Under the pieces are notes generated by a model. That model saw only the letters and a list, made by a program, of their open reading frames with translations, was not told the origin of the DNA and ran no database searches. A stretch of DNA of 63,313 nt, counting the filler, from Octopus bimaculoides (taxonomy: Eukaryota): assembly GCF_001194135.2 (NCBI RefSeq). It is 5 parts of 5 records of this genome, joined end to end, with 100 filler letters (N's around TTAATTAATTAA, not from the genome) between each part and the next. Parts side by side here need not be neighbours in the genome. Positions count along the whole stretch, not along the records: positions 6,619 to 35,287 come from NC_068981.1; 4 more parts are not named here. One strand, 5' to 3'. The translations under genes and the position numbers were made by a program. The stretch's first letter is position 1. Each line of letters opens with the position of its first letter. Shown piece after piece: positions 1 through 63,313 of this stretch.

Positions 1-234
1 TATGTATGTGGATATGTGTCTATATATATATGTGTGTGTGTGTATGAATACGTGAATGTATTTGGATATGTGTCTCTCTATATATATGTGTGTGTGTGTA
101 TGTATGTATGTATATATATATGTATATGTGTGTGTGTGTGCGTGTGTATGTATGTATGTATATATATATGTATATGTGTGTGTGTGTATGTATGTATGTA
201 TATATATATGTATATGTGTGTGTGTGTATGTATG

Positions 235-276
<42 letters not shown>

Positions 277-1729
277 CGTGAATACGGCAGTGTATTTGCG
301 TGCACGTGTGCGTCTATATATGTGTGTATATATACAGATGCATATATGCACATGTATTCATATATGAATGAATGAATGACTAGGTGTGTATATGCGAATG
401 AATGAATATGTACGTGTGTATGTGTACGTGTATATATATGTATGTATATATATACATATATAAATATGTAAGTATGTATGTGAATGGATATATATATATA
501 TAAACATATATATNNNNNNNNNNNNNNNNNNNNNNNNNNNNNNNNNNNNNNNNNNNNNNNNNNNNNNNNNNNNNNNNNNNNNNNNNNNNNNNNNNNNNNN
601 NNNNNNNNNNNNNNNNNNNNNNNNNNNNNNNNNNNNNNNNNNNNNNNNNNNNNNNNNNNNNNNNNNNNNNNNNNNNNNNNNNNNNNNNNNNNNNNNNNNN
701 NNNNNNNNNNNNNNNNNNNNNNNNNNNNNNNNNNNNNNNNNNNNNNNNNNNNNNNNNNNNNNNNNNNNNNNNNNNNNNNNNNNNNNNNNNNNNNNNNNNN
801 NNNNNNNNNNNNNNNNNNNNNNNNNNNNNNNNNNNNNNNNNNNNNNNNNNNNNNNNNNNNNNNNNNNNNNNNNNNNNNNNNNNNNNNNNNNNNNNNNNNN
901 NNNNNNNNNNNNNNNNNNNNNNNNNNNNNNNNNNNNNNNNNNNNNNNNNNNNNNNNNNNNNNNNNNNNNNNNNNNNNNNNNNNNNNNNNNNNNNNNNNNN
1001 NNNNNNNNNNNNNNNNNNNNNNNNNNNNNNNNNNNNNNNNNNNNNNNNNNNNNNNNNNNNNNNNNNNNNNNNNNNNNNNNNNNNNNNNNNNNNNNNNNNN
1101 NNNNNNNNNNNNNNNNNNNNNNNNNNNNNNNNNNNNNNNNNNNNNNNNNNNNNNNNNNNNNNNNNNNNNNNNNNNNNNNNNNNNNNNNNNNNNNNNNNNN
1201 NNNNNNNNNNNNNNNNNNNNNNNNNNNNNNNNNNNNNNNNNNNNNNNNNNNNNNNNNNNNNNNNNNNNNNNNNNNNNNNNNNNNNNNNNNNNNNNNNNNN
1301 NNNNNNNNNNNNNNNNNNNNNNNNNNNNNNNNNNNNNNNNNNNNNNNNNNNNNNNNNNNNNNNNNNNNNNNNNNNNNNNNNNNNNNNNNNNNNNNNNNNN
1401 NNNNNNNNNNNNNNNNNNNNNNNNNNNNNNCAATTAACTCTTTCCACTTCTCCAAGCGTCTAATTATTAATTTTTCTTCGTGAACTTATCTCGCTCGAAT
1501 CTCTGCTCCCCCCTCTCTCTCTCTCTCTCTCTCTTTCGCCTTCTCTCTCTCTCTCTCTCTCTGTTTCTCTCTGTTTCTCTCAACCTCTCTTTCTCTTTCT
1601 GTCTCCCTCTTCATCTTTCTCTCTCTCTCTCCGTCTCTCTCTGTCTGTCTGTCTTTGTCTCTCTCTCTCTCTCTCCCCAATGTGTGTCTGTTTGCCTACG
1701 CATGCAGTGTATATATCCTTGAGTCCGCA

Positions 1730-1761
<32 letters not shown>

Positions 1762-3041
1762 CTTATGGATGTGTGTTTGTATGTGTGTGTGAGTGTGTAG
1801 GCGTATATGCGTGTGTGCATGCGCATCCATTCACTGCAGCTGTTCACGTGACAACTGGATCAAAGACACTCCCCAACATTGAGGAATGTCTCGCAATTTG
1901 AGAAAGAAAGACAGAGAAAAAAGACACAGGGAGAGATAGTACGCGCTCGCGCGTGGATGTGTGCACGGGTGTGTGTGCGTTTATTTACCTGTGTATAGCT
2001 ACAGTCGTGTGTGTGTGTGTGTGAAGATTTATTTATATACGTCCGCGTGTTTGCATCTTTATGCGCCTGTATGTCTATGCATGTGTGTTTATTCGTATGT
2101 ATGTATGTACGTATGTCTGTGTATGTCTACTAATATGCTTGTATCTGTATGCGGAGGAAGTGGTGGTGGTGGGGGGGGTGACTGTTATTTGACTCTGTGT
2201 GTGTGTCTGTGTGTGTGTGTGTGTGTGTGNNNNNNNNNNNNNNNNNNNNNNNNNNNNNNNNNNNNNNNNNNNNNNNNNNNNNNNNNNNNNNNNNNNNNNN
2301 NNNNNNNNNNNNNNNNNNNNNNNNNNNNNNNNNNNNNNNNNNNNNNNNNNNNNNNNNNNNNNNNNNNNNNNNNNNNNNNNNNNNNNNNNNNNNNNNNNNN
2401 NNNNNNNNNNNNNNNNNNNNNNNNNNNNNNNNNNNNNNNNNNNNNNNNNNNNNNNNNNNNNNNNNNNNNNNNNNNNNNNNNNNNNNNNNNNNNNNNNNNN
2501 NNNNNNNNNNNNNNNNNNNNNNNNNNNNNNNNNNNNNNNNNNNNNNNNNNNNNNNNNNNNNNNNNNNNNNNNNNNNNNNNNNNNNNNNNNNNNNNNNNNN
2601 NNNNNNNNNNNNNNNNNNNNNNNNNNNNNNTGTCACGTGTGCGGAGATTTCAATGTATTTAACGCCATTTACTGTGATCTGATCACGTGACTACGTGCAG
2701 GCAACAAAGAGGAACTACATCAAAGAATTCCAGAGGAAACTCCAAGGGTGGGGGGTGGGGTGAGGGTGGTTGAATACGGTTCAATCTGCCGCTATAGTCT
2801 TTCCGTTGCTGTTATTGTTGTTGTTGTTGTTGCTTTCATTGATAAACTCTATAGTCAAAGGTGTTTCACCTATGACTATCCAGTCTCATTTTACAGGCTT
2901 AGTATATCTTGGACTACATTATTCATTGCTCTTCGTTTTAGTTTCCTAAGCAGTGGCGACTGTTCTTTTTTGTAGGTCAGACTATAACGTAGTCTCCCGT
3001 GTTGGATCGGATGTGTGTGTGTGTGTGTGTTTGTGTGTGTG

Positions 3042-3137
<96 letters not shown>

Positions 3138-3460
3138 CATACATAAATATATATTTATACATATATATATAAAATATATATATATATACATTTGTGTGTG
3201 TGTGTGCGTGCATGTGGGTATATGAGTAGTGCGTATGTATGTACTTTCATATAAATGCACACACACATACATATATATATGTGTGTGTATGTATGTATTT
3301 ATATATGTGTATTTGCATATATATGTATATATATGAGTGTGTGTGTGTATATATAATGTACATACAAACACACACACACTCACACACTCATATATATACA
3401 TATATATGCAAATACACATATATGAATACATACAAACACACACATTCACACATACATATT
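1..3460. repeat. Compound (TA)n/(TG)n/(TC)n microsatellite field with gaps
   Basis: Directly visible dinucleotide and tetranucleotide runs. They generate the spurious YI/CV/HT/LS ORFs. Confidence 0.95.
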
Positions 3461-3639
3461 CAACTCGTACTATTTCACTCTTCTTTGAAAAAACACAAAT
3501 TCTCTTCCTACCGCCACTTTCTTTTCATACCAGGAGGTCATGTCCGGCTTTTTAACCTGATCGTAACAATTATTTCCCTCAGATTTTTCTCGCTTCTTGA
3601 CCCAAGTTACCACTTTGCTTTCCTGTATATTACAAATTT

Positions 3640-4290
3640 CCTACCTTCCTCGGACACTGACCCTAAGTCTCCGGACCTTCTACCATTACAGAGTGATTTG
3701 TATTAATTTCTTTTGACTTTTCGAGTTTCTAGCAACATTCCTCAACTGGCAAGTCTGGGGGAGATGGGAAACTGGTTTCATCGCTGACAAACCGGCCATG
3801 CAACTGGTACTAGACTACAGCTTAGCAGTAACACCCGCAAGCAACGTGACATAATACTGTCAAAAGGGTGTGTGAAACCAACGTAACATCAACGACTACG
3901 TAGTATTTGCCTGAGGACATAGAAATACTCGTGGTGGTGAACGAACATTCCTTCAGGTCACCTGAGACAGAAATACTGCTAGTTCATGTAAAAACACGTA
4001 TGGGAAGGGCTCTGCAGCGTAAAACTTGAGGACCATTCAGGTTCTGGTTGTCCCAGCAAATGCTGGGCCACCAAACGGAGAACTTTTCTATCTGAAAAAT
4101 GGGTTCAGTTCTGTGCACATTTCATTCGCTGTAATTAATTTCACGCTCATAATGAACTTCTCGGAAAAGCACCCTAGGTAGACAAACTCCTGCGATAATG
4201 GGGACTAGTGCAATATACAGGCCTGGTCAGCTGGAAGCATGGAATTGAAAACCTGCATTGAGAGCAGCTTGGGATATTGGTCACTTCCTT
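3640..4290 (-). mobile_element. Degenerate RTE-like LINE remnant
   Basis: Minus-strand translation fragments (EFVYLG and a W-x-G-like segment downstream) resemble the RT C-terminal region of RTE elements. It is heavily decayed with no continuous ORF. Confidence 0.35.
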
Positions 4291-4453
4291 TCTAATCAAT
4301 GGGTAGGGAGAGATTCAGTGACACTATGAGTGACTGAGAAGTCCTTTCCAGGGAAAGTACTGATCCCTTAGAAAAAAAAAGGTGTTTTAAATAGATCTTG
4401 TATAATTCTAGAATTGGCCTACAACGCCAGGAACAGATTCTGGTTTGTTTTTT

Positions 4454-4510
<57 letters not shown>

Positions 4511-5342
4511 NNNNNNNNNNNNNNNNNNNNNNNNNNNNNNNNNNNNNNNNNNNNNNNNNNNNNNNNNNNNNNNNNNNNNNNNNNNNNNNNNNNNNNNNNN
4601 NNNNNNNNNNNNNNNNNNNNNNNNNNNNNNNNNNNNNNNNNNNNNNNNNNNNNNNNNNNNNNNNNNNNNNNNNNNNNNNNNNNNNNNNNNNNNNNNNNNN
4701 NNNNNNNNNNNNNNNNNNNNNNNNNNNNNNNNNNNNNNNNNNNNNNNNNNNNNNNNNNNNNNNNNNNNNNNNNNNNNNNNNNNNNNNNNNNNNNNNNNNN
4801 NNNNNNNNNNNNNNNNNNNNNNNNNNNNNNNNNNNNNNNNNNNNNNNNNNNNNNNNNNNNNNNNNNNNNNNNNNNNNNNNNNNNNNNNNNNNNNNNNNNN
4901 NNNNNNNNNNNNNNNNNNNNNNNNNNNNNNNNNNNNNNNNNNNNNNNNNNNNNNNNNNNNNNNNNNNNNNNNNNNNNNNNNNNNNNNNNNNNNNNNNNNN
5001 NNNNNNNNNNNNNNNNNNNNNNNNNNNNNNNNNNNNNNNNNNNNNNNNNNNNNNNNNNNNNNNNNNNNNNNNNNNNNNNNNNNNNNNNNNNNNNNNNNNN
5101 NNNNNNNNNNNNNNNNNNNNNNNNNNNNNNNNNNNNNNNNNNNNNNNNNNNNNNNNNNNNNNNNNNNNNNNNNNNNNNNNNNNNNNNNNNNNNNNNNNNN
5201 NNNCACACACACACACTCTTTTCTTTTTGTCTATCTTAAACTGAGCGTCAACCTAATACGTTTATTGTGCACGTCCTTTTCACTTTAGTTGTTTTTATTA
5301 TTTTCGATTTGCTTTTACACCAACGCACACACGTACACACTC

Positions 5343-5381
<39 letters not shown>

Positions 5382-5643
5382 GGAGAGAGAGAACCGATGG
5401 CACCCTTCTACAGGCGAAACCACACGCGTGATCTTAAGACGCGAAACACCTGTGATCTTAAAATTCTGGTCGAAGATAGAGAGAAGAGCTACCAAAACTG
5501 AGAAAGTTTTTACCCGCCAACAAGAGAAAGAGCTTGTAGCATCTTTCAGCAGCTTCCGTAGTGATTGCTTGGATTAAAGCATTTGTTTTGTTTATTTCAC
5601 CTACATACTACACACACATATGCGTATGGTTATTTATATATTG

Positions 5644-5958
5644 GTGTAGGGGTGGCTGTGTGGTAAGAAGCTTGCTTCCCAACCACATGGGTCCGGGTTC
5701 AGTCCCACTGCGTTATATCTTGGCCAAGTGCCTTCCCCTGTAGCCTCGGGCCGTTCAAAGCCTTGTGAGTGGATTTGGTAGACGGAAACTGAAAGAAGCC
5801 CGTCGTGTGTATGGTGCTTTTAAGTCCCCCTAACGTTGTGGTTCGGCAAACCAGACCGATAGAATAAATCCTAAGGTTTAAAAGAAAATAAGTCCTGGGG
5901 TCGATTTGCTCGACTAAAACCCTTTAAGGCCGCAGTCAAGTGACTGAAACAAGATTAT
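5644..5958 (+). mobile_element. tRNA-derived SINE, family A (CORE-like central block)
   Basis: Head GGTGGCTGTGTGGTAAG (A-box-like) and GGTTCAGTCCC (B-box-like). The body gccttgtgagtggatttggtagacggaaactgaaagaagcccgtcg is shared with the copies at 6248, 8270, 41220 and 45030. Confidence 0.85.
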
Positions 5959-6247
5959 AGATAGATAGATAGATAGATATTAAACTGTTTTTTGGCCAAA
6001 TGCGTTTCCTTTTCTTTTCTTTTTTTTATTTTCAGTATTTATTTTTGCTTGCAATAGCCGGTTCTTTTGGTCAAACTGTCGTATCTCCAGCTGCTTCAGA
6101 CGCTGAGATATCAAAGAGTAGTCAAAGTGTTGTACAACAGTTTTGCTATGAAATGGTGAAACTATTTTTTCGCTTTCTGAAAAAGCGACGCTTTGGACTT
6201 CCGACATTTTTTGCATAATAGCAACGGTATATATATATAAAATATAC

Positions 6248-6518
6248 AGGCGCAGGAGTGGCTGTGTGGTAAGTAGCTTGCTTACCAACCACATGGTTCC
6301 GGGTTCATTCCCTCTGCGTGGCACCTTGGGCAAGTGTCTTCTACTATAGCCTCGGGCCGACCAAAGCCTTGTGAGTGAATTTGGTAGACGGAAACTGAAA
6401 GAAGCCCGTCGTATATATGCATATATATATATATGTATGTGTGTGTATATGTTTGTGTGTCTGTATTTGTCCCCCCAGCATCGCTTGACAACCGATGCTG
6501 GTGTGTTTACGTCCCCGT
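6248..6518 (+). mobile_element. tRNA-derived SINE, family A (cut by scaffold spacer)
   Basis: GGCGCAGGAGTGGCTGTGTGGTAAG...GGTTCATTCCC...GGCACCTTGGGCAAGTG. The last block resembles the CORE-SINE core. Highly similar to the 5644 copy. Confidence 0.88.
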
Positions 6519-6618
6519 NNNNNNNNNNNNNNNNNNNNNNNNNNNNNNNNNNNNNNNNNNNNTTAATTAATTAANNNNNNNNNNNNNNNNNNNNNNNNNN
6601 NNNNNNNNNNNNNNNNNN
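6519..6618. other. Assembly spacer N44-TTAATTAATTAA-N44
   Basis: Exactly 100 bp; the 12-mer gives stops in all six frames. An identical construct occurs four times in the window. Confidence 0.95.
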
Positions 6619-7721
6619 ATTAATTCGTGAAATATTCACAGGTCCCGTTAGTTATAAATAATGTATCAATAATAGATTGTTTTCAATTTCAACTTATAGT
6701 AGAGAAGTTACTTGTATAAAAGATTGTGCCTTCGATTTCATTTCATAGGGTATGTTTAAAGCGTTACGCGTATTGACATTAAAAGGATAACAGATTAAAG
6801 CCAACTTGCTTACACAAGAGGTAAACGAATCTGGATATAGCGGAATTCGAACTGAAAATTCACTGAACGTTTCTAGCTACCATACAGTATTTAGTCTGGC
6901 ACCCTTCTGTCTGCTAACCACCACGCAACCCACGCTTGTGCATGTTTCATTAATTTGACAATTTGAAACAATATATCTTCCACACATTTCATGGTGTTAT
7001 GCCGTATCATAAAATTATCAACGATATCCTGTTTCCAACCCATCTATTATACATTGTAATGTGTCTAGATTATCGTGGTAATGACATAAGGATGAAAAAG
7101 TACAGAAAACCTTATATCAAATTTTCTTTCTCTTCAAAAACTATTTGAATGTAATTCTCCATTTGCTATTATGGTATATCAATTGTATTATTATCAATTA
7201 ATTAAAGGAATGAATATTTACTTGTATATTTAAAAGTTTTGTTTTAAAGGCCGAAACCTTAATAAAATTGATAAAGCAAACATTATCGATCTTAACAAAT
7301 AATTTCCATTTCAGTGGGTTTTGTAAAACTGTTTATGTGAGAAACGTATAATATTGGCAATATTGAACCTTCGTACATTTGATGGATGGGATCATTATTG
7401 GCACATGGAATGCATGTGTGAGGTAGTTGCAATTGTTCTTGAAAGTCTTTTATAAACCAACATAATTCCAATTGATTTTGGATCTGTGTGTTTACTTTAG
7501 ACCGTTGTTATTTTTAATTCAAGGGTGTCTTCTATTCAGGCACACATTTCTAAGACTATATTATCTAATGTATTCCTCCTTCAAATCTGCTTCAAATCAC
7601 ATTGTAATATGTAACATGAAGGAGATTTAGTTACCCTTTCTAAGAAGTTGGGTGAACGCGTGTAGGCTCTCTTGTTGGCTCACCTTAAACAGTTTCTACG
7701 GCCTCTAAATTTAAATACATT

Positions 7722-7760
7722 TACTTCATCTACTTCATTTTTTTATCGTTCTCTTTCCAG
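7722..7760 (+). promoter_or_regulatory. Probable 3' splice site immediately before the GPCR start codon (implies an upstream exon)
   Basis: A long pyrimidine tract, ttacttcatctacttcatttttttatcgttctctttcCAG, abuts the ATG at 7761. Confidence 0.65.
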
Positions 7761-8038
7761 ATGAATGGTACTACGACGTTCAGTGATTCAGTTGTTCAAT
7801 TGCAGGCAAATCTCACTTTGGTTGAACTAAATGACTTGGAAGCACAAAAATATCTATTGGTTATAATATTTGTGGCACTGTTAATGTTAGTGGGCACACC
7901 TGGGAACATCCTGGTTCTTTATATATACCGAGGTCGCTTCAAACGTGTCTCTACATCAAACTATTTTATTGAAGCACTAGCTATCTTTGATCTAATAGCT
8001 TGTATGATTGGAATGCCAACAGAAGTGTATGATTTGAG
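7761..8038 (+). CDS. Class A GPCR, coding exon 1 (N-terminus, TM1, TM2); orphan peptide-receptor-like (CCK/orexin-receptor-like type annotation expected)
   Basis: ORF MNGTTTF...GTPGNILVLYIY...LAIFDLIACMIGMPTEVYDL. It has the TM1 GN motif (N1.50), TM2 LAxxD (D2.50) and N-glycosylation sequons NGT and NLT. It ends at a consensus donor AG|GTAAGT (GT at 8039-8040), leaving a phase-2 intron. Confidence 0.93.
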
Positions 8039-10002
8039 GTAAGTGTATAAGTCTTATATAAACTACACTAACACATAACACATATTCATATTCAGAGAAT
8101 TATTAAGAATTATGAAAAACTATCTTAATGTTAGATCAGAAATGTTTACTAATGTCACCACTTCGACAAGTATCTTATAAAAAAAAAAACTATTAATCAG
8201 GAACAACCACATTTTATATAATTCTCTTTTCAGTTATTTATCACTCCTTCAACTAGAATTTAAAGTCCTAAAGTGCCGTGCAGTGATGATATCACTGCAC
8301 GGCACCTTGGGTACGTGTCTTCTGTTATAGCTGGGGGCCGATCAATGCCTTGCGAGTGAATTTGGTAGACAGAGCTGTCTGGAAGCCTGTCGTATATGTA
8401 TGTATGTATGTATGTGTGTTTGTGTTTGCACCTTCCACCACTTGACAACCGGCTTTGGTTTTTCCACGTCCCCGTAACTTAACAGTCGGCCTAAGAGACC
8501 GATAGAACAATAGAATAAGTACCAAACTAAAAAGTATGTGTGTATGTGTGTGTGTATGCCTCTGTGTGTGTGTGAGAAAGAAAGAGAGAGAAAGAGAAAG
8601 AGAGGAAAGAAATACGAGGGAGAGAGAAAGGTGGAAATGGTTGTGTGGCAGTAAGAAAATGTAACAATAAATAGAATAAGAAAATGAATATGAAGAAAGA
8701 GTAATGATGTGTTATAGAATTCGGAGAGAGAAGCAAATGATGTAAACGTTGGAAGAGTAAGCAGAGAAGTGTTATTAACTAGATTCGACATGTCGCATAT
8801 ATTATGAAGCACAATATGTTCTTGACAAGTGTTGATTTCATTCTTTTTTTCTTCCCTTAAAGCATGACAAAAGCTTTTTAGTGAACATATTTCAGACATT
8901 CAGATTACATATCAAGATATCTAATAGTGATATTCATTCACTCAATATTTGGTAAATGTTTATATCGCGTTTTATATTCCAAGACTATATTATATTTCTG
9001 TGTTCCCATGTACAGGGAAATTATTGTATAATTCGTGTAGATTCTAAAACATAATATCCCATATGGTATTATATTATGATGCTGTGGGTGAATTTTTGAC
9101 GTGATTTCCATTCTCAGTTGTAAAGTTATCACAAATTCTATCAATGTCTTAAAAAATGAGCATCAACATCACAACTCACCAAACGTAGTGCTGTCCTCTG
9201 AAACCACTAAATTTGATCACGACCGCTCAAATAAGTGACTATTCTACTCGTCCGAATGGGAAAAATGAATATTCTTTGATATGGTTCAGTACAGCCTTTT
9301 CCAGTGTAGTAGTAACTTTATTCTTGATCGATTTATTATTAATGCTATATTATTTAAATATTTTACTTTTAGAGACGTAATTGTATGTGAATCAATCAAA
9401 GTTTTGATATTTTACTCTCTTTAGTTTTAATATTAATCTTAGCCTCACATTCAATATTGCTATATATGGTTTTTGTGAGTTGTAGTGTTAGAATTAGCTT
9501 CTAAGTCGATAGAAATTTAAAAAAAAATTCTGTAGGAGGGGAGGTTTCTTTACGCTGTCTCTTGGCCCGGTCAAAATAGAAGCCAGATATTCTTCAAATC
9601 ACACCCTCTAGCGTTAGAAGAGAACACATTGGTTAATGTAGTTCTGGATGTGTTGTGGTCAGGAAAAAGGAGACGGTTCGTCTGTTATGCTTTTGATCAT
9701 AAGTATATTTGATTAGAGCTTTTAGCTAAACAACTATTCCGCCGACACCATCACCACCACCATCACCACCGTCGTTGCCACTGCCACCACCAACGCCGCC
9801 ACTACTACCACTACTTTATTCTTGCTATTTAAACAAGAAATGTGAGATATGGATGATGTCAATATATTCTTTGTAGTTCAATGCCATTCATCATTGCCAA
9901 GTAAATATTGCAGAAACATTACAGAAACATTCATTTGTCAAGTCCTAAATTTTGTTTATCATTTCTCATCATGTTACTTACTTGTTCTCACTTCCTTTGC
10001 AG
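8039..10002 (+). other. GT-AG intron of the GPCR gene (1964 nt, phase 2)
   Basis: GTAAGT donor and polypyrimidine-CAG acceptor. Removing it restores an uninterrupted 7TM reading frame. It contains a SINE remnant and (CCA)n, (GA)n and (TG)n repeats. Confidence 0.92.
8270..8535 (+). mobile_element. SINE family A, 5'-degraded, inside the GPCR intron
   Basis: ggcaccttgggtacgtgtcttctgttatagc...gccttgcgagtgaatttggtagac...ttgacaaccgg matches the family A body. Confidence 0.75.
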
Positions 10003-10948
10003 ATACCCATATATGTTTTCCAGCGACATTGGATGCAAAATCCTCCGCTTTTCCGAGACCTTCACCGTGATTGCATCTTCAATGATTTTGTTGGAAGTGG
10101 CTATTGATCGCTATTGGAAAGTATGCAAACCACATGACAAAATGTCTGTAATGAGTATAAAGATAATGTGTGGAATCGCATCCATAGTCGGCATACTCAT
10201 TGCTGTGCCTTCCATATTCTACAGCGGTATAGTACCCCGTAAGCTCAGGGAGAATATAATCTCTCAGGACTGTACAGTTATAAAACCTAAGCTCGCTCTG
10301 ATCTTCTTTTACCTTCTCTGTATCATTTTCTTCCTCATTTGTATCATTCTTGGAGTTCTTTATACGCTCCTCTACCTAGAGGTCCGACAACGAAGACGAA
10401 AGATGATCTCTCGTCAGGCTAGTACTGAGCAAGAACAGATTAGTATCAACGAAAAGGAAAAACAGCCAGAATTCCCGAAAACAGCATCTCTGAAAAAATC
10501 CTTCAAAGAATCGAAACCGAAAAGTCCAATGAGTCCGAAAAGTCCTATGAGTCCGAAAAGTCCATCTTTTCCGCTAACCAGAGCAAGATTTGCCAGCAGT
10601 TTGCGTAAAAAAGTTAGCCGAACAACTTTGATACTGTTCATTGTGACATTATTTTTCATCATCAGTTACCTTCCATCGTTATTGGCAATGATCATCAAGT
10701 ACTCAACGTATAAGAGCCGTCGAGGTCGTGAGGAGAGTATTGCTATCAGGGTGGTTGAAAAACTCTTTTCAAAGTTCTTCCTCATCAACAATGCATGCAA
10801 CCCGATCATATACAGTTTCTTGAACCCATATTTCAGAAAGGAATGCGTGCGCGTGTTTCATAAATTCAGTTGTGGCTTTTCTGCACGCTGTTGCCGCTGT
10901 TGTCGTATTGAACCTGGACATCCTGATACTCTCTCTGCAAGTACCTAA
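10003..10948 (+). CDS. Class A GPCR, coding exon 2 (ECL1 through TM7 and C-tail)
   Basis: Acceptor cttctcacttcctttgcAG| (AG at 10001-10002). The phase matches exon 1 (AG+A = Arg), giving ...DLR-YPYMFSSDIGCK... The exon carries C3.25, DRY (IDRYWKVCKP), an ECL2 Cys (QDCTV), TM6 SYLP, TM7 NPIIY, helix-8 FRKE and a Cys-rich tail. The joined CDS is 278+946 = 1224 nt = 407 aa plus stop. Confidence 0.94.
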
Positions 10949-11058
10949 ATTTGAAATATATATATATATGTATATGCATTTTGTTATATCGGGAAGGATC
11001 ATATTTTTGCCACACGCATTATATACCTACGCATTATATACTTGATCTTCACTTCAGC

Positions 11059-11059
<1 letters not shown>

Positions 11060-11110
<51 letters not shown>

Positions 11111-11665
11111 GCATCTTCTTTCAATTCTGTTTCCATTTCTTGCCGAGTGTCCTCCTGACACCTAGGGCAGAGAAACGTACTGTATACATTGGTAGGCCAT
11201 TAAAACAAACACACCAGATTGTTCATTTTGCACTTCCTGCATGGATAGTAAGCCAGGGATCATTCTTAAATAATTTTCAGTTCTTTTTTTGATTATTCCA
11301 AGTACTCCTACAATCACCAGTATTGTAACCGTCTTGAGATGCCACATCTTTTCGATTTCGATTAGCAAATCTTTATATTTTCTGAGCTTATCAAATTCTT
11401 TTACTGAGGTATTATGGTCACAGGGTATGCTCATGTCAATCAGTAAACAGACTTTATTGCTTTCGTCTTTCACAACAATATCTGGTTTATCTGCCTTGAT
11501 GGTCCGGTCTGTACATACTGGGAAGTCCCAAAGAATAGTTACATTTTCTCTCTCAGTTACAGTCTCAGGGTGGTATTTGTACCATTTGTCAGCAGTTTTG
11601 ATTATTATCCAATATAAATATTGGTCAACTCTGTCATGTCTTGATTTGTACTCTACAGGTGTCAA
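11060..11665 (-). mobile_element. R4/Dong-type non-LTR retrotransposon, 3' fragment (RLE domain) with (TAA)n tail
   Basis: The ORF at 11162-11665 reads EYKSRHDRV...KWY...ILWDFPVCTDRTIKADKPDIVV...CLLIDMSIP...KYKDL...IVGVLG, i.e. RHD plus the PD-(D/E)xK restriction-like endonuclease signature. A short 3' UTR is followed by (TAA)n at 11060-11110. Confidence 0.88.
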
Positions 11666-11698
11666 GGTAGTACTGAGCCAGAACAGATTAGCATCAAC

Positions 11699-12023
11699 AG
11701 GGTTATTTAAGGATGTTTAACGAAACCCCCTTGTTTCCAGAGGTGAATTATTCAAACCTCAAAGAATTCCTCTCAGCATATGGCTATGATGCGTCCCCAC
11801 TATTTTTGCTCGTGACCAGAGATGCACATATCGTCGGCCACTAACGGGCATGCTTAACGGGTTAAGGTCAAACAACTGACGAGCAAATCTGTGGTATTGA
11901 GCAGAATATTTAGTGTGGCCCATCTTTTATACCAAGACAAAACAATGTACATGATAACACTTCCAATCAGTTAAGATCAAAAGCCATGAGGGCCACTACC
12001 TGGTACTGCATGAGGGCGTTCAC
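11699..12023. mobile_element. Unclassified interspersed repeat between the RLE fragment and the second (TAA)n run; possibly the 5' end of the same element
   Basis: Non-coding segment bounded exactly by the RLE junction and the (TTA)n run at 12024-12105. I recall it as a common Octopus repeat but cannot verify that. There is no second copy in this window. Confidence 0.4.
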
Positions 12024-12105
<82 letters not shown>

Positions 12106-12289
12106 GTTCAGTAGTTTTATTTTTATAACGTGCTTTCACTTCACTACCGAGCGCAGCTCTGTGCGCTTTGGGTATGTGCTGTGGTTTGCTGTGATGCTCT
12201 TATGGTTACTGTATTGAAAGTGTTTTGCGTAGGATGTGTGCAGTGCCCAGTAGTGCAATTTTCTGTATGTTATATATATTTGTAAGTCC
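12024..12289 (-). mobile_element. R4/Dong-type element 3' end with (TAA)n tail (remainder in gap)
   Basis: The minus strand reads GLTNIYNIQKIALLGTAHILRKTLSIQ*, the typical RLE C-terminus. Its 3' UTR end tagtgaagtgaaagcacgttataaaaataaaactactgaac is near-identical to 27201-27240. Confidence 0.85.
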
Positions 12290-13819
12290 NNNNNNNNNNN
12301 NNNNNNNNNNNNNNNNNNNNNNNNNNNNNNNNNNNNNNNNNNNNNNNNNNNNNNNNNNNNNNNNNNNNNNNNNNNNNNNNNNNNNNNNNNNNNNNNNNNN
12401 NNNNNNNNNNNNNNNNNNNNNNNNNNNNNNNNNNNNNNNNNNNNNNNNNNNNNNNNNNNNNNNNNNNNNNNNNNNNNNNNNNNNNNNNNNNNNNNNNNNN
12501 NNNNNNNNNNNNNNNNNNNNNNNNNNNNNNNNNNNNNNNNNNNNNNNNNNNNNNNNNNNNNNNNNNNNNNNNNNNNNNNNNNNNNNNNNNNNNNNNNNNN
12601 NNNNNNNNNNNNNNNNNNNNNNNNNNNNNNNNNNNNNNNNNNNNNNNNNNNNNNNNNNNNNNNNNNNNNNNNNNNNNNNNNNNNNNNNNNNNNNNNNNNN
12701 NNNNNNNNNNNNNNNNNNNNNNNNNNNNNNNNNNNNNNNNNNNNNNNNNNNNNNNNNNNNNNNNNNNNNNNNNNNNNNNNNNNNNNNNNNNNNNNNNNNN
12801 NNNNNNNNNNNNNNNNNNATATATATATATATACATATACATTCATACATATATACACGTACATGCATACTTCGACATATCCTTCCTTCTCAATGTACAT
12901 AGCCTTTTTATTTTTTAAAAATATTATTTTCGCCTTTCATTAACACACTTATGATCATTACAAGTCGAACTTTAAACTTGGTAGTTAGAACAGTGAAGTA
13001 CCGCTAACTATAGACGGTCTTGCTCTGTGTGTCTCAGGGCCATCTTTATTTTCTTCATTTTTGAAATCCTACTCAGAAAAATGTCTAAATACTTCATGAA
13101 GTTTTCACAATGATTTTACTAGCACTGTGTATGTTTCAAGAGGTAACTTTTAATTTTTTGTTTTTTGATAACTAAGAGAAGGAAAGGTATATTCATACCA
13201 CTTTTAAGGGCTTCCGAGACAGACGTGCTGGAAAAGTTATTCTTCCACTGGAGATCTGACTCGAATACATGCAACAGAACGGCGCCCGCTAGGGCCACGT
13301 AGTGGTATTAAATCGGACGAATGAGTAAGACTATTGCTTAAGAATCTGATGTTCGCTGAATCTTATACCTGAATCTTAAACTGGCAATATTTTGTATAAT
13401 ACCTCGACTAAATCATCTATGATTTACAGTAGTGATACCCAAACCGACCGAGGGAACACACGCATAACAAAACATAACACAGTGCACCATATATAACTTA
13501 ATTATTATATATATATACAACACATATATATTACATATGTAATGCGACAACATTTTATAAGCAAACTTTGGAAGTTTCGAATGTGTTTAGTATTTTACAG
13601 ACAAGAAAGTAAATTTCCAACACAGTATAATGTGAAAACAACAGAAATATTAGGTATTTTCCAGTCTTAAAACGATAAAATATCTAATCTTTCTGCTGTC
13701 TTGACAGTTATACTGTGTTCGAAATTTACTTTTTTTGTCTGTAAAATACATATGTAATATTTACTGCGATAAGTAGGCATTTGTCGGTCTCGAGAGGCCA
13801 TGGATTAGAGGTGATAGTC

Positions 13820-13939
13820 AGTAAAATAGAAATAAAACTAAAAATGTATTCTTTGTGTGGTCCAGTGCCAAATGATCTACAGCCTGGCATTGATCTGCAA
13901 CCCGGCACTTGTCTGCGGCCTGGTGGTTGGAGACCCTTG
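13820..13939 (-). mobile_element. Possible hAT/Charlie-like transposon end
   Basis: The minus strand begins CAAGGGTCTCCAACCACCAGGCCGCAGAC, resembling CAGGGGTCTCCAAC-type hAT termini, followed by three degenerate 18-bp subterminal repeats (13873-13926). No partner TIR was found. Confidence 0.4.
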
Positions 13940-14309
13940 ATTTACATAATATAAACCATATTTTTGCGTCTAGGTGTGAACTATGTTCGTATATTTTCTT
14001 ATCTTCAGTACACACATATAATACACACATATACGCACACACATATAGTTGCACGCAACTACAATCACACAACTACAATCGCATAAATCACATACAAATG
14101 TATACTAGCATACACACACTTGCACGCGCACAGTGCTACACACACATAATATAACAGAATTTTGAACGATCTTATATTGCGATGGATTTGCAGCCTAGCT
14201 GATAAGAATGTTGAAGTTCTCAGAAAGTCAGAAATGCCATTCACAACAGGAAGCACAAGGAGACGGTAGACATCTGTAAAGATGGAGCAGTTATAATGTA
14301 CCTTCGTAC

Positions 14310-14340
<31 letters not shown>

Positions 14341-16277
14341 TGTATGTATGTATGCATGTATGTATGTATGTATGCATGCAGAACTAAGGATTCTGAAGCC
14401 GAAGGAATTTATTCATATACAATTAGACAGAGCAAAATAAACAAGATAAGATAAGATAAAATGAATTAAACTGTCTAATTAGTACAGGAAATAAATCATT
14501 CCGGTAATACTTCATCATTAAAATATAAATACTCTGAAAATGTTCATATCCTTTTTTGAGTCATGGGTTAGTTGCCGCGAGATCAAAGCCTTTGGAAAGT
14601 TGCAGTGTTATATTGCACAGAATCTTCAAAACGTATCTACACTTCCCAATTAGATGAATGAAGCTTAAGAAAAGCAAAAACCATCATATGCAACCAAAAT
14701 ATGACGCAAGTTGAAAGTTAGATATCAGTATACTTTTTAATTTTCACACACGCACATACACACACATATAAACTCGCAAAGAAGCACGAATGCGCACTTA
14801 CACGTACAAAAAAGCACGAAATAGTAAAATGATCATACTTATAATATTATTAACGCATTTGAAATTGATAATAAAATCTGCGAACTTCAGCTACGAATAA
14901 TCTTTCTCATTCTTAAACATAACTCCCGCCTACCAAACGGCCATATAAAAAACATATATATAAAAAAATAATATATACACACAACACACATATGCATACA
15001 CGAAGAGGCATATACATACTTATACACACATATATACACATAAACATATTTGCAATGATGAACAGAACTCGGTTTGCGAACCGGTAGTTAATGTATATAT
15101 TTTTAGTGACAACTGGTTAACGTTATACTGGATCCTGAAAGATAATTAATCTTCTTGGAAATGTTATAACGTTAATCAGGTCACAAGAGTTAAATGAAAT
15201 CTGCTTGGGAAATTCAGTTGGTTCTGTAATGTTTAAAAGTGAAAGTCAATTACTGTATATGCAGCAATAAAGAACAAAATGCCTAATCTTACCCCGTCAA
15301 GTAAGTAAGCATAGATACAAGGTGGCTGTCAACTCGTTCACGAGTATAACCTTCAGCAACAAATTACAGACAATGGCTGTCAGTAATGCTAATGCTGAAA
15401 TTTAAAGTTAATAACAGCTTGTACAAACAACACCGCTAAGACTTTCATCTACAAAGCCAAGTCGTCCAGAAACAAGCAAGAGCAAGATCTCCGGTTTCGT
15501 AATAAGGTGGGTGTTATTTCGGAATTTCCTTCTGCAAGAGAGATGTTTAGACAAATGCTAAGGATCTCTCATCCCAGCTGTTAGATGACCGTAACTCTAC
15601 TGAGTTCATCCACCCTTTGACAGGTTTTGTTTTTCGTCCTTCTGGGTGTCTAACGAAAACTGCCCTCCTAAGCAAGTAGGTTGGTAGTGTTGCTGGTTTA
15701 GTCGCCAACGGCTCGACCGAGCGACAGGGTGTGCTGGGTTAGCACAGTGACCTGATATAAAATACATACATACATACATACATACATACATACATAATAT
15801 GCATGTATACATACATACATGCATGCATGAATACACACACAAGTATAACCGCCTAGTTGTGCCGGTTGAAACAACCTTACTCAGAGTTTCATGCAACAAT
15901 GTATGTCCGCGTAACCGGTGGATGGTATAATATTTGTTTAATCAAAAGTGGAATGAGTTGATAGAACTAATCCGTGATATGAAATTCTGAGTTACAAAGT
16001 TTTAATCTATACCATCATATACTATCAATATATATATAGTCTACAGATTATGAGCGTTGATGTGGAATACTCTTTTTGATTCGTGTAAATTCATTAAGCA
16101 TACATATGCGTTCTCTCTCTTTCTCACATAGATATTTGTATTTTTCCATATACATGTCTGAATTATAAAGTGTGTGTGTGTGTGTGTGTGTGTTGTATCC
16201 CTGTAAGGGAACTCGGAAAGTTGGGCCTCCGACCAGGTATTTCGCGATACCCTTTAAAGACCGGAACTTTTCCGCAA

Positions 16278-16308
<31 letters not shown>

Positions 16309-16857
16309 CGTGTGTTTGCGTGTGTGTTAGTGTGTTTGCGTCTATCTATATCATATGTAAAATACATACATGCATTTATGTGTACAGTTGTTATGTATTA
16401 TAAATATATAGAACCACAACCACGGATGAATGTCTTTATATATACACCCATCACAACCGTATGTAAATAAACTCTATAAGCACTGTAATAAACTACATAT
16501 TATATTAAACCCTTTTCAGTTGTTTTGATTAATTCATTTTTACTGTTGTTTAATTCACTTTGATTCCGATCATATAGATCTGTGATCAGAGGCGTTTAAC
16601 CTATGGCACTAGAAATACATTAATTAACCAATGTATACTTCATTTATTTAAAAAAAAAAAACAAAGAGCTGGTCGCGATTTGAGGAGATTTCGTGGCTAT
16701 TTCGTTCCTGTGAAGCACCCACATAAGGGCTCTCTCATGAACCTGAATCAAATCAAGGTGGGTATGATGTTTTATGGTGAGTCGATGTCTGTTGTTAGTC
16801 GTATTAGTATTGATGGTGATTGGTGGAGCTGTTTATTGTCGGTATTATTTAAATCCA

Positions 16858-17506
16858 AAGCGGTGAGCTGGCAAAATCGCTAACCGCCGGACAAAATGCT
16901 TTGCGGCATTTCGTCCGCCTTTACGTTCTGAGTTCAAGTTCTGCCGAGGCCGACCTTGCCTTTCAACTTTTCGGGGTCGATAAAATAAGTATCAATTGAG
17001 CACTAATGTCGATATAATCGACTTAACCCCTCCCCCGAAATTGCTTGCCTTGTGCCAAAGATTGAAACCATTATTTAAATCCATCTAAGGCGGATGTATC
17101 GTCAAAACGTCGATCAAAATCTTTAACGACATTTCTTCCGGCATTTTGCGTACTGAGTTCAAATTCCGCCGTGGTCAACTTTTCCTTTCATCCTTTCGAG
17201 TCTATGGAATAAAATTCAAGTTAAGTCCTAGGATTAATGTTATCAACTAGCCGCCTCCCATCGAAATTGATGGCTTTATGTCTTAATTAGAAACCATTAT
17301 TTGAATCCATTTAAGGAGTGGCAGGATCGTTAAAGCATTGGAGAAAATATCTTGGTTCCCGCTCTTTACAATCCGAGTTCAAATCCCATTGAGGTAAATT
17401 TTGTCATTCATTCTTTCGGGGTAGATAAAACAAAGTATCAGTTAAATACTGAGGATCGACTGTATCGACTTAGCCCCTCTTCTCAAAATTCCTTTATTTA
17501 GATCCA
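16858..17506 (+). mobile_element. Tandem array of three family C tRNA-derived SINEs
   Basis: Units at about 16858-17069, 17086-17295 and 17312-17492. Each has a GAGTTCAAAT B-box and a gccttt/tcatcctttcggggtcgataaa-like body. Confidence 0.85.
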
Positions 17507-17770
17507 TTTTAGTCTTGTTCTAGCTTACCAAGGATCAGAAGCTTTCCAGCTGTTACCGACTCATCTTATTTTCAAGTATATTGCATCCAGAAATACATCC
17601 AAAGCGTCCTTTTTCAAGATGGCATGGTGTTATTTGAAGGCGACAATCACACGAAAACTCCCTCGTAGCCTTTTGTGGGCTTTTGTAGTTGCTTAACCCC
17701 AGGAAATTTCTGATATCTCGAGCTATTCCAGTCATTACTATCTCGTAGATTTGTATATCAAGGGTTACAT

Positions 17771-18040
17771 TGATAACTATTTTTATATCCTTCGATACAT
17801 TGGCTATACAAATTTCACGAAGCGGAGATAGACACAATTGTCTTCACACGACGTACTTCACATTACTCCACCAAACAAGATACTCCAATAAATACAAACT
17901 CTCGATTTTCTACGACTTCTATGAACTCTCAACGACACCCACGACTTCTCTCTCTCAACCCCTATACGCTACTTTTTATAAGAGATCGGCTAGTCCATTC
18001 TTCCAATCCCACAGGGGCGTCAATGACTCTCGCCACAACA
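17771..18040 (-). repeat. 3' LTR of the Gypsy element
   Basis: TG...CA termini; aligns by eye along its length with 20100-20369 (e.g. ccaataaatacaaactctc and ataagagatcgg-tagtccattcttccaatc). Confidence 0.88.
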
Positions 18041-18274
18041 TCTCCCCGTTTTGGGATTGACTTCCGCTGTAAGTTAATATTATTATTATTTTGGATGTTT
18101 TTTTTCACCACATCTCCCTTTTTGAGATTTACGTCCTAGGGAAATTTAATATTTCTTCCGTTTAGGTACTACTTCCAACCGTTCTGTTTGTTTCTTCTTT
18201 TTATGCTGCTACGCCTAGGTTCGACTTCTTGTGGCGTTGGAACCTCATAGGTGTCGTAGAGCACTTCCATGGGT

Positions 18275-18810
18275 ATCTCTCATTTCAGGCCACTTAATAT
18301 ATTTATCTGTTACAATCAAGTAATATGCGCTATTTATTGGTCCAGCAAAATCTATATGAAGCCTGGTCCATGGACTGTCGGTTTTAGGCTACGGCTGGAA
18401 TTTTACCTGTAGTGACTTGGCTGCAAGGGCACAAACCTCTGCAGGATTTCACCGACTCTTCAATGTTACGGTCCATTGTGGGTCAATATATGTAACTGGT
18501 CATAAGTAATTTCATTCTCGAAGTCCCTGGGTGGCCAATATGAAAATCCTTTAATAAACGCTTTTTAGTGCGACCGGCACTACGATTCTTTGTGTATACA
18601 TCAACACGTTGTTGCACAGTGAGAAATGGTTCGCATTTGCATTGCGCATGTTTCTATTTTCTTTGGCCTTCGGTGTTTCTTTCATTTTTATAATGAATTT
18701 ATCGTTCTCCAACTTTGATTTTATGTCTGGTAACGTAACCGGCAGTTCACGAATGACGTTACAAAGAGAATTTTTAGATTCATTTTCCGCTCGCAAAGCC
18801 TCAATCACAG
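18275..18810 (-). pseudogene. Gypsy integrase remnant (HHCC zinc finger and start of core), 3'-truncated
   Basis: RIVVP..., then HIGHPGTSRMKLLMTSYIY*PTMDRNIEESVKSCRG, ...PWTRLHIDFAGP...YYLIVTDKYIKWPE. It contains stops and frameshifts, and the rest of the DDE core is missing. Confidence 0.88.
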
Positions 18811-18959
18811 TATCTTCGAATGGTTCCGCATTTTTTCAAATCAGTCTTGATAGGCAATTTGCATGGCCTAATTTCTTGGATGGTATATTCTCCATCTTGA
18901 TATCGTAGCCCAACGTTGTAACCCATTAGCAGTACAAATAGGAATTCCATTTTTCGACC

Positions 18960-19240
18960 CAAATATCAATAATAACGGTCGGTGATTAGTCTGTAGCAGA
19001 AAACGTCTACCGTACAAAAATTTGTGAAATTTTTCACGGCAAAAATGATCGCTAGAGCTTCCTCGATTTGTCTATAATTTTTTTCTGCTGATATCAGAGA
19101 ACGTGAGGCATGAACCACCGCCTTCATGTTACCATCTTTATATTTATGCAGCATTACTGGTCCTATACCGTACTTAAAAGCATCTGAAGCTACAACAACC
19201 TCTGCTGCAGGATCGAAGTGAGCTAACGACAAATCAGATA
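18960..19240 (-). pseudogene. Gypsy RNase H remnant
   Basis: LAHFDPAAEVVVASDAFKYGIG...HASRSLISAEKNYRQIEEALAIIFAVKNF is the Ty3/Gypsy RNase H pattern (DAS to DAF; E-x-EALA with a deletion). Confidence 0.9.
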
Positions 19241-19269
19241 TTAATATTTAAAAAATTTGTCAAACGCCT

Positions 19270-19900
19270 TGTAAAACCGTAATCCTTAATTTTTTTAAAT
19301 ACATATTTTACGTGTTCGACGTGTTGATCCCTGGATTCGCTTTTAATGAATATATTATCCAGATATGGAATTGCGAATTCACAGTCCGCTAACATTGCAT
19401 GCATAATCAGTTGAAAATTCGCTAGCGTGACTTTTAATTAAACTGGTAACCTGTTGTACTTATATAGTCATTTATGTGTGTTAATTGTTAAGTATTTCGA
19501 GCATCCACCGTCTACTCTAATTTGTAGGTACACGTCAGAGAGACCCAGTTTAGAAAATAACTTTCCACCGTTTAATTTCACAAAAATATTCTGCTGAGTA
19601 GCTAGCGGATAGTGGCAAGTTTTAAGACATTCATTTAACCCAGTGGAAAAATCAGCACACACTGATTTTGTTATTCTTTTTCTTAATATACACAGTCGAT
19701 ACTGCCCATTTAGAATATTCCACTTTTTGGATAACTCCAATTTTTTCTAGTCTCTCTAGTTTTTCATTGACTTGCTTCATCGCTGCGAAGGGTACCATTC
19801 GTTTTGGTTTAAACACTGGTATGGCGTTTTCTTTTATATGAAAACACGCTTTTGTCTTCGTACATAGACCTAATTTGTCGGAAAGAACTTCAGGAAAAAT
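19270..19900 (-). pseudogene. Gypsy reverse transcriptase remnant
   Basis: FPEVLSDKLGLCTK...VFKPKRMVPF...KLERLEKIGVIQKVEYSKWA...CADFSTGLN...FSKLGLSDVYLQI...TINTHK. The catalytic motif reads YLDN (19354-19365) instead of YLDD. Frameshifted. Confidence 0.9.
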
Positions 19901-20099
19901 AGTTTTTATAATTGCTGCTGTAATTATTGTTGCTGTTGCAACTGCACCACGGAGGTTAATAATCCTTCCATGTTAACTAATTTGTCTTTGATTTTTGTAT
20001 CAAAAGAAAATGTTAACGTCTGACGTGGGCTTCAAATAAACTCGTCGCCACTTCATAAGTGGATATCCTCGTTGCCACTTTATAAGTGGATATCCTTGT

Positions 20100-20369
20100 C
20101 GATAATTTTATATCTATCGATACGTTGGGTAAAAAGATTTCACGAAGCGGGAATAGACACAGCTATCTTCACACGACGTACTTCAAATTACTCCACTAAA
20201 CACGATACTCCAATAAATACAAACTCTCAACGATCTCAACGACTTCCTACGACTTCCACGAACTCTCAACGACTCCTGCGACTTTTCTCTCTCAACCAAT
20301 ACGCTACTTATTTTTATAAGAGATCGGTTAGTCCATTCTTCCAATCTCACAATGACTCTCGACACAACA
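20100..20369 (-). repeat. 5' LTR of the Gypsy element
   Basis: Direct-repeat partner of 17771-18040. Its inner end is fused to a partially deleted PBS-like unit. Confidence 0.86.
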
Positions 20370-20520
20370 GCTGTATTATTCTTTAGGCTGTTCGGTATAA
20401 TTAGAGGGACATTTGATATTTGACAGCTATTTCTAGCAAATGGAAATACTCGTTGACTTTTGATAATCGTTTGAGAAGGTGGTTGTATTCGGTTGTTTTG
20501 GTATTTGACAATGATAGTTG

Positions 20521-20706
20521 GGATCTTTTTTAAAACGGGGGCCACATTTTTCATTAATGTTTTACGTAGTGTTTTTGGTACCGAAAGACTTTCAAACTTC
20601 GTATACTTATCTATTTTGTGTTATAGAACAGAAAAATATTTTTGTATTCGAATTTATTNNNNNNNNNNGTTATTGAAAAATGTGGCCCCCGTTTTAAAAA
20701 AGATCC
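20521..20706. mobile_element. MITE/DNA transposon with 33-bp perfect TIRs and a probable 8-bp TSD (Merlin-like by termini)
   Basis: GGATCTTTTTTAAAACGGGGGCCACATTTTTCA at 20521-20553 and its exact reverse complement at 20674-20706. Flanks are GATAGTTG (20513-20520) and GATATTTG (20707-20714), a 7/8 match. A 10-N gap lies inside. Confidence 0.7.
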
Positions 20707-21329
20707 GATATTTGTAAATGTTTGTTTCTTTTGTTTGTGTTTTGGGGTTTATTGATAGTGGCAGTTGAAGTTAAGTTATGAGCATGAAAATCATGCAAAG
20801 ATCAAAACGAAGATGTACATATTAATTCTTAACACGTTCCAACAGATGTGAATGTGCATATACTAACGCTGTTGTATTTCGCCTTCAGAGAAAAACTCCC
20901 TTCAAACGATGTGCCCTGACAACACGCTCAGTTCACTGACGTTGGTAGACTTTGAAACAGTGGTGTTTTGGTCTCATTGTGTCTCTTCAATCAAAGCTAA
21001 CTCTGAATTTATACAAGAATGGTAGCTTTTGTTTATAGAAGTTAGCAAATAAATTATTTACTGAGGTGTGCTGATATCTATCAAATCGATACTGATTTCT
21101 TATGAGCACGCAAAACAACGAGAAAGAAAACAATGATATGCATGAGTAAAAGTGGTTTTGATGGTCTGCAAACTAGTCAGTTGTGACAAGCAAAGTTTTG
21201 TAGGGTGTGTTGGAAGTGCTGTTACAACCGTCTCCTTCAATCTGGAATAAAAAAAACTTGGCAGCTCTGCTTATTAGATGTATAGTAATGATATACTAAA
21301 ATTACAATAATCTAAGACTGCCTCTCCGA

Positions 21330-21363
21330 AAAAAGTCTCAAACCTTTTCGGATACACCTTGTA
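21330..21363 (-). mobile_element. Possible Tc1/mariner terminal inverted repeat
   Basis: The minus strand reads TA-CAAGGTGTATCCGAAAAGGTTTGAGAC next to a microsatellite, resembling mariner-type termini. The partner end was not identified. Confidence 0.3.
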
Positions 21364-21756
21364 AATACATGCATACATACATACATACATACATACAGAC
21401 AGACAGACAAACAGACTGACAGAAAACGTGTATGGCCCATTGATAAGGAGTTTGCAAACCCAATGTCCAAGATGCACTTTTAGTTTCATACCTATTATTA
21501 TTGGAGCCACAGTGTCGCCTGGAGCAAAGTGTGGCTGAACTTGGGTTCTTGAGGGAGAGAATGCATCTCCTCATTCATGCACTGCAGCTGATCACGATAT
21601 CTAGAACAACAAAAGTCTTCACCATCTGCTTAACGTTGAAAGAATGATGAACAAAGTAAGATCCTTTCCTTTACAACCTTGCTACCAAGCAGGTAGCCGA
21701 TAAAAATTAACTTTAAATTAAAGAGAGAAAAAGAAAACAACATGCATTCAAACATA

Positions 21757-22130
21757 CTCCGTCGCTTACGACGACGAGGATTCCAGTTGATCCGATCAAC
21801 GGAACAGCCTGCTCGTGAAATTAACGTGCAAGTGGCTGAGCACTCCACAGACACGTGTACCCTTAACGTAGTTCTCGGAGATATTCAGCGTGACACAGTG
21901 TGACAAGGCTGGCCCTTTGAAATACAAGTACAACAGTAACAGGAAGTAAGAGTGAGAGAAAGTTGTGGTGAAAGAGTACAACAGGGTTCACCACCATCCC
22001 CTGCTGGAGCCTCGTGGAGCTTTAGGTGTTTTCACTCAATAAACACTCACAACGCCCGGTCTGGGAATCGAAACCGCGATCCTATGACCGCGAGTCCGCT
22101 TCCCCAACCACTGGGCCATTGCGCCTCCAC
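21757..22130 (-). mobile_element. tRNA-derived SINE, family B, full length
   Basis: Minus-strand head GGAGGCGCAATGGCCCAGTGGTT...GGTTTCGATTCCCAGACC (A and B boxes). About 375 bp, closely matching the copies at 23274 and 32051. Confidence 0.9.
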
Positions 22131-23273
22131 ATACATACATACATACACACATACATAATATATCTAAGGAGAACGTATGGAGAACTAATAATGAAAATTA
22201 CAGCTCTTACATCTAAGTTATAGATTTTCATTTGTATCTATTACCACAGGTGGACTAGGTTATACAACAACACATTTGCATAAAAGCCTAGGAATGCTGG
22301 GTTGTAGAGGGTGGGAGCTGCAAAAAAGAACAACCAAAATGAAACCAAGTAAGTGGTACTGAAAAAGTTTAAAAACTTCAAATGCATTAGATGATATATG
22401 TAGATTTGAAAATGATTTGCATAGTACTTTGTCAACAAAGGGGCTATAAGTGAAAACCGAAGAGGCCGTTTCTAACAAGCCATAAAACCATGGGAAAAGA
22501 TACCGTTGATAGGGGGATACATATAAGATGGCAGGGTATTGTTGGGAGCTTATAAGAAAAAAAATCCAGATGTGATCATGCTAAACAATAAGAGAAAGCT
22601 GCTTCCTAAACAGTACACTTGGTGAAATAACCTTGCTTTTATGCCTATTTATATCTTCAAAGTTGAATCAACATGAGACGGATGGAATTTCTTGGCTGGA
22701 TGATGTGTTTCTTTGCACGAGATATATTTCTATCTACGATTACGTGTGTGATTTCGGTGATATTTGATATATTTTACCTTTTATTTATTTATTTATTTTG
22801 GTAACCGGAAAGTGAAAAGACAACTACATATGTGTAATTACTTAAATTTTCAGTTTTTACAAAATATTCTTATTTTCAGTCGTTAGATTGCATCCATGCT
22901 GGAGCAACACATTGCAAGGTTAGATGTATATGCTTATGTCACTAATATGTGCTTTTTATACTTTAGCACCATATTGCTAAAATTTGAAGATCTGTTTCTA
23001 AGCAAAAAAAAAAAAAAATCCCCTGAAGTGATGTACAAATACTAAAAGTAGATTTAAAACTTGTGCCACAAAATTAGTTATGTTGGACACTTTCATGTTA
23101 AAAAGAAAGAAAAAAAAGATAAGAAAAAAAAAAGATCAAAGACGTTTTTCAGAATGCTGCTCAGTGTAATATATATTATTTTGGCTCTACTACAAGTTTT
23201 CTGTTTTTAATTCAGGCATCTTTATTCTACTCATTTACACAAAAGTCTATAAAACAACCGGTTGTATGATTGT

Positions 23274-23569
23274 TGTTGGCACTCCATCGCTTACGACGCC
23301 GAAGGTTCCAGTTGATCCGATCAACGGAACAGCCTGCACGCGAAATTAACGTGCAAGTGGCTGAGCACTCCACATACACGTGTACCCTTAACGTAGCTCT
23401 CGGGGGATATTCAGCGTGACACAGTGTGACAAGGCTGGCCCTGATGAATTACAGGTACAACAGAAACAGGAAGTAAGAGTGAGAGAAAGTTGTGGTGAAA
23501 GAGTACAGCAGGGTTCACCACCATCCCCTGTTGGAGCCTCGTGGAGCTTTTAGGTGTTTTCGCTCAATA
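23274..23569 (-). mobile_element. SINE family B (head lost in gap)
   Basis: Near-identical to 21757-22050. Confidence 0.88.
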
Positions 23570-24104
23570 NNNNNNNNNNNNNNNNNNNNNNNNNNNNNNN
23601 NNNNNNNNNNNNNNNNNNNNNNNNNNNNNNNNNNNNNNNNNNNNNNNNNNNNNNNNNNNNNNNNNNNNNNNNNNNNNNNNNNNNNNNNNNNNNNNNNNNN
23701 NNNNNNNNNNNNNNNNNNNNNNNNNNNNNNNNNNNNNNNNNNNNNNNNNNNNNNNNNNNNNNNNNNNNNNNNNNNNNNNNNNNNNNNNNNNNNNNNNNNN
23801 NNNNNNNNNNNNNNNNNNNNNNNNNNNNNNNNNNNNNNNNNNNNNNNNNNNNNNNNNNNNNNNNNNNNNNNNNNNNNNNNNNNNNNNNNNNNNNNNNNNN
23901 NNNNNNNNNNNNNNNNNNNNNNNNNNNNNNNNNNNNNNNNNNNNNNNNNNNNNNNNNNNNNNNNNNNNNNNNNNNNNNNNNNNNNNNNNNNNNNNNNNNN
24001 NNNNNNNNNNNNNNNNNNNNNNNNNNNNNNNNNNNNNNNNNNNNNNNNNNNNNNNNNNNNNNNNNNNNNNGCCAAAATTTGAACCCACTATATATAGGTC
24101 TGGG

Positions 24105-24307
24105 AAAGCGGTGTGTTTGCAGAATCGTTCGTACGTCGGACAAAATGCATAGTGGTATTTCTTCCGGCTTTACGCTCTGAGTTCAAATTTCGCCGAGGTT
24201 GACACTGCTTTCCATCCGACTGGGTCGATGTGTCAGTTGAGCACTGGCGTTGATATAATCGATCAGCACCCCCACCCCCACAGAAATTTCAGATCTTGTG
24301 CTTATAT

Positions 24308-24308
<1 letters not shown>
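24105..24308 (+). mobile_element. SINE family C
   Basis: aaagcggtg...gcagaatcgtt...ctgagttcaaatttcgccgaggttgac...; same layout as the 16858 array units. Confidence 0.8.
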
Positions 24309-24353
<45 letters not shown>

Positions 24354-24469
24354 TGTGTGCATGCGTGTGTGTGCGCGTGTGCCTGTGTGTGTATGTGTGT
24401 GTACATGCATGCATGCATGCGTGCATACATACGTACGTACGTTTTTATGTATGTACATATGTATGTATG

Positions 24470-24870
24470 TCATTATTCAGTTTATTTCAAGATTTCTTGC
24501 CAATAGAGAAAGAGTCGATTTCTAACCTAGATCCAAGGTTCCTTCTTTGGAATCTCAGCATCAACAACAAGATATTTTTGGATGTATGTATGTATGTATG
24601 TATGTATGTATGTATATATGAATACGCACAGATTTGTATTTTTTGTTTTATGTATGTCTTCTCATGCATATACCTCCATATCTAGACATGCTCATATATA
24701 CTTAAATGATAAACCTGCAAAGTTTTACAGATTTTTATAGTTTCAGTGATGGATTGGATCTGTATTCTTCGAATCAACTTTCTCCTTTCTGGTTTTGAGA
24801 AGCCTAATTTCTTAAGATTGGTATTTAGGCAGTGTGTTACATGTCCCAAGGCCCCAATAATTACAGGTAT
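24470..24870 (-). mobile_element. RLE non-LTR retrotransposon 3' fragment embedded in (CATA)n
   Basis: The minus strand reads IPVIIGALGHVTHCLNTNLKKLGFSKPERRKLIRRIQIQSITETIKICKT. The 3' UTR is colinear with 31790-32600. CATA-type repeats lie at both junctions. Confidence 0.87.
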
Positions 24871-25210
24871 GTAAGTATGCATGTATGTAAAATTATGCTT
24901 ATTAGTCTCAAGGTTCACGAGACCTTTGATCATTGTTTTGCTCTTTGGTCACACGATTGTAATCACTGGTCTGTGATATTCTGTTTCGACTATAATTGTG
25001 TTAAATAAGTTCCCAAAATGGGTTAAGTTTCTGCATTCTGACGAAAAAAGAAAATACAGCACTTTTTCCCACTTACCTTTGCTGCAAAGGAAGGTGTCAA
25101 TTTTTTTGTTGTTTCTTAAATATCAATCTACTTTTTTCCAAAATTGTTTTATATTCTTTAGAAAAGTACCGAAGGAAAGTTAATCTCTAAGCTATTTTTC
25201 AACAACCATG

Positions 25211-25243
<33 letters not shown>

Positions 25244-25984
25244 NNNNNNNNNNNNNNNNNNNNNNNNNNNNNNNNNNNNNNNNNNNNNNNNNNNNNNNNN
25301 NNNNNNNNNNNNNNNNNNNNNNNNNNNNNNNNNNNNNNNNNNNNNNNNNNNNNNNNNNNNNNNNNNNNNNNNNNNNNNNNNNNNNNNNNNNNNNNNNNNN
25401 NNNNNNNNNNNNNNNNNNNNNNNNNNNNNNNNNNNNNNNNNNNNNNNNNNNNNNNNNNNNNNNNNNNNNNNNNNNNNNNNNNNNNNNNNNNNNNNNNNNN
25501 NNNNNNNNNNNNNNNNNNNNNNNNNNNNNNNNNNNNNNNNNNNNNNNNNNNNNNNNNNNNNNNNNNNNNNNNNNNNNNNNNNNNNNNNNNNNNNNNNNNN
25601 NNNNNNNNNNNNNNNNNNNNNNNNNNNNNNNNNNNNNNNNNNNNNNNNNNNNNNNNNNNNNCACACACACACACACACACACACGCACACATTTAAGAAC
25701 ACGCACACTGTTAATGATAATAGTGAGACAAACTGGTGGAAGCAAGATAGCATATTTTTGAAAGTGCTGTTTCAATAACAATGACATCAATAAAAGAAAC
25801 AACAACAGCAAAAAAAAAAAAACGACAACGACGACGACGACCGGAAGCACATTCGAGTGGCCTCTTAACTTCATATTCAAACTAGGATGAGCAAACTATG
25901 TGTTGAGATGAATAACAATACTTTTGAACTCCCCCATTTTTCTTCTTCATATCAGTCTGCCTTAATGCGTAAACAGACTGAATA

Positions 25985-26597
25985 ATTAGTAATGGTGTCA
26001 AATTTTAGTACGAAGCCAGCAATTTCAGGAGAGGGGTCAGTCGATCGCATCAATGCTCAACTTGTACTTATTTTATCGATCCCAAAAGGATGAAAAGTAA
26101 AGTCGACCTCGGCGCAGTTTTAATTCAGAATATAAAGACGGATGAAATACCGCTATGCATTTTGCTTGGCCTGCTAACGATTCTGCCTGAGAATGAATAA
26201 TTAATAATAGTAACTGTTTCTAAGTTCGACGCAAAATCAACAATTTTGAGAGGAGGGGGTCTTGTCGATACCATCGTACCAGTACTTCACAGGTACTTTA
26301 TTTTCTCGATCAAAAGGATACATGTTACAGTTCATCTCAGCGGTATTTGAACTTAGATCGTAAAATGACGGAAGAAATGCTGCAATTGTCAGATGTATTA
26401 ACGGTACAATTTCGGGGAACGGGATAAGTCGACTGCATCGATCCCAGTGTTCAACTAGTATTCATTTTATCGATCCAGAAAGGATGAAATGCAAAGTCAA
26501 CCCCGGTGAAATTTGAATTCAGAACGTGAAGATGGACGAAACGCCACTAAACATTTTGTCCGGTGAGCTAAAGATTCTGCCAGCTCACCACCTTAAT
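25985..26597 (-). mobile_element. Tandem array of three family C SINEs
   Basis: Three successive minus-strand units (about 25990-26190, 26215-26400, 26405-26597), each with an atttgaactc/ttcag B-box complement and ttttatcgatcc...aaaggatgaaa. Confidence 0.8.
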
Positions 26598-26604
26598 AAT
26601 AATA

Positions 26605-27236
26605 TGGCTAAGAAGGAATATATTCACAGACACGACAGAGCTGGGACCTATATACACTGGAAGCTATGCCAACACTATGGAATAACAACAGAAAAAAGAT
26701 GGTATAAACACACGCCAGAAAAGGTCACAGAAAACGAGAAAGCAACCATACTCTGGGATATGCCAATACACACAGACAGAGAAATTAAGGCCAATAGACC
26801 AGATATAGTTGCCAAAGATCATGAAGGAAAAAAATGCTTTCTAATTGATGTATCAATACCAGCAGATGACAACGTTTCCCTAAANNNNNNNNNNNNNNNN
26901 NNNNNNNNNNNNNNNNNNNNNNNNNNNNNNNNNNNNNNNNNNNNNNNNNNNNNNNNNNNNNNNNNNNNNNNNNNNNNNNNNNNNNNNNNNNNNNNNNNNN
27001 NNNNNNNNNNNNNNNNNNNNNNNNNNNNNNNNNNNNNNNNNNNNNNNNNNNNNNNNNNNNNNNNNNNNNNNNNNNNNNNNNNNNNNNNNNNNNNNNNNNN
27101 NNNNNNNNNNNNNNNNNNNNNNNNNNNNNNNNNNNNNNNNNNNNNNNNNNNNNNNNNNNNNNNNNNNNNNNNNNNNNNNNNNNNNNNNNNNNNNNNNNNN
27201 TAGTGAAGTGAAAGCATGTTATAAAAATAAAACTAT

Positions 27237-27321
<85 letters not shown>
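26605..27321 (+). mobile_element. R4/Dong-type element, 5'-truncated, (TAA)n on both sides, spanning a gap
   Basis: AKKEYIHRHDRAGTYIHWKLC...RWYKHTPEKVTENEKATILWDMPIHTDREIKANRPDIVAKD...CFLIDVSIPADDN. The 3' UTR (27201-27240) matches 12106-12150. TAA runs occur at 26594-26603 and 27241-27321. Confidence 0.9.
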
Positions 27322-27323
<2 letters not shown>

Positions 27324-27630
27324 GGATTTTTAACATTCAGATTAACAAAGGATTTTAACATTTATACTGACAGATGGGATTTTAACATTCAAACTGACAG
27401 AGTAATAAAAGCTAAAAGGCCTGATTTATTAATAGTGGGCAAAGAGAATAGAAAGTGCCAGATAATTGATTTTACCGTCCTAAACGATGAGAAAGTCAAT
27501 ATGAGAAGTATAGAGAAAACAGCAAAGTACCAGAACCTAGCCATTGAGTTACAGAGGCTATGGAATGTGCGGGTCAAATGTATCCCTGTAGTTATAGGGG
27601 CATTAAGAACTAACGCAAAGACACATACAG
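27322..27630 (+). mobile_element. RLE fragment of a second subfamily
   Basis: WDFNIQTDRVIKAKRPDLLIV...CQIIDFTV...KYQNLAIELQRLWNVRVKCIPVVIGAL; starts directly after the (TAA)n run. Confidence 0.87.
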
Positions 27631-27639
27631 AACACCAGT

Positions 27640-28403
27640 GATTATGGATGTGGAGGTGTGACTCGAAGATTGACACAGAAGCATTTATATGCGCGGCACA
27701 TGAACAAGCGTTAAGGACGAACTATAGGAAGTGTAATTGACAACACAACCGAGGGCGACAAATGCAGACTATGTGGTGAGAAGGGTGAGGCGGTATGGCG
27801 CATTGTTAGTGAATGCCTGAAACTGGCATAACGTGATTGCAAAAGACGACATGACAATATGACAAGAATGATCCAATGGGAGCTCTGTGGAAATCATGGC
27901 CTACAAAGAGCAAAGACATGGTATGACCAAATCCCAGAAGGAGTTACCGAGAATGAGGACTGCAAAATCCTGTGGGATGCAATGATTCAGTGTAACCATC
28001 AGATCAGATATCGGAAAGGTGACATTGCTGTGGTGAACAAAAAAGAAAGAAAAACCTTGCATGATAATCGACATATGTCCCGGTGAAAACAGAATCAAAG
28101 AGAAAGAAGAAAAATTGAACATCTATGACGATTTGAAGTGGGAGATACGCAGGTTGAAGGTAATGGAGAGAGTAGACGGGATACCAGTAGTAATTGGTAC
28201 GCTTGATAGTATCAGCATTCAACTACCAACATGGCCGAAAAAGATTTAAAGATAGAAAACCTACAAAAATCATTATTGCTTGGAACGGTAAGAATTCGCA
28301 GGGTTCTAAAAGCATGATCAATAAACAAGTATCACCTTAGTCTGCTGGCTGTGGACAGCTGACACAGCAAAATAAGCTGAGCGTTTTCATCAAATAATAA
28401 TAA
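27640..28403 (+). mobile_element. RLE fragment of a third subfamily (CCHC knuckle plus RLE) with short TAA tail
   Basis: TEAFICAAHEQALRTNY...DKCRLCGEKGEAVWRIVSEC...RRHDN...WELCG...TWYDQIPEGVTENEDCKILWD...IPVVIGTL...LLLGT. Frameshifted; TAA repeats at 28394-28403. Confidence 0.87.
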
Positions 28404-28920
28404 AACTAATGAAAGGATATGAAGAAGAATTACGCAACAAGGGGCTACACGACCAATTCCATGTAGCCACAACAGAAGTTGCTGGAAAAAATAGGTGGGA
28501 TTAGCTGAAGAAAGGAACTCTAAAAAAAAGAGACCGAGAGCACTATACTGGTAGCGCAAGACCAATCTGTGGCTACGAACCGGCGGGTCAACCTTAGGAA
28601 TGCGCAAGTGTCACCGCTGTGTCGCATCTGTAATAGAGTGGATGAAGCCATTGCCCATATCACGAACGAATGCCCTAGACTTGCCCAAGACCACTACAAG
28701 TTGTGGCGACACAATCAGGTAGCGAAAGTACTACATTGGAAACTGTGCGAAAAGTAGGGGTTAGAGAAAGGTAAGACGTGGTATGAACACAAACCGCAGA
28801 GAGTGACGAAGTCGGAGACTAGCAAAATCCTCTGGGATTTCCCAATCCAAACAGATCAGGTGCTAGAGCATAACAGACCGGACTTGGTGGTGGTCGACAA
28901 GATACATCACATGCGATATA
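28404..28920 (+). mobile_element. RLE fragment of a fourth subfamily (CCHC plus start of RLE), 3'-truncated
   Basis: KGLHDQF...ETESTILVAQDQSVATN...CRICNRVDEAIAHITNECPRLAQDHYKLWRHNQVAKVLHWKLCEK*...WYEHKP...ILWDFPIQTDQVLEHNRPDLVVVDK. Confidence 0.88.
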
Positions 28921-29610
28921 TAGTATCTACACCTTCTGTGAATGCCTATCATTTCTTTTCCCTCCGAGTATTCGAAAATGTAGACATCCTCTTTATTCCA
29001 AAAACACTACAGTTTTCTCTGTTCGGACAGACAAAAGATCATCTCCACTAAATTCTAAAAACTTCATATCTACAATTTTCTGTGAAAAAATTGTAACTTC
29101 CTTTTCTTTCCGTTCCTTTTTCCACGAATATTCGAAAATGTAAACATCTTTTTTATTGTAAAAAAAAAAAAAAAGCACCACAGTTTTCTCTAAACGGACA
29201 TACAAACGAACACATCAAAAAATTTGGAAACTTTAATATCTCCAATTTTGCGCGAACATTTTGTCTTCCCTTCTTCCTTGACTAACAGAACATGTAAACA
29301 TGCTTTTTATTGTAACAACACAATTAAATGCACGATAAAACATTAAGGAAGTAAGCACCTGCCAATATATACATACTTCACAACTACAAAAACTGTAAAC
29401 CACTGCAAAACTTTTAAAAAGAAAAGAAAAATGCCAAAAGAAAAAGAAAAAGAAATTCAGAAATTCAAAAATTCAAAAATCCAACAAGGTGAACATCTCT
29501 TCCTCCTACTATTCCCAAAGACTGGAATATCTACAATTTCCTGTGAATATTTTAAATTTCCTTCAAAATAAAATAAGTTAGGAAACTTATATACCTACAG
29601 CTTTCGAACA
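28921..29610. repeat. Degenerate long-period tandem repeat of unknown origin
   Basis: The motif tatctacaattttctgtgaa recurs near 28924, 29067, 29237 and 29529, and tattcgaaaatgta(g/a)acatc...acagttttctct recurs in the first two units. Confidence 0.6.
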
Positions 29611-29894
29611 CACAAACGATTAGCTTTAAAAAAAATACCCTTAATATCTACGTATATTTTCGTTTAAACATATATTTACTGGGCATCTCTGAACGAAAAT
29701 ACACGGGATAAAATGTTAAGGGGTTAACTGAAAGGGCAAAACAATAAATAAATAAATAAATAAATAAATAAATAGCGAAACAAACCGGCGCCAATACACT
29801 AAGGAGAAATGAGAACAAAAACCACTGTAAGGTAAATGCCCAATTAGAGCCAAGAACCCTGATATATACTAAATTCTTACCCATTAGTGGCCGG

Positions 29895-30190
29895 CATGCT
29901 CTGGAAACTGAGTGAGTATACTCTTACTGCTCAAGATCAGCGTCTTCAAACTAGGTATTACCATTGTAATGTTCTGAAACATGGAAACAGCTCATTGTAT
30001 CGAGCATGCGTAGAATAACCAGAGACAATCGACTACATAATCCCTGGATGCGACCGATTAGCACACCAACAGAGTACATGCAGCAACATGACGACAGCTC
30101 TATACATTCACTAGTCAATATGTCGCACATATAACTTCCTTCACAAAGAGAATTGGTGGGAATATAAATCACCACAAGTTGTCTAGAATG
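29895..30190 (+). mobile_element. Highly decayed RLE-element fragment (CCHC region)
   Basis: Pieces ETE...TAQDQRLQTRYYHCNVLKHGNSSLYRACVE*PETIDYIIPGCD...TEYMQQHD match the pre-RLE zinc-knuckle region of the neighbouring elements. Confidence 0.6.
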
Positions 30191-30424
30191 TATATGTGCA
30201 ATTCCAAGTAAAACGGGCAGCTAATTAGTATGTAAAACTATTTAAAATACTTTATAATGTTGCTGTTATCTAAATTCTAGTGATGATGCAATCAGACACT
30301 TCACAATAGGAAAAGAGAAAGCAATTGAAAAATGCATATATTTGCATATACAATGCATATACTTGAATATACACACAAATACACAGATTTATACAAATAT
30401 ACATGCACCAATAAATACATGCAT

Positions 30425-30706
30425 CAATACATACATGCATGCATGCATTCACACATATATACATACATGCATACATACATACATACATACATACATACAT
30501 GCATACATACATACATACATACATATATCCACACATACACCCACACACCCACACATGCATACATACATACATGAGTAATACATACATACATAGACTCACG
30601 CATACACATACAAACATACATTCATACACACACATATGCATACATTCATACATACATACATGCATACATACATGCATACATACATACATACATACATACA
30701 TACATA
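30425..30706. repeat. (CATA)n compound microsatellite
   Basis: Visible CATA/CATG runs. Confidence 0.95.
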
Positions 30707-32600
30707 ACTAAACTCGTGTCACAAAAAAATATTAGAGTTGAATAAAGAAAATTTGAACTTCAGAACTCTCTGCATTCAATAAAACAGTGGCCCACAATAT
30801 GTTTGCTGTGCCAGTACTCATACCAATATTCGGGCTGCTTGATTGTACGCTTGATGAAACCCGAGCCATTGATGTGGAAACCCGGAAGATACTAACCAGT
30901 ACACATAATTTCCACATCAGCAGTGACGTAGACTGCTTCTACCTACAACAAAAACAAGGCAGCAGAAGTTTAACATCGATCCAGACTGCTTTTGAACATT
31001 CTATCATATCTCTTCGGCAACATCTATTAACCACCAAGTGTTGACGTGCATCCCTTGACTAAGTTTGCATACATGCGGCCGATAACACCATAAGACTTGG
31101 AAGGCAGCTCCTTGAGCAGTATTCTTTGTCTGATAACCTTAAATACATGCTCAAAAAAGTCGCGAGCGTATATCAGAAGGCCATGAATGGCTATGTTAGT
31201 AGAAAGCTCCGAGATGATAGTAACATTGATCATCAAAGCAGTCTACCATGGACCAACAATCGGATTACTACCACCCAATTTGAAGGGTATGTGTTTGCAA
31301 TCCGGAAACAGGAAATATCAACCAAATACCTGATACACAAAAGGGACTGAGATGCAGGAAAAGCAACAAAATGTGACAACCGATGCAAACTTTGTAGAGT
31401 TAACAGCGAAGATATCACCCACATCATAAGCAATTGCCCGAAGATATCATCATTGTATTATCTACCAGACAAGATATTGTAGTTAGGACACTGTACAACA
31501 AGATCCGTCAGAAGGATAACTCCGAGGACAAAGAAATAAGAACCCACCGTATGGTGGAAGGCACAGCCACTGATAATAAAAAGAAATACTGATGGAATGT
31601 CCCAGTGAAAACTTCAATAAAATGTAAACACAATAGACCTGACATAATGATTTGGAATAGAGAAGAGAAAGTGTATAGTTGTGGAAATCAGCTGTCCAGC
31701 GGATGTTAACATAAAGCGAAAAAGAAAATATCTACGCTAAACTGTTGAGAAATTTGCAGTTGCTCTATCCAAATAACATGTTCAGGTTTATACCTTTAAT
31801 TATTGGAGCACTGGGATATGTAACACACTGCTCAAATACCAATCTTGAGAAATTAGGCTTCTCAAAACTAGAGAAAGCTGATTCGAAGGCTACAGATCCA
31901 CTCTATCACTGAAACTAAATAAAAATCTGTAAAACTTTCCAGAGGTTTATCATTCAAGCATATATGAGCATGTCTAGATATGCAAGTATATGCATGAGAA
32001 GACATATATAAAATAAAGCATACAAATCTGCACATGTACATAATTTTTTTGTTGGCTCTCCGTCGCTTACGACGTCGAAGGTTCCAGTTGATCCGATCAA
32101 CGGAACAGCCTGCTCGTGAAATTAACGTGCAAGTGGCTGAGCACTCCACAGACACGTGTATCCTTAACGTAGTTCTCGGGGATATTCAGCTGACACAATT
32201 TGACAAGGCTGACCCTTTGAATTACAGGCACAACAGAAACAGGAAGTAAGTGTGAGAGAAAGTTGTGGTGAAAGACTACAGCAGGTTTCACCACCATCCC
32301 CTGCCAGAGCCTCGTCGAGCTTTTAGGGGTTTTCGATCAATAAACACTGACAATGCCCTGTCTGGGAATCGAAACCGCGATCCTATGACCGCGAGTCCGC
32401 TGCGCTAACCACTGGGCCATTGCGCCTCCACTGTACATAATTACATACATGCATACATACATATATACATACATACATACATACATACAAAAATATCCTG
32501 TTGATGTTGTTGAAACTCCAATGAAGGAGCCTTGGATCTAAGTTAGGAATCGGCTCTTTCTCCATTGGCATGAAATCATGAAATAAAACTGAATAATGAC
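30707..32600 (+). mobile_element. RLE non-LTR retrotransposon, 5'-truncated (RT thumb, CCHC, RLE, 3' UTR), embedded in (CATA)n and interrupted by a SINE
   Basis: KI*TSELSAFNKTVAHNMFAVPVL...IDVETRKILT...HISSDVDCFY..., FEGYVFAIRKQEISTKY, CKLCRVNSEDITHIISNCP, KHNRPDIMIW...VEISCPADVN, IPLIIGALG. It begins right after (CATA)n at 30706 and ends aataatga-CATA near 32600. Confidence 0.9.
32051..32431 (-). mobile_element. SINE family B inserted in the 3' UTR of the CATA-type RLE element
   Basis: Full-length copy. The sequences on either side rejoin into the uninterrupted 3' UTR seen at 24470-24700. Confidence 0.88.
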
Positions 32601-33153
32601 ATACATTCATACATGCATTCATACATGCATGCATGCATACCCACTACATGAGTGTACGTTGATTCTCACGCTCGCTTACATATGTGCACACATTTATATA
32701 ACCATAGACCTCAACAACTGTCTCGGCTTAAACAAAATAGACTTGTCACTTTATTAACGACCGGTTTGAATTCGGCAAAGAAAAAAGAAAAAACTAAAAT
32801 AAATCCCGAAGAAATATATGCATATAATAAGTAAATACATGCTAACATAAATCTATACTGTAATTCTCTATTGCTCTGGGAACAATAACGTTATCAAACA
32901 TTACATATTCATGTATCAAATTTAAGATGGCCGTTCGTTACTTTCCACTCGTTTAATTTGAAGCTTTATGGCATATTCAGTTGTCAACCTTGTCACAGAA
33001 TAATGGAATTAATTACCAAGGTGGACATGTCATAACATAGTTGACTTAGCTAATAAGTATGTAGCAACAGAGAATAGGTTTGGTTATAAGATACACCCCA
33101 CCCAGTCTTAATGAATGGCACGAAGGAAAGAGAAGGAGAGAGAGGGAGAGAAC

Positions 33154-33198
<45 letters not shown>

Positions 33199-34299
33199 CG
33201 TGGCTGACAGAGAAAGTAAGAGATGGAGAGATGGGGTCACGAGCGAAACCGCAAGAGAAAGCAAGAATGGCTTGGTTTAGAGAGATAAATAAAAGAGAAT
33301 ATGATAAAAAAAATAATAAACACACACGGAGAGTGAAAACAATACATTAAAGTAGTGGAAATGAGAAAGCAGGCATGGAGGAAAAACTGAAAAACAGAGA
33401 CAGGCTGCTCAACCAATGAAATATTTGTGAAGTTGAAATCTGAAGGGCGTTACAAAAAGCGTTAGACTTCTAGTCTTCTTCACAGCATAAAATTTATTGT
33501 ACTGTTTTGAACTATTTGTATTACTATGTGACGGCACAACAGAACATCACTATTTGCTTCCGATTCTACTGTTTTACTATTTAATCTACGAGAGTTTTTA
33601 TACGACAGAAGTTGAAACATTGAGTTTGATGAAACCAACTGGATTGATTAATAGCGACAATATCTTCAATAGTAAGGTAATCTTTACGGATTATGTAAAG
33701 TTCTCTCTCTCCGTTTGTATATATCATGTATACAATTTGGTAATTTAATATACATATACATACACGCATATATATATATAACTTGCTTTTTTCCGTTTCC
33801 TATCTTCTCATCTCTCAATCTTTGTGTGTATATGTCTGAGTTTGTGGGCGGGGGTGGGGCGTGTGCGTGTGCACGATTGTGTGTCTACATGTGTGCGTGC
33901 ATATGTGCGCGTACACATGTGTATGTGTGTAAAAATGTTAATTTGAAAACATTTTCCCCCTCGTAGACTGGAAATAAAAGCTAAGCGGTGCATGTTAGTA
34001 ACTCTCAAGGACAAGGTAAGATAATTTCACGAAATTAAGTATAAATTTCTCATCTTCATTTACATGTCAGGGAAGGGACACTGATTTTTGTTGCAGTTAG
34101 GGGTCAACTATGTACGTATGTTTCAGCATTTTGATCTTATCAGCATAGCACAGTCTCACCTTGTTTGCAGATTAGAATTTAAATCTTTTACATCCATAAA
34201 AGAATTAGGTATACTTTTGGTGAGGGCCATAGTTTCATGTAAAAGAACTCAAGTGAAAAGGTTAAAAAAGTGGAAAAAAAAACGTAAGGTGGGGCACCA

Positions 34300-34830
34300 T
34301 CATTGTATTATGCTGATGAGATCTAACAGATCAAAACGTACATATTTGTCTACGATCAGACTGTGCTCTCAAATTCACGACTTAACCTTTTGGATTGAAA
34401 GGGAATTGTTCATTGTAAATTTGTAGTTAGATGATCAATAAAGAATTTTACTTGAGTGTTCTGAGGTGTCTGAGAGAGACAATGTGAGAAGCGGAGCTCC
34501 CGGCATGGTGAAACAAAACCTGGATGTTATACAACACACCAGCTCAGGTATTATTCCTTATTCGTGACTTTTGGGTGAAGCACGAAATGACTTTGGTCCT
34601 CCAGCTTCCTCTACTCTCAAGATTTGGCTCCTAAGGATTTTTCTTTTTTGGTCCCCAGAGTTAAAACTGAACTAAAATATCGCTGATTTCATATGATAGA
34701 ACATATCGAAGAAAACTTGCTGCGAAAACTTCACACTACTCTTAAAAATGCATCCTTGAATGCGCGCCAAGACTGGAGTAATATTATAGTGCAGTGGGTC
34801 AAGAGTGGAGATGTAGATTACGTACAGTAC
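34300..34830 (+). pseudogene. Mariner (Tc1/mariner, DD34D type) transposase remnant
   Basis: Fragments KGIVHCKFV, NKEFYLSVLRCLRE, YSQDLAPKDF (cf. YSPDLAPxDF) and RVKTELKYR*FHMIEHIEEN; many indels. Confidence 0.75.
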
Positions 34831-35067
34831 AAGCTCAATTTGCTATAAACAAATTCACGTGCAGGTAGCTTTTGGAAATACAATTTCCATTTACAAGTGT
34901 GATTAATTTCAAAACCTTTGTTGAAGGGATTTTCGTGATGTATACAAGTTTAACTGACCTGAAGTTTGTAAACAAAACTCACTCATAGGCGATTTACAAT
35001 TTATTTTAACATTATTTCAATTATCTAAATGAGTCACAAGCATAATTCAGTGCAACTCTGGGTAACC

Positions 35068-35098
<31 letters not shown>

Positions 35099-35287
35099 CA
35101 TACATACATACATACATACATGCATGCATGCGTACATACATGCATGTATGCATGCATGCATGCATACATACATACATACATACATACATATGTGCATGCA
35201 TAGATACATGAACACATGTGTACATATATGTATATATATATACACACATATATATATACATCTATATATATATATATATATATATAT

Positions 35288-35387
35288 NNNNNNNNNNNNN
35301 NNNNNNNNNNNNNNNNNNNNNNNNNNNNNNNTTAATTAATTAANNNNNNNNNNNNNNNNNNNNNNNNNNNNNNNNNNNNNNNNNNNN
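35288..35387. other. Assembly spacer N44-TTAATTAATTAA-N44
   Basis: Same 100-bp construct. Confidence 0.95.
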
Positions 35388-36391
35388 TTATCTTATTCCT
35401 AGCACCAGCATTCCCCCCCCCCATTTACCTTTCAGCCCGTCATTCCACCCCAACCATTTCACTCTAATCAATCATCCACTCTCCTTTTAATTAAAACTTT
35501 TCTTAGATTTTCATGAATTAATCATTATTTATTGACAAATTCAAGCCAAAAAAAATATTAAAATAAATAAAAATTGAAAATAAATAAATTGAAATACATT
35601 GTGAGAGAATGGGGTTTTTTTTTTGGGGGGGGGTGCCTTTTTAGGCATGGAGTTGGGGTTCTTTTCACTCTAAAAGTTCAACTATTTAAAGACTGACCTC
35701 TGAGGACGATTGAAAACCTTACTACAGAATGTTTATGTTGTTGTTTTTCTTCTTATTTATTGATCTCTACGTTATTTTTGCTGACTTGTCACCCTTGCAA
35801 TATTGAGCTGAACGTATTTACCAATTAGAAGTGAATGTGGTGTATGAGGTTATGTATGGTGCAGCATGAGATTTTCTCCATCTGCTGGACAACTGTTTTT
35901 GTTCAACACCAGTAAACAAACTTGTATACAAGCTGTGAACGAAATTACCAGGGAGTCATGAGCAGGGTGACAGTTGCTACTGAAGCAAATAAGGAATCTG
36001 TTACAGTTTCAAATGAATCTGTGGAGCGGACAATGAGCTCTGGTTCTGCTTACGTTGTCAGGCAGAGAAATACTGACTGCATCATTTTTCTCCACTTCCA
36101 CAGCTTGACTGGAAATGTTGATGGGGCTGATGAGATCCAGCGAGTTTGAAACAACTGCCGGCAGCATAACTTCTTGGTTGCAGTTGCTTGCATCTGTAGT
36201 TCCGTGCATGTAAACTCATCACATTATTAATTAAAGATGGTAGATGGCAGAAAAAGTGCATCAAACAAAATGTCTTGTAATATTTAGTTACAAACCATTA
36301 TGTTCCGAGTTCAAACCCTCTGGAGTTGATGTTGTTTCTCCCCCCCCCCCCCAAGGGTTGATAAAATAAATTAGCAATTCAGGACAGAACC

Positions 36392-36435
<44 letters not shown>

Positions 36436-36446
36436 TTCTCTCTCTT

Positions 36447-36483
<37 letters not shown>

Positions 36484-37569
36484 ATTTGGAGCTTTGTGTT
36501 TTTAAGTTATTATTAAGGTTGGTGGGGGGGAGCATAGGTAAGAGCAAGTGTGAAGTGATGTAAACTAAATTTGTTTGTGGTATTTACTTACATCCACTAG
36601 TTTTCTTCATTTGTTTAGGCTCAGTAAACCAGCACCAATATACTAAAAATAAGACAAAAATGCCATCTCTACAAATTATTGACCTTTGGTCTTTTTGTTA
36701 CCAAATTTCTCTTGATATAAACTCTATCAAATAATGAAGAATTTCATAAAATATTAAGCTAGTGTTTGGGATATAAATTAACATGGAATTTTGATGGAAG
36801 AAGGTTCTAATTTGAAATGGGAAGTTTGTATCACACACCTTGAGGTGGTTTCGAGTGAGTTGGTATCAAAAAAGTTAAGTACCATTAATAGAATCTCAAC
36901 TAGAGAACCAAAAAGGATACACATCCGCAGACAAATCTGTGTTGACATACTTGATGGGTGGAACTTAACTAATGAGAAATAATTATGCTGCAGGAGGTGG
37001 GGATATTAACCAATGACTATTGTTGTTTCAATTATTTTGCTAAACACTAGAGACAGATAAGGAAAATGCATTATTCCATCCCATTATCAAATACAAAACA
37101 AATAGGCACCAAATCGGACAATCCTGGACCTTGCTGTCGTTCTTTCTAGAAGTGATCTGTGTTTTTGAAACAGCTTCTCTATCATCGTGACTCAAGAGTC
37201 GTCTTTTAGAATGTCTGAAAGCTGCTTCCAATAAGAATTGATCCTTTTCCGTCTGATTATAGTTTGGATAGGATGGCAATCAATAGTTTCAAAGCAGTTT
37301 CTAGGGCAGCTGACCTCCCAGCTCATATACACAGAATCTGTTATAAAACTTTCTTTTGACTTTTGTTTCAAATGTATTCAGTGAAGCATCCACATCTAAT
37401 AATAATAAATTTGTTTGCTGTCACAGTCTTGACGCCATGTGAAGGCAGGAAGCTGTCAAACAACAAATAGTGTGTGAGGGAGTGGTAGTAAATATATATG
37501 CATGTTGATACATATGTAGAAAAAAATGCACACACACATTTACAGACATATGCATAAACACATACATGT

Positions 37570-37600
<31 letters not shown>

Positions 37601-37614
37601 TAAATGCATGTATG

Positions 37615-37770
37615 ATTGAGTGGTTACAGAATTGGCTCTGTAATTGCATGCTCTGATATTTCTATCTCAAATAATGGCACCTTGGGCAAGTGCTCTCACT
37701 GTAGCTTTGAGTCAACCAATACCTCCTGAGTGCAATTAGCAGACAAATACTCTTTGGAAGGCTGTTGTAT
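37615..37770 (+). mobile_element. Degenerate SINE family A
   Basis: ggcaccttgggcaagtgctctcactgtagc core-like block preceded by tgagtggttacag. Confidence 0.6.
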
Positions 37771-37782
37771 GCATACATACAC

Positions 37783-37828
<46 letters not shown>

Positions 37829-38123
37829 GTGTGTGTGTATGAAAGAATGAAATGTTTATCTCACTCTTGTTACATTTTACATTCATTTTAGTTTTAATAC
37901 TCTATATTATACGACAGAGGAAGATATTTTCAAAAGCAAATAATAATAATAATAATAATTTCATATTTCATGTTTGTTTAATGTCCAAGAATTCAATGAA
38001 TTGATTTAGAGGCAGGAATTTACAACTGGAGAGTCGTCTTCTTGACAATCCTCACCTGTTTTTCAGGTATATTTATTTATTTATTTATATAATATAATAC
38101 AGCATATTATATCTTTGCAATGA

Positions 38124-38405
38124 AGGCACATAGCTCAGTGGTTAGTGTGATAGGCTTACAATCTTGAGGTAGTGAGTTCAGTTCTCAGACTGGGCTGTGT
38201 GTTCTGTTCTTGAGCAAGACATTTTATTTCATATTGCCAAGCTGTATCAGCCCCTTTGCCTTTCCCTTGCCCATCAGTGGTGTGGAGAGGGGAGGCTGGT
38301 ATGCATGGGTGACTGCTGGTCTTCCACAAACAACCTCACCCAGACTTGTGCCTCAGAGGGGAACTCCCTTGGTATAATCCTTTGGTCATTCATGACCGAA
38401 GGGAT
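38124..38405 (+). mobile_element. tRNA-derived SINE, family D
   Basis: Head gaaggcacatagctcagtggttag...gagttcagttctc, then tgttcttgagcaagacatt (core-like) and a distinct tail ending gtcattcatgaccgaaggg. Confidence 0.7.
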
Positions 38406-38569
38406 TCATGGAAACATCTATGCTATTTAGTGTAGAAAATGTTTTCAAAAAGTAAGGAAAGAATTCTATGGAAACCGATTTGTTGTTCTCTCTAATTAAT
38501 CTGTCAAAGATGCGTGATGACATTGCCACACCAATATCTTAGGTATTTGAAACAATTATTATTATTACA

Positions 38570-39889
38570 AAGGTTTTGGTTGACGGAATGTGGGTGTATT
38601 TGTGGCCCTTTACTATCAAAGTTCAAATCTTGCCCTGGTCAACTTGGCCTTTCATCTTTCCTGGGCCAAGTTAATTGACCAGCTTCCTCTACAAAATCTC
38701 AGGATTTCAGCCTATATTATAAAAAAAAAAAAAAAAACTATCATATTATTATGATAATAATAATAATTACTGTTGTTATTATTATTATTATTATTATTNN
38801 NNNNNNNNNNNNNNNNNNNNNNNNNNNNNNNNNNNNNNNNNNNNNNNNNNNNNNNNNNNNNNNNNNNNNNNNNNNNNNNNNNNNNNNNNNNNNNNNNNNN
38901 NNNNNNNNNNNNNNNNNNNNNNNNNNNNNNNNNNNNNNNNNNNNNNNNNNNNNNNNNNNNNNNNNNNNNNNNNNNNNNNNNNNNNNNNNNNNNNNNNNNN
39001 NNNNNNNNNNNNNNNNNNNNNNNNNNNNNNNNNNNNNNNNNNNNNNNNNNNNNNNNNNNNNNNNNNNNNNNNNNNNNNNNNNNNNNNNNNNNNNNNNNNN
39101 NNNNNNNNNNNNNNNNNNNNNNNNNNNNNNNNNNNNNNNNNNNNNNNNNNNNNNNNNNNNNNNNNNNNNNNNNNNNNNNNNNNNNNNNNNNNNNNNNNNN
39201 NNNNNNNNNNNNNNNNNNNNNNNNNNNNNNNNNNNNNNNNNNNNNNNNNNNNNNNNNNCCCCCCCCATTATTCTTTTGCCTGTTTCAGCTGTGGCCAAGC
39301 TGGAGCATTTCTCTTTCAACTTTACTGGGTTGGTAAAATGAATCACCAGTCGAGAGCCACGATTACATAATTGTTCAACACTCTCTTGTCCTTGTGCCTA
39401 AATCAAAAGCCCTCATTATTATTATTATTATTATTATTATAAGGCAATGTGTTGGTCGAACTATTCACACACTGGTCAAAATGCCTAGCAACATTCTGCT
39501 GAGGTCAGCTTCACCTTTTATCCTTTCAGGGTTGATAAAAATAAGTACCAGTTAACAACTGGAGGTTGATGTGATCAACTTCCCCCCCTTCTCTCAAAAA
39601 CTGCTGGTCTTGTGCCAAAATTAGAAACAAGTGTTATTATTATTATTTGTCTACTAATTATTATTTGAATACTAATTATTATTAAGGGAACGAACTGGCA
39701 GGGTCATTAGCACGTTGGGCAAATGCTTAGCGGCATTTCATTCTAAGTTCAAATCCCCCCAAAGGTCAACTTTACCTTTCATCCTTCTGGGTCAATAAAA
39801 TAAGTACCAGTTGGATATTGGGGATCGATGTAATCAACTTATCCCCTCCCTCAATATTGCTGGCCTTGTGCCAAAATTTGAAATCATCA

Positions 39890-39926
<37 letters not shown>

Positions 39927-40500
39927 CATTATTGAAGGTGGCAAACTGGCAGAATTGTTAGCACGCTGGGTTCTAACAGTCAGTTTCTACTGAAGCTTGG
40001 AATAATTAGTGTAACTGCACCAGACAAAAGACTTAACAGCATTCCTTCTGACTCTTGTACATCCTGAGTCCAACTTTCACTGACCGAGGTCAACTTTGCC
40101 AATTGTCGTCTTTTCAGAGTCAACAAAACAATGAGATCGTTGAGCACTCGGGAGCCATGGAGTCGATTAGCGCCCTCCCACCCCAAAATTTTCAGGCCTT
40201 GTACTCATTGAAGAAAGAATTATTGAGGGTGGTGCCTGAAGAGATTGCCAGAGCCATTCCAGCAGCATCAATTTTATTCTTCGTCTTTCCATTCATCAAT
40301 TTAATTAACTTAGTCTCTCCCTCAAAATTTCAGACCTTCTATATATCTTAAAACACATAATTATTAAGGGTATTGAGGGTACTAAGTAGGGTGGCACACA
40401 ACATGCCTTGTGGTGTTTAGTTATGCTACTTTAGTTCCAGGTTCAAATCTCATTGGAGTTAATTTTGCTTTTCACCCTTCAGGGGTTCAGTACAATGAAG
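38570..40500 (+). mobile_element. Cluster of about six family C SINEs separated by (TTA)n
   Basis: Units near 38570, 39440, 39685, 39935, 40080 and 40400, with shared gaggtcaactttgcctttcatcc and ataaaataagtaccagtt blocks; one gap inside. Confidence 0.75.
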
Positions 40501-41219
40501 TTACTCTTAAATTTTGGAGGTGGGAGGCATCACTTCAATCAGCTATGTTCCTTCTAACCCCAACTTTACTGGGAGCAGGTGCAGGGATTTAGCATAAATC
40601 ATTTTCTACCTCAGGAAAGGGGCCTAGCCCTAAAGTTCTGTGTATGTGTGTGGTTGTGGGTGTTTCATGATATAAAAAGAAAGACATATTTCTATCAAAT
40701 AACTAACTCAGCTAAATACACACATACACATCTATAGGTGTGTGTGAGAGAGAGAAAGAGAGAAATAGATACACAAACAAATTACTGGAAAGAAACATTT
40801 TAAATTGTTTTACATAAAAAGAATTAGAAAAAATTTTTTTAAATTAAAATTTTAAAAAAGCAATATAAAAAAATTATAATAACAGAAAAATTATATAAAA
40901 ATATATAAATTTTAAAAAAAAACTTTTTATATTTAGATTTGAATTTTTCCAAAACAATGAATGAATCAACAACAAAACCACAATCAGTTGCTGCAGTTAA
41001 TTTATAATCATTAAACTTAGATTTTAGATATGTATATATATATGTTTGTGTGTGTGTGTCTGTGTGTATTTTCGGGTGTACAATAAAAAAAAAAATTTAA
41101 AAAAACAACAGAAAATGCATGTCAGACTTTGTTGATCTCTTCCCAGTTTACTGTTTTGGTGAAAGTTTTTAAAACCTTTTGGATACCAACCCACCTGAGA
41201 TCATCCCCACTTTTGAAGT

Positions 41220-41765
41220 GAGTGAATTTGCTAGCTGGAAACTAAGAGAATCCCATCGTATATATGTGTGTGTGTTTGTCTCCCAACACTGCTTGACAAC
41301 CAGCGTTGGTTTTGTTTGCATCTCCATAACAGTTTGGCAAAAGAATAAAAGTGTCAGGCATAAAAAAATAATCACTGGAGTTGATTCTCCAAGGTGGTGC
41401 CCCAGTATGGCCACAGTCTAATGACTGAAACAAGTAAAAGATGAAACCTTCCATGAACATTCTTTTGTGTTAAATTACATTCCAAAAACCAGCTGAACCA
41501 AAACAAAGGTAGTGGATTTCTGCCAAAATATGGTTAGAAAAAAGCTTAAGGAAAGCCTGGAGAATGAAAGAGTTGCAACTGATGCAGGGAAGAAATAGGC
41601 ATGAACAACCTGACTAGTGATGCTGGCATGAAAAAAGCACCCTACCCACACTGTGAAGTGGTTGGCAACAGGAAAGGCATCCAGCTGTAGAAAACATACC
41701 AAAGCAGACTTCACTGGTGGTTGACAGATCCTGCCAAACTGCCAAATGGAAAACACATTAAATGA
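41220..41765 (+). mobile_element. SINE family A 3' part followed by an RTE-type 3' tail remnant
   Basis: gagtgaatttgctagctggaaactaagagaatcccatcg...gactgaaacaagtaaaagat, then ggcaacaggaaaggcatccagctgtagaaa. The latter block also occurs at 56520-56600. Confidence 0.55.
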
Positions 41766-42451
41766 CAAAACTATATATATATGTGTGTGTAGGTATGTAT
41801 ATATATATATATACATATATACACAACACATGCACACATATAAAGAAGCAATGTAATCTATATTTATATATACACATAGCAAACTATATATATTTATATG
41901 AGATTGCTTTAATATTTCAACATACAGACTGTCACTTTGGTAATATTTAAATGTTTAACTTTTACACATATTTTAATTAACTCTTTCTCAATTTATTGAG
42001 CACTATTATAAGATTGACAATTGTAAATCAGTTAGACATAGCATTGTATATTTTCCAATATGTAATTATGTTTGGTGGTGTGTGGTGGGATGAGCTAGGA
42101 AGCATTTCCATTTTGTCCTTTGCATGAGCTGAGCTGTGGATGGGGACGTATGTTGACATTATCCCTGTACACAAATTGCCTCACAGCTTTGAGGTTTTGA
42201 AGATACATGGAATAAAAATTCCTTTATTTCGTAAACAGGTAAGGATTAGTGACGGGAAAGATGTTTGGCTATAAAAAAACAGTACACTGATAATGTATCC
42301 ATCTAACTCATGCTAGCATGGAAGAAATGAATGTGAAAACAAGAAACAAAATAACAGCTGATCCAGTTTAATTTGGAGTTATTCTACTTGTGTTTTGATT
42401 TGGTAAATTCCATGAAAGTTCCATGAAGTATCTCCAGGGTAATGTTAGTGG

Positions 42452-42489
<38 letters not shown>

Positions 42490-42905
42490 GGAGAGACATG
42501 TGTTTGGTATTTGTTGGTGTTTAACTGCATATCAAAACTAGTAGATTGATAACATTCCACTCTATCTCCCCATCCCCACCTCCTTGGCATAATGTACCTA
42601 GGACTACATTATCCAATGTACATATTTTTATAAGGAAGAAGTGAGTTGAAGAAAATTTGGCATTTTTAGGAAGTGATTACATAGGGACTCCCATCATTAT
42701 ATAAATGTGTGTGCGGGTGGATAATTGTGATATTATATCTGTTTTATCATATCTATGTATGTATATATATTTAATGTTCAGTGGTGTAAGTGATGGGGAG
42801 GTCATCATCTATATTTTGTTGCTAAAACTAAAGGCAGGGATTATTTGTATTCATCTTTTGTATATTTGCCTGTGTTGTATGTGTATATGATGTGCACAGA
42901 TATAA

Positions 42906-42946
<41 letters not shown>

Positions 42947-43094
42947 TGTATGTATGTACAAAGCAATGTGTAACTGTTGTGTTATTTCATTTCATTCAAC
43001 TTGCGCAGGTATGCATCTATATGCACACACAAAGGTAAGTGTGTATATGTGTGTTGTGTATGTTTTTTATATATATATATGCATATATGTATAA

Positions 43095-43560
43095 CAGTCA
43101 CAATCATCATTTTTTTTCCATGGTTACAAGAGTTGGGTCCAATGTTCTTCCCTTGTGATCTTTTGTCAACTCCCCTTCCTAAGATCCATCTTTTACCATT
43201 TCTTCCCATGTCTTCCTCAGTCTTCTTCCACCACAGAGTCCTTCTACTGGAATCACTATTTCTTTTATCCAATCATTCTCTTCCATTCACATCACATGAC
43301 CACACCGCTCCACTCTTCTCCCATGTACACTAAATTTTATTCCTTTTATATCTAGAAATTCTCTTAGACACTTAAATTCAGTTATTCACACACACTAACT
43401 TTATACATGTTCACCACACTTGTTTCCAGCCTTCATTAAACACCCCAGTCTTCTACGGAACCTATCATATGCCATGCTCTTCATTCAGAAAGGGAATCTC
43501 TTTGTTGCTATCAGAAATAATAGCTCAGTGGTTCTGTTCTAACCACTCTGCCTTAGGAAC
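43095..43560 (-). mobile_element. RTE-clade LINE 3' remnant
   Basis: Minus-strand pieces LDIKGIK...CGHVM*MEEND...VEG...GRxRKTWEEMVK match the RTE C-terminal W-x-GHV...GRPRKTW pattern. Confidence 0.65.
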
Positions 43561-43624
43561 ACTGCTATTAATTAGTTCACCCAGGTGACCATCAACCATT
43601 TTGGGGAGTGTGTGTGTGGGTGTG

Positions 43625-43670
<46 letters not shown>

Positions 43671-44729
43671 TACATATATATCTTTCAGTTATTTTACAAT
43701 TCTCTGGTGTATTGAAAATCACACTTGGGTGAAAACGTGGATTTATTCAGTAAAATGTATTTCATCAAAGTCCCAGAAAATAGGACTTAGTCTGTCACTA
43801 CCCCCAACCCATCACCCCCCTCCCTGACCATTTAGCTGGACCTTATCAAAGTAAATGCAATTGTTTATTTATTGGTAACAAATATATCTGGTCAGTGACC
43901 ACAGGTCAAGCAATTCTCCATCATACTTCAACAGAAGATAAATATTTATTTATTGTTACCTATATACGTGTGTTTACACATACACACACACACACACACA
44001 AATATACATATCTTTTATGATCAAGGAGCATTCCACTCATGACCATTCCATCAGTTTCCATTATTTATGTCCTTCCTGTTCTTAAGACAGTAATAGTTGA
44101 TTTGGCTGCTATTCCTAGCATATAGATATTCCCTCATTCTCCATGAAAAAGTCTTTTTGGTTCCTTGTTTCCCTGTTCTTTTTTATTTCGTTTTATGTTG
44201 TTTTATGCTGTTTTTTTGTTTTGCTTTTATCAATTGTTGATACACAAAATATTTTGTAGGGATGACCTTATGACTGTATGTAGGGGACAACAGGGTTCTT
44301 TCATTTATGGGACAAAAAAGCTTGGTTAGGGAGTTGTGTTTAAGAAAGGAACTCATTCAAAAAATCCCTCTTCCTCTCTTTTTCTCTCCCTTNNNNNNNN
44401 NNNNNNNNNNNNNNNNNNNNNNNNNNNNNNNNNNNNNNNNNNNNNNNNNNNNNNNNNNNNNNNNNNNNNNNNNNNNNNNNNNNNNNNNNNNNNNNNNNNN
44501 NNNNNNNNNNNNNNNNNNNNNNNNNNNNNNNNNNNNNNNNNNNNNNNNNNNNNNNNNNNNNNNNNNNNNNNNNNNNNNNNNNNNNNNNNNNNNNNNNNNN
44601 NNNNNNNNNNNNNNNNNNNNNNNNNNNNNNNNNNNNNNNNNNNNNNNNNNNNNNNNNNNNNNNNNNNNNNNNNNNNNNNNNNNNNNNNNNNNNNNNNNNN
44701 NNNNNNNNNNNNNNNNNNNNNNNNNNNNN

Positions 44730-44768
<39 letters not shown>

Positions 44769-45029
44769 CAGGACCTTTATTTTAAATGTTTTTTGTAATT
44801 AAACTATTAATTTAATTAGTAAAAAGAATATGTGAGGTGGTGGGGGTTGTAAATAATAATTTCTTCTTCAATGAAATCATTTTGTTTCGTTAGAAAACAA
44901 AGCAAAAACATTTTTAATCATTTCTTCTTTCTCTCTTAAAAAAAAAAATTATAACAGCACAGTGGCCAGACAAGTTTTCATGGCAGATTGCAAATGAACA
45001 ATACTGCTTGCATCACAATGGTGTTTGTT

Positions 45030-45252
45030 TACAGCTAATGCGGTAGACATAAACACACACTCACACACTCATGCACATATATACATATACATATATATGA
45101 CAAGCTTCTTTCAGTTTCCGTCTACCAAATCCACTCACAATACCTTGATCAACCAGACGCTATTGTAGAAGACACTGGTCCAAATGCCATACATTGGGAT
45201 TGAACCCAGAACCATGTGGCTGGGAAGCAACCTTCTTCTCACACAGCCAGGC

Positions 45253-45255
<3 letters not shown>
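45030..45255 (-). mobile_element. SINE family A
   Basis: cttctttcagtttccgtctaccaaatccactcaca...gaacccagaaccatgtgg...cacacagcc is the reverse complement of the family A head and body. Confidence 0.82.
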
Positions 45256-45288
<33 letters not shown>

Positions 45289-45384
45289 GAGGTCTGGTCA
45301 GTGTCCAGCTATTTGTGAAATCAGCCAGTTAAATACTGGTATTTAATTTAGCCGCTCTAAAGTTAGAAAGAACTTAGAACGCCC

Positions 45385-45490
45385 ATCCATCCATCTGTCC
45401 ATCCATCCCTCCCTCCATCCATCCATCTGTCCATCCATCCATATGTCCATCCATCCATACATCCATCCATCCACCCATCCAACCATCCAT
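45385..45490. repeat. (CATC)n microsatellite
   Basis: Visible ccatccatcc runs. Confidence 0.9.
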
Positions 45491-46084
45491 CAATCTTATC
45501 TGCTACGATGAGATTTGAATCCTGGAACAGAAGACAAATCAATAAATAATCTGTTTGTTCTGATTGACTGAACCAGATAATGATCTTGTAAACTGTTCCA
45601 AAGATATGACTAACTGGAGTTAAGTGTCTTGCTTAAGAACACATTGACTAAAGTTACCAAAGAGAGAAAGTGACACACAGACAGCTATAAAGCCCCCAAG
45701 GCATATTTGGGGGTTCTTATCCATTCATTCGGATATGTTAGATCAAATCTACCATCACTCTTTAATCATCATAACCATTGCCATTAATAAAACATCTGTT
45801 TTCTACCTACTCACTAGGGTTTAATAATAATAATAATAATAATGATATGAAGAAGAAATTTCTAACAAAGGCACAAGGCACAGAAATTTTGAGGGGAGGG
45901 GGATTAGGGTTAACACTGAGCTCATTCCAGTTGGATGAAATGACAAGGCTGACCTCAGTAGGGTTTGAACTCAGAATGTAATGAAATGCAACAAATCCTA
46001 CAGGAACTTATTTTCTCTTTTTTCTTTTTTTTTTTTCTGGATACTCCACTGATTGTGATAATAATAATAATAATAATAATAATC

Positions 46085-46319
46085 CTTTCTAGTATAGGCA
46101 CAATGTCTGAAATTTTAGTGAAAGGGGGGCTCAGCGATTACCTTGACCTCCCCCCCATCCCCTGAGCTCAAATGATCTTTTCTTATCGATCCAACGTAAA
46201 AGGAAAGGCCAAGACAACTTCCGCAGGATTTGAACTCAGGACATAAAAACAGACAAAACACTGCGGAGCATTTTTGTCTGATATGCTAACAGTTCTGCCA
46301 GCTCACCAGCTTAAAAATA

Positions 46320-46350
<31 letters not shown>

Positions 46351-46985
46351 TTATAATAATATGATGCAAGTGCAGCAATTTTGAGGGGAGGGGGCATCTC
46401 AATTACATCAACCCTTCAATTTGACATTTATTTTACTGACCATGAAAGGATGAAAGGCAAAGTCAGCTTGGAACCCAGAAAATAGAGAACTGGAAGAGAT
46501 ACTAGCAAGCCTTTGGCCTAAGGCCCTAATGATTTCACTAAGTTACCACCTTATTAATGATAACAATGGTTTAATGGTAGAACACCTGTCATGTTCATAG
46601 GAAATGCGAGTTCAAATCACATCGGCAGCCTTTAACTTTTTCTATCAAAAAGGGATTTTCAACCCAATATTTATGCACTTCTATTTATAGCTTCAAGATT
46701 CACTCTTCCTAAAAAGAATCATTTCATCTTCTCAAAGTTTCCAAACTCTTAGAAAATCAGCAATAATAACAACAATAATGGTTTCAAATTTTAGCACCAG
46801 GCCAGCAATTATGGGGGAGGAGGTAAGCCAATTAGATTGACCCCAGTGTTCAACTGGTCCTTATTTAATCAACCCCTAAAGGATGACAAGCAGGGTCGAC
46901 CTTGGTGGAATTTGAAATCACAACATAAAGATGGATGTTATGAAGAATTTTATCCAGAATGCTAACAATTCTGCCAGCTCATCAC

Positions 46986-47078
<93 letters not shown>

Positions 47079-47400
47079 CCTTTCTCTAAGCACAGGGCCT
47101 GAAATTTTGGGGGAGGGAGCTTCCATAAGTACCATTTGAATCTCAATGTTTAAATGGTCCTTATTTCATCAACCCTGACAAGAATATAAAAATTATAAGG
47201 ATTTGTTGTAAATGTAAATTTGAGGAGAGGAACAATTATTGATTTTAACAGTCATCCCTGATTGGTTCTTACACCTAAACCCCCGATGCTTGGATGGACT
47301 AAAAATGCTTAATTGATCCCAACCGAGATTTGAACCCAGAATCTAAAAGACCATAAGTAAATACCAAAAATCCAATGTTCTGCTGACTGAGTCCTGGAAA
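46085..47400 (-). mobile_element. Cluster of four to five family C SINEs separated by (TAA)n and (TAG)n/(CAG)n
   Basis: Units near 46087-46315, 46365-46555, 46780-46985 and 47078-47190, plus a degenerate unit at 47200-47400. Heads read ctgccagctcacc on the + strand. Confidence 0.75.
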
Positions 47401-47462
47401 TATCAGAAGCTCTGTAAATGTCCCGAATGCTTCCAATTGATGTTTCGAATGTGAGGAATCCA

Positions 47463-47670
47463 TTAACCGTTTACTCTGTCAAATGTAATGCTTATTTGCT
47501 CACATTCTGTTGAATTATCTCATAGCTTTGAGATTTCAATGATATGATTGTTTATTCTTTGACCACCAATATTATAGGGTAGGTGTGAGAGGCTGGATCT
47601 GGCCAGTTTGAAGAGAAAACAGGTGGATTATTTTGGTTGGATAAGGCTAGTTTAAATACTAAGAGGTTGA
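47463..47670. mobile_element. Possible piggyBac-like MITE (TTAA target)
   Basis: Starts TTAA-CCGTTT and ends AAGAGG-TTGA, degenerate versions of TTAA-CCCTTT...AAAGGG-TTAA. Family identity rests on recall and is unverified. Confidence 0.35.
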
Positions 47671-48859
47671 AGATTGTGAATACTGCAAATGTAAAACTCT
47701 TCAAGTGCCATTGGAGTATTGTAAATGCCTGGAGTATTGTACATGAGAGGAATACTGTAAATGATGGAGAGATTCAAATGAGTACTAAAAAGAGCAGAGG
47801 GTTGCAAATAGCAGAAGTTCAGCACTTGTGAGTAGTCTTTGATGTAGGGAGGGCTGCACCCTTTTCTTTGAATTAAACAAAATAGAAGAAAAAAAAAACA
47901 CTCACACAAAACAGAGGAGAGAGAGGGACTGGCAGACACCTTAATCAAAGAATTATTAGAAAAACACACGAGTTTTTGGTAGCGCCCCCTATATTATCCA
48001 AAGAGAATGTTACGGGTAAAAAGATTTTTACATCAGATGCAAAATAAAATATATATTTTTAGAGTATTTGATGAAATTAGACCTAAATTCTTTTGATTTA
48101 AAATCAACGTTAGATATGTATATTCTATAGACCTTAAGGCGATATTAGATTTCTATAAACATATTCTATGGGGCTTAAGGCATGAGGTACGACCAATGAT
48201 AAATATATGCATTCTATAGATCTGAAACCAATATTCAGTAAAAATATGCTATTGCTTTTAAGACAGACCGAAATATATATTCTGAGGAATTTTAAATATA
48301 TACATGTGTGTGTGTGTATGAGAGAGAGAGAGTTATTTTAAGATCAAAACTAAATGTATAATCTATGGATTTTGAAGCAAATGAATCTATATATTCTATC
48401 AAATTTAACAGGAAAGTAAATATATATTTTATAGTGAAGCTTTTGTATTTATGTAATGGCCAAGCAACGTCTCTACTTCACAGATTTTAAGGCAATGCTA
48501 GATAGAGAAAAAGACAACAACTCTAAATGTGTATTCTTTAAAAACTGCTCAGGCAAAATTAAAGATATATTTTTGAATTGAAAGCAAACTGTTCCATGGG
48601 ATCAGAGGTTCTCATGCTAATATCAGTTTCTGATTGGAACAATTCCCTTGGTTGTTCTTGCTCGACTGCTGTTGTGGCTCCCATCCATTCCCACTTTGGA
48701 CATGTTTGGTAGCTTTGTTGAGAGTACAAGGTGTCCTGTTGTACTTTGTATTCCGACAGATATAATCCTACTTTGTAGCAAAGAATAAACTCACATCGAG
48801 TGAAGAAGATTTGGCTTGAGCAAGAATCTTTGAACTATCTGCAATATTCAGAACTCACA

Positions 48860-48897
48860 CGTGTGTGTATGTGTGTGTGTGTGAGTGTACATATATA

Positions 48898-48933
<36 letters not shown>

Positions 48934-49041
48934 CAGAAAAATTTCCATAAGAGTTACCTCAAAAAGAGCCTCAGAAGGATAGAATGACAAGTATTTTAGG
49001 ATGAAGTTTTGGTATTGTGTGTTTACATGTATCTATCAATG

Positions 49042-49103
<62 letters not shown>

Positions 49104-49238
49104 GCTATCTATCTATCTATATATTTATCTATCTGTCTATCTATAATATGTATGTGTGTGTATGAGTATGTGTGCATATCTATATATCTACACAGACATG
49201 TATATATGTTACGTATATATGTTCATATATACTTTATG

Positions 49239-49293
<55 letters not shown>

Positions 49294-49511
49294 TATACAT
49301 AATATGTTTACATGTGTATATGTATACATGATGTATATGTAATATGCCTACATGCGTATATAGAATTATATCTACATATAATGCATTCGTGAATAATGTT
49401 AAATGTAAATGTTGTTTAGACGCATCCATGTATCTATAGGCTTTAAATAGACTTTTGTATGTAAAATGTATGTGTGCATACATATATATGTATGTATATA
49501 TATATATGTAA

Positions 49512-49553
<42 letters not shown>

Positions 49554-49932
49554 NNNNNNNNNNATATATATATATGTATATATATATGTATATGTATATG
49601 TATATACATATATGTACATACACATATATTTATATGTATGTATATATATACATATATACATATATATACACATACACACACACACACACATATATATATA
49701 CACACATATATATGTTTATATATATATATATATGTATAATTGTATTTGTGTGTGTATGTGTGTGTGTGTGTGTGTGTGTGTAAATATATGTAGTCTTTGT
49801 CGGTGTGTATATATATATATATGTTTGTGTGTGAAAACCCAAGAAGAAACTAGATTAAAGGCAGGGATCTAAAGAATACTTATCTGATTGAATCTTGTCA
49901 AACATTTTACACATTCTTTCAGTTATTCTCTT

Positions 49933-49963
<31 letters not shown>

Positions 49964-50054
49964 TATGTAGTCTACAGCTCACGTGTTTATTTATTTATTT
50001 TATTTTATTATTTTTTTTATGAATTCTCTCATTCAGTTATTTGTATGTCATGTA

Positions 50055-50087
<33 letters not shown>

Positions 50088-50214
50088 TTAATGATAGTAT
50101 TAGTATTGCTGTTTTGCATATATTTTTGTTGTTCTTGTTGTTGTAGTATTGTTACATTATTACAATGCATTATACAGTAGAATACTGCATGTATAGAATG
50201 TATTTGCATATAAG

Positions 50215-50261
<47 letters not shown>

Positions 50262-50419
50262 TTGTATGTATATATACACACACACACACTTGTGTGTATA
50301 TGCATATATTTATGTATATAAGTTTTTATATGTGTACATATGTATATATATAATATGTATAAATGCATATATATGTATTTATATTTATATATGTGTGTTT
50401 GTGTATGTGTGTATGTGTG

Positions 50420-50454
<35 letters not shown>

Positions 50455-51405
50455 NNNNNNNNNNNNNNNNNNNNNNNNNNNNNNNNNNNNNNNNNNNNNN
50501 NNNNNNNNNNNNNNNNNNNNNNNNNNNNNNNNNNNNNNNNNNNNNNNNNNNNNNNNNNNNNNNNNNNNNNNNNNNNNNNNNNNNNNNNNNNNNNNNNNNN
50601 NNNNNNNNNNNNNNNNNNNNNNNNNNNNNNNNNNNNNNNNNNNNNNNNNNNNNNNNNNNNNNNNNNNNNNNNNNNNNNNNNNNNNNNNNNNNNNNNNNNN
50701 NNNNNNNNNNNNNNNNNNNNNNNNNNNNNNNNNNNNNNNNNNNNNNNNNNNNNNNNNNNNNNNNNNNNNNNNNNNNNNNNNNNNNNNNNNNNNNNNNNNN
50801 NNNNNNNNNNNNNNNNNNNNNNNNNNNNNNNNNNNNNNNNNNNNNNNNNNNNNNNNNNNNNNNNNNNNNNNNNNNNNNNNNNNNNNNNNNNNNNNNNNNN
50901 NNNNNNNNNNNNNNNNNNNNNNNNNNNNNNNNNNNNNNNNNNNNNNNNNNNNNNNNNNNNNNNNNNNNNNNNNNNNNNNNNNNNNNNNNNNNNNNNNNNN
51001 NNNNNNNNNNNNNNNNNNNNNNNNNNNNNNNNNNNNNNNNNNNNNNNNNNNNNNNNNNNNNNNNNNNNNNNNNNNNNNNNNNNNNNNNNNNNNNNNNNNN
51101 NNNNNNNNNNNNNNNNNNNNNNNNNNNNNNNNNNNNNNNNNNNNNNNNNNNNNNNNNNNNNNNNNNNNNNNNNNNNNNNNNNNNNNNNNNNNNNNNNNNN
51201 NNNNNNNNNNNNNNNNNNNNNNNNNNNNNNNNNNNNNNNNNNNNNNNNNNNNNNNNNNNNNNNNNNNNNNNNNNNNNNNNNNNNNNNNNNNNNNNNNNNN
51301 NNNNNNNNNNNNNNNNNNNNNNNNNNNNNNNNNNNNNNNNNNNNNNNNNNNNNNNNNNNNNNNNNNNNNNNNNNNNNNNNNNNNNNNNNNNNNNNNNNNN
51401 NNNNN

Positions 51406-51467
<62 letters not shown>

Positions 51468-51964
51468 TGTATATATACATATGAATATATATGTATATGT
51501 ATATATATATATGTGTGTATGTGTGCGTGTGTATATAATGTAGGCAGAGGCATGTCAGCTGTGTGGTTAAGGAATTTGCTTCCGTCTCCTTCTGGTTTTG
51601 GTTCCAGTCCCATTCCGTGGAACCTTTGGCTAATGTCATCTTTGATAGCCATTGACCATTGCAGCCTTGTGATTGAGTCTGAGTGAACGAGGGAAAAACA
51701 GAAACCTTTCTCAAGCAATATTCACAAGCTTTTTGTTTAAAGCTCTATGTGGCTGCTTCCAGATTTGTTATTCCCAAAAGGAATTGTAATCATGTGTGCG
51801 CACGTGTGTGTGTGTATGTGTGCGTGTGTGTGTATGTGCGTGTGTGTGTGTGCGTATACACACACACACACATATATTTGTAGTGTAATATTTAGATTCA
51901 TAGAATCATGTGGCTATCGTAGAAAGCTACCCTCATACCTCCTGACATTTTATGGTTTATATAT

Positions 51965-52020
<56 letters not shown>

Positions 52021-52021
52021 G

Positions 52022-52055
<34 letters not shown>

Positions 52056-52429
52056 TACACACACACACACGCACACACACATATATAGGTATTTAGATGA
52101 AATAAGCAAATATATATATAATATATATTTATATACATACATATACGTATAAATTGATATATATATATATGTGTGTGTGTGTATTAAGTAATGTGTGTGT
52201 GTGCATGTATGTGTGCGTGTGTGTGTGTGTATCAATGTATTGCTATATAAAAGTTTATGCCCTTGCAGCAGGCTTCTGTTAATTAGCTCGTTATGGTGCT
52301 ACTAGGAGAAGTTATCTCATCAATAATCAGCCAGTTGCTACTGGCATTTGGTAATAAGGAAAAAAAATGTTGAAGTAAGGAATTATGGAAAAGAAACATG
52401 CCATACGTATTGGATAAGCATTGGTGTGT

Positions 52430-52462
<33 letters not shown>

Positions 52463-52599
52463 CGTAATTGCAACACATGCACGCGTCCACATACCCAAAC
52501 ATTCGTGTATATATGAAAATATATATACATTTGTTCTTGTGCATACATATATATATATATATATATATATAATACAAAGAATATGTATGCATGTATACC

Positions 52600-52640
<41 letters not shown>

Positions 52641-52720
52641 GTGTATGTATGTATCCATATATGTACATGCATGTGTACATATATATATATATATACACAT
52701 ACGTATACACACACATGTTA
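48860..52720. repeat. Microsatellite field: (TATC)n, (TA)n, (TG)n, (GA)n
   Basis: Directly visible; (TATC)n at about 49020-49140, with (TA)n flanking the gaps. Confidence 0.92.
51541..51690 (+). mobile_element. Degenerate SINE family A head
   Basis: taggcagaggcatgtcagctgtgtggttaagg...ggttccagtcccattccgtggaacctttggctaatgtc. Confidence 0.6.
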
Positions 52721-52794
52721 TTACTGAAAGCATAAATATATTCTAATTTGATCTTTTTCAATTATATTTTCTCATATCTCTGCATCAGAAATTT

Positions 52795-52995
52795 ATAGTT
52801 TGTTTGCAACGACAAAGTCGGTCTTCCGGCTCTTTACGTTCTGAGTTCAAATCTCACTGAGGTCAATTCTGTCTTTTATTCTTTCAGGGTTGATAAAATA
52901 AGTACCAGTCAAATACCGTGATTGATGGAACTGGTTAACCGCCCCCCCCCCGCCCCACTCTGACTCCTAAAATTACTGACCACAGTAATTTGGGA
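52795..52995 (+). mobile_element. SINE family C
   Basis: tttacgttctgagttcaaatctcactgaggtcaattctg...gggttgataaaataagtaccagt. Confidence 0.75.
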
Positions 52996-53559
52996 CAATC
53001 GTTATCATCATCATTGCATATTTTTATATCATTTGATTTTCTGTAATTCCCCTCGTTTTATGTCTGTTTTTCTTATCACGCCTGCACCCCCTCCACCATC
53101 TATCATCCCCCCCTTCATTCATAGTTCCCCCTTATCTCCCCTATCTCAGCTATCATCTACCCTTCATCTATCACCCACCCCTCCATCTATTGTTCTCCCT
53201 TATTTATCATCTCCATAATATAGAATTACCCCACTCAGCCATTGTTCCCCCCACCCCCATCCCGTCATATGATACCCCACCATCATCTGCCATCCCTCCT
53301 TATCTGTTGTCTTGGTGATAATCAAAAATATCCCTCTCTTTATTCCCCATTGCTCTAGCCTACACAGTTGAAATGAATCCCAGCACCCCCATCTCTCTCT
53401 CTCTCCCCCCTCTCTCTCTCTCCCTCTCTCCCTCTCTCACTCTCCCTCTCTCTCTCTCAACTCTAACAATATCAACTCTTCTCCCATGTCCCCAATGGAT
53501 GTTGAACCCCCCCCCCAAATGGTTTCATTTCATGTAAGACTTCCCCTGGGTTACAACTG

Positions 53560-53700
53560 GTATTCCACACCACTTTTCTCTTCCATTCAAAGTACGTTTC
53601 TCACACAACTTCCACTGCACAATCCTGTTAATGTTATCACACTTCTTTTTGTACTTGTCTTGTGCTCACGCACTGCTCTCGTTTGCACTTTATTGACATC
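53560..53700 (-). mobile_element. Decayed RLE-element fragment
   Basis: The minus strand reads KYKKKCDNINRIVQWKLCEKRTLNGREKWC, resembling YKKRHDNxxRxVHWKLC...KWY. Confidence 0.5.
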
Positions 53701-53913
53701 AAGAGCATTTACAAACTTTGAAGAGAACCTGGAATCAGTCCTTTTCTCAAACTGCTTCTTCCATTCCATACAATGCCATGGTTACAAGCACGGCAATCCT
53801 GGGCAGTCTTTGACTTTTACTTTGCAAAATGGGTTTTCAATCCAGCATTTATATCTTATTATATATAGCTATATATGTACTCCAAGACCCAATTCCAAAG
53901 AAGAATTATACAA

Positions 53914-53945
<32 letters not shown>

Positions 53946-53998
53946 GATGTATGTATGTATGTAAGTATATTATGTATGTATATATATATATGTATACA

Positions 53999-54039
<41 letters not shown>

Positions 54040-54216
54040 GCAGTGGTGCACCAGCATGACCGCAGCCACTTGGCTGAAACACATNNNNNNNNNNCACCAG
54101 CATGACCGCAGCCACTTGGCTGAAACACATAAATAAAAAAAAAATATATATATACATATATACATATATACATACATATATACATATACATATATGTGTT
54201 TGTATATATGTATGTA

Positions 54217-54262
<46 letters not shown>

Positions 54263-54507
54263 NNNNNNNNNNNNNNNNNNNNNNNNNNNNNNNNNNNNNN
54301 NNNNNNNNNNNNNNNNNNNNNNNNNNNNNNNNNNNNNNNNNNNNNNNNNNNNNNNNNNNNNNNGGGGGCACTGGGTTTAGGGGTGGGTGTGGCATGAGTG
54401 TGGAGGGGGAAGGCAGGACAGAAAGATTAATAATATATTTTATTGGAGAGTTTTTGCTGTTAGTTGGCTGTTTGCATTTGTGTGTGTGTTTGTGTATGTT
54501 TGTGTGC

Positions 54508-54544
<37 letters not shown>

Positions 54545-54552
54545 TGTGTGTT

Positions 54553-54588
<36 letters not shown>

Positions 54589-55208
54589 CCCTAATTAAAA
54601 AATGAAAAAAGTACAATTTTTCCCTATTTATCAAATATAAACATTTTTTTTGTGATTCTTAGGCATTTTTGATGAAACAATTACACATATACTAGCATAC
54701 ACATACACACATATATATCATGTACATGACATACACACACGCATGTGTTTATATATATATATTCCCAGAATTATTGTATAGAGACAACTTTCATAATTGC
54801 ATTTTATAGATCCACCATATCACCACCGTCCTTCGCTTGTGAATACGTATCTGTGTGTGTGTGTGTGTGTGTGTGTAACAAATATATCTGTCCACTCTAT
54901 TGAATGTATTAAGTACAACATCAGATAATCTTTGCACTATGGTAAATATATTTTGATATACTTTAGAACTTATATTAAAATGTGTGTTTGTGTGTGTGTG
55001 TGTATGTGTATAATATGTATGTAAGCATATATGTATTATATATATGCAGTATATATATGTGTGTGTAACATATATATGAATATATATAAATATATATATG
55101 TTACATATATATATATGTATATATATATATATGTATACATATATATATATTTATATATGTATATATATATGTGTGTGTAATATATACATACATATATGTG
55201 TGTGTGTG

Positions 55209-55247
<39 letters not shown>

Positions 55248-55260
55248 CTATATATATATG

Positions 55261-55300
<40 letters not shown>

Positions 55301-55959
55301 GTATATGTAACATATGTGTGTGCGTGTAATAATATAGAGTAAAAGACTCATTCGGTCAAGATTTTGTAGAAAAATTAAAAATTTTTTCATTTCCAAAGAC
55401 AATTCCCAAAAAAGAAAAAAAAAATAATGCATAAAAAATATAAGGGATTAGAGAGTAAAAAAAAACAACAGAGAAACAAAGAAAGCTAATTCTAAAGAAT
55501 GGCATAAAAATAATATCAAATTAATATAAAAATAATATTAGAAATATTATAAAAATAATATAAAAATAATAATTAAAATAATATAAAAATAATAAAAAAA
55601 TAATATAAAAACAATATAGCAAATGTAATAAAGAAACATGACTTTTACAAATCTAATAGCAGATAAACAAAATGAAATCCAATAACATTGCTTGTTAAAA
55701 GAATTTGATAGAGGAGACCCTAACACAGGGGCAGGGAGTAGTTTTCTAGTGTAAATCTCAAAAACCTCATTCTGTTACCATTTTCTTTGCTTCTTTTTTT
55801 TTTATGTCTTTATTTTGTCAGATTTTGATGTTTGCATTATGATTTCTCTCTCTAATTGGAAGAGTATCTCTTTCAAGGCAATCTTTTAATAGAAAGTCAG
55901 CTAAGATGTACAGCGTTGTTAACAAGAGGCACCAACAGCAAAAAAACGATTTGAAAGAA

Positions 55960-56004
<45 letters not shown>

Positions 56005-56204
56005 TGCATGTCATACAAAACAGCACTGCTAGGCACTTCACATATTCAATTTAGTGTGCTTTTAATACAATAAAAGTAACAGAACTGTAACAAAACATTA
56101 CTCATACTCAAGGCATACAGAGCTATATTCAGTGATTCTGTGAGAAAAGGCAATAAAAATAAGACTTCTGAATAATAATCATAAAAATAATAATGATGAT
56201 GATG

Positions 56205-56267
<63 letters not shown>

Positions 56268-56274
56268 GTAATAA

Positions 56275-56480
56275 CAGTTTGTGATTTAGACACTTTGGTC
56301 AGCTTTTTTGAGGGGAGGGCGTTAGCCTATACCACTGACTCCAGTAGTTGACTGGTACTATATTTTAAAGGTCCTGGAGGTATAAATGGCAAAGTTTATT
56401 TCAGTAAGATTTGAAACCCTAAATGTAAAAGGCCAAAATAAGTGCTGTTAGTCTTGTACTCTGGTTCTTTACATTCCTTT
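56275..56480 (-). mobile_element. SINE family C after a (TAA)n run
   Basis: gaggggagggcg...cccagtagttgactggtact...atttgaaaccc, the reverse-complement family C layout. Confidence 0.6.
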
Positions 56481-57400
56481 GCATGAAATGCCTTACTTTG
56501 AAATACAGCCAAGGATTAGAAACAGGAAGGGTATCCAGCTGTAAAATAATGCTTCAATAATACATTCATCTAACCCATGCCAGCATAGAAAAACAGACAT
56601 AAAATTATTGTAATATTAATATAAGGATAATGGAGAGAAAAAATGATGAAAATGCAAAGAAGTTGGCTTATGTTTCTTCTTCAATTTCTGAGGCTGACTT
56701 GACTTCTCATCTCCCCAGGGTCAAAAATAAAAATAGGTGCTAGACAAGTACAAAATAATGAATGACTTGATTAAATTACCAGCATGTCCCCCACCCTACC
56801 CGACCACTCAATATTATGCTCTTCTGATCCTTGTTGGATGCAAATCCTAAATAATTCAAAATATTAGCTTCTTTAGTTGATATTTGTTTTATTTTTTTTA
56901 TTTCCATGTTTCCAATATTCAAATTATTGTTTGTATTTTTGCTGTTATTTTCCTTTTAAGAATTTTTTTTTTAAATGGAAAACAACAGAAAAAAATTAGT
57001 TTAAAAAATTTAATAATTCAAACAGAAATTTATTGTTTAATTTGATTCTTTTAAATCGATTAAATTTTAATATTTAAATTTTTAGGTGCAATATTTTGTC
57101 AAAGGTGGGTGAGGCTGGGGTAGGGGCAATTCATTGAATTAAGTTTTGTGCAATTACATCATCATCATCATTGACATTATCATTGTTGCTATCACCACCA
57201 CCACCACCAACACTAATTATTATCATCATTCTTTCTTTTCTTATTATTATTTTGTTGCAATTTGTAGAATTGCTAGTCCGATGGACTAGCAATCATAGTG
57301 TATCATAGTATTTAGTTGTATCCTTTTATATTCTGAGTTCAAATCCTGCTGATGTTAATTTTGTCTTTAATCTTTCCATGGTTGAAGGTGGTGGTTTCTT

Positions 57401-57564
57401 GTGCTCCAGCACCTGATCTGTTTGGATCGGTAAATCCCAGAGGATTCTGCTAGTCTCTGACTCCACCACTCTGTTTGGTTTGTGCTCATACTACGTCTTG
57501 CCCCTCTCTAGCCCCCACTTTTTGCACAGTTTCCAATGTAGCACCTTCACTACCTGATCGTGTC
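57401..57564 (-). mobile_element. Internal RLE fragment, same subfamily as 28404-28920
   Basis: RHDQVVKVLHWKLCKKWGLERGKT*YEHKPNRVVESETSRILWDLPIQTDQVLEH; nucleotide-level similarity to 28710-28870. Confidence 0.85.
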
Positions 57565-57855
57565 ACCAAAACTTTTAGTTTAACATCCATTTCTGTATAA
57601 CAGCCTGTTCTTTTTGTGTGTATGGGTTGGGCATGTCTCATCCATGTCAGCTTTGGTATGGTGGCTTCAGAATGATGCTGAGAGTTTCCTGGCTTTCTTC
57701 GACTCATTTAAATTTCAGTTAATTATGTTGAATTCATAATTCATAATTTGGATGGTTTGTGTATTTCCATTTAGGAATCTGTTGTAGACAACACTAACAT
57801 TGTCTAAAAGCCACCATTTTAATACTGAGACCTGTTAGTAACATGAACTGTCTCC

Positions 57856-57889
<34 letters not shown>

Positions 57890-58159
57890 ATCTGTTTATC
57901 TGTCACTCCTTTCTCAGTATCTGTCTTAATCATTCACATAAATGCATACACATGTTCATACTTCCTATCTTACTCATTCACACACACACACACACACTCT
58001 CTCTCCCTCTCCCTCTCCCTCTCCCACCATTTCACTTACTGTAAATATGTATGTATGTGCATATGTATATAGTTACGTTTGTATTTTTATATTTATGTAA
58101 GCATGTAAGTATGTATGTGTCAATATATCTGATTGTATTTATAATATATGTATGTATAT

Positions 58160-58199
<40 letters not shown>

Positions 58200-58880
58200 T
58201 GGTTGATTTTGCAAGGCAGAGCAACACACTTATCAACAAACTTTGCCTTCTGTCACATCTGCTTCACACTCAAATGGAAGCAATTGGGGTATTTTTACAT
58301 CCCAGAAGTTCTTCATCCTCTTCGTATAACCAATTAAAGAACTTGCCCCAGTCCTTGTGCAGAATTGCTACATAAAGTTCACAAGAGCTCCACTCGGCCC
58401 TTTTGCAACCTACAATGGCTGATTTGGTTTCTTTGTGTTGCCACGGGATATGTTGCAGCATTTCCACCACCATATTATTAATTAATCACATCACTTCATT
58501 ACTGGTATAGTCTTCTCTAAACAAATGCTTTTTTGCATTTATCAAAACCATTTCTCTTTTATCCATGTTTCTATCTCTAACAGAAGTGTTGGTCTTCGTA
58601 TTCTTTATATGAAATGATCAATCATCTGTGACTTTGACTCTGTGTATGTATATATGTATATGTTAGTAAGCACCACATATGGCTATGGATATGTGATTAG
58701 TTCTGCATATGCGTGCATTTGTAAATATATGTGTATATCATATTCAATGTTTTCAAGCACTTAACAAAACTTAAGTGATATCAGTAAATGCCAACAGGCA
58801 ACATGTATTTCCTTAAGAAGACATTTCTTCTTCTTCTTCTTCTTCTTCTTCTTCTTCTTCTTCTTCTTCTTCTTCTTCTT

Positions 58881-59991
<1,111 letters not shown>

Positions 59992-60655
59992 GAATGGAGG
60001 GAAATGGTAGTCGTGTTAAATTCTTGTCTGAGTGGTGGAAAGCTTCCTGAATGAACGCCACAACATCCCAATTTGTCATGTCTAAACCTGCAACCTTGAT
60101 CCTTGGCAAACATTTTGAGTCATTATTGTTGTTGTTGTTGTTGTTGTTGCTGTTATTGTTTCCCTTTACTAATTTTTGTTTGTTTTAATTTTTATCTGTT
60201 TATTTTCTGTGGTGTGTATGTGTGGGAGAGGGACGGAGAGAGAGAGAGAGAGAGAGGGTGAAGGAAAGAAAGAAGTGATCAGTGAGATGGAGAACGATGG
60301 ACAAATTTCTTCTTTTTATCTTTTCATGAAATGTGAATTATACGGTATCTGTCTTGTTTGTTATCATTTTCTTCTCTCATGTTATCAAAATACAAAAAAA
60401 AAAAAAAAAATTGTCGCTGCTGTACGTACATGGATGCAAATTTTGTGACGTCATGTGTTCAAATTGCACTCCCGGAATATTTAAAAATTTCTCCCCCCCC
60501 AAAAAAATATTAAAAAAAAAATTAAATATATATCAAACAAAATTTTTTTAACTCGCTTTTTTTTTTACAAAAATGAGAAGAAAAAAAACAAAATGAAATG
60601 AAATTTTTTTTAAAAATTGAATAAATTATTATAATTAACAAGAAAAACATTGAAA

Positions 60656-60755
60656 NNNNNNNNNNNNNNNNNNNNNNNNNNNNNNNNNNNNNNNNNNNNT
60701 TAATTAATTAANNNNNNNNNNNNNNNNNNNNNNNNNNNNNNNNNNNNNNNNNNNN
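60656..60755. other. Assembly spacer N44-TTAATTAATTAA-N44
   Basis: Same 100-bp construct. Confidence 0.95.
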
Positions 60756-61139
60756 AGAAGAAAAAGTACTTGGAGTATAGTTCCATTCCAACAGTAAACA
60801 TCTATCTAAAGAATCCTTGTGGGTATTTTCCGGAGATAATTGTAGTTGCAAAGGTAGATATATATCATATCGTATCCAGTGTACTCTGTGCATTGTTTAC
60901 TCAAAGGATAGTCCGAATCAAGTGAGAGATGTGTGTAGTCGGTATACAGCACTTACTCGGTATTGCCTGTATCTTTAGGGTTTGGTTGGCTCCAATACCC
61001 TTCATAACCTTTATATATATATGCAGATATATACTTCCATCTATATGTCTTGCAAACAATTTGCACATGCAAGTTCTACCAGTCGAGAACTCCGCAGACT
61101 GGAAGCCAGTAAGTCTATGAGGTCATCAAGAGAAAATGT

Positions 61140-61400
<261 letters not shown>

Positions 61401-61498
61401 TCTGTAATCGTTACCAATATAGCATAAGATTTCACCTCAAAGGATCATTGATTAGATTTCTTAAGGATCTTTCTCATTGTTTATATTTCCAAAGTTTT

Positions 61499-61810
61499 AA
61501 ATTTATACATTTAAAAAGGAGAGATTCAACACCGGATTTATATATCCAAATTCTTCATTCAATGTAAACATTTCTGTGTTTGACTATATTCAACCATTAA
61601 TAAGTTATATATATTAATCGTCTCACACGTCATCAGGAATGATTTTCATTAGAACAAAATACCAAAAGAAAACATAATGAATCGATCGAACAAATCAAAT
61701 ATTAATAAACTATATCATTTTCCGTTAAACACGAGTTCTATTTACATTGAATGAAGAATTTGGATATATAAATCCGGTGTTGAATCTCTCCTTTTTAAAT
61801 GTATAAATTT
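61499..61810. repeat. Perfect 70-bp inverted repeat with 172-bp spacer
   Basis: 61499-61568 is the exact reverse complement of 61741-61810 (aaatttatacatttaaaaaggagagattcaacaccggatttatatatccaaattcttcattcaatgtaaa). Confidence 0.92.
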
Positions 61811-61879
61811 TTATATGTATGTATATATGTATATATATGTATGTATATCTATATATGTATATATATATGTATGTATATA

Positions 61880-61979
61880 NNNNNNNNNNNNNNNNNNNNN
61901 NNNNNNNNNNNNNNNNNNNNNNNTTAATTAATTAANNNNNNNNNNNNNNNNNNNNNNNNNNNNNNNNNNNNNNNNNNNN
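61880..61979. other. Assembly spacer N44-TTAATTAATTAA-N44
   Basis: Same 100-bp construct. Confidence 0.95.
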
Positions 61980-62129
61980 CACACACACACACACACACGA
62001 GTATAGCCATATCATCAAAAATGACAGCTTTATTAATTAGAGTGAACGGTGCATTCGTTCAAAGGAAATTAAATATTAAATTCTTTCTTTTCAAAATATT
62101 AACTTCTGTATATACATAAACACATACTC

Positions 62130-62743
62130 TGTGTATGTGTACATGTATATGTGTGTGTGCATGTGGTGTGTCTATGTATGTGTATGAGAAACAGAGAAAG
62201 AGAAAGGGAGTATGCATGAGTTAGTGTGAAATTAAATATTAATTTATTTTCTTTTGAAAATGTCTTCTATATCATGTAATATACAATATATATATTAAAT
62301 TTTAAATTCGTTTCTTGGCTTTGGAAATAGTCATCTGTAACACGCACGCCATATACAGTGTGTGTACGTGTGTAAAAATACACACACACATACACACACA
62401 ATCTTATGTGTATATTTGTGTATGCGCCTATATATGCATATGTATATGTACGTATATGTGTTTAAATATACATGTGTGTGTGCTTAAATTTACACATACA
62501 ATTATGTGTGTATTTGTGTGTGTGTGTGTATGAACATGTGCATATATGTGTATAAATATACATATGTGTGTGTATCAATATACATGACATGTATGCATGT
62601 ATTATGTATGTATGTATGCACGCATGTGTGTATGCATGCATGCTTGTAAGTTTTATGTATGTATTCATGCATGCATGTATGTATCTATGTATGTATGCAT
62701 GTATGTATGTATGTATGTATGCATATATGCATGTATGTATGTA

Positions 62744-62777
<34 letters not shown>

Positions 62778-62813
62778 CATGCATGTATGTATGCATGCAT
62801 GTATGCATGTATG

Positions 62814-62847
<34 letters not shown>

Positions 62848-63268
62848 CGATATAAGTATCAAAAGAATAAAGCTTAACAAATAAAATTGCTTAACGCTTA
62901 AATGGGAGGAGAAAGGAAACTAATATTTCGAGCTTTAGTCCTTCATCAGAAGAATATAAGAAAATAAAAATGAGAAGCATAGGAAAGTAAGAAAGATAAA
63001 ACGTCAGTATAAAAAAAAAGAGGGGTGAAGGTTAAAAGCTAAGGAAGAATGCCTTTCTATTGGGAGAATTAAGATAGGAAGGGACGACTGTGTAGAAACG
63101 AATATATGACAGTACCTGTGTCTTGTAGGAGGCATAAAGGGGAAAGTAGTGTGCGTGCATGCTTGTGTGTGCGTGCATGCTTGTGTGTGCGTGTGTATGT
63201 GTGTATGCGTGTAGTGATGTGGAAGTATGGAAGTACAGTGGTGTTAGTTAGTGGACGTATAACGTGTA

Positions 63269-63313
<45 letters not shown>
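62130..63313. repeat. (TG)n/(TATG)n microsatellite field
   Basis: Visible TATG/CATG runs at 62560-62850 and terminal (TG)n. Confidence 0.9.

What the first reader, a model, noticed from the sequence alone, without database searches (positions are those of the whole stretch)
24440..32640. An RLE retrotransposon family that sits specifically in (CATA)n, alongside (TAA)n-specific relatives
Seen: two independent copies of one RLE family (24470-24870 on the minus strand, 30707-32600 on the plus strand) are truncated at very different 5' points. Both have CATA-type repeats at both junctions, and both end at the same aataatga-CATA boundary. Their 3' UTR also carries an internal (CATA)n block. The other intact-ended RLE copies (11060, 12024, 26605, 27640) end in (TAA)n instead. 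Established: Dong-type R4-clade elements target TAA microsatellites through their restriction-like endonuclease, and target switches between simple repeats are known in non-LTR elements. Inference: this genome hosts sister RLE lineages with different microsatellite specificities, one recognising a CATA/TATG tetranucleotide. I do not know of that specificity having been described. Such elements could also help seed the abundant (CATA)n tracts.
Basis: partly seen in the sequence, partly recalled or inferred. Interest (0 to 1): 0.72.

Follow-up and report, generated by a model that had tools for sequence, protein, structure and literature searches.

The report
Octopus LINE family that targets CATA microsatellites
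Two dead copies of an octopus jumping gene (a LINE with a restriction-like endonuclease) each sit inside a CATA simple repeat, and relatives in other marine animals sit inside CATA or TTAC repeats in the same way, so this is a repeat-targeting lineage of a known kind with target sequences I did not find described.

Summary
Copy A (24470-24867, minus) and copy B (30707-32599, plus) are about 87% identical. They are 5'-truncated at different points, end at the same ...GAAATAAAACTGAATAATGA|CATA boundary, carry an internal (CATA)n block in the 3'UTR, and have CATA-type repeats on the sense strand at both junctions. B also holds a later SINE insertion.

Two further fragments of related families in the window (D at 21422, C at 22160) also start directly after CATA tracts. 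Only about 2% of window positions have such an upstream flank.

The host is an octopus. Relatives from other assemblies repeat the pattern. Five families are tied to (CATA)n (L002, L007, L018, L023, L031) and six loci to (TTAC)n (L006, L019, L024, L025/L026, L029, L030). At 12 of 13 evaluable 5' junctions the repeat matches the 3' tail.

The best reading is an R2-superfamily, R4/Dong-like LINE clade that inserts by target-primed reverse transcription into tetranucleotide microsatellites in one orientation, with switches between CATA and TTAC.

The (TAA)n-ending fragments in the window are real but share only about 30% amino-acid identity, so they are not sisters. Recognition "through the endonuclease" and seeding of CATA tracts were not tested. 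No genome-wide octopus census or Repbase/Dfam check was possible. I rate it a new variant of a known kind.

The parts
24470..24867 (-). Copy A: 5'-truncated dead copy. It holds the last ~40 codons of the ORF plus the 3'UTR. The 3' end is at 24470 (TCATTATT on the + strand).
24868..24890 (-). 5' flanking CATA-type repeat of copy A (sense strand TACATACATGCATACTTACATAC). The ATAC at the junction is microhomology with the element.
24310..24469 (-). 3' flanking compound microsatellite of copy A. On the sense strand it reads CATACATACATATGTACATACATA, then (CGTA)n, (CATG)n, (CA)n.
24582..24620 (-). Internal (CATA)n block in the 3'UTR of copy A.
30411..30706 (+). 5' flanking compound (CATA)n tract of copy B (296 bp).
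30707..32599 (+). Copy B: 5'-truncated dead copy. It runs from the end of the RT domain through the CCHC knuckle and RLE domain (conceptual ORF 30757-31955, with stops and frameshifts) to the 3'UTR, and ends ...GAAATAAAACTGAATAATGA.
32045..32431 (-). Later insertion of a tRNA-derived SINE into the 3'UTR of B. The target-site duplication TGTACATAAT lies at 32035-32044 and 32432-32441.
32442..32489 (+). Internal (CATA)n block in the 3'UTR of copy B.
32600..32640 (+). 3' flanking CATA-type repeat of copy B (CATACATTCATACATGCATTCATACATGCATGCATGCATAC).
21365..21421 (+). (ATAC)8(AGAC)n tract directly upstream of fragment D.
21422..21757 (+). Fragment D: 5'-truncated copy of a related RLE family (C-terminus and 3'UTR). 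It ends ...GAAAACAA|CATGCATTCAAACATAC.
22130..22158 (+). (CATA)7 between the SINE (21758-22129) and fragment C. It is the remainder of the tract shared by D's 3' end and C's 5' end.
22160..22392 (+). Fragment C: 5'-truncated copy of a third related family, 77.5% identical in DNA to L004. Its 3' end was not identified.
26604..28925 (+). Comparison set: a head-to-tail stack of distantly related Dong-like RLE fragments in a (TAA)n locus. (AAT)28 lies at 27239-27322 and (TAA)3 at about 28393. Assembly gap at 26885-27200.
11060..12289 (-). Comparison set: two minus-strand Dong-like copies that end in (TAA)17 (11060-11110) and (TAA)27 (12024-12105).

Best explanation
A and B are old, dead, 5'-truncated copies of one family of non-LTR retrotransposon of the R2 superfamily. 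Its build is R4/Dong-like: a single ORF with reverse transcriptase, a CCHC knuckle and a C-terminal restriction-like endonuclease.

The family inserts by target-primed reverse transcription into (CATA)n.(TATG)n microsatellites, always with CATA on its sense strand. The steps below are inferred, not shown:
1. The protein nicks the TATG strand at a fixed position of the repeat unit.
2. The RNA 3' end, ...AAUGA followed by CAUA repeats, pairs with the nicked strand, and reverse transcription starts there. This would give the constant ...AATGA|CATA boundary and phase.
3. Reverse transcription often stops early. The cDNA end is then joined to the upstream part of the same microsatellite, by microhomology in A (ATAC). 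This leaves CATA on both sides.

The family belongs to a clade spread over several marine-invertebrate genomes. Its members use either (CATA)n or (TTAC)n, with at least one recent switch. The window also holds more distant Dong-like elements that use (TAA)n.
For: **Shown in the window**
- A and B are the same family, with the same 3' boundary, different 5' truncation points, unrelated outer flanks, and CATA on both sides.
- Fragments C and D of related families also begin right after CATA tracts, forming a D-CATA-C stack.
- The background frequency of such a flank is about 2%.
- Protein features are a CCHC knuckle and RLE motifs (zf-RVT and HSDR_N_2 hints; invariant C..C...H....C, PD, E and K columns). 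The RT domain is present in relatives, and the nearest solved structures are R2 proteins (E = 6e-24).
- The host is an octopus (P0001, O. bimaculoides, 67% aa).

**Shown in relatives with CATA**
- L018: (CATA)22 | truncated copy | (CATA)19 ... (CATA)22 | second copy.
- L023: (ATAC)8 | about 3.9-kb copy | (ACAT)28.
- L031: copies separated by (CATA)7.
- L007: a 3' (CATA)31.
- L002: ends ...AATGAA|CATACATA(CAGA)n.

**Shown in relatives with TTAC**
- TTAC on both sides in L006, L019, L024 and L030, at the 3' end in L025/L026, and at the 5' end in L029.

**Across all copies**
- The repeat is always on the sense strand, and the 3' junction always starts in phase |CATA (7 of 7).
- The tree groups B with CATA-tailed L002 (97% bootstrap). 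P0015 (CATA) and P0017 (TTAC) are sisters at 66% aa identity (97% bootstrap).

**From the literature**
- Microsatellite-specific LINEs are an established kind: Dong TAA, Togen TG, some HERO families, Waldo ACAY (PMC3812793, PMC4640811, PMC7998251).
Against: - Only two copies of the octopus family itself (plus C and D) could be examined.
- One relative (L007) has a 5' junction that is probably not in CATA. Its alignment to L030 is weak and another retroelement abuts it.
- The only other octopus copy retrieved (L001) is an internal fragment broken at both ends, with no repeats.
- CATA tracts are common in this genome, and 4-5 tracts in the window carry no element, so some association could be secondary.
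- The nicking step, the RNA-DNA pairing and the protein determinant are inferred, not shown.
- Clade placement (R4/Dong versus HERO) was not tested against reference sequences.
Confidence: 0.8

Rival explanations
1. Tail only. (CATA)n is a self-encoded 3' tail that the reverse transcriptase makes or extends, as with the simple-repeat tails of many LINEs. Insertion sites are otherwise unspecific, and the CATA at the 5' junctions is coincidence in a CATA-rich genome.
For: All copies carry the repeat at the 3' end in one phase, which a templated tail would also give. L007 has a long 3' tail and probably no CATA at its 5' end. CATA tracts are frequent in the window.
Against: 4 of 4 window 5' junctions and 8 of 9 in relatives abut the same repeat as the 3' end, against about 2% expected per junction. 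In B, L019 and L030 the upstream tract (296, 300 and 351 bp) is far longer than the 3' tract (42, 18 and 8 bp), the opposite of what a tail would give.
Confidence: 0.06
2. Targeting without a sequence-specific protein. The endonuclease nicks loosely, and insertion succeeds mainly where the RNA's (CAUA)n 3' end can anneal to the nicked strand. The specificity would then be carried by the RNA tail, and a target switch needs only a change of tail.
For: The tail and the target are always the same repeat. A pair at 66% aa identity (P0015 and P0017) differs in repeat. The internal CATA blocks in the A/B and L031 UTRs show that tails are easily captured.
Against: The phase is constant at the 3' junction and the orientation is strict. 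R2-superfamily proteins are known to bind their targets through N-terminal Myb-like domains (PMC7998251). Sequence alone cannot separate this from protein recognition. This rival concerns only the determinant and is compatible with the main explanation.
Confidence: 0.2
3. Secondary association. Elements and CATA tracts merely accumulate together in TE-rich, low-recombination DNA, or the flanking tracts grew after insertion from CATA-like seeds in or next to the element.
For: The region is a TE graveyard with nested LINEs and SINEs. The element itself carries an internal CATA block that could expand. Waldo-A/B near CA repeats in Drosophila were explained in this way (PMC3812793).
Against: The repeat abuts the exact element ends on both sides. 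Orientation is uniform. The same pattern recurs in unrelated genomes and with a different repeat (TTAC) in sister families. A's 5' repeat is upstream of a truncation point inside the ORF, where no CATA seed exists in B.
Confidence: 0.05

Closest known systems
Dong (R4 clade; Bombyx mori, Anopheles, Biomphalaria, ostracods)
   Same: An RLE-bearing single-ORF LINE that inserts into a microsatellite, is flanked by it on both sides, and stacks head to tail in such tracts. Dong-R4 LINEs are reported as abundant and recently active in octopus genomes (PMC3812793, PMC7998251, PMC13282606).
   Different: Dong's target is (TAA)n, whereas here it is the tetranucleotide (CATA)n, or (TTAC)n in sister families. 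The window's own TAA-type fragments are only about 30% identical to this family in the RLE region. No HDV-like ribozyme was detected at the 5' ends of full-length relatives.
Waldo (R1 clade; WaldoAg1/2, WaldoFs1)
   Same: The target repeat overlaps. ACAY repeats include ACAT, which is a rotation of CATA (PMC3812793).
   Different: Waldo carries an N-terminal APE-type endonuclease and belongs to the R1 clade. This family has a C-terminal restriction-like endonuclease, and its nearest solved structures are R2 proteins. The shared target is convergence, not kinship.
Togen (NeSL-related, fish) and microsatellite-specific HERO families (leech)
   Same: RLE-bearing LINEs with microsatellite targets: Togen uses (TG)n, and some HERO families use microsatellites (PMC4640811).
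   Different: The repeat units differ. Kinship to HERO or NeSL was not tested because no reference sequences were at hand.
R2
   Same: The same superfamily architecture (RT, CCHC, C-terminal RLE), strict site and orientation specificity, and frequent 5' truncation. R2 proteins are the best PDB matches.
   Different: R2 targets a unique site in 28S rDNA and has N-terminal zinc fingers. No zinc-finger or Myb Pfam hit was found in the N-terminal part of relatives.

Membership tests
RLE-bearing non-LTR retrotransposons (R2 superfamily) | Reverse transcriptase domain | tested here: met
   Relatives P0015 and P0020 hit PF00078 (E = 7e-24 and 3e-16), and R2 proteins are the best PDB hits. Copy B itself keeps only the stretch after the RT palm, which is homologous to residues 160-409 of P0003.
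RLE-bearing non-LTR retrotransposons (R2 superfamily) | CCHC knuckle followed by a C-terminal PD-(D/E)xK restriction-like endonuclease | tested here: met
   B reads CDNRCKLCRVNSEDITHIISNC ... HNRPDIMIW ... VVEISCPADVN ... K. These columns are invariant or nearly so in alignments A1 and A4. There are weak Pfam hints, both below the curated cut-offs: zf-RVT and HSDR_N_2.
RLE-bearing non-LTR retrotransposons (R2 superfamily) | No APE endonuclease at the N-terminus | tested here: met
   The N-terminal ORF parts of L006 and L007 give no Pfam hit, and in particular no Exo_endo_phos hit.
R4/Dong clade | Placement with R4 and Dong in an RT phylogeny | not testable with these tools
   No Repbase, Dfam or reference Dong/R4/Rex6/HERO/NeSL sequences were available. 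'Dong-R4' is only how the octopus literature labels abundant RLE LINEs (PMC13282606, PMC8967140).
R4/Dong clade | Single long ORF | tested here: met
   P0018 and P0099 read through the region where L006 and L007 are split. The splits in L006 and L007 lie at different codons, so they are inactivating frameshifts.
R4/Dong clade | N-terminal Myb/SANT-like domain without zinc fingers (PMC7998251) | tested here: inconclusive
   Pfam finds nothing in the N-terminal parts. A conserved W..YEL..DLY.CY...GYM.R.K..W motif is visible. The published domain was seen only by HHpred, and the folding tool does not accept these sequences.
R4/Dong clade | HDV-like self-cleaving ribozyme at the 5' end (PMC3774820) | tested here: inconclusive
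   There is no Rfam ribozyme hit at the 5' ends of L006, L018, L023 or L024. Such ribozymes are often missed by Rfam models. A shared 5' motif GTCG..ACGGAYGT exists.
Dong (sensu stricto) | Insertion into (TAA)n | tested here: not met
   A, B, C and D and the relatives use (CATA)n or (TTAC)n. TAA is used only by the distant fragments at 11060-12289 and 26604-28925.
Target-specific LINE (Kojima's criterion: the same sequence type in more than 20% of flanks, PMC4494074) | Cognate repeat at both junctions in a large share of copies | tested here: met
   12 of 13 evaluable 5' junctions and all evaluable 3' junctions meet it. The sample is small and only 2-4 copies are from the octopus.
Waldo (R1 clade) | APE endonuclease and R1-clade RT | tested here: not met
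   The family has a C-terminal RLE and R2-like RT.

The most novel reading that the evidence does not exclude
These copies belong to a widespread, so far undescribed clade of R2-superfamily LINEs in marine invertebrates. The clade targets tetranucleotide microsatellites and has switched between (CATA)n and (TTAC)n more than once. One switch lies between elements still 66% identical in protein (P0015 and P0017). That pair would be a natural system for locating what sets the DNA target of an RLE retrotransposon.
Probability: 0.45. Interest if true: 0.65.

Novelty: new variant of a known kind. Interest (0 to 1): 0.5.

Why it matters
Site-specific RLE retrotransposons such as R2 are the model for target-primed reverse transcription. 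From my own knowledge, not checked here, they are also being developed as tools for inserting genes at chosen sites. How they change targets in nature is known from few cases.

A clade with several closely related members that use different simple repeats would allow comparison or domain swaps to find the target-reading part. The CATA/TTAC pair at 66% identity is the closest example found here.

For octopus genomics, it explains part of the association between the abundant 'Dong-R4' LINEs and tetranucleotide repeats. It also warns that CATA tracts are insertion hot spots and stacks of nested elements.

Tried and rejected
- **Other octopus copies:** Only P0001/L001 was retrievable, and it is an internal fragment with no junctions. 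P0082 has no contig on record. Neither profile search returned any further protein named as octopus (the C-terminal search listed only P0001 and P0082; the best 120 of 1274 RT hits listed none).
- **P0070, listed on 97 contigs:** It turned out to be one degraded locus seen in many Tara samples and is uninformative.
- **Short contigs:** L003, L004, L005, L020-L022, L027 and L028 end before the element's 3' end.
- **Viral and prokaryotic collections:** No relatives.
- **Shared 3' motif:** I tested whether the last 20 nt (AAATAAAACT..TGAATAA) are shared between the CATA family and the TAA family. The match is not significant (4 of 200 shuffles reach it).
- **Copy A extending past its 5' repeat:** tblastn HSPs run through the repeat, but the DNA score equals the shuffle mean, so this is rejected.
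- **Programmed frameshift between two ORFs:** Rejected, because the breaks are at different codons and other members are continuous.
- **HDV-like ribozyme by Rfam:** Nothing found.
- **Literature:** Searches for a CATA/ACAT-specific RLE element found nothing.

Full report
**Observation**

The piece (6619-35287) is TE-rich animal DNA. BLASTN of 30707-32640 against it shows that B 31790-32030 and 32445-32623 match 24870-24629 and 24623-24446 on the minus strand at 87% and 86%. The 400 bp between them in B is a tRNA-derived SINE, with other copies at 21757-22163 and 23270-23569. In B it lies at 32045-32431 and is flanked by the duplication TGTACATAAT.

- Both copies end at ...GAAAT(A)AAACTGAATAATGA followed by CATACAT....
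- Both carry an internal (CATA)n block about 110 nt before the end.
- A starts at ATACCTGTAATTATTGG, inside the ORF. B starts about 1.1 kb further upstream, at the end of the RT domain.
- The outer flanks are unrelated.

A is preceded by 23 bp of TACA-type repeat, with ATAC shared between the repeat and the element. B is preceded by a 296-bp compound (CATA)n.

tblastn HSPs appeared to run past A's repeat. However, the DNA upstream scores exactly at the shuffle mean against B, so the repeat marks a real junction.

Neither assembly gap touches A or B. One gap lies inside a (CA)n tract. The other interrupts a TAA-type copy, and its 316 N equal the length expected for one continuous copy.

**What the element is**

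A three-frame translation of B can be stitched into a 379-394 aa C-terminal protein. It has a CCHC knuckle (CDNRCKLCRVNSEDITHIISNC) and a restriction-like endonuclease core (HNRPDIMIW...VVEISCPADVN...K).
- Pfam gives only weak hints, zf-RVT and HSDR_N_2.
- The best database hit is an Octopus bimaculoides gene model (P0001, 67% identity), so the host is an octopus.
- Longer relatives carry RVT_1, and their best solved-structure matches are R2 proteins (E = 6e-24).
- P0018 and P0099 read continuously through the region where L006 and L007 are split at different codons. The intact element therefore has a single ORF of about 1150 aa.

Octopus genome papers report abundant, partly young 'Dong-R4' LINEs but do not analyse their targets (PMC13282606, PMC8967140).

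**More junctions in the window**

Two further 5'-truncated fragments of related families lie in tandem:

(ATAC)8(AGAC)n | D 21422-21740 | CATGCATTCAAACATAC [SINE] (CATA)7 | C 22160-

All four window 5' junctions therefore abut CATA-type repeats, always with CATA on the element's sense strand. Only 1.9% of positions in the piece have a 16-bp upstream flank that is at least 85% CATA-like on either strand. Four or five CATA tracts in the piece carry no element, so free targets exist.

**Relatives elsewhere**

No octopus DNA collection could be searched, so I fetched contigs that encode homologues. The host species are unknown. The contigs come from holobiont or metagenome assemblies.

| Locus (protein) | Repeat | 5' junction | 3' junction |
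|---|---|---|---|
| L002 (P0005, 57% aa to B) | CATA | not in contig | ...AATGAA\|CATACATA(CAGA)n |
| L007 (P0015) | CATA | probably ordinary sequence next to another retroelement | ...TATGAAA\|(CATA)31 |
| L018 (P0158), copy 1 | CATA | (CATA)22 | (CATA)19, then a 210-bp insert |
| L018, copy 2 | CATA | (CATA)22 | beyond the locus |
| L023 | CATA | (ATAC)8 | (ACAT)28 (about 3.9-kb copy) |
| L031 (P0016) | CATA | copies separated by (CATA)7 | copies separated by (CATA)7 |
| L006 (P0020, full length) | TTAC | 86 bp | 50 bp |
| L019 (P0112) | TTAC | 300 bp | 18 bp |
| L024 | TTAC | present | present |
| L030 (P0017) | TTAC | 351 bp | 8 bp |
| L025, L026 | TTAC | not in contig | present |
| L029 | TTAC | present | not reached |

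Counting the window, 12 of 13 evaluable 5' junctions carry the same repeat as the 3' end. The orientation is uniform. The CATA 3' junction always starts in the phase |CATA (7 of 7).

In B, L019 and L030 the upstream tract is much longer than the downstream one. This is the opposite of what a self-made tail would give.

**Relationships**

In a neighbour-joining tree of the C-terminal 235 aa, B groups with L002, P0038 and P0048 (97% bootstrap). L023 plus P0003 is sister to that group (68%), and L018 is basal. The TTAC families and L007 form the poorly resolved remainder.

P0015 (CATA) and P0017 (TTAC) are sisters (97%) at 66% identity. This is the closest pair with different repeats.

The window's TAA-type fragments are about 53% identical to each other. 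They are only 27-36% identical to this clade over 80-130 aa. They are co-resident distant relatives, not sisters.

**Mechanism**

The anatomy fits target-primed reverse transcription into the microsatellite:
- the repeat on both sides;
- one orientation;
- a fixed 3' phase;
- variable 5' truncation with microhomology;
- head-to-tail stacks.

The following are inferred rather than shown:
- a nick at a fixed position of the TATG strand;
- priming aided by pairing with the CAUA-ending RNA;
- which part of the protein reads the target.

[quoted passage not shown] I could not confirm that domain here. Rfam found no HDV-like ribozyme at four full-length 5' ends. Three of those 5' ends share a GTCG..ACGGAYGT start directly after the repeat.

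The internal CATA block of A and B may be a fossil junction, formed when a very short downstream copy was co-transcribed with a full-length element. This is speculation.

**Comparison with the known, and novelty**

Microsatellite-specific LINEs are established:

| Family | Target | Endonuclease type | Source |
|---|---|---|---|
| Dong | (TAA)n | RLE | PMC3812793, PMC7998251 |
| Togen | (TG)n | RLE | PMC4640811 |
| some HERO families | microsatellites | RLE | PMC4640811 |
| Kibi | (TC)n | APE | PMC3812793 |
| Koshi | (TTC)n | APE | PMC3812793 |
| Mino | (AC)n | APE | PMC3812793 |
| Waldo | ACAY | APE | PMC3812793 |
| crocodilian Tx1 | (TTCC)n/(TTTC)n | APE | PMC4494074 |

CATA-type repeats are thus a known target only for the unrelated APE-type Waldo. 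I found no paper that describes an RLE element specific for (CATA)n or (TTAC)n. Repbase Reports and Dfam, where such notes usually appear, could not be consulted.

I therefore rate this a new variant of a known kind, with moderate interest.

**Limits**

- Only two copies of the octopus family itself were examined, plus two related fragments.
- Placement in R4/Dong versus HERO is untested.
- The hosts of the relatives are unknown.

Noticed in passing
window 32045-32431; 21758-22129; 23270-23569: Three copies of one tRNA-derived SINE, all on the minus strand. One is inside B's 3'UTR with the duplication TGTACATAAT. One is inside the CATA tract between fragments D and C and lacks the last ~15 nt of the SINE tail. 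One runs into an assembly gap.
   Followed up: partly
window 26595-28925: A (TAA)n locus holds a head-to-tail stack of at least four Dong-like RLE fragments, separated by (AAT)28 and (TAA)3. This is the TAA counterpart of the D-CATA-C stack.
   Followed up: partly
window 27321-27401: A 27-bp unit (ATGGGATTTTAACATTCAAACTGACAG) is present three times. It is a triplication of the coding stretch 'WDFNIQTD', exactly at the 5' end of a truncated TAA-type copy. It may be a stutter of template switching at 5' joining.
   Followed up: no
L023:40, L024:37, L030:2187: Full-length relatives of three families begin, directly after the microsatellite, with a shared motif GTCG..ACGGAYGT. It is a candidate conserved 5'-terminal RNA element. 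Rfam gives no ribozyme hit.
   Followed up: partly
L031 1-10978: A tandem array with a period of about 3093 bp. Each unit is one 5'-truncated copy with an intact 761-aa ORF, a 15-bp minisatellite (ATATTGTCTGGGTCT)n in the 3'UTR, and (CATA)7. One unit has (CATA)50 inside the UTR. The assembler flagged the contig as circular.
   Followed up: no
L018 6262-6472: A 210-bp unrelated insert sits between two perfect CATA tracts, (CATA)19 and (CATA)22, downstream of a LINE copy. It may be another element that uses CATA tracts.
   Followed up: no
L001 6001-6837 (O. bimaculoides CM046628.1): The annotated gene LOC106878562 (P0001) is a decayed internal fragment of this LINE family. It is embedded among sequences that resemble C2H2 zinc-finger pseudogenes.
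   Followed up: partly
window 21397-21421 and L002 986-1028: The compound repeat (CATA)n(CAGA)n occurs both upstream of fragment D and as the tail of the relative L002.
   Followed up: no
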